NCBI GenBank assembly: GCA_037379345.1
Contig: CM074514.1
Coordinates: 21,142,001-21,206,000 of the forward strand
DNA from: Perna viridis
Taxonomy: Eukaryota
Reading direction: 5' to 3'
DNA length: 64,000 bases
Shown: piece by piece, positions 1-64,000 of the stretch
How the letters are laid out: every line of letters begins with the position of its first letter
Position numbering within the stretch: position 1 is the first letter of the stretch
Notes under the pieces: generated by a model
The model's input: the letters and a program-made list of their open reading frames with translations, nothing else
The model's database searches: none
Told to the model about the DNA's origin: nothing
Program-made: the position numbers and the translations under genes

Positions 1-2180
1 TCTAGTGTCACGTAAGATATATATTATTTATTGTACTGTTATTGGCTACCCTATATGCATTTTCTTGGTATAGTCGTTTTCCATATTTATGGAATGCAAG
101 CCATTTCAGTTAGTTTTTCAAAGGGATGTCACCCACCAACACCCGACAATCTGGTTGGCAGTCTCATTGGGGAAAGGGAAAACTGTAAACATTTTTCTTG
201 GTAACTATTTTCACTTCGCTAGGTACCTGAATGGTTTGAAGTTATTTAAAAGTATCCAAGTACTTACCAGGGCTCTAATAAATTGAGTATTTGAATTTGA
301 AGTCTACTGCTGTCCATTGCTCCAATTGTACAGTAAATCAATCTGTCGGATGACAAATTTGTAGAAAGTTACTCCCCTTTGTTTGAAATCTTAACAAACG
401 AAGCCAAAGTCGGGATATGTAAAAGGACTATTGAATTGCTATAGTATCAGTCCTTCCTTCTGTTCTCTTTTCTATTTATTTTTTTGTGAATTTGTTCAGA
501 CCTATAGCTATCAATGGAAGACTTCATGCTATATTATAGTAGTACAAAATAATGGAAACTACACATCATTTAGCTAGCCAAAATCTTGTTTTACTAGACC
601 TGGGGTATTAGCTAGCTGCTTGAAGAAAGCACTATATTTCACTTTAAATGTATATCAAGGATTATTCAAGCTGGAGACAGGAATGGCTAGCTTGTGTTTC
701 CCAAAAATTGTCATAGCCTAAGTTGAAGCAATGCACAAATTGATTTAAATGATACATTTAGTTAGCTAAACATGCATGAATGAACACCCATACTTTTACA
801 AAGTTAATCAAGTTAAGAAATCCTCTTCAAAGAGTTTTGCCTTGTTTTGTTCTGCAGTCACAAAAAATCTCCTGTTAGCCTGTGCCAACAATATTTTTAA
901 AAATTTCTAACTTTGAAAATATAACAAGTATTGCCATGTGAATTGGAGGTAGCACCCTATTGATAAATCAATCTTTGTAAAGCAATGCCATGTAAAATTT
1001 ACAAGAACACTTGTGAAAATAAGAAAAATATATTTTTTAATACTATATATACATTTTTACATTTATAAAGTGAAAACCATTAGTATCAATTATTTCAATG
1101 CATATTTTAGGGGCATACCCAGGATTTCAGGTTAGTGGCAGGCAGAATAGAATTAAAGGCCCTTCTGTAAAGGGGAAGAATTAATAAAAAAAATCAAGAT
1201 TTCAAGCAAATAAAAGTTTGTTAGCTTGAAATCCTGATTCCCATTTTCAGAGGAAAGGGGATCCGCATCTGTGTTAGGAAAAGTTTAATCTCCTTACAGT
1301 TCAAAAGTTCAATACACAGAAAATGTTATTGATTTCACTAATAGCATCAGCTGTCAGAAAGGGTTTGCTTCATTGAATTATAGCCATGTCTTTACAAGGT
1401 CAAAGCATTTTTATATGATTAAATCATTTTTGTTATATTGTTGATTGTTTTATGAAGTTAAAAAGTGATTTTTATTAATGTGTTGTGTTCTGAAGACAAA
1501 GGTTTTTTTTATAAGTTGATTTATTATATGATATTTTTATTATTAATAATGTGGATGTTTTGCAATGATATATTATGAATTATGAACATATGACTTTTCT
1601 CTTTTTGAACAAAAAACCACATGACTGGTTGGATTGACTATTTCAGCTATTACTCACATTTTTCAAGTCTTCTTCTGTTCTACTTAGTACCATCTTATGT
1701 ATATAATTTAGAATAGATCTTAAGTGTTGAAAGGCTTTTTTTTCTGAGACTCACCACAATATTAATCGTAGGTTTGAATAAAAAATATTGTTTTAAATTA
1801 AAGAACATATAAACTTGTAAAACTTGTAAAGCAACAAATGGTACTTACTTTATTGAAGGGACCTTGACCTGTTAGATAATTATCCACTGCTTCTCCACCA
1901 AGCAGGAGATAGTGTGAAGATTGGTTAGCTTGTAATCAGAATAATGTGTATGAATGGGGTGGCATGCCTGCCTTCAGGATGTTGCATCTGTGAGCTACAC
2001 TTTAAAGATCAAGCTCAATCATTCTCATCCTGAAATGTATGAAATGTCAGCCATTGGACTTGAAACCATAATCAATCAATTATTCAATCAGTCAATCAAT
2101 CAATCATATAATAATAATAAGTATGCTTATATCATGATGTTTAAGTGTCTGTTACCTCATAGAAGTATTATTTTCTACAG

Positions 2181-2265
2181 GCGATTCCAGTTGAACTATA
2201 ACAGGTTAGAGCAAGAATACAAGTGTGCAGCTATGGGTGTTATAAGAAGGCAACATAAAAAAGGG
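2181..2265 (+). CDS. Candidate upstream exon of the RasGEF1 gene carrying a start ATG at 2233 (MGVIRRQHKKG)
   Basis: Acceptor ttttctacag at 2180 and donor GTAAGC at 2266 in phase 0; joins in frame to the exon at 12700. No homology support. Confidence 0.45.
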
Positions 2266-3140
2266 GTAAGCTCATATCACTGTTCTTCAGGGTTAACAAT
2301 GTGTCTTACAAATAAAATAGACTGTGGATACATTATATTGCATTATTCTTGAAAAAATCATTCTGGCTGGTATATGTACAAATATTTTACACAGACTTTA
2401 CCATTTTAATTTACTAGTCTGAATAATTGGTTTTACAAAGTTTTCCTATTCAATTTTACAGGTTTATACATTGTCTGTCTGTTGACCACACATTGATTCC
2501 TCAAATATATCTGTATGGGTGAAATGTTTGTCTATATATTAAAAAAATCTGTTCTTTGTCATTTCTTTTTTTTAGAATTTTGGTTTGTAAGACTAATCAC
2601 ATAAAAGAGGGACATGCATACATAGATCAGAACAGTTTCTTGTACAAAAATACAAATTGCTTGTTCACTTCTTTATCTTTGTGAAGGTTTTCTTAATGTA
2701 TTTCTTGTTACTTTCTGACTTATCTTTTTTTAACTGTTGATTCGACCAATTTTTTTTTTTTATAATTTCAATGATTACTAGTCATGACTTCTAGTGTTTG
2801 TGTAAAAAATCAACTAAATTCTTTGATTTTTTCTCTACATTTAGTAAAACTTAGTAGTGTAAGATTCCATTGATTTAGAAAATTATTGGACTCATGAGTT
2901 ATCTCTCTTAGATTACTTATACAATTGAACTCAAATTTATTGAAATTAAGTTTAAAAGAATTCATAGCATTTCTTTAGTAGTCCATTTATTTATTTGTTC
3001 TCCCATTATTTTCATTCTGGTTTGTTTCCTTGCTATGCAGTACACCTTTTTACCTATATCTATATATTGTTAACCCTTATTAAAGATTTTTCATAGTGAT
3101 ATGGTTCTTTCTTACTGAGTTAAAAAATATTATTGCAGTG

Positions 3141-3321
3141 TACAGCAAAACCTGTCTAGGCCAAACCTTGAATTAACTGTAAACCTGCCTCAACCAGACA
3201 ACTTTTAAAGTCCCACTGTGTTATTTTAAATGTATTTTGAACCTGGATAAATTGTACACCTGTCCAAACTGACCGAATTCTACAGTCCAAAAGTGGTTTG
3301 GTTTGGAGAGGTTTGACTGTA
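3141..3321. mobile_element. Tc1/mariner(pogo)-type MITE
   Basis: TACAGCAAAACCTGTC...GAGAGGTTTGACTGTA imperfect TIRs with TA ends. Confidence 0.65.
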
Positions 3322-3816
3322 AATGCATGTCCTTCATTTTCATATGGAACTAGAAAGGTTTCAGTTTTATTTCATCTACCATTGTTTCAGACTACAAAAT
3401 GTATCTACTTTTCAATGCAAAAATTGTGAACTATCACCTTCTTTAAAAATTACCATTAAATACTTATTGCAATACCATTGGTTTTAAAAAAAAAGACATT
3501 AAAAATTTTTAAATCATTTCAAAATTATCTTATTTTTTCTATTAAACTGTTTTAGGAATAGCTTTTAGATCAAGGTTGTTTTTCAATTTTAAAAGTCCTT
3601 TGTGAAATAAATCAATCTAGATGATGATGAACAGACATTAATAATGACAACGTCCATCCCCTGGCAAAAGTTTTAATGAGAGAGGACTTAACAAAGTGTA
3701 AAATTAATGTTATCCTAGATCATATCTCCACTATAGCCCCTGGGACCTGTGTAACAACAGGCCGTGCTCAGAGTTTTTTTATACTTGGATGGGGTTATAA
3801 TTATAATTTTTTTACA

Positions 3817-4038
3817 TAAGGCCATCATAAAAAATTCTTATATTCTCATCCAACATTTTGTTAAAATTGGGGCAGGCAGGTGAATTTATTTTATATCAAT
3901 TTAAGTGAAAATTATTGTCAGTTTGAAAGATATTGAACCTAAATTGGGGAAAAAATCTAAATTAAATTTTTAGGGAAGGTGAAAAAAATTTGGACAGGAG
4001 GAGAGGAAAAACAAATATGATTTTTTATTTTGGCCTTA
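3817..4038. mobile_element. MITE with TAAGGCCA...TGGCCTTA termini
   Basis: About 20-bp imperfect TIRs TAAGGCCATCATAAAAAATTC / GATTTTTTTATTTTGGCCTTA. Confidence 0.55.
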
Positions 4039-6671
4039 TGGAATATTTTTACCTCTGGATTTGATTGATTTGGGGGTAAATTGTATATTTGTCTAATGTT
4101 TACTTTATTTAACATATAGTAGCCTGATACTGTTCCACTGTTATGTAGCTCAGGTAAAATAGTTAATAGATGAACAACTGTGTCCCATAGATTTCAGGTC
4201 TGATTATTATCTCATAGTTTTATACATGTACTAGTAGATGAATCAAAATCTTATACCATAACTGAAATTTCCTTTGTCTACTGAGCTTTACATGAAATTC
4301 ACATGAATAGAACACATATTTTATGTGGTTTTTACATGAAATTCATTTCACATGAATATTATTCGAAAATTTTATATGACACATTTGAAGGCTGCCATCA
4401 CAATGTGTACCACTGTTTATTACTACTTAATATGTCCAACCTAAAAAAAAAATACTGTATTTGAAAAATAAGTTCGGTTTTTTTTTATTGACATTACCTT
4501 CTATTATTGTTTCAGTTTTAGTATTTGCTTTATTTTGTCAATATCATTATAATCTTTTTAAATAACACCAAATAGATTTTATATGTTATTCTATTGTTCA
4601 CTAAGTAAATTTATTGGTAGAATTACAAACAGTTTAATCAATTTTGTTTAGGATTAGAACCATGGGCATACTGTGATATTCTCACTAGTGACATAAAGAT
4701 AATTAAGTCCAACTGAGCTTGATGGATATTTAATAACCATAATATTTTGTTTGTAAACATTTGTAATTGGGGTCAGTTTTGATCAAGGGGAGTAAAAAAT
4801 CAACTTAAATTTGATTTAAGTTATAGAAAAATGATAAATATATATATATATGATAGATTTTAATAGGAACTTATTATTGTACAATAATTGTAATAATCAA
4901 GATAAATGAAATGTAAATGAAATTTTACATCACTGGTGGATATTAAGTTAAAATTAGAAATAAAAGAAGTCAGAAAATAAGAACTAGATCAGTTAGGTTT
5001 ATTGGCATTTCTGTTACCTAGTATGTTATTGTATCAATAAATTATATTATCATGTAGCCATAATGTTAATCATATTATCAATTTGTAAGGTACATGTTAC
5101 CATATTTAACCATTATCCTATAATAGCCAAGCCAACTAGAGAGCAGGAACTCCCTTTAGGCACCCCAGTATATCCCTAACTAATCAGGGATCAATAAAAT
5201 CCCATGTATCTGGTCTGGCGGACTTTTTAAACTTGACAAGATATAGATCTCTTTGTTTTATGTTTGTGTATACGCTTGTTTAATCGATTGATGATGTTTG
5301 TCAGTTTTATATAAAGTGAACAGATTTTAATAAAGTGGATTGTTCATTAAGATAAATTATTGGATTGTGTTTGAAGCATGAGCTCTTCTTTTTCCTCAAC
5401 TTATAAGAAACTAAGAAGAAGTTTAAGAGGGGTGAGTTTTTAAAGCATCACAATTCATTCTGTTTATATACATATTTTATGTTGGTTTTTTTGGTGTCTT
5501 GTTCAAAGCACAGGTTTGTTGAGAACAATATCAATGGCAACTTTTGAGGTCACATTCAATTTTATAACTGTTCAATTGATTAAAGACCAGTCAATGATGT
5601 TGTCAATATACATGTATTTTAGAGACCAATTTATTTTTATAATACTCATATAAATATATGGTAAGTACATATGGGAAAAAGGCAAAATTCATTGAGAAAA
5701 AGGAAACATGTTTTATTGATATTAATATTTGAGTTATCTCCCCTAATAGTACTGGTATATTCAGGTTTATAGTGGTATGCCATGTCTCCAGGCATAGATG
5801 AAAACAATCTTTCTTCTCAAATCAATATAAACATGTACATAGAATGTTTCACAATGTTTTTTAAAGCGTAGGATCTGACGCATATGGATATTAAATATTG
5901 CTTTTTTTCAATTAGAAAATATGAACATGTACCAGTACAATACCTACAGAATATGTGATGAACTGAAATAATTTTCAAAAAGCAAAAAAGTGGTATTTTA
6001 AAACTCTTTTTAGAATTGATGACCTAAATAAAACTAATTTTTGCTTTTTTGAAAAAATTTTGTTTGTTTTTTTTGGTGTGTAATAGGATGCTAACACTGT
6101 GGATATTATTTGATACCCTTTCCCTTCACTGTGAGATTATGATGTCTTTTATTTTCAGTTGTTTGTAAAATGGAGGATTTGTCTTATTTTTCAAAATGAA
6201 GAACACCTAGAACTTATGTAGGTGGATCTTAACATGCCTGAGGAACTTTTAACGTTTGTGGAATTTAATTACTTGAGAGTACTTCAAAGTCAAACCCTTC
6301 TGTCCAATTACACACCCAATTTATAGAAAATCAAGTAAATAATGGATGGTTTGGACAAAAATAGGTGCCCAGAACCCACACTTTTGTTGTAAAAATTGAA
6401 AAACAGGATTTTGTCAATAAAAAACTATTGAAGGGTAAATGTAGATGGTTTTGTGTAAGTTGAGCTGGTTGAAGCTCATAATTAGGGGTGGCTTTTCTAA
6501 ATGATACAATCTTCAGAATTTGTCAAAATAAATTTCAATTGTTATTCTTGTGACTCCCACTTCTGAGTCAACTTAAACCACAGGTGTTTTACTTTGCCCC
6601 AAAAAGCATTTTAAAGTTTACTATAAAAATCTTTGCCCCATTGAATGCTTTTTTTTGTGAGATTGAACTTG

Positions 6672-7743
6672 TTTTTATACTTCCCCCTCCCCAAACAAAG
6701 TTTTGGGAACATTTAGGAATCACCATGTCTGTCCGTCCGTCTGTCTGTCTGCATTACTTGTAAGCACAACTTCTCCTAAACCACTCACAGGATTTTGATG
6801 AAATTTAATAGGAAGGTTGGGTATCATATGTAGATGTGCATGAAGGAATATAATTACTGTCTGAGGACTCCAAAGGGAGATGATTCAGATTAAGGGTTTT
6901 ACATGTTAATACCTCGTAAGTGCAACCAACTCCTGCTAAACTGCTCAAGGGATTTTGATTAAATTGTACAGGAATTTTGAGTATCATATTTAGATGTGCA
7001 TGAAGGAGTATGGTTACTTTCAGAAGACTCCAAGGAGAGATCATCCAAATTATGGGTTTTACAAGTTAAAATCTCGTTAAGTGTAACTCCTCCTTTATCT
7101 CTCAAGAGATTTTGATGAAATTTTATAGAAAAGTTTGATATCATTTGAAGATATGCATTAAGGTATGTGATTAGAGGACCCCAAAGGGAGATAATCCAAA
7201 TTAAAGGTTTAACATGTTAAAACCTTGTAAGTGCAATCAACTCCTAAACCACTCAATGGATTTTGATGAAATTGTATAGGAATTTTGAGTATCATTTGTA
7301 GATGGGTATGAAGGAATATAATAAATGTCGGAGGACTCCAAGGGGAAATAACCTGAATTATGTTTTTTTCATGTTAAAACCTTAGATTATGGGTTTTTTC
7401 ATGTCAAAACCTTGTAGGTGCAGCTCCTCCTAAACCACTCAAGGGATTTTGATGAAATTTTATAGGAAGTTTTAGTATCATATACAGATGTGCATCATGG
7501 AATATGATTACTGTCAGAGGACTTCAAAGGGAGAAAACCTTGTAATTAAACTCCTTCTATATACTGTTCAAGGGATTTTGATGAAATATTATAAGAAGGT
7601 TGGGTACCATATGTAGATATGCATGAAGGAATATAATTACTGTTGGGTGATGCCAAAAGAAAAAACCATCATGGTTTTTTATTTAAGTTCATTTGAAGCA
7701 GGGGTGTATTCTCTTTGTGAACTTGCTCACAGTATTTCTAGTT
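6672..7743 (+). mobile_element. Non-autonomous Helentron/HINE (DINE-1-like) element with about 6 internal ~155-bp tandem units
   Basis: Starts TTTTTATAC, then a (GTCY)n microsatellite at about 6727-6750, units beginning TTGTAAG at about 6758, 6915, 7074, 7224, 7412, 7539, a subterminal GGGGTGTA, a 3' hairpin TGTGA-acttgc-TCACA and a terminal CTAGTT; second copy at 57651. Confidence 0.78.
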
Positions 7744-8149
7744 TACTTTGTCCAATGTGAACCATACACCTTTGGCACTGTTTAGGTGCAAATTTTAACA
7801 TCTTTATAAAGAAAAGGTAAATCAGAAATCCTAGCATGACTTTGACATGTTTTATAATTCATCACTGAGCTGTTTATTGTCCTTCACATGATGATATGAA
7901 GAGTTACTAGTATGAATACAAGTATGGTCATTCATCTTCTGCGTGATCAGTGTCAAGTTTGAGGAAATTTTTAAAAATAAGTATCACACATTATTACAAG
8001 TCATGTCTTTCATTCAGAACAACAAGTAATTGTACATGCAGCAATATTTTATGTTGTCTGCCTGTCTGTCTGTTTTGAAAAAATTTGTCTCTAGTTGATA
8101 ATTTGAGATTTTTGTATCTTTATATTATATACATGTAATTATAGTGCAT

Positions 8150-8199
8150 GATTGATTACTCTCTTTTTGCTAGAATTTTGGTTCCCTTGATTACTCTTT
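8150..8199 (+). repeat. 5'-truncated 3'-end fragment of the same ~260-bp repeat family
   Basis: TGGTTCCCTTGATTACTCTTT is identical to the 3' terminus of the 32517 copy. Confidence 0.6.
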
Positions 8200-11100
8200 G
8201 ACATTTAGAAAATGCTCATGTAATTTGTTATTGATTTAAGGGTCTGTGAAGTTGCTCTTTTTTTCTTTGTGTACAGTTTGTTTGACATTTGTTTAGTAGA
8301 GATCAGTAAACAGTGGCAGATCTAGAAATTAGGAGACATCTACTTGCCTAAGATTGGGTTTGCCATCAGTGTTTTGAAGTTTTTTCTATATAAACAAACT
8401 TTCCGTGCATCAGGAAGGACCACAACCCCTCCCTCCCTCATCCATCTATGGTTAAATGGGAGATTCAAGGCTGTATGTCACTAGATATTGCAAGGTACCA
8501 GTACATTTAAGAACTCTGTATTTCCAGGCCTGAGCTAACATACATGTACTAGTATTGATAATATAAGATGCATTGTAATGATAATGATAAAACACCTGTT
8601 AAGTTGAAGATATTCTTGTCAAACTGTGATTTTATCCACCTTAGATATGAATAGTTTCCAGGATAAAATCTCTGATAACAACACCTGAAGACAATATATC
8701 ATGGCATGCTTTGATAAAGACATGTGTATTGTAGAGAAAAAGTATGATAGAAAACATGTAGGTCATTCATGTTAAGTGTAAAGTATTGTATATATGTTAT
8801 ATATCAGATTTGTAAAATGTATCCCATCAAGGAGCGACTATGATGTATGGCCAGATTAAAACCATATGGAAAGATGCTTGAATATCTTAACGTATTAGGT
8901 TTTTCATGAAAACATTATTTGCTGTGCATTACTTATCATCTAAAGTTATTATGAAATTGGTTACTTAAAAATTGAAACAATCATCACAGATAATAGAGAT
9001 TGTAACTATTTTAACAACTATTCTTGTCCTAAACACCCTCCTCAAGATATGAATACATTGTATAAAATCAGGGTTACTGTTCAAATTTTGCTTACAAATT
9101 TATCATGTTCTTATTTCTCACCTCTTTTGGATATTACTTGTACTTGTTATGATAAGCTGCTTATATACATGTACAATTATAATATTTGTTTCTGTATCAG
9201 TATGATATCTAGTACAATATAATTTTATTTGTTGATGTATTGTATGTGTGGTACTGTTTGTCTACCTTAATGTCTGAAGACATACTTTTACTTATTATAA
9301 TCTCTGTTTATTTACTATGAGGATCTGAGGGTTTGTATCTCATATTTGTGTATATTTACATTTAAATTGTTTTTCTTTAGTTATACATATACACAAAGTA
9401 TATCATAGTCAGTTTATAGAGCTTTTAATCTTTTTTTTCCATATTTACTGTGGTATTTAGTGATTTTCAATAGAATTTTTGGCAGCGGCATAAAATCTTC
9501 CTATCAGTAGTAAGTTTATTTACTAAGCTATCAGAAAACATGATTTGCATATTATATTTTATGAATTTAGGATTTTACCGTCTTGTTTTGGTATTGAAAT
9601 CAAGGGTTTTAAAATTCTCACATATTTAATCAGGAATCTTTTTGTATTAAGCTGTGGGAAAATTTCAAAACCTATCTGCCCATGTTTACTGGGGTGGAAC
9701 TTAAAAGAGACCTCATCACCTAACACATGTAATTGACCCTCCATAGTGTTAGGTTGTGTAAGTTAAATCAAATCAAATGCCTATAAATATAATTTGATGA
9801 CACTTGTAGTTTTATTTGAAGATCATTTCCCCACTTAGGTAAAAATTTTGAGATATCAATACTATGAAGGACTATTAAAAGGTATTTAGATTCCAATTTA
9901 AGAATTTTTACTCTTTTTAAAAAAATTTCACCTGTTTTGACCCATGACTCTAGACACTTCAGAGGAATGTGAAGATTTGTGATGAAAGACAAATAAATTT
10001 GGTAAGGGGTACATTTGCTTTTACTGTTTCTTACCCAGTTATAAATGAAAATTTTTAATTGATTCATTAAAAGGTCTTCTTGGAATATTTTGAATATTTT
10101 TGTGTGAGAAATAAAGATAACTGACCTGCAATGGACAAGATTTATGATCTTACATTGTAACCATGTCAAATATTATTGTTTCTTTGAAATGTTTATTGAT
10201 ATCTTATGAAAGAGAATTTTGTGGGTAATTTATATGCAAAAGTATCGGCTGCATGCTTCGACAACTTACATACATTTGCTTACATATATTGTCAAAAGTT
10301 GTCTTGGTACACTAGATATATATGGTTAGAATACAGTAGTTAAGAATATATACAATATTTACCTCATAGAATTATGTCATTAAGGCAAATATTGTTTTGG
10401 TAATTCGGTCAGGTTTACACATTTTTGTTTTATTTTGCTCTTTAGTTTCTGTGTTATTCTTGTATTAACTGTAAACAATATCATGTTAGCAAAGTGAACA
10501 CACATTATAACAGATATAATGCAAAACACACTATTTTCTTTCCAGACCAAATATAATACTAACCAAAACTGTCCCCAATAGTTTCTAAATCGTTAGTCTG
10601 ATTTTGAACTTGGAATTTCCAAAAGTGTCAATGCCAAAACTAGCATCAAATTAATTTGCTTATGTGTAATCACCTAAATTAGATCAGGCCATACCTCAGA
10701 AGTGATTACTAAAATACCGTATAACTCCTGGTACCAAATTGTAATAATGTGCATGTTTGCCTGCTTGTAACTAGGTGTTTTATCAAATAAATAAAAAAAA
10801 GAACATTATATAGATTTATTCTATAGGTCATGATTTGAGGTCAGTCTCATAGATTTATCTCTATCAATTGCACTAACTTAATCCTGATGGTATATAGTAG
10901 GAACTATATTTTCTTCATTCTACAAGGCCATTAAACTCAGTGCAATGTATACTCAATATACTACATATAAAAGCTATCTTGATTTATCTTGCAAAGCTCA
11001 AGTCAATTTTTATTAAAAATTTTTTCAGTTTTTATATCTTATTTTCTGTAAAGCAGTCCCATGTTCTGTTAAAGCAGACCTTGGTTCATGTTCCTCATGT

Positions 11101-12699
11101 CGAAAATTTCACAGGGCCTTGTTTAGTTTGAAACCCAATTTAAAATCTGATAGAATTTGTCACTGGTAGAAGAAATTTGTCATGAATCACAAAAGGTTGT
11201 TAAATTTTTCTGTATTTTAATTTTTCACAAATATTTGTTTGAATTGACTTGAGTGAATCACTCAACAAATTTTTGTACAATGGCTGGAGATTTAACAATA
11301 ATTGAAATTCAGAATAAATTAAAGGTTACAAATTCTGTAGGTTAATCATGAATTAACTTGCTTGAATGCAGCTTTCTTTGATAGAATGTCCATCACACCA
11401 GTGTCACAAAGTATAGTTTATTCCAAAATGTCTTCAGGTAGATGCTATGATCACACAATTTGACCTCCATTTAAACTTTAGTCTTTGCATAGCAGTAAAA
11501 TATAATAATTCATTCTTTTTTTTTGTAATACCAACCTAAGATACAAGTCAATGGATTTCATATTGTTCCTTATTTTTTTGTATTTTTATATTTAAATCGT
11601 TGATGTCTACCTGAAAAATTACCTGTAAGATGTTTACCTGTAAATGTGAAATAAACTATAGGTAAGAGGAATGTAAAGAAATATTTGATCAAACTATGTA
11701 GTAGTAACCTGGACCTGGGACATCATCGTTAAAACTGTCAGTTTGTAGGTGACAACTGTAATAATCTGTCACATTAAGTGATCAGTATTGTTTAGGAGTA
11801 CATCATTGTGAAACTTCTTGGACGTCAATGTTTATCTGATCAGAAAAGTTATTGTAAAATGGATGCGTAAGTCATTGTTAAAGTTTTTATTATTTACAAA
11901 TGGTATTGTAATGGCTTATAGAAATTTTACCCAAAAAATTTTTGCAATATGACTATTTTAAGTTAGTTTTCTGTGTTAGAGATTTTGATTTTTATTTCTG
12001 CATGTATGTTATGCATATTTTGTACTGGAATATTTAAGGAGTATATAATTTTTTTGAAAATCCAGGTTAAAAGAACTCGTTTCTAATATATAATATTGAG
12101 CATGTGTACAAGGACATGTCTGAAATGTATATCGTATTACATAGAAATGCCATTTTTTTAGCATTCAACATTCAATATATTGACATTCTAATGAAATAAG
12201 ATTGTGTATTGCCATGCTTCAAGAGTGTATATTTGTTAATTAATGCATCTTCAGGGACATGTATTCTTGCACATGATTTTGTAATGTTATTTGTTGATGC
12301 AACTGATACTTAAAGTGTTTGTCACCTAGTGGTACTTCACTAAAGTGGTATCATTGCATGGACTGCCATTTATCTAACTAGCATTATATTCTGTTTATAA
12401 AAGTCATATGGTTAAGGAGTACATGTAAGTGTAATAATAAGATTTGGCTCAGTCCAATTATCTCATCAATTATTATCAAAGACTTGATTGGTATCAACTG
12501 GAAACAATACAGTTTGACATATTCTGATACACCTTACTGATATTCCGGTTGAGGTATTTAAACTATGGATTGGAGATAAAATGTTTTAGATTTCTGTGGA
12601 TCTAATTCTTATTGATGGTAGAACTATGCTGTGGTCCCCTAGACAGATAGGATTTCTGCTAATTATATGTCCCTAGTATCACTTGTTTTATAATTTCAG

Positions 12700-12750
12700 T
12701 CTTCTAGAAGTCAGCCTGCCATTGGATTAAAGCAGACTTCTAAGAAAAGG
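12700..12750 (+). CDS. Candidate RasGEF1 N-terminal exon (SSRSQPAIGLKQTSKKR)
   Basis: taatttcag acceptor and AGG|GTAAGT donor; 51 nt, open in phase 0-0. Confidence 0.5.
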
Positions 12751-14046
12751 GTAAGTCTTTATTAGATATAATAATGTAGTCTTTGATGTGTCTGTAAGTA
12801 AAATTGTGTAGTAATTGGCCTTAGCAGAAAAGACAGAATACTCTCTTTAGTTCTTATATGGTTATTAAGTTTGGTAAATATGATAGAAAATTGAACTGTG
12901 TCTTTTTTAGTGATTATTCTTGTTAATTCTGCAAGGACAATTTGAAATATAGGTGTAACAATGAAGTGATGTTTCAGTTTTTCTTTAAATTTGTTCTTTT
13001 AGAAGTACATACATCTTTTATTTAAAAACCAAATAGGAAGTACTAGTCTATATAACACTTTTTAACTAGAACAAACATATTTTTGTTTGTCCTTATTTAG
13101 AGCAAGTTACCATTAAAGTTTCATGGCCGAATTATGGTATACCCCTGAGAGGCTGACATAACATATTACAATTGAAGATCTCTCATGTGAAAATGAATTA
13201 TAATAGTCTCCATTAGGTGTCATTTTAGACAACAAAATTATCTATTTCATATTATAAACATTTCAAGCATAAGTAAACAATATGACTATTATAGTACTAA
13301 AGTGTTCTGGTATGACAATTGATGTTTAACATATGGCTATGGACTAAAGTGTTAAAGTCTAATTTTGGACCTGTGAATCTCTAAAACAATTTGTTGAAGC
13401 TTGAATAAGCAGTGCTATGTTTACGAACATATGTATTATAATGTAAAAATTGACATATAGTCTTGTGAATCTGAAAAACAGTTTGTTGGACCTCAAATTG
13501 CTATATTTAAGTAATCATCGCTTTATTAAAAGAAAAACATTTTTTACAGAAATGCTTATAGCAAGAAAAGGAGCATAAGTATACATTAGTTATCATAAGG
13601 GTCTCAGTATTGTATTAAATTTCCCATAGTCCTCTATAGTGAAGTGCATATTTTTAGGATTTTAAAAAAAATATGTAAATTGATTCAATAAAACTGTCAC
13701 TTATGTAGCATTTCTAAGGACATGTGAAAAATAATTTCCCGCAAAGAAAATAGGGTGAGTCCACAAAGATCGGACAGAAAAGTAGTCTTGAACTATAAAT
13801 AGCCATTTTCTCTACTTTCACTTTCGTTTTGCACTCACCAAACCAACGTTTTCAGTGGAACATTTTTATGTTATTATGTTAGATTTTCTTTTAAAAAAGT
13901 TTGTCATCTTATAGTGTGATATTTTCTCTATTTTATAAGTCATTGTTAATATCTTTTGACAAAACATTAGTTTGTAGAGAGGCAAAATGGACTATATTTT
14001 TATAGCATCCAAGTTTTGATGTACACCCGCTCAGGGATATTCAATG

Positions 14047-14966
14047 CATACATGCCAACCTTTTTGGATCCAAAAGTAGTAGGGGGTCAGGGGGGGATTT
14101 GCCCTCCCAGAAAATTTTTTTTTCCCTGGAAGCAAAATGCTGCATCTTGGGCACATTTTGGAGGATGAAAGACACCTGATAAGGGGAGTGAAAGAGTAAT
14201 CAAGGGAACCAAGGTTATAGCGATAATAAAAAGAATGTAATCCAGGGACAAAGACCAGACATGGAAAACAGACATACAAACAAAGAACATAAAGTAACTA
14301 AAATCATATATACAAAGTAACAAATGTAAATGAGCAACTCGGACTCCACTAAAAACTGGGAGCATGGACCAGGTGCACTGGTAGGGTAAGCATCCTCTGC
14401 TTTTCTAGAAACACCCGCCGAGTTGCTCATAAAAAGTCAAGTCCGGGGTAGACAAATGAGAAAAAGAAAACTATGACCCGTTGAATAAATCAGTTTTCAT
14501 GGTGCTGATGGATACACCATAACGATCCACGAGTTCATGAAAACTTACCATTTTGTTCATAATATTTGCCCATCTCCCCGAATTTTTTTACGATGAAGAA
14601 AAATGCTGCATCCTGCTGGGCTTCATCCCCAATCTTTGTATTGTATCAGGGATTTTCCCAAGTTCAAAATCTAGCACGCCAATAAACTTTTTTAATCGGT
14701 GCATATGTATTTAAATAGCCAATGAAAAGGTCGGGGTATATACTATGTCGGACATGCGTTTCACTCCCCTTTATTAAACTCCGCTAGTAATGGCAAAGTC
14801 GTCACATTATGGACTCAACCATAACGTAGAGTTGAATTAAATAAAGATGAAAAAAAAATCAGTAATCATTTTTGAAATCGGTAGAAAAGTTTCTGAAGTC
14901 GGTAGGCAGTAGAAACACCAGAAAATCGGTAGACTGCCGCCTTAAGCGGTAGGGTTGGCACGTATG
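14047..14966. mobile_element. TIR-bounded non-autonomous DNA transposon (MITE-like) containing the nested 260-bp repeat
   Basis: TIRs CATACATGCCAACC (14047-14060) and GGTTGGCACGTATG (14953-14966), 13/14 match; flanks TCAATG / GCAATG resemble a 6-bp TSD; interior is CpG-rich relative to the flanks. Confidence 0.65.
14187..14448 (-). mobile_element. ~260-bp dispersed repeat with a self-complementary head, probably a non-autonomous retroelement (copy 1)
   Basis: Reverse complement closely matches 32517-32773 throughout. Confidence 0.8.
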
Positions 14967-17900
14967 GCAATGCAATACTGGTACCTTAGGGTCTATGATA
15001 GATCTCTTATGTTATCTTTATAGACAACCAGTAAATCTCAATAATGATGCAGTTGTGATCACTTTGTTTTTTTCAATAGAATCTAAAATCATTATATTTT
15101 TGACTTGTGACTTGTTTTTGAAAATTTTAAAGGCATTCCAGGTCACAATAACACTTTTAAAATTATCTACTTAAGAGAGTATTCGCCTTTTTTCAACTCT
15201 CCACGGGAGAGATAATCCATGGGACAATTGTCTTTGTTAAGTTAGATAAGCTACAGTTAATGAAGCCTTAAATATTTATCCTTCAGTCCAGTTGCTGGGA
15301 TAAGCTCTCATATTCATGTAATATTTAACTGAGGTGGGTTATTTTAAGTGGATACAAGTAGGCTTGAGAGACATAAGTTTGAAATCCCATGCTAGTACAC
15401 ATTTTTGTCTTTCCTTATTGTTCGTAAAGTTTTTGGTGCTTGTTTCTTCTCCATCATGTATTTTGTAGACTATATTATCCACATACTATGGATGGGACGT
15501 ATTCATTTAATAAAAGTACTGAAATTTTTGTTACTGATTCCAAAAAAAAAAACATATTGTATTTGGTTAGATTAGCTGGTAACCAAATATTTTTACCCAA
15601 ATAAAAGTTTAATACTTCAAAGTGTTCTATAAATGGAACTTCTATGTTTGAGGATATTATTACCATGTCATAGACTCTGTAAAGTTTTAAATTACAATAA
15701 AAAATTGTTTATCAGTTTTGTGGTCAGGTTGTATAACTGCCATTGAAAGACTATATCTTTTAAACCACCTTTAATTTTTACCTATGTATTATATAACTGC
15801 CATAGCAGGTGCCCCTTACACAAGATTTATCTGGCTGTAATCTTTATACCTTATTACAATATCAAACCATAGCATGACAATTGTCATTTATATTTATCAT
15901 AATTATCGAGGATTAAAATAGTATTTTATTAAGTGGAAATTATATGATAAACTCTTATTTAATTTCTGTAGATAATTGGTTGCCATTAAAGTATTACCTG
16001 AAGAAAATGTCATTTTTAATTGGAAATTATCCTGTAAAACTTTATTAATGTTATATCATCAATCATACCCTGATATCCTGTCCCACCTACAGATAAAAAT
16101 GGGTTTTACAAGATAGTAAAAATTGACTTGTGGTGAACAAACACCATTCAAATTGTCAAGTAAACATTATTTTTAAAAAGTATAATTGTGACTCATATGT
16201 TGTTTGATCTTGTGATTGTGGTTGCCAAGTGTTATCAATATTTTCAAATTTATGCTTCTATGTGTATTTCTACAATATCTTGATTTGTGTATGGAGTTTA
16301 ATCTACTTGGTAGATAGAAAACTTTTCTTAATTTCATTAGAATTGTCATACATATTTTATTTGACCGTATAAATGTCCAACGAATCACGTCTAGTATTCA
16401 AGTTTTGTAGTAACAAATATCTGTGAACTTACAATATTCAATGACTGCCTAATATTTCATTAACTAACCATGCAATAATTGGAATTTTTTGACACTCAGA
16501 CTCATTGCAAACTCCTTATAGAGTAAAAACAAATATGTTCTTTAGAAAAGTTCATGGCAATATTTTATTTATAGTAGGCCATTTCATGAGTTATGTGGGT
16601 TAAAGTTCATGGATTCTAGTTTATAACCAGATCTGCTCAGTAAATATTCTAGTAATGTGTCCATTACTTTTTCTGCAGTGTTGCCTGAGGTTCTTTTACT
16701 GTATTATCATTCTCTTCAATCAGATAACTAATTAAAAAAAATATATCTTTACTTTATGGAAGGAAGTTGATGAATTCAATCATCTTTAACAGCCCTTTGG
16801 CCTTGATGTATTATTATAATACATCTCTGTTTTGAAATGAAATACTGTGAAGTTTAAAAAGATTTTAAAGAAGAGGTCTTTGGTTCAAGCTAAGAAAATT
16901 AGATTCTGGTGCCAATCTTCTTACTGTAAATCAGACAGAAAATTGGAAAAAAAGAGACACTAATTTGGAAAATTCTTGCAGACATAATTTATAATGTTGA
17001 ATTTCAAAACAGTTTCAAGTTTGATAATTTACAAAGTATGGGTTGGTTATGAGTTTTAACATATAATGAATAAAAAAGGTGTGTGAAGTTGTATAAATTT
17101 CTGTATATCTGCGAAGATTTCAGGCATGTTGCCATTATGTTTGCATGATTAAAATCAGAATTCTATTCTGGTTAAGCCAAAGTTGACTCTAAGTTTTAAA
17201 TTTATGAATGTACATATTGAAAAATCTTTTCTTAGTGGCATATAAATTTCAGTAGCATTGAAATACTTTCCTATTACAATATGATGATTTTGAGCATTTT
17301 CCGACATTTAGGTTTACTTGACTGAGATATATTTTCACTATTAAAATTTGATTCTAAAAATTTCTTTAGCTTCAGTAGAGCTATACCTCCAAGTTAATTA
17401 GTCTTTTACACTGGGAGGATCCATGCTACACAGATATTTAGTAATCAATATCTGGGAAGCTCTTAAGCTCTTAAGTTAAATAGTTGATCTATTTTTAGAT
17501 TTCCTATAAAATAATTTCTAAATGCCTTTAATTTTGTGGATATTTTCTATATCCAAAACTTCTGATTCAGAAACTCATGTTCTAAATGAATTATAATGCT
17601 GTGTTTATTGTAAGGCCAATTTGATCACTGAGTCAGTTTAACCTGATTGAGATCCTTAATGAAACAGCAAAATGGTGAAAACAAAACTAATTGTCAGTTC
17701 ATTGTGATGGGCATGTCCTCTGACACATCCTTAAGAAAATCATTCTCCAAGGTTTAGATGATCTGTCCTGGAAGGTATGGGGCATTGACAAAATTGATTT
17801 TTTTTTGTGTGTATTTATGAAAAATCAATTTGCTGTTAAACAATTTTTTTTAATTTAAAGGAGGGGAGCATAGTGGGTCTTTTCCTCTATAAAACTAGTC

Positions 17901-19317
17901 CTGTTCAGTCATCACAAATGTCCAACTGGTTGTAAAATAAAAGTGCCTAGATAACTGTATTGCTATGAAAACCAGCTGTAAAACACCCCTTTTCATCTGA
18001 GATGGAACTGTCTGAATTCAAAAGATGGAACCATCCTAACCCTGTAAACATTAAGGAAAAAGTGATTCTCAGAAAATGTGATCTGCAAAATATTATATCA
18101 ATGGATTTTATGTGATTGTTTTTATTTGTTTTTGGATATAAGGAGAAAGCAACAATTAGTAAATTTGAGGTATGTTATATTCACCAGTAAATCATATGCA
18201 TATGAGAGGAAGTTCTATGTGAAGGGAATAATATATACATTTAAAGTTCACTTGAAAATCACTAAAGTAGTTCTCTATGTCAATGCATTACCTAAAGGTT
18301 TGAATATACATAGCTTATGTTTTTTTTATTTTTTTTTCTCACCCTTGTAGTACCAAGTAGGATTGATATTATTAAACATACAAATTTTCTAGGGGCTCTG
18401 GCACTGTTGATTTAATGTCCAGATTGTTGGACTACTTTTTCTTTCATTCTTTAATTTTTAAACAAAAGCTATTAATCATGAAGACAAAAATGTATACACC
18501 TGTCCATTAATCTCTTACTTTAGTATACTGTAAGTGTTGTAATGATAGGCCTGATCAGTAGTGAAAATATCACAGGCATCATATAGTTCTATGTTTGGAA
18601 AATCAAATTTTGCTAATACACATGTAAATTACCTCAAGCTTTGGTAATATATCAGATTTGTTCTAAAAAATATATGGTAAATACTCAGTGTTTTTACATT
18701 GATGTTTTACCACCTGTAGAGAGTTTGGACAATCATATAATCTCTTCTTTGATGTTACATAGAATCAATTGTCCTTGACCAAATCCCCCTAATTAGTACC
18801 AGATGTACCTGTTAGATAGCTAATTAGATTATAGGTAATTACGCCTTATCTCACAATTGTTAATCTTCTTTGATGTCTACCTGTATTTTATTTATTTGTT
18901 TACCTTAAGCGAAAGTTATACCTGGATATTATCATACCTGTAATCAGTTAAACTCTATAATTATCTACTAATTTATTACCCTAAAGTTTAAATCGCCCAA
19001 TGAAAAGTTCAGTGATTCCAATTCAGAACTTATTGGTTGATAATATATCCATTTTTGTTTATTCAGAAAAGGGAAGTTATTAATTTTTCAATAAACTATA
19101 TGTAGAGTAAGTCTATCAAATTTCATCCAATCATACATTCCATAACTTTATCAAATGTTAAAAGAAAACAAAATACATTAAGGGGTACAATTATTTATTA
19201 TTTCTGTGGTTCCTAAACAACACTATTGACTTTTAGTCTGAAAATTACTGTAGAAATGATTTTTTACAGCATAATTTTTGTATTACATGTATTTTGTATA
19301 ATTCTGTTTCATTTCAG

Positions 19318-19374
19318 CCGTCCATATTTGGAACCATTGCTAAAGAAAATCCAAAGAAAAAAGAACATAGACTG
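19318..19374 (+). CDS. Candidate RasGEF1 N-terminal exon (PSIFGTIAKENPKKKEHRL)
   Basis: ctgtttcatttcag acceptor and CTG|GTAAGT donor; 57 nt, phase 0-0, in frame with exon 23042. Confidence 0.6.
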
Positions 19375-21581
19375 GTAAGTTTAACATCTATGTTACACAT
19401 ATGACGAAATTAACTTTGGATTGGACCCAGAAACCTAAGAAAAGTGTCAAGTACGGAAGAGTTAATGTCATTTGAACCATCTTAAGATGTGGTTAATAGC
19501 TTATCTTCATCATCATCAAATCTTGACTGAAATTTAGGTCAGTAAGGAATTGAATAACGCAGAAGATGAATTTTTTACGGATAAAAGGGGGCAGGGATAA
19601 CAGAATAGGTATTTCCATGTTTTCAACATCAAAATTTGCTTTTTAAAGTCATTTATTGTTGGTCAAAGGTTGTTTTTAGTTCCAACTGATGTAGTATTCT
19701 TTAAGTCAGTGTAAAGTTCAAATACAATACTTGAACGATATGTAAGATTTTACTCTATATTTTACTGCATAATCATCTCATGTGAGATATGTTTTTGTCC
19801 ATTTGCTTTGAAATATTGATATAATAAATTACCAATGTTTTTATAAATCCTGTTCAAGTGGTCTCTGAAACTAATCTGTTTTTAAAGGACTTGAATTTTA
19901 CAAATTTTATTAAATTTTTGACTTGATTCGTTTATGTTGATTGTTTTTGCCAGTACATAAATCCTAACATTGAAGTATAATATCAAAACAAGTATGGACA
20001 CAGTTTTTGAATTGAAAAAAAATCCAATATAATACTGGTATAGATTTGTTGTTCTCTAGATATGGATAATATTAATGCATGGTCAGGGCATAAATCAGAA
20101 TCTAATGTGAGATTGTGACAGTAGGAATAATTTATCTCTTCATTACCATAATATGTCAGATCTTCTGTACTTTTCCTATAAACTATCCTCATAGATATAT
20201 TTGATCCATTTATGTCCTATCTTTATGTAGGTGAATTACATGTTAAAATGCACCCACTGATCAAGTATAAACAATTTGTTATAGAAAGACTTATTTCAGA
20301 ATAATGATCCTACTAGACTGATTATTATAAAACTTTGTAATATGCTGAAGAATACAAATCTGTTGTTCTATAAAGTAGATACATGAAAATGTAATATCTA
20401 GAATCCCTGAAGGAGATTCACAAATATTGCATTTTTTTTATGTCTTACACATGTATTTTTAACAATCGTGTTCTTTTCATCTCATTTTGCAACTCCTCTT
20501 GCTGCATGTGGGCTCCTGATTTGGAAATAAAAGATATGCTATGCTATACATGTTATTTTGGCTGTAATAAGATGTGTTCATCCGTAAGTCACATGCTCTG
20601 AAACACTAAGTAATGTTTGATGTAAACATTATATGTATATGTTACTTAATAGAAGGATGTATTGTATTTAATTTGAATCTCAGCTGATAATAAGATTATT
20701 TTCTGTAGTTGTTAAGCTTAGGTCACTGTCCTATACATGTATTATTGAAGGCCACTTGTCAGAGTTTGGCAATCTACCAGCCACCTTTTATGCAAGAGAT
20801 AAGATTGTTTTGACTGAAGGAATAAACAGACTGAAGAGTTTTTTTCATCATGTAAAACTAGGTTAAATAAAACAGTGGGTTGGAAAAGATATTTATCTAT
20901 GGTTTGTTTAAATTTTTATTTTAGATATATTTCCACCCGTGTGTGTCAAATCTCTACAGGTTTCAGAACATAACCATAACACATACTTTGTTATCCATTA
21001 TATTATCCAGATGGTATCACCATAGTGTGGTCATTAGGGAGGGACATTGCAGACCCTCAATAGAATATACACTCAATACATCTCAATCCGTCTGTTTGCT
21101 TGGTCCTTCTCATGTTCTAATTGCTGATGGTTTTTGTTTCTAATTGCTACACCAAAGAATTTAAGATTTGGGAAGAAGTTTACTAATCAGTATTGATATA
21201 TACTAGGATCTTGAGCTTTTCTTTTGCAATTTGGTGTGTGTCTGAGAATGGGCTGAAGACAGAAGATTAAATGAAATCAGATTAGAAGCCTATAGTGGGA
21301 AAGGCAATTTGTGTAAATCTCTTGGTTTAGTAGACATTGAGGCTGCAGTTCAGCTTGGAACTGATGAATTCTTTCTGCCCCTTAAGTCTGTATATTACTG
21401 GCTAATGAGGAGAAAAAGTGTCCTTGGTAAACAGCTATTTAGGAAGTGACTTCTCGAGGTGAAAAGTCCAACAGGAAACCAGTTGTACATCACTGTTGAC
21501 GCCTTCCGATATATATATTTAAACTTTTAAATTTGAAAAATATTCTCAAAACATCTTGAGAAATCTGACAAGATTTTTAAG

Positions 21582-21758
21582 ATGTGGGAGAGTGTGGATG
21601 CTAATTGCAACCCAACAAATTCAGGAGCGGAATATGCATTTGATAAAAACTTAAACATGAAAATGTCAAATGTGGACCATTTGGATAATGCTTTCAAGCA
21701 TAGTTCTAATGATAGGAAAGGAAATATGAATTTGGTTTATTTTCTGCAACAACTACGG
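21582..21758 (+). CDS. Candidate alternative first coding exon of RasGEF1 (MWESVDANC...LVYFLQQLR, 59 aa)
   Basis: ATG in AAGATGT context, 59 open codons, then CGG|GTAGGT donor in phase 0 compatible with exon 23042; ETS-like AGGAAGTG at about 21441. Confidence 0.5.
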
Positions 21759-22233
21759 GTAGGTGTAAATGTCAGACACAAATCAATCTTTAAATTGTTA
21801 TTTGATTACTCGACTGACGTATTTTAGTCTGAAAATGGAGATGTTACATGGTAAATGGAAGGATTTGGGTTGATCAATACTCCTTATGGAGTACAGGTTT
21901 TCATATGATCCAGCTCTATCTTTGTAAAAATCAATACATATTGCATAATTATAAACATTTGAATGATTTTCATTAAAAATGTCATGCTGATCTTTGTGCA
22001 ACTTCTATATTTGTCAATATTGTTGCTTGCATTTCATTCTGCTTGATTTCTACATTTTATCGGGTGAGTGAAATCAATGAAATTTTCAATTTTTTCTTAT
22101 ATTTTTCTTTTCTTTTATAAATGATCTCTTGAAAATTAGTATACTTAAGCTATTTAAAAGGTATTATATGTGTAAGTGCATTTGAAAATATTTATTTAAG
22201 GCAGTTTCGTTTGTTTTTTTTACATCTATTTCT

Positions 22234-22291
22234 TTTGTATAATCTATTAACAAAGCAGATCATTTGTATAATCTATTAACAAAGCAGATCA
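22234..22291 (+). repeat. Perfect 29-bp tandem duplication
   Basis: TTTGTATAATCTATTAACAAAGCAGATCA x2. Confidence 0.9.
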
Positions 22292-23041
22292 TATGATGAT
22301 TTGTCTGTACCTTTTCTTGAATAAATGTCATGTTTGTACTCAAAATTTGTTTATCTTCAATTGTTTAGTCACCCTTTTACCAACCATAGCCCTCTTTTAT
22401 TTCATCTGTAGATTGTTGATACTGACGTTTTAGCTTTATGGAAATTGACAATTGCTACATGTTTGGAATTTTGAGTTATACGTAATGCCACTTTAAGATA
22501 ATACCAAATGAAACCTAAATAATCTTACTCATGATTCTGATTGTAATATAAATTTTGTCCTATAATTACTTTTCAATAGTTAAATTGATTAATTTTCATC
22601 AAATTTCCATATATCATGATTGGTTGATTGTATTATTTCACATGACCAAAAAAAGCCAAGCATATATTTTGTCACTTATATTTTTCAAAAATAAATAGGG
22701 GAAGTTAAGTCATAAGTTTTAAGTGTGCAGAAAAAATTTCCTCAAAATCTAAATTTGTACAAAATTTACAGTACATCTATTAATAGATTTTAAGTTATAA
22801 AAAGGCAACAATGAATAATTATTGTTATATTTTTGTTATCATTGAATGGTTAATAGACATCATACTTGTGGTCAGTATTCAGACAGCTAAGAAAATGTAT
22901 AATTGATGTGTGTTACATTCAAGTTTTTGGTCAAGGAAACTGTTGATATTGTTATTGGTAATATTGTAATATGCAAGTGTTGCATCTTATTTTCTACTCT
23001 AACTTGTAATTGTTTTTATCAAAACTAATTTTATTTTTCAG

Positions 23042-23137
23042 AGTGTTGGGCCACAGATGATAAGTCTTTCTCACATGTTTGATCTGCGACCATCAGGATA
23101 CGACAGCCAAGTTCCAAGCCATTACACTGAAGACGAG
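23042..23137 (+). CDS. RASGEF1B: RasGEF1 exon (SVGPQMISLSHMFDLRPSGYDSQVPSHYTEDE)
   Basis: AG/GTAAGT boundaries; resembles the MPQ...MFDSSGY N-terminus of vertebrate RasGEF1B as recalled. Confidence 0.8.
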
Positions 23138-26100
23138 GTAAGTTTTTCATTGGCTCTACTAACCTGATTCAAAACATGCTTTTGTGCTTGGTCTTTTTAA
23201 GACTATGTTGTCCTTGAGGGTGTACAGAACTCAGTTGAATTCTGTGTGTTTTTGTATAGGTGAATCCAAGTTCTCCATCTTCATGCTGAAAAACTTTGAT
23301 TGTCAATGGAATAAACTGGAGCGGTCCCATCTTTGGCCAGTCACTGCTCCCTCATTTTAGAATTCTTGGTCTGCCATTGTTGTTTGCCTTGAAGCATGTT
23401 ACTTTGTCATCTCGTCATTGTGGAATTTAATACTTATGTGCATATTAAATGAATTCATTCTTGTTTTTTTCCAAAAGTTGCACAGATTGAACCAGTTTAT
23501 CCAACATGTTCATCTCACCAGTTTTGATAAGACATGTTATTTCTGGCATAGAACCCTAAAATCTTTGCTCTTTGCTCTTGTTTATGGATAATGCCCCATC
23601 ATAAATAGCATTTCTATTTTCTTCCCTGATACTAAGAAAAACTTGGCATCATTCATGAAGTCCTAATTCTTTGTAAATTGAAGTAATTTCTTGAATGAAA
23701 ATAATATATAAGAGGCGGACATAAATTCTTCTCTCTCAGGAAAGATCTCCTTCACAGTGGCAGGGGGTTGGACTATTTCCTCCTTGTAATTGCTTACTTT
23801 CACATCTGATGGAGAAAAAAAACAAGGGCTGATGTGAACTTGAATGTGTAAAATTTCATCAAAACAATTTAATTAGACCATCTAATGTATAAATATCAAG
23901 GAAATATTGCCAAGTTTTTTTTAGACATACATGTTCAGTTGTTGAAGTAAACAGCCTTAGAAAGAATCTATTTACGTCAGTTGCCAGTAGGTACAGTGAT
24001 ATACCTGTAGCTGGTAGTAAAGTCATGTCAATTTATTGATTGTTTTTCTCATTTAATCAGAAGTAGACTGCTATTAGTCAAGAATATTGGAAAAATCAGG
24101 ATAACTTTTAATAAGTCCCTGGACATTGAATCCTGTTGATATTATTGGATCATTTATGATTCATCAGATGATGTGTAATAACTTCATCATGTAAACGTAT
24201 TTAGATCAACAGAAACTGAAAAAAGATCTGTTTATATGGGTGTTTTATAGATGACATTGATGTAAACCTGGATTTATAGTTGACATTTTACAAACTGTTT
24301 AAAAAGGTGTTGTGTGTCAAAATTTGGATTGAAAGGACATTTGATTTATAATTCTAGTAACCTATATACATTCTGGAATTCACAGGCTTTAATCTTTGAA
24401 GAGGGAAATCTAATGGCAGGGTCATTGGAAGCCTTGATCCAACATCTCGTACCAACGACAGAATATCATCCTGATGTAAGTAGATTCATATAATAGAGGG
24501 GGGACATCAGTAAGATCTAATTCTAAAGAATTTAAGTTTATCCAGTAACCTTTGTTCTGAGTTATTATTATAAGTTACGTTACCTGCATAAAATATGATA
24601 TTCATACTACAGCCAAGTAAAATTTAGTTCCTCAGATTTTTTTATATCTACTGAAATTACTATATAGTCATAAAGGAACAATTTAACGGCTTAGTTTTTT
24701 AACGAAAAGGAAAACATTCAAGCTCTGAATATTAAATCATTCAAATATCAAAACCCAGTGTCAGGGATATTCATAGTATTTCAGGTGCCGATCAGGTGAC
24801 AGGCGTATGTCCCCTCCCCCACTGATATTGGGAATTTCATTTTGCATGAAATCTTGATTTTTCACAAATACCACTCCCAAAGTCTTTTATTGCCTTGCTT
24901 TTCCCAGAATTTAATTCTTTATAGGCTCCCCTTAACCTGAAATTCTTGATCTCCCCTTGTAGCTGGCTTCATTGATGGAATGTAAATGATTTAAAAGTAT
25001 GATTTTCTATGTTGTTGGAAGTCATTAAATAACACTATATAAAACATTTAAAACATTAGCTAACAGAAAATAGCTGCATAGATTATAATGTTGTCCATTT
25101 ATAAAAGGATGAGAATTGATATGGCATAATATTCTTCAGACACATCTATATTTGTTTTCTATTGATTAGATATCTTGAATATCAGGATTTTCTCTGCTAA
25201 TGGTAGAAATGATATGGCACACTGTATAGAAACACCAGACATTTCATCAGATATATTACTATGACCAGTAGAGTGGCCTTTTGTCAATGTCTGTTTGAAT
25301 CTATTAGGAAATGTTTTTTTCCATTTCTTTGTAGTGTTTACTTAATCATTTATCATGGAAGATGCTAGATTATATCAATCACCTTGTCAAGTTAGGTTTT
25401 AGGGAATTCAACCTGATTTTTTAGATGGGAAAAACAAACCCTAACGTGTTTCGTGAAGAATCTCCATCAGTGCCAAAGAGACATTTGCCAAGATTGTATT
25501 TGGGTTGGAACTAATAGGTTTTCCAAAATCACAATGATGAGAGTCCCATATGATCTTATTAGGGTTAATTGAGATCTGTAGGACAGAAATCCTATTATAA
25601 CAAAGAGCTTCATGTTGAAATACAATTAGCCCTTTGAGAATTTCATTACTTATCATATTATGCATTGATTGACAAAGCAACTGTAGTTTGTTTACCAAAA
25701 TGTTGATGTTAATTTATGTCTGACTTAAGATGTTTTCTGGCAATAGTTTTGTCTCTGTAGACAACAGTATTATACATATTATTCATGTTTAAATATTTCA
25801 AAAATAAATTGAACAGGAAATGGAACTTATTAGTTCAGCATGTAAGCCTGATGCTAGTGAAGAAGAAAGGAAGTGTCCCTTTTCATCGTATCAGATAAAT
25901 ACATTCTGCTACTTGAATTGAAGTTGTTTAATTTTTTTTGTAGAGAACCTATGTGTTTGCTTTCTTGCTGAGTTCTAGACTGTACATAAAGCCACACATC
26001 CTACTGAAAGAGGTTTGCCAGGTTAGTACACCTACCCTCTTCTGGTCAGAAGAATCTAGAGATATGATACAGATGTTATAATATTTATTCAGATGTAGGA

Positions 26101-29100
26101 GTATCTCTGTATTGCTCTGTCCATCATTTTAAGATGTAGGAGTAGCTCTGTATAACTCTGTCCATCATTCTATTGGTTTAACATTGTTTCACATAATATG
26201 TGGTATTGCTTTTCATAACACTTTGGGTTCCCTGTTCTTGCTTTATCAACTTTAAATTGTGGGCTGGCAAAACATCAAATACTTTAAAGTAACCAAACAT
26301 GTCCTTAAAGTACTGCTTATCAAATGTTCAAGAGTTCTGAAACAAGTCCAAAAAGTGGAGTTCAAGGTGATCCCTTCAGTGTTTTATTCTTCTTTGTCTG
26401 TAGAGTACAGATATTTTGCCGAAGTGAATTCAAAAACAATCTATTTTTAGTTAATGTTTAAGTTAATTACTTCAATAAACTATTTACAAAGCATGAAAAA
26501 GACAGATCTGTTTATGTTCCATTTGACTTTTATATTAATTACATGTTTATTTCCTGTTTGTAGATATGTGTTTTCCAACAGAATTTGGCAGAAGATGAAG
26601 TGAAACGAGAACAGCTGGGGAAATTTGGTCCAAACATTCTGCAGCTGCTTAGGTATGCTCTATTGAATGTTTGTGTCAGTTTTGCTCAACATGAAATAAC
26701 TCTTTTATTAAACTTAAATTCACACAGCGGGGAAGTCATTTTTATATTTCTTTGTGCAAATTTGTCTCCTTTTTTTTTTATTTTAATATCCTATTGGCAG
26801 TTTTCATTATTTGTGACCCCTGTTTTAGCCATAAGTTATCCTTGATAGCCAACATAATACCCTTCACTGTTTGGCTGGTTGACCCTCAATTATTGTGGAT
26901 TTAGCTTTTGACGACCTGTAAAATCACTAGGTGTACTATTCTTAAAAGTGCAGGTGTTAAAACACCTACTCTTGTATCCTGCCAGTTAATGAAACATGTG
27001 ACAGTAGTTTAGAACTTGTGATTTGTGTCATATGTATGTGGTTAAAATTGAAAATAGATTTTCCCTGAACAAGTGTTCTTAAAAATATCCTCATTCTTAT
27101 ACATGTGACTAATCCAAGCCAAGGACATCTTTCACTTTCATATGTTTCCCCAAATAAATAGCTCCCTTTATCTTTTGTGATTAAGTTTGAGTCATTTCTT
27201 TTTGTGGAGGAGTTATAAGTAGAGTAAAATTTTCCCTCCACCCCAGAATAGTACTGGTATATATTTGTCCCACCACTTCTCAGTCAGGAGATGGGTACTT
27301 ATGTCAATTGATCGTCAGGTTTTATCGTGGGATAATGTTACTGATCAATGCAGGTATTTGTTGTGCAGTATTAGCCCTGATGATTTCTCCTGCAGTTGTC
27401 AGTCTTGATAAATAACACTAACTGTCTGGTTAAGATTAGGCTGACATGTCCATTTCATTATTTATTGTTTCTAATTAAGGGAATTGTTGTCTACTCTTTA
27501 GTTACCAAATAACTAAACAGGAATCCAGAGAAGACATTGATGGTTTTAAAATAAGTAAAAGGGAAACATCTACTGATACACAGAAAAAAAAATCTTTTGA
27601 GTTACATAAACAAGAGAAAGACATATTGTTCAGTTTGTTATTTTATGAAAGTTGAAGCATGCTCCTCCACTTCAATTTTCTTCTTATTTCAGTGAATGGA
27701 CAGAAATGTTCCCTTACGATTTCCGAGATGACAGAATGATGAAACAGTTAAAGGAAATTACCCAAAGAATTATCAGCATTTATCCTGAACTTCATACAGA
27801 TGTTGCTAGTCTTACTCATAATCTAATTAACAAGGTAATTAACAATCTTAATAATAAAACCAGCCAATTTAGTAAGAAATTCCTACCCATAGCAATTGAT
27901 ACTTTAGTTTTCAATATGATTGTACATGTAACCCAGGATCTAACAGCTACATGTAGTAGCAGGTGCTGAAATTTGTTATAAGAAATAATTTGTGTGGCCA
28001 AAATCATAAGTAAATCGTGAGCCATTGTGTAAAACACTTACATGTTTAATACTTTAAATAGTTTAACAAACGTTGTGGTCAAGTGTCTAGGACTTGGTCT
28101 GTCCGATAAAACTTAATTTGGAATCTCTCTTGTGGTTGTGGTGTAACTAAAGTGCACAAAGATTGGTTTAGTAGAGTGAAATCTGCTTAAATACACCACA
28201 AACATGTCTTTGATAAAATAAACACTCAGTTCATAGATGGAGCTTCTTATCAGTAAACAGAGAACTCCATTCATAAAGACTAAGTACTAAAACACAGTTA
28301 ATGTTTATTTTATCAGTGTACGTGGATAATGTTTAGTGTCTGAAATCAAGGACGACTTCTTGATGTTGTTTATTATTACACAAGAAGCAGTGAATGTAAA
28401 TTCATGTTTAGGGATCACTTCCTATCAGTTACCACACCTTGTGTGAAAGTGTCTTTTTGATAATGGATGATTCCCCTTTAGTTATTGTTTTTTTAATAAT
28501 GTCACTTACTATAGGGGTCAATGGCTGGAGATATGTTTTAAAATCCTCTCCTATTACACCAGAGATTTTTATATATTAAACAGCATGGGCTTCCCTTGAA
28601 GTTATGATAAATTGTGTAGGTGTGTTTACCTAGGACCTTGATGTACTTTGAGTTGTACCATTTGTATAAACAAAAGCCAGAATGAATGAGCCACTTCCTG
28701 TATCATCATTAAACTGTTCGGTTTATTAACTAATTAAAGGTGCACCTGATTTCTACTTTAATTTGTTTTATAGCACAAGTGTCTGATGTTAGGAAGAAGT
28801 GGTTTATTGTTGAAGTTTGGCATTTTTACTAGATCTGACATTTATTTGAACTGGTTCCAGATAATCTAATATAACTGCCAATAATACAGTTTTCTGATAA
28901 TCTGACATTCCAAAAATCTTGAAATGAAGAACAGCTAAGTTCATTCATTTTAACTTTGATAATGTTCCTGTTTTCTTCAGCTATTTTAATTAAATTCTCT
29001 CATGTAGTTATTTTAGTTTTGAACATTATACTTTCAGTTGTCTTCATTACATAAATATGAAGAAGAGTTATCTAAGATTAACACAGAGGCAGTCAGAAAA

Positions 29101-32100
29101 TCCAGTGTACAGGAAGTACCCACAGTAAGTTATAAAGATGTCAAACTAACTTGTTTATATATTGTGGAATTAATTCCAGACATGAACCTTTCAAAAATTC
29201 TCAAGTACATGTACATGTATTTGCAATATCCTGAAGACCTAACTTAAATGAACATTTAAGTACACAATGTGAACTGTACCTTTGTACTAGTTATCAGTCA
29301 ATACTGTCCACTTAGGAAATGTAGAATAAAGCACTTGGTTTTTGATCGTTGTTTTTGAAATCTGTTGTTTTTTTATAACCACCACACTTAGTGGCGAGGT
29401 ATTATTTGATACCTTCCGAAAAGTTGCATGCCCATCAGTCTGTCCATCATTGGTTTCCAGATGATAACTTGAGTACATGTATGGATTGATGCATTTTTTT
29501 AAAAACTTTGCACAGTTGTTAAGTACCATAAAATAATGTTCAAGTTCAATTCTGAAAGTAGTTTTTGAGTTAATCCATTTTGAACATTTTGCCATCCTCC
29601 TTTTCCTCCATTTTGTGGTAGAGTAACACTAAATGTTTCATTAATGCTCTATTTCTTTTTTTTTTCAGACTGACATTACAGAAATTTGTCCCAGTCCTCT
29701 GGAGTGTGCTCAACAGCTTACACATATTGAACTGGTAAGAATTATAACCATTTAAAAATACTGAGAAGAAAATCATAGAAGACAGAAAGTAATACTTATA
29801 TTTTGAATGATAAATTCAGGAAAGTTTCTATTAAATTGTGATATAAAGCTGTATTAAGATTTCAGTTCCAAAACTATTCTAAGGATTACTGTGAAAGTGT
29901 TATTGCTTGTCGAGTACTAATTTTCATGGCTTTCATTGGGTGGGGGAAATCTGATCCCAGTGAAAAGAAAATTTCCCATTCATTTGTATGACAGTATTGT
30001 CAAATCCACAAATTTAAGAATCTACTAACTGACAGTTTTCCCCTAAACCATGAAAATTGATACCCACAAATAAAAGTACATTCACAGTTTTTTTTCTTAT
30101 ATATTTAAACATTCTTTTTATTTTATTTTAAAATTGCTTTTTTTCTGCAGGAGAGGTTAGGTCAGATTGGTCCGGAAGAATTTGTCCAAGCCTTTGCTAA
30201 AGAAAATGTTGGAACAGAGGTAAATTTCTTCATAGTTAATAAGGGATCAACAAACTTTGAGTCGAAGTTAACAACAAATTGAAATTTATTTTTGTGATAT
30301 GATAATTTTTAATAATTTATTTGTAGATGTGCAAGACCAGTGTTTTATAAAAGAAAATAAAATACAAAGAAACAGCAGTCTGAGAATTAATGCCCCTCCC
30401 CCTAGTTTAATATTGACAAGAACCAAACAGTATGGTAATGAAAGTAAATGCCCCCATAAAAATTGGGTGATATTTTTTGAAACTTTTCTGACACTGTCAT
30501 ACAATTTTACTCAAGGTAAATCATTGTTCAATAATTCAAATGCTGAAAATTTAAATTTTAAGTGTACACGTAATAATTGTCTTTTTTCCAGACTTCTTTC
30601 AAAGACATGAAGAAAACCTCCAATTTAGAGGCCTATGTTCAATGGTTTAACAGACTAAGTTATCTAGTCACAACCGAGATTTGTTCAGTAAGTGGAATTC
30701 TCTAATAACAATACTGTTAATTTTACAAGAAAGGAATCAATTTGTTTAAATATTGAGAATAAACTGCTTAGAATCACCATTTAAACATCAGAGATCTTTT
30801 AAATCTGTTCTTTGTGCTTTATGATATCTGCATTAATTTTTCTACACAAGGCGGTGCTTTATCAGTTCTTACTGTTAAAAAGAATTTGTCTGTACAAGAA
30901 TGTTTCATAAGAGTTTTCTCTTTTTTTTTAGCATTTGAAGAAGAAGAATCGTGTGAAAGTGATAGAATATTTCCTGGATGTTGGTAAAGAATGTATCAAC
31001 ATTGGAAACTTCAACTCACTGATAGCAATCATTGCTGGTTTAAACATGAGCCAAGTATCAAGGTTGAAGAAAACGGTAAGTTCAATTAATGATCAAAACA
31101 GTAATCCATCGCTGAAGCAATCAAGATTCCTTATCATTAGATGTAAAATCAGTTCTGGTAAATATTTGAATAAAACAGTATTATTTCATTCCAAATGGCA
31201 TTAGCAAGACTTCAATATTTTGTGATCTAAGGAGGATAACTCTGTTTGTTGATTCCAAACTATAATATTTATAATATTTATTTACAGTGGGCCAAGGTCA
31301 ATACAACAAAGTTTGAGATTTTAGAACACCAGATGGACCCATCAAACAACTTTGGAAGTTACAGATCTTGTTTGAAAGCTGCTCAATGGAGGTCAGAAGG
31401 TGCAAGCAATGAAAGGGAGAAGGTATGACATCTGACAAGTTTGTTATGACTCCAATCGATGGGGACACAAAAACATTAAAAATATTGTTAGAAAAAATGC
31501 TTAGATGAAAATTGGTTAATCAAAGCATAAAAGTGAGTAAATATTATTACAATTAATTCTGATCCCTAAAAAATATCCAAAGTGGGTTATTAATTGGATG
31601 AATATGGTATTGCCAATTATTATTTCCCCATTTATTTTATTTTTTCAGATAGTCATTCCATTTTTTAGTTTGTTTGTGAAGGACCTATACTTCTTAAATG
31701 AAGGTCGCTCGAGCAAGTAAGTTTACTTTGATACTTAAGATAGTTTGATAACTAAGTTAAATGATTCCTTAATCATCTTTATGTTAATGATGTTAAATGA
31801 TTCCTTAGTCATCTTTATGTTAATGATGTTAAATGATTCCTTAGTCATCTTTATGTTAATGATGTTAAATGATTCCTTAGTCATCTTAAATTAACCAACT
31901 ACTTCCTTTATCTTATTGCATATTTACCAGGATATAATACTTGCTGAAACTTTATAACTTTAAATAAACACATATGTGGAAAACTTGGTGTTTTTACCAA
32001 ATAGTATTTCTTATATGATCATATTATTATCAGGTTGGAGAATGGGAACATTAATTTTGAGAAGTTTTGGCAGCTAGCCAAACAGATTTCTGAATTAGTC

Positions 32101-32999
32101 ACATGGCAACAGGTCCAGTGTCCTTTTGAGAAGAAGTCTGGTGTTGTCCATTACATTTTAACAAATCCAGTATTCTCTGAATCAAGTAAGTTCATATACT
32201 GCTGACTTATAAGCTACAATGACTTTATAGGAAGGTTAAAGTATTTAAAAAATATAATGAAATAAATTTTAGCTTTGTTTATCTTGCTAGTATGACTTCA
32301 TGTTATAAAATAGAGAAATTGTACAAATTTTCTTTTGAATTAATGATTGCAGGAATATAGATATTTCTCTTTTTTGTGTAGATTTAAGTCTAGCATCCTT
32401 TGAGTGTGAAGCTCCAGTCACAAAAATGGAAAAAGAAAGACACAAAGAACTGAAGTAAGTTGTTTAATGGCTGATGAATAGTAATGTGGTCAAGGGGAGT
32501 TAATAATTTCTTTTCCCCCGGACTTGACTTTTTATGAGCAACTCGGCAGGCGTTTCTAGAAAAGCAGAGGATGCTTACTACCGGTGCACCTGGTCCATGC
32601 TCCCAGTTTTTAGTGGAGTCCGAGTTGCTCATTTACTTTTGTTACTTTGTATGTATGATTTTAGTTACTTTATGTTCTTTGTTGTGAATGTCTGTTTTCC
32701 ATGTCTGGTCTTTTTCCCTGGATTACATTCTTTTGATTACTGCTATAACCTTGGTTCCCTTGATTACTCTTTTCCAATAATCATACAATAATATACCTTT
32801 TGTTTAACGACCAATGCTGACGAACTTCTTCATATATACCACCTCTCTTGAAAAAAATGCAAATTGACAGAAATGATTTACCAATGATTTTAAATAAAGG
32901 ATGGGTGACATGAAATTGTGTAAATTGCAGCAGTTTTAGTTAGTATAAATCTTTAAATTGGTTTGGTTTTTTTTTAGGTCAAAAGTTGGTGTTTCTTGA
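23042..32999 (+). CDS. RASGEF1B: Ras-GEF domain-containing family member 1B-like (REM + CDC25 GEF domain), spliced core of 15 exons, about 468 aa from SVGPQ (463 aa from ATG 23057)
   Basis: Exons 23042-23137, 24386-24475, 25944-26021, 26564-26652, 27693-27834, 29038-29124, 29669-29734, 30151-30219, 30592-30687, 30932-31075, 31288-31422, 31649-31716, 32034-32185, 32382-32454, 32978-32999 (TGA). All introns are GT-AG and phases join. Peptides GSLEALIQHLVP, FLLSSRL, EWTEMFPYDFRD, AQQLTHIELERL, IGPEEFVQAF, NLEAYVQWFNRLSYLV, NIGNFNSL, FEILEHQMDPS, IVIPFFSL, NFEKFW match the RasGEF1A/B/C family as recalled. The paralogue letter is nominal for an invertebrate. Confidence 0.93.
24386..24475 (+). CDS. 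RASGEF1B: RasGEF1 exon, REM domain start (ALIFEEGNLMAGSLEALIQHLVPTTEYHPD)
   Basis: AG/GT boundaries, conserved motif. Confidence 0.93.
25944..26021 (+). CDS. RASGEF1B: RasGEF1 exon (RTYVFAFLLSSRLYIKPHILLKEVCQ)
   Basis: AG/GT boundaries, conserved motif. Confidence 0.93.
26091..26169 (+). repeat. Imperfect 41-bp tandem duplication
   Basis: AGATGTAGGAGTA(T/G)CTCTGTAT..CTCTGTCCATCATT x2. Confidence 0.85.
26564..26652 (+). CDS. RASGEF1B: RasGEF1 exon (ICVFQQNL...PNILQLL)
   Basis: AG/GT, phase 0-2. Confidence 0.9.
27693..27834 (+). CDS. RASGEF1B: RasGEF1 exon (EWTEMFPYDFRDDRMM...LINK)
   Basis: AG/GT, phase 2-0, conserved motif. Confidence 0.93.
29038..29124 (+). CDS. RASGEF1B: RasGEF1 exon (LSSLHKYEEELSKI...EVPT)
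   Basis: AG/GT, phase 0-0. Confidence 0.9.
29368..29620 (+). mobile_element. Degraded HINE-like fragment
   Basis: TTTTTATAACCACCAC..GTGGCGAGGTAT head hairpin, GTCTGTCC tract and GATGATAACTTGAG..AAACTT..CACA core similar in layout to the 6672 element. Confidence 0.4.
29669..29734 (+). CDS. RASGEF1B: RasGEF1 exon (TDITEICPSPLECAQQLTHIEL)
   Basis: AG/GT, start of the CDC25 domain. Confidence 0.92.
29887..30088. mobile_element. MITE with TACTGTG...CACAGT termini
   Basis: Imperfect TIRs TACTGTGAAAGTG..AATTTTCATGG / CCATGAAAATT..TACATTCACAGT. Confidence 0.6.
30151..30219 (+). CDS. RASGEF1B: RasGEF1 exon (ERLGQIGPEEFVQAFAKENVGTE)
   Basis: AG/GT, conserved motif. Confidence 0.92.
30592..30687 (+). 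CDS. RASGEF1B: RasGEF1 exon (TSFKDMKKTSNLEAYVQWFNRLSYLVTTEICS)
   Basis: AG/GT, conserved motif. Confidence 0.93.
30932..31075 (+). CDS. RASGEF1B: RasGEF1 exon (HLKKKNRVKVIEYF...NFNSL...VSRLKKT)
   Basis: AG/GT, CDC25 signature. Confidence 0.94.
31288..31422 (+). CDS. RASGEF1B: RasGEF1 exon (WAKVNTTKFEILEHQMDPSNNF...REK)
   Basis: AG/GT, conserved motif. Confidence 0.94.
31649..31716 (+). CDS. RASGEF1B: RasGEF1 exon (IVIPFFSLFVKDLYFLNEGRSS)
   Basis: AG/GT, phase 0-2. Confidence 0.93.
31756..31887 (+). repeat. Intronic minisatellite, 36 bp x about 3.7
   Basis: Unit GTTAAATGATTCCTTA(A/G)TCATCTTTATGTTAATGAT. Confidence 0.9.
32034..32185 (+). CDS. RASGEF1B: RasGEF1 exon (LENGNINFEKFWQLAKQISE...PVFSES)
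   Basis: AG/GT, phase 2-1. Confidence 0.93.
32382..32454 (+). CDS. RASGEF1B: RasGEF1 exon (LSLASFECEAPVTKMEKERHKEL)
   Basis: AG/GT, phase 1-2. Confidence 0.9.
32517..32773 (+). mobile_element. ~260-bp dispersed repeat, copy 2, in the last RasGEF1 intron
   Basis: Matches 14187-14448; perfect 13-bp inverted repeat ATGAGCAACTCGG / CCGAGTTGCTCAT; TCTTTTCC direct repeat at both ends (32509-32516, 32768-32775), a possible TSD. Confidence 0.8.
32978..32999 (+). CDS. RASGEF1B: RasGEF1 last coding exon (SKVGVS-stop), followed by an AT-rich 3' UTR with several AATAAA (e.g. 33524, 34986)
   Basis: Poly-T tract plus AG at 32977, phase 2, TGA at 32997-32999; the poly(A) site cannot be fixed from sequence. 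Confidence 0.8.
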
Positions 33000-34875
33000 C
33001 AGAATTGACAGGAAAATGTAAATAGAATGGTACCCCTTGCCAAGTATTGATTGAGGAGAGCTGTGCCTTGTAATGATCAGTACCAGAAAATGGACTTTAA
33101 ACTGGTTTATGATGTGAACAATTCTACAAGGTTTAGTTCGAGCCGTAAAATCAGACAAAACAATGTTGACATTCCAGTCATGACTTGTCATATGCTTGTC
33201 ATGTGACTGAACCTAGTGCTATATTTTGTCTAGTGCAATGTTTTTCATTTCATTTTTCTTATTCACATTTTACATGACAACGAAATATGCAGGACATACA
33301 TATTTTTATAGATTTTATTAATTAGGAAATAGATTATCATATCTTTGTTGAATTGGTGATTAAATATTAATTTTATTTCAACTACCAGTACATTTGATTG
33401 GGTCTAAACTCTTGGGTATTGTAATCCTTAGTAAAGTATTTTTTTCATTTTTTCTTTGGATATATTATAATATGATATAGAGAAATTATTGGATAGAATC
33501 ATCTTTGCACCTGCTATTTAAGAAATAAACCTCTCGTTTAAGAATAATGCATTCCAGTTATTCCTTCATAGAATTCATATTTCATGAACATTGTAAAGAC
33601 TATAAAAATGGCATTAAATTATGAAAGTGGTTTGTCAGTCAACTGTAGGTTGTATTGTGTATCAGAGTGACCAAGCTAGACAATTTCTTATTGTTTTGAT
33701 GTCTCAAAATTCAAATTGTTTGTTTTTGATATTTAAAAGAATGGACTATTCTGTTCTGCTTGTTCGATTTTATTAATTCTATTTGAGCTTCTAGTATGAT
33801 TTGTTATTGTGTTGAAAGTCTGTTATTGTTTTAACCCTGTCTGTTAGTCACATATCAGTGTATTACCAATAGATATATATGATTTTTTTTAATACCAAGG
33901 GTAATTTCAGTGGTTCTAATTCACTTTCAAGTTTGGAGCATCCTGGACCTTTCCAAGTGTCAAATCAATGGTCCAGGACCCTTAATGGAATTTTAGAAGT
34001 CCTAGGTCAGAAATATAGGGTATCAGACCACCACTAATTTGAACCTCTGAATTTTATACAGAGTTGACTTGACTGTAAAGAGAAGGCACTTACTCAATTT
34101 ATGTTATCAAAACTTAATTTATTATAATACTCAAGTAGATATATTTCTTTTATGTCTCAGCCATAGTAAATGTTTATGGTAGTGATTACAGATTTATCTT
34201 ATGAAGTATTGAAACATTTTTGTATACACTTCTTTACGTGATGTATTAATGTTTTGGTTTTTAATAAATTTCAACTAATTTTCTTAATATATTAAATGTA
34301 TTAATTTGGCATTCAATTGAGTTTTTAATGAAATTGTCATTAATAAATAAGTTGCAAACTTTATTCATTTTTTTTAACTGAAACTGTATTTGATTTGTTT
34401 AATGAGTTTTTTTTTAATTCCTCCACACTTGTTATTTTAAAGAAAACATTGTAATAAATCTTCACTTGTTCATTCATACCATTCTATCATATCTTTGTTT
34501 TCATCCTTCAGCCAGGATCTATTTACTGTTTAAACATAGCAATCATTTCTACATTTCTCATTTGTTTGAACTGCTAGTTCATAATCAACTTGGTGTAAAA
34601 TTGTGAAGACTTCTTAGTTATAAGTACAGATAAAAGAGTTAATATGAAAGATCTCTAATTTAAATTAAAAAATGATGCAAAATGGATATTTACTCAATAA
34701 GTAATTTATATGTTCTTCATTTTTTTTCATTTGGCATTTACAGATTTTTTTGCTAATAGAATTTTTTTTAATTCCCATCCTCCATGTATTTGAAGTTTTG
34801 GCAACATCTCACTGAATCTTACTTTTTCCTGATTACAGTTTTGTATGAGGTTGATTTTGACAAGTCAGTTCAGTT

Positions 34876-34889
34876 GTTACCATGGTTAC
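34876..34889. promoter_or_regulatory. Candidate RFX X-box between the two genes
   Basis: GTTACCATGGTTAC, one mismatch to GTTRCCATGGYAAC. Confidence 0.35.
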
Positions 34890-35689
34890 ATCTTATTGTT
34901 ATAGCTGAAGGTTGAGATTTGTTATACCTACTCTGTAAATATTTTGCTATCAATGATTTATATGGACTTGTTGAATCTCTCAATGAATAAAACATTGAAG
35001 AAATATTTTAGTTTTATTTTCTTGCTTGCAGCTTATTTCCTTTGAGTGCCAAGAATCATCATTTTGGTTACAGTACCAGTTTTGTCACTTTCTTCTGAAT
35101 CTTGACTGAAAGTATTTACTATATTGGATTTAGGTTATACACTGGTTCATATGTTGCATTTTACTATGTTCATCCTTTGTTCCACTAAAGAATAAATCCA
35201 TGTTAAGAAATTCAGAAGTATGCTTTGTGATATGTCCTCTTTTCTTTCCTTTACATAGTCTAATTTCATTTTTTAATTTTATGCACTCACTGTAAAAAAA
35301 ATGTGGTTGTATGATGTCATAGCTTTGTCATTGTGGACCATAGACATTAAGCGGCTGCACAATAACTTGGTTATAAATGTATAGATCTCTGTAAAATCGT
35401 ATCACTAGGTTCCATACCACAAAATTCAAGTTGGGATTGATTTTGGTTTTCTTTTTTTATCTTTGGGAAAAAATCTGTTTTCTGCACAGTAACTTAAGTG
35501 GAATGGTGCTCTATGATATTGTACTACACTGTTTCATATCAAAAAAGAAAGGCTATATTTGACATAGTAGTAATAAAAGTTATTGACCCTTTGGAACTGG
35601 ATTAAGACGAATTGAACGAAGACTAAAAAATCATATGGTGCTTACAAGATACACTGCCAGATGAATCGATAAATCAACATATTTTTTTT

Positions 35690-35925
35690 TTATTTCCCAC
35701 CTGTGGGGTATATAGTGACAGGATGTCTGTCCCTCCTTTTGTTACACAGGGGACCCATCTCTTATCTGTTACTCTTATACCACTGAATGGATTGAATAAA
35801 ACTCCCATTGTGCACCTTTTATTTTAGATTTTGATTCAAATCAAAATGGAGGTTAAAATGTGCATGTTATCAAATGGGGGAGTGGGCATATCCAAATAGT
35901 GAGTATTGCTCAGTTCTTCTGGTTT
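35690..35925 (+). mobile_element. Degraded HINE-like fragment
   Basis: CCCAC-ct-GTGGG hairpin then GTATATAG, GTCTGTCC, CCACTGAATGGATT and a GTGAGTATTGCTCAG..CTGGTTT tail. Confidence 0.4.
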
Positions 35926-37509
35926 CATATTCTGCCCAATAATTAAAGTGGATGGAGCTCTTTGAACTTGTACCATAAGTTTAAATATCACAAATTTTGA
36001 GCTGGGATTTAAAGTTGGCATTGTGGCCTTAATTGTTTAGAAATCAATGGTGAAAATGGATTCAAACACAAACATATTTCAGGTTTATAGAGAATATCTT
36101 TAGTAAAAGTAGATGGATCTCTATGAGATTTAAGTATTAAGTAGCTGTCTAATAATTAATTTTAAAGTTCTTTGACCATTTTCGTTTTTTATGCTGTGTT
36201 ATACACTGTATTACAGTCCAAACTAAACTTGAATGTTGTGTCCATACTGCAGAGGGGCTCTCTGCAGTTGTATCAATCTGTGCTCTGCAAAGTATTTTAA
36301 TAGGGGTTTGTGAAAGATCAGAACATAGTCATGACTGATAACGTATTATGAACTTGACGGTTTGAACAATAAACCTATTTTTTTTTTTTAAATTCTAGTG
36401 TATGGTGAATCCCTTGGAATTGTCCTTCATTCAAGTGTTAAAAGAGAAAACTGTGACTGCCTTGTCAAATAACAGCTAGAATATATATAAATTAGACCTA
36501 GACAGGTTTTGAAACACAAAGAGTAATTTACAACCAAATCATATTTCAGTTTTAGCAACTATCCAGTTTTTAAACAGGCCTGATGTTATACAAAAAATTT
36601 CAAAATATGAATTCAAATTTTCTCAGTAAAGAAAACAGCTCAAATATTTCTGAATTTATAGATATTGGTGAAAGCAAAGTCTGTTTACCAATAATGGCAA
36701 AAGAATAATCTGTTTCCAGAGTGGCATCATGGCTGTAGCTGGTCATTAATTTCTAGCAATGCAAGCCCTATCTGAAAGGATATAGGGGTCTGACTTGCCT
36801 CATTTAGTGGCATGAACATTCATTTGTAGCACTTTCCTGCATGTTAAAAAAAACAAAACTTTCTAGATATTTTCAGTAGTCATCTATTAATTAAGATGGT
36901 TCATGGTTTCAAATCTGGAACACCATAGTTCTCGAGGTCGATAGGTATATGTAATTAAAAAAAATTTGCTGTTCATGGGTTTCAAAGAGTTGACATATCT
37001 GTTTATGTTTTATTAGAGGACAAAATCCAAATAAAGTAATCCATACTAAATTAACCTTAGAACTTTCAATCATCATGAGAGGAAATGAATAAAATAAATC
37101 ACTTACAAATATGTAGGGATATGAAAACCCACACTGAGTAGATTAATACAAAATGACAAATGAGTATCAGCTGGAGTATAGTAGAAAACAAATTTCTAGT
37201 ATCAGGATGCCACATGATTTGACTAGGAGTCAGATTTTGTTCACATCTTGATAACAATGTTGACATTAAAAAAACAGCCGCTTTTTTTTTTTATTTTACT
37301 AAACAGCCGTAGTTTTTTTTCTACTTCTACTTGTTCTAGCTTCCTACCAGTTCTCAGCAGTTGCATCATTCTTAGTCCTTACTTTAATTAACGTTACTCA
37401 CTGAGTCACTCTGTGAAAAATTAAAAGTATGAAAATAATATATGTTGAACATAGGTTCGAGCGATAATCAAAAGAATGTATTCGTCGAAGTAATATTTTT
37501 TTTTTATTT

Positions 37510-37660
37510 GAATTTTCCGCCTTATAACTTTTCAAGCACCTGCATAAATTGACGTCTCGTTGGCGTTTTTAAATTTGATTAACCAATCAAATTGTACAAT
37601 TTTCCTAGCAACAAATATCCCGGATGCTGCTTATGAAAATGGCGGACAGAGAAACATAAC
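37510..37660 (+). promoter_or_regulatory. Putative promoter of the dynein gene
   Basis: Local CpG enrichment in a CpG-poor background; CRE-like TGACGTCT 37550-37557, CCAAT 37583-37587, RFX X-box-like TTTTCCTAGCAAC 37600-37612, YY1-type AAAATGGCGG 37636-37645; lies about 150-300 bp before the first dynein ATG. Confidence 0.7.
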
Positions 37661-37806
37661 ATAGCAAGTGTCGAAATGTGTTATTTTCATCCGTAGAAGA
37701 GATATTTGCAAACCTATCTCATTGGCATATAAGGACGAGCCAGGAACACCGTCTTTGATAACGCTTTACTGTATTTGCCTGTGATCATTAGGCGTACAGA
37801 TACATA

Positions 37807-37827
37807 ATGGCACTCGAAAGAGCGAAG
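37807..37827 (+). CDS. DNAH3: DNAH3 candidate exon 1 coding part (MALERAK)
   Basis: ATAATGG strong start context, AAG|GTAAAC donor in phase 0, next to the promoter motifs. Confidence 0.6.
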
Positions 37828-40800
37828 GTAAACAAAATCACGACCCACATATTTCAAATCAGTGTTATGTTTGTATAATATGACACTGATTTTTCTTTTA
37901 AAACAAATAATTTTCACGGTGTTTAATTTAATTATTTAATGTCAACATATTAGACTTGCTATGTAATATTAATAACATTTTAGGTTGTTATCTTGTGTCC
38001 TTCAAAGACCTGACAGGGCAAGAAATATTATTGTACTTGGATTTTCTCCAAAATGAATAAGAATAAGACAGGTCAGACCTGAAATGCTTTTGACAGAAAT
38101 CCTTTAGAAACTACATTGATCTGACAGGTCTTTCTCCCTTCACTTCTTTGGCCAATTGCATCAACAGAATTGAAATGGTACAGAGAAGAACTGCAACGTG
38201 TTACAAACAACCACCAAAACAAGGAAATTAGGCTTATATGATGTACAGTACCACACAAGAAAAAGATGCCGTTAGTCATGAAGGACTTTTAACATTGTCA
38301 CAATTTGTCTAATACCACCTAGATGACTAATATGAAACATGAATCCCTTCAGCTTCAAATGATGATAGGAAAATTTCATTGTTCCTCCAACAATCAGGGA
38401 CTCAGAGGATCTTCCTGCAGTTGTTTTGTCAGCATTGTCAGTTAAGGCATTGAAAGCCTCTCTGGCAAAGCCGAACTAAATTATCATTGAAAGGGGGTGT
38501 CATGTGTACTAAATCATTGCAGTATAATCAATGTGTTGACCGGGGCCATTATTTCGCTGAAGCAGACAAAGCGAATTCTCATACCTTGATTACATCATAC
38601 ATGAGAAAATATATTCACTCTTTTGGACATCATTTGAGGAAAATGATGTATTTCCCTGTTGTTTACACAATGGATTCTCATTCAACTGAAAGATCAATGA
38701 CATCACAATGTAAAATTACATTTGTTGCTTTGAAATGTTATTTGGAGGTGAATTTGGTGTTGTTCAGAGAACAGTTACAAGTGTGACTTTATGTACTGAT
38801 GTCCAATAAAAAAACTTCCATTGTTTTTCTGCTATATTGGATAGGAAAGGATTTATTAGTTTGAGTGGAAAACAGAAGAAAGTTCAGGAACTTTATACAT
38901 GTTTCTAAGGAATTGTACTGTTTCAAAGTAGTTTCCAGGATAAATCTAGAGGGAAAAATTGGCAAAAACTTCTTGTTTGTGTTCACTTCTCCCATTTGGC
39001 AAGAAGTAGTTTTTGTAATAGATTAACGGTACAAAGACAAAAAATATCAATATTGTTATTTTTCAACAGAATTTACTGAAACTTCTCCTTGTCATCAAAT
39101 TTATTCAATGTCTAGATTAAGCCCTGTTTTTTCCAATATTTTCAGCTCCACTCTAAAAACTAGTTAGAATTTCCTCTGACCCTGCAACCCTCCTCTTTTT
39201 TATTTGGATATTGATATCTCAGGTTGGAGCTTGTTACTTTTGGAAGGGAAAGGAGCAGAAACAATTTTTAAAACCAGAATCTAACAGAATATTTCAAAAT
39301 TCTGCTGAAAAATTACGTGTCTGCTACCCTTCCTTTCCAAAAGTAACAAGCTCCGCCTACTTTCTATTATGGTTCAAAATGTCAACAAAACATGGAAAAT
39401 GAACAAAACTTCAATAAAAATGTAATTTTTGTAGCAAATTTGGTATAGGCATACAGGAAAATGATTCCAAAATCAAACTAGGTAGGTATGACATACACAA
39501 TTTCAACTTTGAAAGTCGTTACAAGCGGTTGAAGAGTGGTACTCCGCGGTACCGCTGAATCTCCAACTTTTTGTATGGCACACAGTTCTGACCCCAACCC
39601 AACATATCAATATCCAAATAAAAAAAAAGGAAGGTTGTAGGGTCAGAGGAAATTCAGAATATCTAATAACTTGGTTCAATGTGACTGCAATAACTTTGAG
39701 AGGATCTATTGAAAACGAGCGTGAAAACGTGTGGAACCAGAGTTGTTACTTTTGGACCTAAACAGTTGTAGACATATTTTTTAGGATTGATATCTAATAG
39801 AATTTTTCATAAAATCAGGGGGAAATTCCTGTTACATATTTCTGCTTCAGGAAAATTATCCTTAAATCGTAATATATGAAGGGACAGTATGTCAGGTTTA
39901 TGGTTTTCATGATACAAACAGAAAGTGCATCAGAAATTCAGAATTAATTAGAGCACTACAGTTTAGCAAGATGCCAACTGAATGGCACATCATTCTGAGC
40001 CTAATTTTACAAGGTTAACTTTATAAAAATAACCTTGCAACATCTGCTGCTGTTCTACATATAATTAGCTTGACAATCTTTTGGTATTTTGCTACTAGCC
40101 CAAATTGATCATTAAGTAATAACATGAGACAGATCATTTAAGACCAAAGTACATGTACTGTAAATGTCAGTTAAACTTCTGCTTGTTTCTTTTGATATTT
40201 TATTGCTCCCTCAGATATCTTTCATGCTTGGAGTTGTGCATGGGAGTTACAAATGATTTTAAAAAGATGAATCATTTGAAATTGATTTAGTTCATGAAAT
40301 TTAATCTTGTTAGCTTTTTAAAAAAAAGTGCGGACTTTTTTTTAACCTTTACCTGCAAAGAAGGTGTATATGCGATAAGGTAATAAGTCCTTAATTTCTT
40401 TTCACAAATAGGTACCTTTCTTCTATCAGTTACTCCTTCTTCACCAAAGAATGGAATTTAATGAAACTTTCATCTGTTTTTTTTTTTTAATTACGATAGA
40501 CCCATCTATAAATTTCAAACCCCTGGCTGTGATTGTTATTTTATGAAATGACAGTTGATTGAATTGAAACTGCTGGTATATTTCCAGATCCCTTGTCACA
40601 ACCCAAAATGTGCTTTGCATTTGTATTCATTGATAACATAAATTCTTTTTGTTAAAATATATAAACTACCATTTACAACTGTCAAGTAGGGTGCCTACAA
40701 AGGAAAAGGTTAAAAGGAGTTAAATGAATAGGAATTTAGGTTGGAAACAACTTGTATAAAAAGAGCTTAATATTTGCACTTTATTAATAAATATTGATGT

Positions 40801-43800
40801 TTGTTTATCTTTTTAAATGTAAATGGAAAACCTTTTTTATACCCACCCCATGTTCCTCAGTTCCGGTTCCCTGTCACCCAAGACAAGGGAAAGCGAAAAG
40901 TTTGTGCAAATTTACCCTTAGAAACTGACTAACAAGAAGATGAAGCTTAGTAAGAAAACTTTCTATAATTAACTCTTTTCCTCTACTTGCAGTCTGGGCC
41001 CTTAATCAAGTAAATGTAGGCACTTACAGGTAGGGCCCACACCATTTTTGCGAATGTGCAAGAGTGATGGAACAATGCAAATACATTGTAATTCCAGTTG
41101 GTTCTAGCCATGCTACAAGTGAATTATTGTGGCATTATTTGAGTTGCATAATGATATTCAAAGTCAAACACAGACGCCAAAAACCATATTATATCAATCA
41201 CAAAGAAGTAATAGATCTAGATGCAAGAAAATTGTAGGAAACTAAGAATTTATTCTTCGCAAGTACATTACAGACTGCAGCTTTCATTTTTTACCTGAGA
41301 AAACAAACAGGTTGCAAAATGATAAAACAGAACAAAATAAATGCATTTGATTCTACAGTATCTTATCTGAAGTAACAAAACACAATTTAATGTTAACTGG
41401 TAAGCATATATGCATAGGTTATAAAGTAATGACTTAGATTCCTTTGTCCTATGAAGTTCTTATTATATAGTACTTAATTAAGATTGGCTACACAACACTT
41501 TTTTAAGTCAGAGGTGTAGATAAATTTTATTATTATGGTTAAGTCCAACTACTGGTAGTATTTAAAGGATAATTTGAAGATCATGTAAAGTCTAACCATT
41601 AATGTGTTTAATCACATTGTATAATTTTCTTTGAAAATTAATGTTTCTGTGTTATATTTCCACAGTATGTTGAAACTCCAGTACAGAGTTGCAGCAAGAC
41701 AAGGGGTCTTCCAGGATTACCTCCCCTTCCAACACATTCTAAAGAACAATCTGATTTGTACAAGGTAAACACAATATGAATTAACCAGCTTGATTGGTCA
41801 CAATTATTTGTTAAGATTCTGTTTATTTTCTATTGTATAAAGAAGCCCCACTTTTGTAAACTTATTTGATAAGAACTTAATAAATTTTTGCAATATAAAT
41901 AACTTATAATTTGCCATTTGTTGTGTAAAATTATAGATGTTGTCTTTTTAGATTGTTCTCCGAAACAGTGAACATCCTCCTATAATGAAAGGTACATCAT
42001 GGACTCTTGCTGCACCATTCAAAGAAGAGAGACACCACCGTACACCTAGTGAATCAATTGGAAATAATTTTACACCATCTGCCAGTGATTTAAAGATGAA
42101 AGACATACCAAAAATGCAAAGACAGAAAACTAAATGTAATTATTCACTTGTGACTTCATTTTGGAATCTTTATAATTCAATTTTGTAATTTTGCGCATGA
42201 AATAAATTTCTGCAGTTACAAATTTAATTAAGTTTCAAAATAAAAACTAGTAATTATAGTAGTTGCTTACAATATACCATGACATTTTTTGTTAAACATA
42301 TACTGTACATTACAAATAGACAACTTGAGCTTTATACCAATATATACATGTTCCCTCTTTTTTAACTTTTTTTTTTATTACACTGCATGGAATTTCAGAT
42401 TTAGTAGATCAGTTTAACTCTGGTCTTTTGACAAAGAGAGAGTTACCGCCTATAGATGAGGGTAAATTAAAGCAATGTTTATGTTGAGTGATGTAGAGGC
42501 TATGATTTATTTTGAGTGTTGCACAAGAATGTAGTTTATAATTAATTTTGATGAAATTTTGTTCTCCAGAGCAATATTTATTGACAGAAACATGCCATTT
42601 GAATATGTTTTTAGGACAGTTTTAGTTGCTTAATAGTAAAAAAAGGTGATGGTAGTAGCTAGTTTGTTGTGTGATATGTTGTTTATTTTACAGACTATGA
42701 ACATTCATCTTTTTAATTTTCTGCTTTAGAGCCTATTGTGTATACAATATTTTATAAATTTTACAGTGAAATGATAAAATGGAAGATTAGTAGAATTACT
42801 ATAAGCATTGTATAATTTGTAAGAATTTTAGATGTAATTGTTTTTATTATTCACACATTCGCAAAAAAAAGGAGGAGTTGAAATATTCTGCTTTTTATGT
42901 TTCCTCAATGTATTAGTCAAAAGTCACTTTAATTGTTATAGATAGAGGCATGGACTTGATCTGATCTAGTAACTTCTTTGATTTAATTATTTGAATTTAT
43001 TCTTTCAGTGGTTGGCAAGAAAAGTCCTAGGAAATCAAAAAGTCCAACTTTTGCAAATGGGTAAGTCAGTTATTGGAGATCTTTAATATCACAGTTATGA
43101 TAAATACATTGAATATTCATATTAGCAATACATCATAATAGTCGATTTTCCTAAGGCATTTGGTCCAACAACCTAACAAAATCTGCTAGACTGAACAATT
43201 ATCTGCCGGAGCGAAATCATTTCTCTGATCCAATTTAAATTTGCCTCAATTCGGACACTATCTTTAAACTGGAAGTTGCAGTTGAGGCGTGTCTATTAAA
43301 AAAAACGTACCAGACATCTGGTGCAGAAATCACACAAATTTTACTGGACCGGTGGCTAAAAGTACTGGTCATGTCCGACGAATTTCACCATGACTGAGAG
43401 ACCTTACATTGATTAGCCAGTCCTACAACAAATCATGTCATGGCTGTTTTCAATTGTTTTGTCTTTCAAGATAGGCTTTCTAAATGTAGCATGTGAGTTG
43501 ACAACTTTTAAGATGATGTGTCACATACCAGAGGTGGTGTCTCTCAACCTTTGGGTGAAATTATGCATGGTTTTGCCTTTTTTTATTTAATGAAACATGT
43601 GATATCCTGCTGTTTTTTGTTTTGTTTTTTGTTTTGGTAAATCAAAAGTAAGCTTTTGATTTTTTTAATAATGATAGACCACACAAGACAATGTTGCATG
43701 TTCCATGTTCAGTGAATTTTGACATTTAACTTTGCAATAAAACAATATTGTAACATAAAAGTTTCAAAGCATGATGAAAACACAACTATATTGTAATTTT

Positions 43801-46800
43801 TACAGGGCCACTAATGGTGTGAATGGAGTTAATGGTATGAATGGTCATAATGTTTTACCTGATATAAGTACAGACATACCACCAAGTAGACCTTTTACAC
43901 CTAGTGAACAGATGGATATTATGAGGGCATTTGAAGACCATGAACTATCTGAAACTGGAGAACCTTCAAACCGAGATGAAGAGGTTTGAGTATAGTTTAA
44001 ATTTGTTTTTGGTTCCTGGAATATGTGATTTGTTGACACACCAAAGAGTCATATTTCTTCAATATTTTTCCTTTGAAAATTATTATCTACAATGAAAAGG
44101 AAAAAATTAAGAACTATTACTGTAAAGTGTACAATATTAAAAGGGTTAAAATTTGTATTCTAACAAAACTACATACAATTTTTTATGACAGAATACATAC
44201 ACATGCAGTGTCCAATCTAGAGCATGCCATTTTGGGATTCCAACCATTTTTGTCATTCTGGTGCAATGGAAATTGTAACCTGGTCCAAATTGGATGTATT
44301 GAATTTTCAACTTTTGAAGTTGTCCATTTCATGATTACCAGAAATAGGTCGCATAGTGCATTGGATTTTAGATAACCATTGAGTCTGAGTCAGTATTGCA
44401 CTTGAAGACATGTCATTTTCTATTTTCCCTCCTTCTAAGTCAACCAAACGCTTTGAGTATAGTTCTGAAATAAAAGAGAAATTATCTTCATATTACTGAC
44501 CGTGAGGGAGAAGCGAGTAAAGGCCATGAATACTGAAAAGAACCCTGAAGGAAATATTGACAGTATAATTGAAATCTGATAGGTGTTGGAAATTTGTCAA
44601 TCGTACCTGTCAGCAAGTTTTGTCAGAGACACAGCCATCACTGGCATCTATTTTCATCTATGGTTGGTGACTATCAAATATAAATTCATATTTGATAGTC
44701 ACGACCATTGATATATACCAGTGCCTGTGACAGCCATGTCCAAATTAAATTTCTTCAAAATATCTGTTAGTTATCTTGTTATTTATTACCACCAATTAAA
44801 TTATGTTTTTGTAGACAGCTTTTATGATATAGGTTATTTTGGATAGATCTAATTTCTTTTCATAGATTGAACACTGCATATATATATTAACTTATTTTAT
44901 ATGGAAAGAAATACAAGTTTTTATCTTTCCACTACAAATGTAGTAGATTTCGTACATGAAAAGATGAAATAGATTTGAAAAAATTGAAGTTTTTTTTTCA
45001 TATTCACTAAATGATATAAAACCGTATGATTTATTATTGGTACAGACAGAGAACAATAATTAACAACATGTAATTTAATTTTGTAGAGATATTACTACTA
45101 CATACAAAAGGGTGTAAAGAGGCAGATGTTGGCTCCTGCAAACCCAGACACAATGAAGAAAATTAAATCTCTAGTCCCTCAGCCTTTACTCTCTAGTACA
45201 GCTTTGTCTCCTATGGTGGAGAATCTTTCTGATGAAATACAGAATGATTATGAATTTAGTTTAAGGAAAGCTATTGGTAAGAAGTTTGAATAATATCTCA
45301 AAGCAGACAAATATTTGACTTAACTCATATGCTTGTCATTTTTATTTGAAAAATTGCAGCAACCCCACCCTTTGCGTTATGCATGTGATTTTAAACTCTA
45401 TGTTGATTTCTTAAATAATAATTCAGTAAAGTTTTGCCTTTGTTGTAGACATTGTAAATGATAAATGAAATATGTTGTCTTTGGTTACCACAGGATTCTC
45501 CTTGTACACAAAAAAATAATGACTTTTTATTAATTGTTTTAGTTGACTACATTTTGAAAGACCCAACTGAGAAAGACAGATTACATATAGCATGGACACC
45601 TAAACCTTTTCCTCACAGGTAACATTTGAATACTATTATAACTATTTTGTACTAAAGTGTAATAAAAACTACGATTTTGTAATGTTATATACTTATGTTT
45701 AAGTAATTTTAAGAAAGGAAAAAATAACTATTACACAAAAATGTGGTAGTAAGATGAATGATTTTTGAAAAAAAGAGTTTTTACACAACTTAAACCTACC
45801 TTTTATTAGCAGAACCATCAGATTTTAGACCTAAATACAACGGAACTGGAATAGAGAGATAATTTTTTTTCAGTTTTTTTATTTGCTACTTTTCTATATT
45901 GGATCAAACATTTTATTCTGTTTTATAATTCTTCAGGGTAATTCGTGCTCCTGTTCCATGGCATGACAGCTATAGAAACATGAAAGACTTAAACAAAATA
46001 CATTTGTTTATTACCAACCCAATCATGTTGCAGCTACAGAATATCTGGTTTGACCGGTAAGTTTTTACCAATGTTTACCAATTGTTATATATAAGCCATG
46101 TCACCTTTTACTGTATAATTTTATTTAAAACCTATATTATTATGACATCTGTAAGAATCAAGTGACTGGGATTAAAATTTTGAGAATGAACTATTTTTGG
46201 TGATAACCAGAATATTTTTAGTTAAAAATCTGATTAAAATGGGACATTTTCAGCTGGAATGTGACAAATTGTGCAATGAAAATATTTTTATTATTTTCTT
46301 CTTTTTTTGTTGATGAGTGTGGAAGAAAACTCCTTTTTGTTTTTTATGGCTTTCCATATTTTTCTTGTGGACTGTATATTCTGAAATAAGAGGGACAAAT
46401 GTATTGTGTGCAAACAGAGGCCTGGTTGTTTTTAACTTCATTCATTCAAGATATATTTATCCACTGGATAACTTGTATTTGACCCAGAGGATAACTATTG
46501 TCCAGCTAGATAAAAAAAATCTTTTTGTTGATCAGTTGTAACTGAGTGTTTAAACGAGGAATAAAATGTGTTTAAGAAAGACTTGTTTAAAATACTTTTG
46601 TAATGTTTAAAAAAAAAATCTGATGACTGAGGAGTATTAAAGTGTCAAATGCATAAATTATCTATTACAGGTTCAATGACCTGAGATTCGTGAACCTGAA
46701 TGAATTAAATGCTGCAGATTTACCATTGTTACCGGCAGAGTTTGAATCTTTGGTGAAGAAACAGTGCTGGGAGGCTCACGAAGTACTCAGGAAAAAGTAA

Positions 46801-49800
46801 TGACTTCCATTTATCTATGTTTCGACAAAAAGTCCTTAACTTTGGTTTTACTTTTCTTTATTTTCTGCTACTTTTTCTGGTCAAGTAAAATGTATTTTTT
46901 ATTGAAAATCCCTTTTTTATTGTTTTAAGATTTTTAAAGATGTGTGTGATAAGAGATAGGATTATTCTTATGTATATTTTTATGTAGGAGAGCTGATGGA
47001 TATTACTATTAGTACATTTTTGTATTATCTATTTGAAACTATTCACAAATAATCAATAAGATATTCATATCTAATTTCTTTAAGAGAATTTCTAATTAAT
47101 TTTCAGTATAAAGTTGGAATTATTATTTTATCTGTGGATTACAACTGAAAAACAGTATTATTTATGAAAGGTTTATAACCATTGAGTAAACATTATATAA
47201 AGTATTTATAAATACTATTTTCAGTTGGATACCAAGTTGTGCCAAATTGTTTGTTGACAACAATGAGTTATGGGAACACCTAGTCCCTCCTGAAGATGAT
47301 GATTCTACAGAACTAGTTGAAGAATTCTTTGCTTGTGTTGCTGCTCTCATGTCCATACAACTCAGGGGCATGGTTATCAATTCTCTGTCAGACTTCCTTC
47401 GTTTCTTCCAAACTCACAAGGTATAAACATAAGTTTTAAAGCATTGTGTTCTGAGAGATATCTTATACACCGTTTGACAAGTAAAGTACTTCTCAATGAT
47501 TTTGATGATATAGCATCTACACCATTTCAATATTTTATACACAAAAAAAACGATAAATTATGTAGGAGTTTAAAAAAGTTTAATAAATAATGCTACCTCT
47601 GCAATGTGCCGTATGCTTTAAATTGTTATCAGTTTTTTGTTTTGCTGTCTTGATGTCTACTTTCCAGAAACACATAGCAGTCTCTCTACATTTATAATTT
47701 ATTTTTTTTACTTTAGTTGTTTGATTTTTGTGAATTCAACACATAGCTTTTGCAATGTAAATTCTTTATCTACTGGAAAATTTTCAGGTTTGCACTGTTA
47801 CTGCATACCTTCAATTCATTCAATGCAATGTCTTTCTGTGTTTGAGTTTATCATGATTTAATTTAATTGTAGGCAGGGAATGACTTTGAAGAACCATTTG
47901 ATGAACTGAAATACCTTGAGACTTCCATCATGATAATCAAACTGAAAGTAGAAGAACCCAAAATAGTGTTTGACCCATTGTTTAAAGAAATCAGAGATAT
48001 TATCCTGAGATGTTTCTCTGAAATTGTTGCCAGTGGTGATGGCCTTACAAGGGTAGGTTTTTAGTTAGGTGATGGTCTTACAAGAGTAGGTTTAGTTATG
48101 TGATGGTTTTACAAGAGAAGGCTTTTAGTTCATTTTAACATCTCTAGCATATAAATATGATTTTCTTAAATATGTAAGTAAACAAAATGTGTAATATAGT
48201 ACAAATTGTTAAAAAAAATTCTATTTAAATATCAGTTCATATAAAATTCAGGCACTGCCAATGATTAAATGATTCATGGCGAAGAAAAACAAACAGAACA
48301 AACGATGCTTTTTCGGTCTACATGTGCTATATTTTCACTTAAAAATAGTCCTTTCTGTACTTAGATTTGTATTTTTGAAAAAAAAAACATCAACCAAATC
48401 AAACTGAAACAAAAACAGTAACTCTTGCAAAGTGCCAATTTCATAATTTTAAGACCAGTTTTGTGGTCTGTAGCCAGTACTAAATTAGAAATAAAATTGA
48501 GTTTAGTGGATTTTTGACATGCATGAATCACCTCCTGTTTGATTTTTTATAAAGACTACTACTTAAACAACCATCAACAACTTAGATATTTGAACTATGG
48601 AAGCCTATTATATAGACAACTGTTAATATAATTGGTGGAACCATGCAGCAAATATTTCTTGATAAGAAAATACCTTCAAAGTTCCCAGTTTTACAAAAGA
48701 AATTGAAAATTGCATAAAAATTTATTATGTCATTTTGACATACAAATGCTGTTACAAATCCAAGCCACATTTGTTTGGGTTAAGTCATTCTTTTTGATAT
48801 AAATATATGCTAGTATTGAAGTGTTTTTGGGTTAGCTTAATAAAAATACTTATTAACCAGACCATCAATTGATTTAAGCAAAATATTCATTTTTTTCCCC
48901 TGATATTTAATTTGATCAAATTTTTTAAAGAAACAAAGTACAAAATGTTCATTGCAATTACTAATCCATTACAATGAGAGATAGACTTCCATTTTGAATT
49001 ATTTAAATTAACATTTTGATAAATATATTGGTGTGTATTTTAGGTTGAATGTGAGTTATTCCCAGACATGAGGAGTAAGAAGTTACTACTGAGAACAGTG
49101 AAGATAGAAGAATCACTGGTGGTAGAATATGTAGATAAAGCCATGGATATCTTTAAGCATAATACAGTTGGACCACAAAAGTAAGTGCTCTGTTACTTTT
49201 AATTTTTAAAACACTATTTCTATTATAACAATTGAATAACAGGAAAGCTTGCATATCGAAAATTACCTCAGTGCAAACTTACGTATGAACATTTAATGAT
49301 GATATGAAAAAGTAGAATAAATACTGATAACAAGATACTGAAAAATCAATCCAATGTAATTATTATATTTTAGTTAAGTAACAGTAGTAAAACATCTAAT
49401 ACAGTGCATGTTAATCTTTATATCTTTATGTGTGACTCTACATAACTGCATCTATTTTGTAGGTATCTCAATACTTACAAGAAATATGCCAATCTACTGA
49501 ATAATGAGGCAGAACAGGAGGTAGCAGCCTTCCTCAGGGAGGACCACTCTATTGAGGCTTATAAACAGGTTTGTTTCACAATTAGTGTTCTATAGATTTA
49601 TAAATGAATCATTTTAAGGATTTCGGTTACAAACATACCAACTATAGTATAAGGTTAAAGAAATTACTAATAGCCTATCACATGCATTCTACTGACTCTA
49701 ATTTTAAACAACTCTCAAATTCAGTTAAGTGAAACGTCTTTTTGCATAAGAATAAAATGAAATATATTATGTTTTTAGCAATACATGTATTGTAGTCTGC

Positions 49801-52800
49801 ATTTAATCATATTCAATTGTTTTTCACAGAAAATCATAGCATTCAACAAGCTGAAGGAAGAGATAGCACTGCTAAGAATCACAGTACCACTGAGTATGTT
49901 CTGTTTGGATTGTGTTAACCTAAATGATGATCTGTGTGGCAGAGCTGAGAGACTGAAAGATAAACTAGTTACAAGACAGATTGATGACAACAGAGATTTA
50001 AACAGAGCGTATGTAGTGTGAACTGATTGATAAACAATATAAAGAACTTTTTCTCAGGGAGATTTCTAGAGAAAAGGGGTATCTTTTTTTCAGAAGGAAC
50101 AAACATTAGGTCAGTTGTGAGATTTTAATGAATAAGTTGCCTACTAACATTTTCTTTGACGGAAATGAATTGCTTCACTGGACAAATATTATTAAATCAA
50201 TACCTCTTTTTCAGTTTGTGTGAAAAATATGACAAGATGGCAGACAAAGTAAATGAAACCCCTAAAACAACACAGGAATTAGTAGAAATACAAGAGTACT
50301 TGAAAACAGTGAGTATTATACAATGTAATGTTGGTAACAAAGGCTAAAGTGAAATGTATCTCCACATCAGCCGTTGATTATGTCAAGTACTTGTCTTCAC
50401 TCAACAACAAAGAATAGTCCTAGATAAAAAACTTTATTTAGGGTGTTTAAAAAAACTTATATATTTCAGTCACAAGAAGTAACAGTATACAAGCTGAAGG
50501 ATGATATAGAGGATGCCAAGGATCGGCTGATGTTTCTTTTAGATTATGCTATTTATCCAAGTAAGCTAACCAAGTCATATAGATATCATTTAAGAAAGCT
50601 GAAGGTTGTAAGTAAAATAACTGACTTTTGAAATATAGAACTAAATATCTCAGAAATATAGAATGAATTACAATTTTTGATAGTTTAATTTAACAAGATG
50701 AATTTGGCTGATATTGTATTATGCATGATATGTTTTTTTATGTTGTTTGTCAATAATTGATCAATAAATATGACAATAATCTAAGAAAGAAATTGTGTGC
50801 TAATTTGGTTGAATGTTATTTTAGCTGAGGATCAGAAACTGAACACCCATGTATTCCACTGGCCAGAACATATCAAGAATGTGTTTGAGATTGCCCAAAA
50901 GATTATTATTAGTAAGAGAGATTCCATTGAAGATGAACTTAGAAGCAGGACTGCTAAGTTTGAAGAGAAACTCAATGACATGATGAAAGAAGTTGAATCA
51001 TTCAAGAAAAAAGAAGTAATACTGAATATTCATATGTGTTCTATTAAATAGTAACTTTGGGCTCTAAGTTAAAATATAAGTGTTTTATACAAGTAAAACC
51101 TTCTGTAGACTCTGATACTTAAATACTGCATTTAATTACCTACAAGATTTGACACAGTCACATAGAACTATTTGGTATCAGTATCATATCTCATTTGTGG
51201 AAATGTGTAGTTGATTCAAGTTTTTTATTGCAGTACCTTTTTTGCAGTACATACGTGTAGTTAGATTCTATCTTCAATAAGCTTTGTCCATTGCAGTTTT
51301 TGAGTGAAGATGCCATGAGGAACAACACGGAACAGCTGGCTGCTTTGGATACCAGTCTTGTAGCTGCTAGGGATGAACTTGAGGGTATCAACCAGGAGGA
51401 AACCTTGTTAGAATGGGAACAGAGTTTCTTCCCTCAGCTACAACAAATGTTCACCATGAAAGAACCGTATGAAAAACTCTGGAACACAGCTTATTCCTTC
51501 CATCAGAAACATGAGAAATGGCTGAATGGTAAAATTTCAAATAGTAGTTTCTGAAAGGCATTTTTAAGTTTTAAAATGCCTGTACCTTGTTTTTTTTTTT
51601 TTTTAAGAACACTTGATGTGGTTTACTTCTAACTTTACACTGTCCTTTTGTTAGTTTCTAAACTTAATGTAAGAAATTGTCATTTTTCCATGTTGCACTA
51701 TTTCTTGTAACCAGTTGGTACAATCAGTCTTGTATTAGCTTTTTGGTGAAATTTCAATTTCCTTCTGAGAATTTTGTTTTGTCTTAATTACTGAAAGGTG
51801 TTTCATGGGCTTATGCAGAGTATATCTGCTTCAAAATATACACAATATAGTGATTTTGATGATCTAAGATATTTAACTATATATCATTTTATTTCAAGGA
51901 GCATTCCAAGATTTGAATGCTGAGAATATAGAGAATGATGTAGGTGACATGTGGAGAATAATGTACAAATTGACAAAGACTTTCAATGACCAGGCTGGAC
52001 CTCGTAGGATTGCTGATAATGTTAGAGGCAAAATTGACAAGTTCAAGCAACACCTACCTATTCTACACACAATTTGTAATCCTGGTATTAGGGACAGACA
52101 TTGGCAGAGGGTAAATACCAAAATAATCTTCAAGATATTTATTTTAACTTTTAAGTGTTGTTTCAAAGAAATCTTTTAACTAAGAAGCACTACTCACCGT
52201 TCACATTTAATGAAAGTACAGTGTATGATATAAGTAGGTTTTCATTTGTTCAAATTTGAACAAATTAGAAATGGCAAGTTATATATAAGAAATGTATTAA
52301 TAGAATTTCATATTAGACTTTGATATATTTTGTAGATGAGTGACATTGTAGGACAAGATATTAAACCTGTGGAAGGTACATCTCTCAGTAACATGTTGGA
52401 GTTTGGACTCACTAAATTCCTACCACAGTAAGTACTTTACAATTGGAAGGGTTTTCCTGTATGATTCTATTACTTATATACACTGACAGATTTTAATGAT
52501 GCCAGGTTTTTTGCCATTTTATCATGTAAGCAGGGACTTGCCACACATGTTTTGCTAAATTATCTAGAAAAGATCCATTTTTAGTCTTAATTACAGTTTT
52601 TATCATTACAGAAAGACTTGTGTATAATTTTTTTTTATTAAGTTGCCTGATAATACTACATTTTCATTTTTCAGACTGGAGGATATTGGAGCAGCAGCTG
52701 CCAAGGAATTCTCACTTGAGAAGGCTTTGGAGAAGATGAAGTTTGAATGGAAAGATATGGCATTTGAGTTGATTCCATACAGAGAAACAGTAAGTTTACC

Positions 52801-55800
52801 ATGAATGAACTTTTTATAAGATTTGTTCTCAGCACTAACATACTGTTTTATTTATAAATATATTGGCAAGAACCACAAAACTTGAAATTATAATTATGAA
52901 TAACTTTATTCTCCAAAGAGTACTGTAACAATCATTGTATAAATTACAGGGTGTGAATATCTTGGCAGCACCTGATGATATCCAGGTTTTGTTAGATGAC
53001 CACATTGTAAAGGCCCAGACCATGAGGGGATCTCCATTTATCAAACCATTCGAGATTGAGATGAAGGAATGGGAAGAGAAACTTGTCATGATGCAGGATA
53101 TTCTTGATGAATGGCTCAAGGTAAATGTTACCTAATCAGATATTATTATGTATGTTATAGCAAAATATCTTGATAATTGATAAAATAAAACAATTCACTA
53201 TTGTACTGTTTATTGCCTTATTGTTAGGAGGTGGAAACTGTACTGCAATTGTCATGTTGAGTTATGAAACTGATAATAATTAGTCTGGAAGTTTCTATTC
53301 TTCAATATATAGAGATTGATGCTGATTAAGGTGGTTTTGATAATATTGTTATGGAAGGGTGATTAATGCTATATTCTTATTTAATAATATCCAATTTTGT
53401 TTTTCAGTGCCAAGCTACATGGTTGTATTTGGAGCCTATTTTCAGCTCAGAAGATATTTTGGCCCAGATGCCTGAAGAGGGTCGTAAGTTTGGTATTGTA
53501 GACAGTGTGTGGAGAGACATTATGACAGAGTCTGTTAAAGATCCTAACTGTTTAGTAGCTACCTCACAAAACAACATGTTAGGACGTCTAAGAGATGCCA
53601 ACAATCTACTGGAAGAAATTCAGAAGGGATTGAATGCCTACCTTGAGAAAAAGAGATTGTACTTTGCCAGGTAGACACCTATATGCGTATTTCATATGCT
53701 TAAAAGTCAAATATTGTGTGCTCTAATTTGAACCCTCTTTTTATACTATTCATGTATTAAGTATCATTCACTGTTTAATGCTTGAATGTCTTATTGTCAT
53801 AATTAAGTAAATTTTCAGATCATATTTTGATATTTTATTCTTCTGAAGTTTTACATGTAGAATTCCTATTTATTTGATAACTTTACCCAACTTGTTAGAT
53901 ATTTTGATAAATATGAGTCATTCTTTTTGTAGATTTTTCTTCTTGTCTAATGATGAGTTGTTGGAAATTCTATCAGAAACCAAAGATCCACTTCGTGTGC
54001 AGCCCCATCTAAAGAAATGTTTTGAAGGTATTGCCAAACTGGAGTTCACAGAAAACCAAGAGATTGTAGGCATGATTTCTGCTGAAAAGGAAACTGTACC
54101 ATATTCCACAAAGATTGTACCAGCAAAAGCCAATGTAAGTAATGCATGTAGAAATATGTTATTGTCATAAACTTGAAGGTAAAATTCATGTATCTTATAT
54201 TGAAGAATAGCTTAAACTTTGTTTTTTTCCCTTTAATTATTGTCTCTTGTTTTCTGTAAGTTTTGACAAACAATTGATTATGTTTCATTTTTTAACCTGT
54301 AGTGAATGACATGAAAATTAATTTCTAAAATTTAATCAATAAAATAGTGTAAGCTCTTAAAAGAATCAGTAGTTGAAATTCAGTAATTATAATTTAATGA
54401 ATCTGTAGGGTATGGTAGAGAAATGGTTATTATAATTTAATGAATCTGTAGGGTATGGTAGAGAAATGGTTATTATAATTTAATGAATCTGTAGGGTATG
54501 GTAGAGAAATGGTTATTATAATTTAATGAATCTGTAGGGTATGGTAGAGAAATGGTTATTATAATTTAATGAATCTGTAGGGTATGGTAGAGAAATGGTT
54601 ATTATAATTTAATGAATCTGTAGGGTATGGTAGAGAAATGGTTATTATAATTTAATGAATCTGTAGGGTATGGTAGAGAAATGGTTATTATAATTTAATG
54701 AATCTGTAGGGTATGGTAGAGAAATGGTTATTATAATTTAATGAATCTGTAGGGTATGGTAGAGAAATGGTTATTATAATTTAATGAATCTGTAGGGTAT
54801 GGTAGAGAAATGGTTATTATAATTTAATGAATCTGTAGGGTATGGTAGAGAAATGGTTATTATAATTTAATGAATCTGTAGGGTATGGTAGAGAAATGGT
54901 TATTATAATTTAATGAATCTGTAGGGTATGGTAGAGAAATGGTTATTATAATTTAATGAATCTGTAGGGTATGGTAGAGAAATGGTTATTATAATTTAAT
55001 GAATCTGTAGGGTATGGTAGAGAAATGGTTATTATAATTTAATGAATCTGTAGGGTATGGTAGAGAAATGGTTATTATAATTGAATGAATCTGTAGGGTA
55101 TGGTAGAGAAATGGTTATTATAATTGAATGAATCTGTAGGGTATGGTAGAGAAATGGTTATTATAATTGAATGAATCTGTAGGGTATGGTAGAGAAATGG
55201 TTATTATAATTGAATGAATCTGTAGGGTATGGTAGAGAAATGGTTATTATAATTTAATGAATCTGTAGGGTATGGTAGAGAAATGGTTATTATAATTGAA
55301 TGAATCTGTAGGGTATGGTAGAGAAATGGTTATTATAATTGAATGAATCTGTAGGGTATGGTAGAGAAATGGTTATTATAATTGAATGAATCTGTAGGGT
55401 ATGGTAGAGAAATGGTTATTATAATTTAATGAATCTGTAGGGTATGGTAGAGAAATGGTTATTATAATTGAATGAATCTGTAGGGTATGGTAGAGAAATG
55501 GTTATTATAATTGAATGAATCTGTAGGGTATGGTAGAGAAATGGTTATTATAATTTAATGAATCTGTAGGGTATGGTAGAGAAATGGTTATTATAATTGA
55601 ATGAATCTGTAGGGTATGGTAGAGAAATGGTTATTATAATTGAATGAATCTGTAGGGTATGGTAGAGAAATGGTTATTATAATTGAATGAATCTGTAGGG
55701 TATGGTAGAGAAATGGTTATTATAATTGAATGAATCTGTAGGGTATGGTAGAGAAATGGTTATTATAATTGAATGAATCTGTAGGGTATGGTAGAGAAAT

Positions 55801-58800
55801 GGTTATTATAATTGAATGAATCTGTAGGGTATGGTAGAGAAATGGTTATTATAATTGAATGAATCTGTAGGGTATGGTAGAGAAATGGTTATTATAATTT
55901 AATGAATCTGTAGGGTATGGTAGAGAAATGGTTATTATAATTGAATGAATCTGTAGGGTATGGTAGAGAAATGGTTATTATAATTTAATGAATCTGTAGG
56001 GTATGGTAGAGAAATGGTTATTATAATTTAATGAATCTGTAGGGTATGGTAGAGAAATGGTTATTATAATTTAATGAATCTGTAGGGTATGGTAGAGAAA
56101 TGGTTATTATAATTTAATGAATCTGTAGGGTATGGTAGAGAAATGGTTATTATAATTTAATGAATCTGTAGGGTATGGTAGAGAAATGGTTATTATAATT
56201 GAATGAATCTGTAGGGTATGGTAGAGAAATGGTTATTATAATTGAATGAATCTGTAGGGTATGGTAGAGAAATGGTTATTATAATTGAATGAATCTGTAG
56301 GGTATGGTAGAGAAATGGTTATTATAATTGAATGAATCTGTAGGGTATGGTAGAGAAATGGTTATTATAATTGAATGAATCTGTAGGGTATGGTAGAGAA
56401 ATGGTTATTATAATTGAATGAATCTGTAGGGTATGGTAGAGAAATGGTTATTATAATTGAATGAATCTGTAGGGTATGGTAGAGAAATGGTTATTATAAT
56501 TGAATGAATCTGTAGGGTATGGTAGAGAAATGGTTATTATAATTGAATGAATCTGTAGGGTATGGTAGAGAAATGGTTATTATAATTGAATGAATCTGTA
56601 GGGTATGGTAGAGAAATGGTTATTATAATTGAATGAATCTGTAGGGTATGGTAGAGAAATGGTTATTATAATTGAATGAATCTGTAGGGTATGGTAGAGA
56701 AATGGTTATTATAATTGAATGAATCTGTAGGGTATGGTAGAGAAATGGTTATTATAATTGAATGAATCTGTAGGGTATGGTAGAGAAATGGTTATTATAA
56801 TTGAATGAATCTGTAGGGTATGGTAGAGAAATGGTTATTATAATTGAATGAATCTGTAGGGTATGGTAGAGAAATGGTTATTATAATTGAATGAATCTGT
56901 AGGGTATGGTAGAGAAATGGTTATTATAATTGAATGAATCTGTAGGGTATGGTAGAGAAATGGTTATTATAATTGAATGAATCTGTAGGGTATGGTAGAG
57001 AAATGGTTATTATAATTGAATGAATCTGTAGGGTATGGTAGAGAAATGGTTATTATAATTTAATGAATCTGTAGGGTATGGTAGAGAAATGGTTATTATA
57101 ATTGAATGAATCTGTAGGGTATGGTAGAGAAATGGTTATTATAATTGAATGAATCTGTAGGGTATGGTAGAGAAATGGTTATTATAATTGAATGAATCTG
57201 TAGGGTATGGTAGAGAAATGGTTATTATAATTGAATGAATCTGTAGGGTATGGTAGAGAAATGGTTATTATAATTGAATGAATCTGTAGGGTATGGTAGA
57301 GAAATGGTTATTATAATTGAATGAATCTGTAGGGTATGGTAGAGAAATGGTTATTATAATTTAATGAATCTGTAGGGTATGGTAGAGAAATGGTTATTAT
57401 AATTGAATGAATCTGTAGGGTATGGTAGAGAAATGGTTATTGCAAGTAGAAGACATAATGATCAGTAGTTTACGTAAAGTTATCATGGATTCAAATGCTG
57501 CATATGGTACAACACCTCGTAATCAATGGGTCATAGACTGGCCTGGACAAGTTGTCATTTGTGTAGGCTCCATATGGTGGACAACAGAGGTTACAGAGTC
57601 TATGCAAAGACCTAATGGAATGAAGGTAAGATAATTTTTGTTTCCTCTAGTTTTTATACCTGCTGCAAACAAAGTTTGAGGGTATATAGGAATCACCCTG
57701 TATGTCTGTCTGTCTGTCTTTACACATTCCTTGTAAGCACAAATCCCCCTAAACTACTCAAGGAATTTTGATGAAATTTCATAGGAAGGTTAAGTGCCAT
57801 GTGTAGTTGTGCATGATGGAACTTTAAAATTGTCGGCGTACTCAAAAGGGAGATAATCCAAGGTTTTACATATCAAAATCTCGTAAGCACAACCACTCCT
57901 AAACCGCTCTAGGGATTTTAATGAATTTTTATAGGAAGGTTTGACATCATATGTTGATGTGCATTAAGGAACAAAATTACTGCCAACGGACTCCAAAGGG
58001 AGGTAATCCATATTATTGGCTTTACATGTTTAATCCTTGTAAGCACAGCTCCTCCTAAACTGCTCAAGAAATTTTAATTTTATTTTATAAGAATGTTGGG
58101 TATCAGATGTAGATGTGCATGAAAGAATATAGTTGCTGTTTGATGATATCAAAGGGAGATAAATCAATATTAAAGGTTTTATATATTTGAGTCTATTCGA
58201 AGTTGAGGGTATATCTCTGTGATCTTCCTCATGGTATTTCTAGTTTGTTTTGGTAAGATAGATATCTCAGTCTTAATAAAGCAAGAAAAATATATATGCT
58301 CATCACAGTAAATTGCTTTTTTTCAAGTTTAATGTTTCTGAAGTCCATTGAAAACATTAATATGTATTGCTCTAAATGTGTTCATATTTTTTTAACAATC
58401 AAATTTTCTTGGCTGTGTTGAAGGACCTGAATAATAGTTCTTTTTAGAAATAATATGGCAGCCTATGTGCATTACAGGAATATCATCAGAAATGTAATGG
58501 TCAGATAGATCAGATTGTCAAGTTAGTAAGAGGAAAACTAGAACCAGGACACAGAATTACTCTTGGAGCATTAACTGTCATTGATGTACATGGTATGTAG
58601 CACCAACACACACTATTATAAACTTTGTAGTATACTTTGTAACTAACAGAATGATTGTAAAAAAAAACATGCAATTCCAGAAACATCAAAAGCACATTGT
58701 ATATTCATCAGAAATGAATTAAAGAAAGGAAACATCCCAATAATCAAAGTCAACATTGAGGATCTTAATAAATCATGTGCACATCTTATGGTAAGCAACT

Positions 58801-61800
58801 CTTGCATAATGGTTTTTATGTCATATCATCAGAAATAAGTGAAACGCTAATACAAGTTAGAATTGATGACAGTTAAATATATAAGATGAGACATTTCATA
58901 ATAATCTATCAGTTCTTTGTTGTTCATTAAAGACCCATGGGTGACCTTGAGTTGACATTTTTCATTCCAATGCGATTGTTGTCTCACATATTCAATTTCC
59001 TTATATCAGGTGATGTACACTGTGACTAATTATGGAGCATGGAGTATAAATAAAATTTAGATTATTTGTTTTTATGATTTTTTCAAGCTCGTGATGTTGT
59101 TGCTCAAATGGCAAAAGATGGAGTCAGCAGTCCATTTGATTTTGATTGGCTGTCACAGTTACGTTACTACTGGGAAGATGATGTAATTGTCAGAATGATC
59201 ACCACTGATATCAAATATGGTTATGAGTACCTGGGAAATTCAGGACGTCTTGTTATTACACCTCTTACTGACAGATGTTACAGGTGAACAACTTAATAGG
59301 AAATCAGATTTATATTAATGCAATCTTAAAATATAGCTAATGAAATGCGGATTTAAGTATCAGTGGCAATATAGACTCAGAATTGGTGCTGATCTTCGTT
59401 AAATATAAGCTTAATTATTCTCTAAAGGAGTGATCTCTCACCCATTTATTTATTTATTTTTTTAATAGAATTTAATAAAACATTTTATAACAACTGAAAA
59501 TATTTTTCTGAGGATAATAGTATGTGTATTGTATATTTCAGAACTTTAATGGGAGCTTTGAAGTTGTTCCTTGGTGGGGCTCCTGAAGGACCTGCTGGAA
59601 CTGGAAAGACTGAAACCTGTAAAGATTTAGCAAAAGCTGTCGCTAAACAGGTAATATACCTCTTATCCACCTGTCACCCTCCTTTTTTTTTTTCTTAATT
59701 TCCAATCAGAGGGATCTTGCAATTAGCTAAACCTAAACAGTAAATCTTAGTTGTTTCTATAGTTTATTATGAAATTTATACCTTCACAACAGATAAAAAA
59801 CAACTACCTTCTTATACAGTTAGCATTTTAAAGAATAACTAAATCATATTCTTTTTCCTTTATTACATTTATTTCATTTGGTTGATATGATAATACAAGC
59901 TAAAAAAAAAACAAATTTGTGCTAATATTTGCATATTTTCATTAATTGTACAATTACTACTATCAATATCTACATTTTTTCTTAGCATTTTAAATCTTGG
60001 TTTTGTTTCAGTGTGTTGTATTTAACTGCTCCGATGGTCTGGATTACAAAGCCATGGGTAAATTCTTCAAAGGTCTGGCACAGGCTGGTGCTTGGGCTTG
60101 TTTTGATGAGTTTAATCGTATAGAACTGGAAGTGTTATCTGTCGTAGCTCAACAGATTCTTAGTATCCAACAAGCTGTAGCAGCTGGACTGAAAAGATTT
60201 ATGTTTGAGGGTACAGAACTGACCCTTGACCCTGCATGTACCTGCTTTATTACTATGAATCCTGGATACGCTGGTAGACAAGAGTTACCTGACAACCTTA
60301 AGGTATAAATGCAGATTTAATCTAATTAAGTGTTGCTTTATAGAAGACACAAGTTTCATGTGAAACTTCATGTGAAACTTTTTTCAAAACTATTATTTGC
60401 TGATGACTTAAAATACCGTAGGAGATGAGCAATTAAATTGAGTGGATGTGTAATATGAAGATCTGCAAGTTAATTTTTTTTTTTTTTTTTCAGACAGTAT
60501 TATGTTAGATTTAAAATCTCATGTTATTGCTATGATACAGAAATATATTTGTTAATGTTAATGGCAATGTTGAATCTTAATTTATTATCAAAGTGATGAT
60601 TCATACAATAACGATAGTTTAAATTGTCTACATCAGAATAAATATGAATGACACAATTCTGACACTCTTAATTGTTTTTGATAATGATAATTTCTCTAAC
60701 AACCCTAAAAACATATTCTACATACCTCAGTTAAAGTATATATAGCTGTACATATATAATTATTATAGGTATTGTTTAGAACAGTAGCTATGATGGTACC
60801 AGATTATGGAATGATTGGTGAAATCTCCCTCTACTCTATGGGATTCGTTGATGCTAGAAGGTTAGGTCATTACAACATAAAACCAAGTATAAGGAATCTA
60901 CATATTTAAAAGACAAAAAATATGCATAATTATTAGTATAAGATAGATAAACATAGCTTTTTAAAAAAAGAACAGCAGTTCTTCTTGACTGAAATGTATT
61001 AGTTATATGCTATTGAATTAAAAACAATATTCAGTCGATCTATTTAACTGTTTGATGAACTCATTTCCAACCTTTTTTTCAGTCTGGCCAACAAGATTGT
61101 AGCTGTATACAAACTGTGTTCAGAACAGTTGTCATCCCAGCACCATTATGATTATGGTATGAGAGCCGTAAAGTCTGTATTGACTGCTGCTGGTAACCTT
61201 AAACTTAAACATTTAGAAGAAAAGGAACCAGTTTTACTTCTGAAAGCTATAATGGATGTCAATCTTCCTAAATTCTTGGCTCAAGATGTGCCTCTGTTTG
61301 AGGGTATTATTTCTGACTTGTTTCCTGGTGTTGAATGTCCTAAACCAGATTATGGTGTATTCATGGAAGCTCTGAAGGATAATACAATCAAGAGGAAGCT
61401 ACAGCCTCACCCATGGTTCTTAGATAAAATTATACAAGTATGTAAAAATAGAATTGATTGTGATACTGACAATATTATGTTGAATATCTTGATGACCGAG
61501 TGATAAATACTGATAATAAATTTATTACCAGTCATGTAGCTTATAGTACTACTATAGGAAGCAAATTTGTATTTTGTGTATGTTGTTATTGTATCAGTAA
61601 TGTTCCAGTTCTAGCATTCAAATTGTGCAAACTTATGTAAGGTAAAATGTTTAAAATTCATTTTTATTGAACAGGTATATGAAATGATATTGGTTAGACA
61701 TGGTTTGATGGTGGTAGGAGAACCACTAGGTGGTAAGACATGTGGTTGGCAGGTACTAGCTGATGCCCTGTCAGATTTACATGCCTCTGGTGCCTATCCA

Positions 61801-63915
61801 GAATCTAAAACAGTATATAGAATTATCAACCCTAAAGCTATTACCATGGGACAGCTATATGGATGCTTTGATCCTGTATCTCATGAGTGGACTGATGGTA
61901 AGACTCAGATATTCTCAGTCATGGTTATTATATACATACTGCCTTCAGTTCAGGGTGGTATACTAGATTACCTTCAACATAAATATTGTATTTTAGGATC
62001 CTGTGTTAAAACATATTGTATGATAGATGTAATACATTTACATGTATTCAAATAAATTATTCAAATGAACCAGAAAAATTTGAACATGTGATGGATTTAG
62101 TTTTGACAAGTCCTAGTTTTATGATACCACTGTGTGTTTATGGTAACATATGCCAGTGTCTTTTTGATTGAGTTTTATTGGTTTTTACTATTTCTAGGTG
62201 TTCTGGCTAACACATTCAGAGAGTATGCTAGTAATCCAAATGAAGACAGGAAATGGATCTTATTTGATGGTCCTGTTGATGCAGTGTGGATTGAAAACAT
62301 GAATACTGTATTGGATGATAACAAAAAGGTTAGACGAACTTCTCAAATACACTTACATGTACTTCTCAGTGGGTAGTTAAGATGGAAATGAGATAGCTTA
62401 CTTCTGTGTTCTGATTTAGTTTTGATTTTCTGATATTTTCTCTGCATGACTTTTTGATTAACACTACTGTGTCAGTCACAGCTTTGTTAAAGATTTGTCT
62501 AAAGGCATGAGAGGTGTTTACTTATAAGAATTATATGGATTTTACGCTCAACAGATTGTGAATGACTCCATAGTACTGATGTTAAAATTTCATTAAGTTG
62601 AGGATTTTACGGATGATTTCCATGGAAACACAGGGAAAATATGGATTGTGATCAAGTAGTATAAACAAGTCTGGTTTCTATGACGACGGGGTCACATTAG
62701 TATCCACTATAAAGCACTGTTTGGAATTTCTTAAAATATCACCTTAAAGTGTTTAGTGGAAAATCAGTGTTGTGCAGACACTTTCACTTGTTTTAAAGTG
62801 ACATATGTTTGATTTCTATATTTTCAGTTGTGTTTGATGAGTGGTGAAATTATCCAGATGAGCAATGTAATGAACTTGATATTTGAGCCTGCAGATTTAG
62901 AGCAAGCTTCACCAGCCACTGTTAGTAGATGTGGTATGATTTACCTCGAACCCCATCAGCTAGGCTGGAGACCATTTAAAGACTCCTATATGATGTATGA
63001 ACTCCCAGAAAACCTGTCTCAGGAAGATAAAGATCTTGTCAATGATTTGTTTGATTGGCTGATTGATCCTTGCTTAAACTTTATTCATAAGAAATGTAAA
63101 ACCTTCATGACCACTTCAGACATGCATTTAGTACAGTCTCTGATGAGGTTATATACATGTCTGATGGATGAGATTAAAGATACATGTGCTAAGATGGCTA
63201 AAGGAGATGATATGGAAGATCAACAGGGAGTTCTTACTAAACAACAGGTAAATAATTCACTGTTCTTTCTTTTTCATACAGGCAGTATTATGAAATTTGA
63301 ACAACATGGGTCATCAAACCACTATTGTGGGTAATGACTCAACAATATCCAAATTTCTCTTTATAATTGGTCAAACACTGCATCAAATTTGTAGGGTTTC
63401 TATAACTCTTTTATTTGGAAGTAAATAAAAGGTGGTGATAAATGCATTGGGATCACTTTATTGATTCCTTCCTGTTATCAATAAGTTTTTTTCTCTATTC
63501 ACTGATTAAACCGAAAGTGAAGGCTCAGATATTGGAGACATGTCTGTGAGACATCTATGTAATCAGTCATATTCAAATTAAAAATGTTTAACCCTTATAA
63601 ACTTTACTTTTAGAGAAGTAAATACTTATCTATTGTATTCCTATAGAATTATAACTCAATACTTGTTGAATGCTATTCTTTCAATATATCAAAATAAGTT
63701 GATCTGTCTGATTATATGAAAAATTGTACTTTGTATCCCAATTAATTTTTCAGATAACCCTATGGTTACAAGGCCTGTTTTTATTCTCCCTGATCTGGAC
63801 AGTAGGAGGTACTATAGCTGATGATGGACGTAAGCTGTTTGATCAGTTCTTCAGGAATATTGTAGGGGGTACAGATCCTGACCATCCCAAACCTAAATCT
63901 ATCAAGATAACCAAG
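37807..63915 (+). CDS. DNAH3: Dynein axonemal heavy chain 3-like (single-headed inner-arm dynein), 5' part: 36 exons, 5871 nt, about 1957 aa; continues beyond the window
   Basis: All 36 exons have AG/GT boundaries and consistent phases. N-terminal motifs [41 protein letters not shown] match DNAH3 as recalled; also linker motifs [13 protein letters not shown] and [23 protein letters not shown]1 P-loop [31 protein letters not shown]2 GEPLGGKT and [25 protein letters not shown]. Confidence 0.93.
39167..39655. mobile_element. ~490-bp MITE with ~50-bp TIRs in DNAH3 intron 1
   Basis: GAATTTCCTCTGACCCTGCAACC..TTTTTTATTTGGATATTGATAT (39167-39217) is the inverted match of ATATCAATATCCAAATAAAAAA..GGTTGTAGGGTCAGAGGAAATTC (39604-39655). 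Confidence 0.75.
41666..41764 (+). CDS. DNAH3: DNAH3 exon 2 (YVETP...[17 protein letters not shown])
   Basis: AG/GT; LPPLP...LY motif. Confidence 0.85.
41952..42135 (+). CDS. DNAH3: DNAH3 exon 3 (..[18 protein letters not shown]..)
   Basis: AG/GT; conserved motif. Confidence 0.9.
42399..42461 (+). CDS. DNAH3: DNAH3 exon 4 ([20 protein letters not shown])
   Basis: AG/GT, symmetric phase 1-1, open frame; no homology support. Confidence 0.6.
43009..43060 (+). CDS. DNAH3: DNAH3 exon 5 ([16 protein letters not shown])
   Basis: AG/GTAAGT, phase 1-2, required to join the frames of exons 3/4 and 6. Confidence 0.75.
43806..43983 (+). CDS. DNAH3: DNAH3 exon 6 ([13 protein letters not shown]...[11 protein letters not shown]...PSNRDEE)
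   Basis: AG/GT, phase 2-0. Confidence 0.88.
44639..44723. repeat. Inverted repeat/hairpin (15-bp perfect stem, imperfect extensions)
   Basis: GTGACTATCAAATAT (44667-44681) / ATATTTGATAGTCAC (44688-44702), with outer CACTGG / CCAGTG arms. Confidence 0.7.
45087..45276 (+). CDS. DNAH3: DNAH3 exon 7 (RYYYYIQKG...LRKAI)
   Basis: AG/GT, conserved. Confidence 0.92.
45543..45618 (+). CDS. DNAH3: DNAH3 exon 8 ([13 protein letters not shown]..)
   Basis: AG/GT, conserved. Confidence 0.92.
45937..46056 (+). CDS. DNAH3: DNAH3 exon 9 (VIRAPVPWH..)
   Basis: AG/GT, conserved. Confidence 0.92.
46671..46796 (+). CDS. DNAH3: DNAH3 exon 10 (FNDLRFV..)
   Basis: AG/GT, conserved. Confidence 0.92.
47225..47420 (+). 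CDS. DNAH3: DNAH3 exon 11 (WIPSCAKLF..)
   Basis: AG/GT, conserved. Confidence 0.92.
47873..48052 (+). CDS. DNAH3: DNAH3 exon 12 (AGNDFEEPF...GDGLTR)
   Basis: AG/GT, conserved. Confidence 0.9.
48035..48130 (+). repeat. Degenerate tandem triplication (31-33 bp) spanning the exon-12 5' splice site of DNAH3
   Basis: ggtgatggccttacaagg|gtaggtttttagtta, ggtgatggtcttacaagagtaggtttagtta, tgtgatggttttacaagagaaggcttttagtt. Confidence 0.85.
49044..49180 (+). CDS. DNAH3: DNAH3 exon 13 (VECELFPD...VGPQ)
   Basis: AG/GT. Confidence 0.9.
49463..49568 (+). CDS. DNAH3: DNAH3 exon 14 (YLNTYKKY..)
   Basis: AG/GT. Confidence 0.92.
49830..50008 (+). CDS. DNAH3: DNAH3 exon 15 (..[12 protein letters not shown]..)
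   Basis: AG/GT. Confidence 0.92.
50215..50308 (+). CDS. DNAH3: DNAH3 exon 16
   Basis: AG/GT; [20 protein letters not shown]. Confidence 0.92.
50470..50560 (+). CDS. DNAH3: DNAH3 exon 17
   Basis: AG/GT; RLMFLLDYA. Confidence 0.92.
50825..51015 (+). CDS. DNAH3: DNAH3 exon 18
   Basis: AG/GT; [13 protein letters not shown]. Confidence 0.92.
51297..51528 (+). CDS. DNAH3: DNAH3 exon 19
   Basis: AG/GT; [14 protein letters not shown]. Confidence 0.93.
51899..52110 (+). CDS. DNAH3: DNAH3 exon 20
   Basis: AAG/GT; [10 protein letters not shown]. Confidence 0.93.
52336..52427 (+). CDS. DNAH3: DNAH3 exon 21
   Basis: AG/GT; [14 protein letters not shown]. Confidence 0.92.
52675..52789 (+). CDS. DNAH3: DNAH3 exon 22
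   Basis: AG/GT; [15 protein letters not shown]. Confidence 0.93.
52950..53120 (+). CDS. DNAH3: DNAH3 exon 23
   Basis: AG/GT; [21 protein letters not shown]. Confidence 0.94.
53408..53670 (+). CDS. DNAH3: DNAH3 exon 24
   Basis: AG/GT; [24 protein letters not shown]. Confidence 0.95.
53933..54134 (+). CDS. DNAH3: DNAH3 exon 25
   Basis: AG/GTAAGT; [24 protein letters not shown]. Confidence 0.95.
54386..57441 (+). repeat. Tandem array, 71 x 43 bp, unit TTATAATT(T/G)AATGAATCTGTAG|GGTATGGTAGAGAAATGGTTA = 3' splice site plus start of DNAH3 exon 26
   Basis: First AG ends at 54408 and last at 57418; the difference of 3010 equals 70 x 43. Only one variable position (T/G) seen. Confidence 0.97.
57419..57625 (+). 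CDS. DNAH3: DNAH3 exon 26 ([20 protein letters not shown])
   Basis: Starts at the last acceptor of the 43-bp array; phase 0-0. Confidence 0.93.
57651..58245 (+). mobile_element. Second copy of the same Helentron/HINE family, with 3 internal units
   Basis: Same head (TTTTTATACC..CAAACAAAGTTT..TAGGAATCACC..(GTCT)n), units at about 57731, 57881, 58037, same tail (GGGTATA..GTGA..CTCA..GTATTTCTAGTTT). Confidence 0.8.
58478..58592 (+). CDS. DNAH3: DNAH3 exon 27
   Basis: AG/GT; [16 protein letters not shown]. Confidence 0.94.
59088..59283 (+). CDS. DNAH3: DNAH3 exon 28
   Basis: AAG/GT; [31 protein letters not shown]. Confidence 0.95.
59542..59650 (+). CDS. DNAH3: DNAH3 exon 29 (AAA1 P-loop GPAGTGKT)
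   Basis: AG/GT; Walker A. Confidence 0.96.
60012..60302 (+). CDS. DNAH3: DNAH3 exon 30 (AAA1 Walker B, CFDEFNR; [11 protein letters not shown])
   Basis: AG/GT. Confidence 0.96.
60769..60860 (+). CDS. DNAH3: DNAH3 exon 31
   Basis: AG/GT; [12 protein letters not shown]. Confidence 0.95.
61083..61437 (+). CDS. DNAH3: DNAH3 exon 32
   Basis: AG/GT; [20 protein letters not shown]. Confidence 0.95.
61675..61897 (+). CDS. DNAH3: DNAH3 exon 33 (AAA2 P-loop GEPLGGKT)
   Basis: AG/GT; [16 protein letters not shown]. Confidence 0.95.
62198..62328 (+). CDS. DNAH3: DNAH3 exon 34
   Basis: AG/GT; [22 protein letters not shown]. Confidence 0.95.
62616..62687. promoter_or_regulatory. Candidate intronic RFX/forkhead element cluster
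   Basis: ATTTCCATGGAAAC 62616-62629, ATAAACA 62661-62667, GTTTCTATGACGAC 62674-62687. Confidence 0.4.
62828..63247 (+). CDS. DNAH3: DNAH3 exon 35
   Basis: AG/GT; [22 protein letters not shown]. Confidence 0.95.
63754..63915 (+). CDS. DNAH3: DNAH3 exon 36 (last in window)
   Basis: AG/GT; [17 protein letters not shown]. Confidence 0.93.
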
Positions 63916-64000
63916 GTTGGTTATATTCTATATAGACTTCATATCTACTCCTAAAATCTTTTAAAAGTTGTAGCTCAACACATATTTTTTGTCCAGATGT

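Follow-up and report, generated by a model that had tools for sequence, protein, structure and literature searches.

The 64,000-nt stretch of Perna viridis DNA analyzed here (contig CM074514.1, positions 21,142,001 to 21,206,000 of the forward strand; hereafter the window) carries a predicted axonemal dynein heavy chain gene in which a segment running from the end of one intron into the beginning of the following exon is present in 71 tandem copies, and mature RNA is spliced to the acceptor of the last copy. The gene still works with 70 acceptors lying upstream of the real one and identical to it in branch-site region, AG, and the first 20 bases of exon. This arrangement therefore provides a clean natural test of 3′ splice-site choice, in which local sequence is no discriminator. 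A first-come-first-served choice would take copy 1, whereas the dominant mature product uses copy 71. Taken as a whole, the observations are probably best explained by an exon-boundary (“mirage”) minisatellite that is young and confined to this locus.

Tandem Repeats Finder reported the minisatellite as one forward-strand array at 54386-57441, with a period of 43, 71.1 (71.07) head-to-tail copies, 99% matches, and 0 indels. Each 43-bp unit holds a complete splice junction, whose position is fixed by protein homology and RNA: the final 23 nt of the intron, which contain the acceptor CTGTAG, are followed by 20 nt from the beginning of the downstream exon. The intron part presents a branch-site-like motif, TTATAAT, and a weak pyrimidine tract before CTGTAG. 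Cutting the array in register yields 71 units of two kinds that differ solely at unit position 10, which is T in 27 units and G in 44 (62% G in the reference). All remaining bases are identical between units across 3,053 nt, and a perfect 3-kb array of such a kind is no chance feature. The T and G units are ordered block-wise (16 runs vs. 34.5 expected, P 2e-5), as multi-unit duplication is expected to produce. Both edges of the array have a 3-nt microhomology, ATT, in common.

There are 71 occurrences of the string comprising the acceptor and the exon start; its exon-like starts fall at 54409 + 43n, ending with 57419. The 70 decoys on the forward strand (54409-57418; n = 0-69, last start 57376) each continue in frame as GGT ATG GTA GAG AAA TGG TTA TTA TAA, which encodes GMVEKWLL and then a stop. 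Copy 71 reads ..TTA TTG CAA GTA GAA and runs on into conserved DNAH3 sequence. Because the last unit alone is contiguous with the remaining exon, its acceptor alone gives an open frame. Coding or RNA-gene content was ruled out for the array by searches that found no open reading frame of at least 30 amino acids on either strand and no match to an Rfam family. Likewise, the unit matches this locus alone in the 723-Mb genome, which rules out a dispersed satellite or a transposon.

Judged from homology, the host gene is an axonemal inner-arm dynein heavy chain of the DNAH3 group. The exons on either side of the expanded intron, numbered 25 and 26 in the initial annotation, were searched singly, and human DNAH3 was compared with DNAH7, DNAH12, and DNAH1. 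The upstream exon (53933-54134, forward strand, 202 nt), delimited by frame and homology, ends with complete codons ..GCC AAT before the donor AAT/GTAAGT, and matches human DNAH3 residues 1174-1239 (E 1.5e-31). Its score over 53934-54134 was 110 bits to human DNAH3 vs. at most 81 to DNAH7 and DNAH12. The downstream exon (57419-57625, forward strand, 207 nt) starts in phase 0 at the acceptor from copy 71, ends at the donor AAG/GTAAGA, and matches residues 1241-1302 (E 7e-19), with 70-73 bits to human DNAH3 vs. at most 61 to the other dyneins compared. Both exons also match Pfam DHC_N2 (positions 315-378); together with the DNAH3 matches, this identifies the AAT/GGT junction as the conserved one. 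The forward-strand intron between them (54135-57418) measures 3,284 nt and consists of 251 nt of unique sequence and then the array, with its end set by RNA that leaves the genome sequence exactly at 57419; a single-unit version would measure 274 nt.

Two further forward-strand exons follow, one at 58478-58592 with the donor ATG/GTATGT, placed by RNA joints, and one at 59088-59283, at the start of the AAA1 module, placed by an RNA joint and a match to Pfam AAA_6. Matches to DHC_N2, AAA_6, and Dynein_AAA_lid occur in order along the window, and the P-loop GPAGTGKT is present in the translation. These analyses bear out the structural claims of the initial annotation. The repeat finder, the unit alignment, and the reading frames recover its array of 71 acceptors with 70 stop-codon decoys and one productive site; the exon boundaries give the same growth of the intron from 274 to 3,284 nt; and exon homology, Pfam matches, and translation agree with its description of a DNAH3-like gene whose downstream exons, including AAA1, are intact.

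Splicing was assessed with one DNA run (X3) and three RNA runs (X17, X21, and X22), representing four samples from three studies. Reads were compared over 57310-59400 only, which includes the last three units, and junctions were listed when supported by 3 reads. In X22, 7 raw reads carry the productive junction 54134/57419, with the loose end before 57419 corresponding to window positions 54105-54134. In X17, a 9,639-nt contig (depth 31.3) carries 30 nt from the end of the upstream exon before 57419 and matches three exons without difference, including 0 differences in the piece 57419-57623. The downstream exon is single copy in the genome, and this, along with the exact match of the RNA contig, rules out a second gene copy as the source of the mRNA. 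The next joints are also supported, 57623>58476 (cut +2) by 7 reads in X21, 6 reads in X22, and one contig in X17, and 58591>59087 (cut +1) by 6 reads, 5 reads, and one contig from the same runs. The loose end behind 59283 reads into the P-loop exon.

Thus, mature RNA splices to the acceptor of the last copy. The choice of the last of 71 acceptors, which had been proposed from the sequence, is supported by RNA junctions to 57419 in two independent studies (X22 and X17), and the correctly spliced join of exons 25 and 26 that was suggested as an RNA check is present in both. Within the limits set by depth and NMD, the mRNA uses the exon-contiguous copy and the duplicated sites are silent. No decoy junction, which would place upstream-exon sequence before 57333 or 57376, reached 3 reads at a depth of about 3-8 reads. 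Seven productive junction reads leave room for decoys to make up some tens of percent of steady-state RNA, and NMD would hide more.

It is this margin that would accommodate the tuning of output proposed in the initial annotation, in which the array would act as a copy-number-dependent attenuator of DNAH3, with decoys used often and their products cleared by NMD. Every unit holds a complete local acceptor module, with an AG-free zone in which TTATAAT lies ~17 nt from the AG, and the decoys are transcribed up to 3 kb ahead of the real acceptor. Array-derived reads occur in all three RNA runs, and those in X21 equal the exon reads when piled on 3 copies. However, array reads spread over 3 kb number only ~8 in X21 and 2 in X22, and array RNA amounts to ~2%-5% of the exon level per base if 71 copies are assumed. 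Such a per-copy level is ordinary for an intronic precursor, and low array RNA fits unspliced precursor. The transcript is well represented, as shown by the 9.6-kb contig at depth 31 in X17, where the array cycle reaches a depth of 25.2 vs. 31.3 for the mRNA. X21 fits the exon-boundary reading less well: its exon depth is 8, but no more than 2 of its reads may carry the junction, and its ~8 array reads are exclusively of T type (Poisson P ~0.07). Given the low array RNA, the missing decoy junctions at 57333 and 57376, and that pseudo-sites are silent or nearly so in published boundary minisatellites (PMC1557585, PMC3087553), we regard frequent decoy use as unlikely.

The array was seen in all four samples. 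DNA run X3 gave a 73-nt contig that is cyclic (43 + k - 1) and has a depth of 121 vs. 6.85 for the adjoining single-copy contig (~18×), X17 RNA carries the same 73-nt cycle, and X21 and X22 contain “goes back 129” reads. The X3 depth suggests ~18 T-type units per haploid equivalent, with the caveat that contig depth is no true copy number; the figure of 71 copies comes from the assembly alone. Every array read in X21 is of the T type (8/8 and 7/7), and T is likewise present in the cycles of X3 and X17, whereas the reference is mostly G. Between a second animal and the reference, the flanking intron differs by 5 substitutions and 2 indels in 660 nt (~1%), compared with zero substitutions beyond the T/G column in 3 kb of array.

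An expanded allele might instead be splicing-null, in which case heterozygotes would make the correct RNA from a short allele with one unit. Such an allele offers no 31-mer to diagnose it and would look the same in the stretch 57310-59400, so that the productive mRNA might originate from it. Yet multi-unit arrays in 4/4 samples from three studies indicate that expanded alleles are common, and X17 RNA has the array cycle together with the productive contig. Cilia and sperm require DNAH3, an inner-arm dynein, and a common null would be costly. This reading thus appears distinctly improbable. There is even less to be said for an assembly artefact in which a real array has been inflated to 71 copies or the duplication is spurious. 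The ~18 T-type units suggested by contig depth in another animal do fall short of 71, but a 723-Mb genome in 46 pieces implies a long-read assembly, and 3 kb is well inside single long reads. Moreover, the irregular T/G order is unlike a product of collapse or stutter, and words that cross unit-to-unit junctions occur in independent DNA and RNA data. Finally, recursive-like removal of the intron in hops from unit to unit is scarcely credible and was ruled out, for although every unit contains TAG/G/GTATGG and the gene's next exon uses the similar donor ATG/GTATGT, the donor-like GT begins 1 nt past the acceptor cut, so that each hop adds one G and shifts the frame, and the RNA junction consensus is exact (agreement 1, no extra G) with no 1-nt insertion or 42-nt skip listed.

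A boundary minisatellite that most likely is neutral, or nearly so, can be outlined as follows. A 43-bp segment across the acceptor of one DNAH3 intron would have been duplicated in tandem, with ATT shared by the edges. Slippage or unequal exchange may then have enlarged and homogenized the array to the 71 units of the assembled haplotype, and both unit number and T/G make-up probably vary from animal to animal. Since the 71 branch-site/AG modules are identical, the choice among them cannot come from the acceptor and would have to come from downstream of copy 71. One candidate cue is the exon body, with a purine-rich GTAGAAGAC stretch that starts 5 nt after the sequence of copy 71 parts from that of the decoys; another is the strong donor 207 nt away. 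Together, these could direct 3′ splice-site factors to the acceptor that lies nearest, a site that is intrinsically weak, with a pyrimidine content of 0.45-0.50 vs. 0.50-0.75 at three neighboring acceptors. A decoy splice, by comparison, would carry a stop 8 codons in and its product would probably be degraded.

Exon definition, the route favored in the initial annotation, does not by itself distinguish copy 71 from copy 70 or copy 69, as these would give exons of normal size (250 and 293 nt). An added effect of proximity or of enhancer distance must therefore be assumed. By analogy with human F7, the rule may be that the exon-proximal site wins. Masking of the decoys by RNA structure was ruled out, as a fold of the final five units together with the exon start is no more stable than folds of shuffled sequence (z +1.1) and nothing structural marks the last copy.

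Across the window, 15 repeat-finder rows represent 14 arrays, of which two span a junction and one lies in an exon; the others inspected are non-coding. The same gene has a donor-side junction array at 48035-48130. Chance can account for junction overlap by 2 of the gene's ~6 arrays (P roughly 0.16, by arithmetic from exon density), and tandem repeats in the window are not significantly enriched at junctions. It is a long shot that the acceptor array is one product of a genome-wide tendency in this animal to seed and amplify tandem repeats at splice junctions, and that long acceptor-side arrays serve as heritable, fast-mutating dials of output through decoy splicing and NMD.

Several known systems resemble parts of this arrangement. 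Recursive splice sites, or ratchet points, of long introns consist of a 3′ splice site followed directly by a donor-like sequence. The DNAH3 unit also has a donor-like sequence after its 3′ splice site, but the GT lies 1 nt past the cut and re-splicing would add a G at each step; none was seen. As with poison exons and other NMD-coupled decoy sites, any use of a decoy brings a stop 8 codons past the junction, although no decoy-containing mature RNA was detected for DNAH3.

Much closer are minisatellites at exon boundaries, in which duplicated splice sites stay silent (PMC3087553, PMC3902484, PMC1557585). A claim of novelty for such an array is too strong, as examples with silent duplicated sites had been described in amphioxus (PMC3087553) and in humans (PMC1557585). 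The original “mirage” report concerned amphioxus Adh (via PMC3087553), and amphioxus examples include Adh3, the globins BflGb6 and BflGb9, troponin C, and PGBD5 (PMC3087553, PMC3902484). Their units also span an exon-intron boundary, with BflGb6 repeating an intron's 3′ end together with the following exon's 5′ portion, and the duplicated AG/GT signals leave normal splicing undisturbed. They show length differences between haplotypes and homogenization of units within arrays. However, the amphioxus arrays comprise 3-6 units that are 150-160 bp long (globin) or units of 10-72 bp (Adh3) with identities of 81%-100%, whereas the DNAH3 array has 71 units of 43 bp with one variable column, in a different phylum and in the gene for a 4,000-aa motor protein. 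In the literature searched, no report of such arrays in mussels turned up. The kind is therefore already described, acceptor-side cases included, but 70 identical acceptor decoys exceed every count in the amphioxus and human cases compared. The mussel array is thus an instance of a known phenomenon in a non-model animal, with extreme copy number and RNA from two independent studies.

The human counterparts are donor-side boundary VNTRs, found in F7 intron 7 (37 bp × 5-9), IFI6/6-16 (25 pseudo-sites), CBS intron 13 (15-20 repeats), LMNB2, and PDGF (PMC1557585). In these as well, the first or last unit lies across the exon boundary, identical splice sites are thereby reiterated in the intron, and the exon-adjacent copy is used. 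In F7 the exon-adjacent donor is the only one used; the other copies of human VNTRs are functional in principle but silent, and the arrays are polymorphic in copy number (PMC1557585). In the human arrays it is the 5′ splice site that is repeated, and the winning copy is the one farthest upstream, a preference that has been explained by 5′-to-3′ scanning from the exon. In contrast, the DNAH3 array repeats the 3′ splice site and the most downstream copy wins, an outcome that neither a 5′-to-3′ scan from the donor nor a first-come-first-served choice predicts. DNAH3 and the human donor-side cases together support a symmetrical rule, in which the site that adjoins the exon body wins.

The array lies on the forward strand of a DNAH3-like gene, between an upstream exon at 53933-54134 (last codon AAT, followed by GTAAGT) and a downstream exon at 57419-57625 (phase 0 start, donor AAG|GTAAGA). 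Searched singly, these exons match human DNAH3 at 1174-1239 (E 1.5e-31) and 1241-1302 (E 7e-19), respectively, and both score higher to DNAH3 than to DNAH7, DNAH12 or DNAH1. Pfam assigns the upstream exon to DHC_N2 315-378 and the preceding exon to 224-314, directly before it. Farther downstream, AAA_6 and then an AAA lid follow in order, and the AAA1 P-loop GPAGTGKT is present in the translation. These matches identify AAT|GGT as a conserved junction and indicate that, as far as the window extends, the gene stays open downstream of it, in agreement with the initial annotation, which had described this part as intact. RNA joints, with cut offsets applied, place the next two exons at 58478-58592 and 59088-59283. 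The former carries the donor ATG|GTATGT, so this gene does employ donors of the GTATG type. An 18-bp in-frame coding repeat (2.3 copies, 43812-43852) lies inside an open frame close to where the gene probably begins.

Tandem Repeats Finder reports one array at 54386-57441, with a period of 43, 71.1 copies, 99% matches and 0 indels. In each unit, the final 23 nt of the intron (..TTATAATT[T/G]AATGAATCTGTAG) are joined to the 20 nt that open the exon, and the acceptor string is found 71 times, at 54409 + 43n. Thus, the 43-bp array of 71 acceptors with exon starts described from the sequence alone is real in the assembly, and every numerical statement made about it holds. Copies 1-70 read GMVEKWLL and then TAA, copy 71 goes on to LQVEDIM.., and the intron measures 3,284 nt, compared with 274 nt if only one unit were present. 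In every unit the acceptor also overlaps a donor-like site (TAG|G|GTATGG, e.g. 57416-57425).

The 71 in-register units fall into two kinds separated by a single variable column (27 with T, 44 with G), and outside this column they are identical across 3,053 nt. The order of T and G is non-random (16 runs observed vs 34.5 expected, P 2e-5), including a 5'-terminal block of 16 T units and another block of 20 G units. Such a block-wise order is the kind of pattern that multi-unit duplication or unequal exchange generates. The array edges share a 3-nt microhomology, ATT, and the G-over-C skew is strong, with one C per unit.

A dispersed satellite is ruled out because the only match to the unit in the 723-Mb genome (46 pieces) is the array locus itself. 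The exon at 57419-57625 is likewise single copy in this genome, which makes the array a local minisatellite and leaves no paralogue as a source of the mRNA. Reads were compared over 57310-59400, a stretch with three exons and units 69-71 of the array, using two raw RNA runs (X21 and X22), RNA contigs from another study (X17) and DNA contigs from a gut-metagenome study (X3). In the DNA contigs, the repeat yields a contig of 73 nt, the exact length expected of a 43-nt cycle with 31-nt words, at a depth of 121. The adjoining single-copy contig has a depth of 6.85 and starts at 57412, the first word holding a unique base past the array. Unit-to-unit junctions were found in all three RNA runs. Together with the DNA cycle, these show that the duplication is not an assembly invention, a possibility the initial annotation had raised. 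The duplication is common in the species. The number 71 comes from the assembly alone; the DNA depths suggest that another animal has roughly 18 per haploid equivalent, with the proviso that contig depth is not copy number.

Array composition varies between animals. At the variable column (57319, 57362 and 57405 in units 69-71), array reads of X21 show T throughout in place of the reference G (8/8 at 57319, 7/7 at 57405), and the repeat cycles of X3 and X17 also carry T. G is present in two array reads of X22, and the assembled haplotype is 62% G. Eight all-T reads would be improbable given the reference composition (P about 1e-5), and the G variant may represent a haplotype-specific spread.

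Data from two independent studies show that the last acceptor is used productively. Seven X22 reads start matching at 57419, and the consensus of their unmatched parts (median 116 nt) agrees fully with the final 30 nt of the upstream exon (54105-54134). A 9,639-nt X17 contig (depth 31.3) carries these same 30 nt ahead of 57419 and covers 57419-57623, 58476-58591 and 59087-59283 with 0 differences. In the dominant mature RNA, then, the upstream exon is spliced to the copy 71 acceptor (54134|57419), the choice that had been proposed from the sequence, as judged from RNA data in which a single-unit allele would be invisible. X21 yielded at most two possible junction reads though exon depth was 8 (P about 0.07). 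Each of the two introns that follow is supported by 5-7 reads in both X21 and X22.

RNA from the array itself is also present. X21 has about 8 such reads and X22 has 2, some of them flagged as going back 129 nt and so holding more than three units; the X17 array cycle contig has a depth of 25.2. Because array reads from all units pile onto the three copies compared, the level per base is about 2-5% of the exon, assuming 71 copies. Such a level is ordinary for unspliced precursor and is compatible with the 0 reads in about 690 nt of nearby unique intron. At decoy positions 57333 and 57376, no loose end with upstream-exon sequence was detected at a threshold of three reads, in RNA of low depth from which nonsense-mediated decay would remove decoy products.

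How might one acceptor be chosen among so many? Those of copies 2-71 have the same sequence over more than 40 nt before the site and 23 nt after it. The unit contains the AG-free zone that precedes each acceptor, with a TTATAAT motif lying about 17 nt before the site. Consequently, the discriminator must lie downstream of copy 71. One candidate is the exon body, where a purine-rich GTAGAAGAC stretch begins 5 nt past the divergence point, and another is the AAG|GTAAGA donor 207 nt away. The pyrimidine tract of the array acceptor is poor (0.45-0.50 vs 0.50-0.75 in three neighbours), which fits a reliance on factors bound to the exon. The last copy does not stand out in predicted RNA structure. 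We infer that cross-exon recognition picks the acceptor closest to the exon body; since exon-size limits would also permit copies 70 and 69, a proximity effect must be assumed as well. For the dominant product, the copy 71 junction contradicts first-come-first-served selection of copy 1. Hopping from unit to unit via GTATGG, 1 nt past the acceptor cut, would add one G per step, and none was seen.

Other repeats occur in the window, where the overlap of repeats with splice junctions is not beyond chance. DNAH3 also has a donor-side counterpart at 48035-48130, in which an upstream exon end and its donor (..ACAAGG|GTAGGT) form three copies (period 31, 86% matches), of which copies 2 and 3 have decayed. 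A near-perfect 36-bp repeat (3.7 copies, 98%) at 31756-31887 begins about 50 nt past a donor-like ..GCAAG|GTAAGT, leaving the junction outside. The two introns past the 57419-57625 exon contain a high-copy dispersed repeat (57660-58140 and 58920-58990) that resembles a 160-bp x 3.9 tandem repeat at 6766-7382. DNA contig depth there reaches about 780, compared with about 7 in single-copy flanks, and the foreign loose ends and odd joints of the RNA reads mark these as derived from other copies.

This kind of array has already been described. Amphioxus "mirage" minisatellites duplicate exon-intron boundaries of Adh3, globin, troponin C and PGBD5, and in the globin gene BflGb6 the intron 3' end and next exon start are repeated in 3 and 6 units on two haplotypes, leaving splicing undisturbed (PMC3087553, PMC3902484). 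In humans, donor-side arrays occur in F7 intron 7 (37 bp x 5-9), IFI6 (25 pseudo-sites), CBS, LMNB2 and PDGF; the exon-adjacent site is the one used, and mutational work on F7 revealed that the pseudo-sites are functional yet out-competed (PMC1557585). The DNAH3 array is a natural experiment on 3' splice-site choice of moderate interest. Like BflGb6, it repeats an intron 3' end with the start of the following exon, whereas the human arrays are donor-side. With units far more numerous and uniform than the counts in the amphioxus and human papers cited, it is an extreme acceptor-side example.
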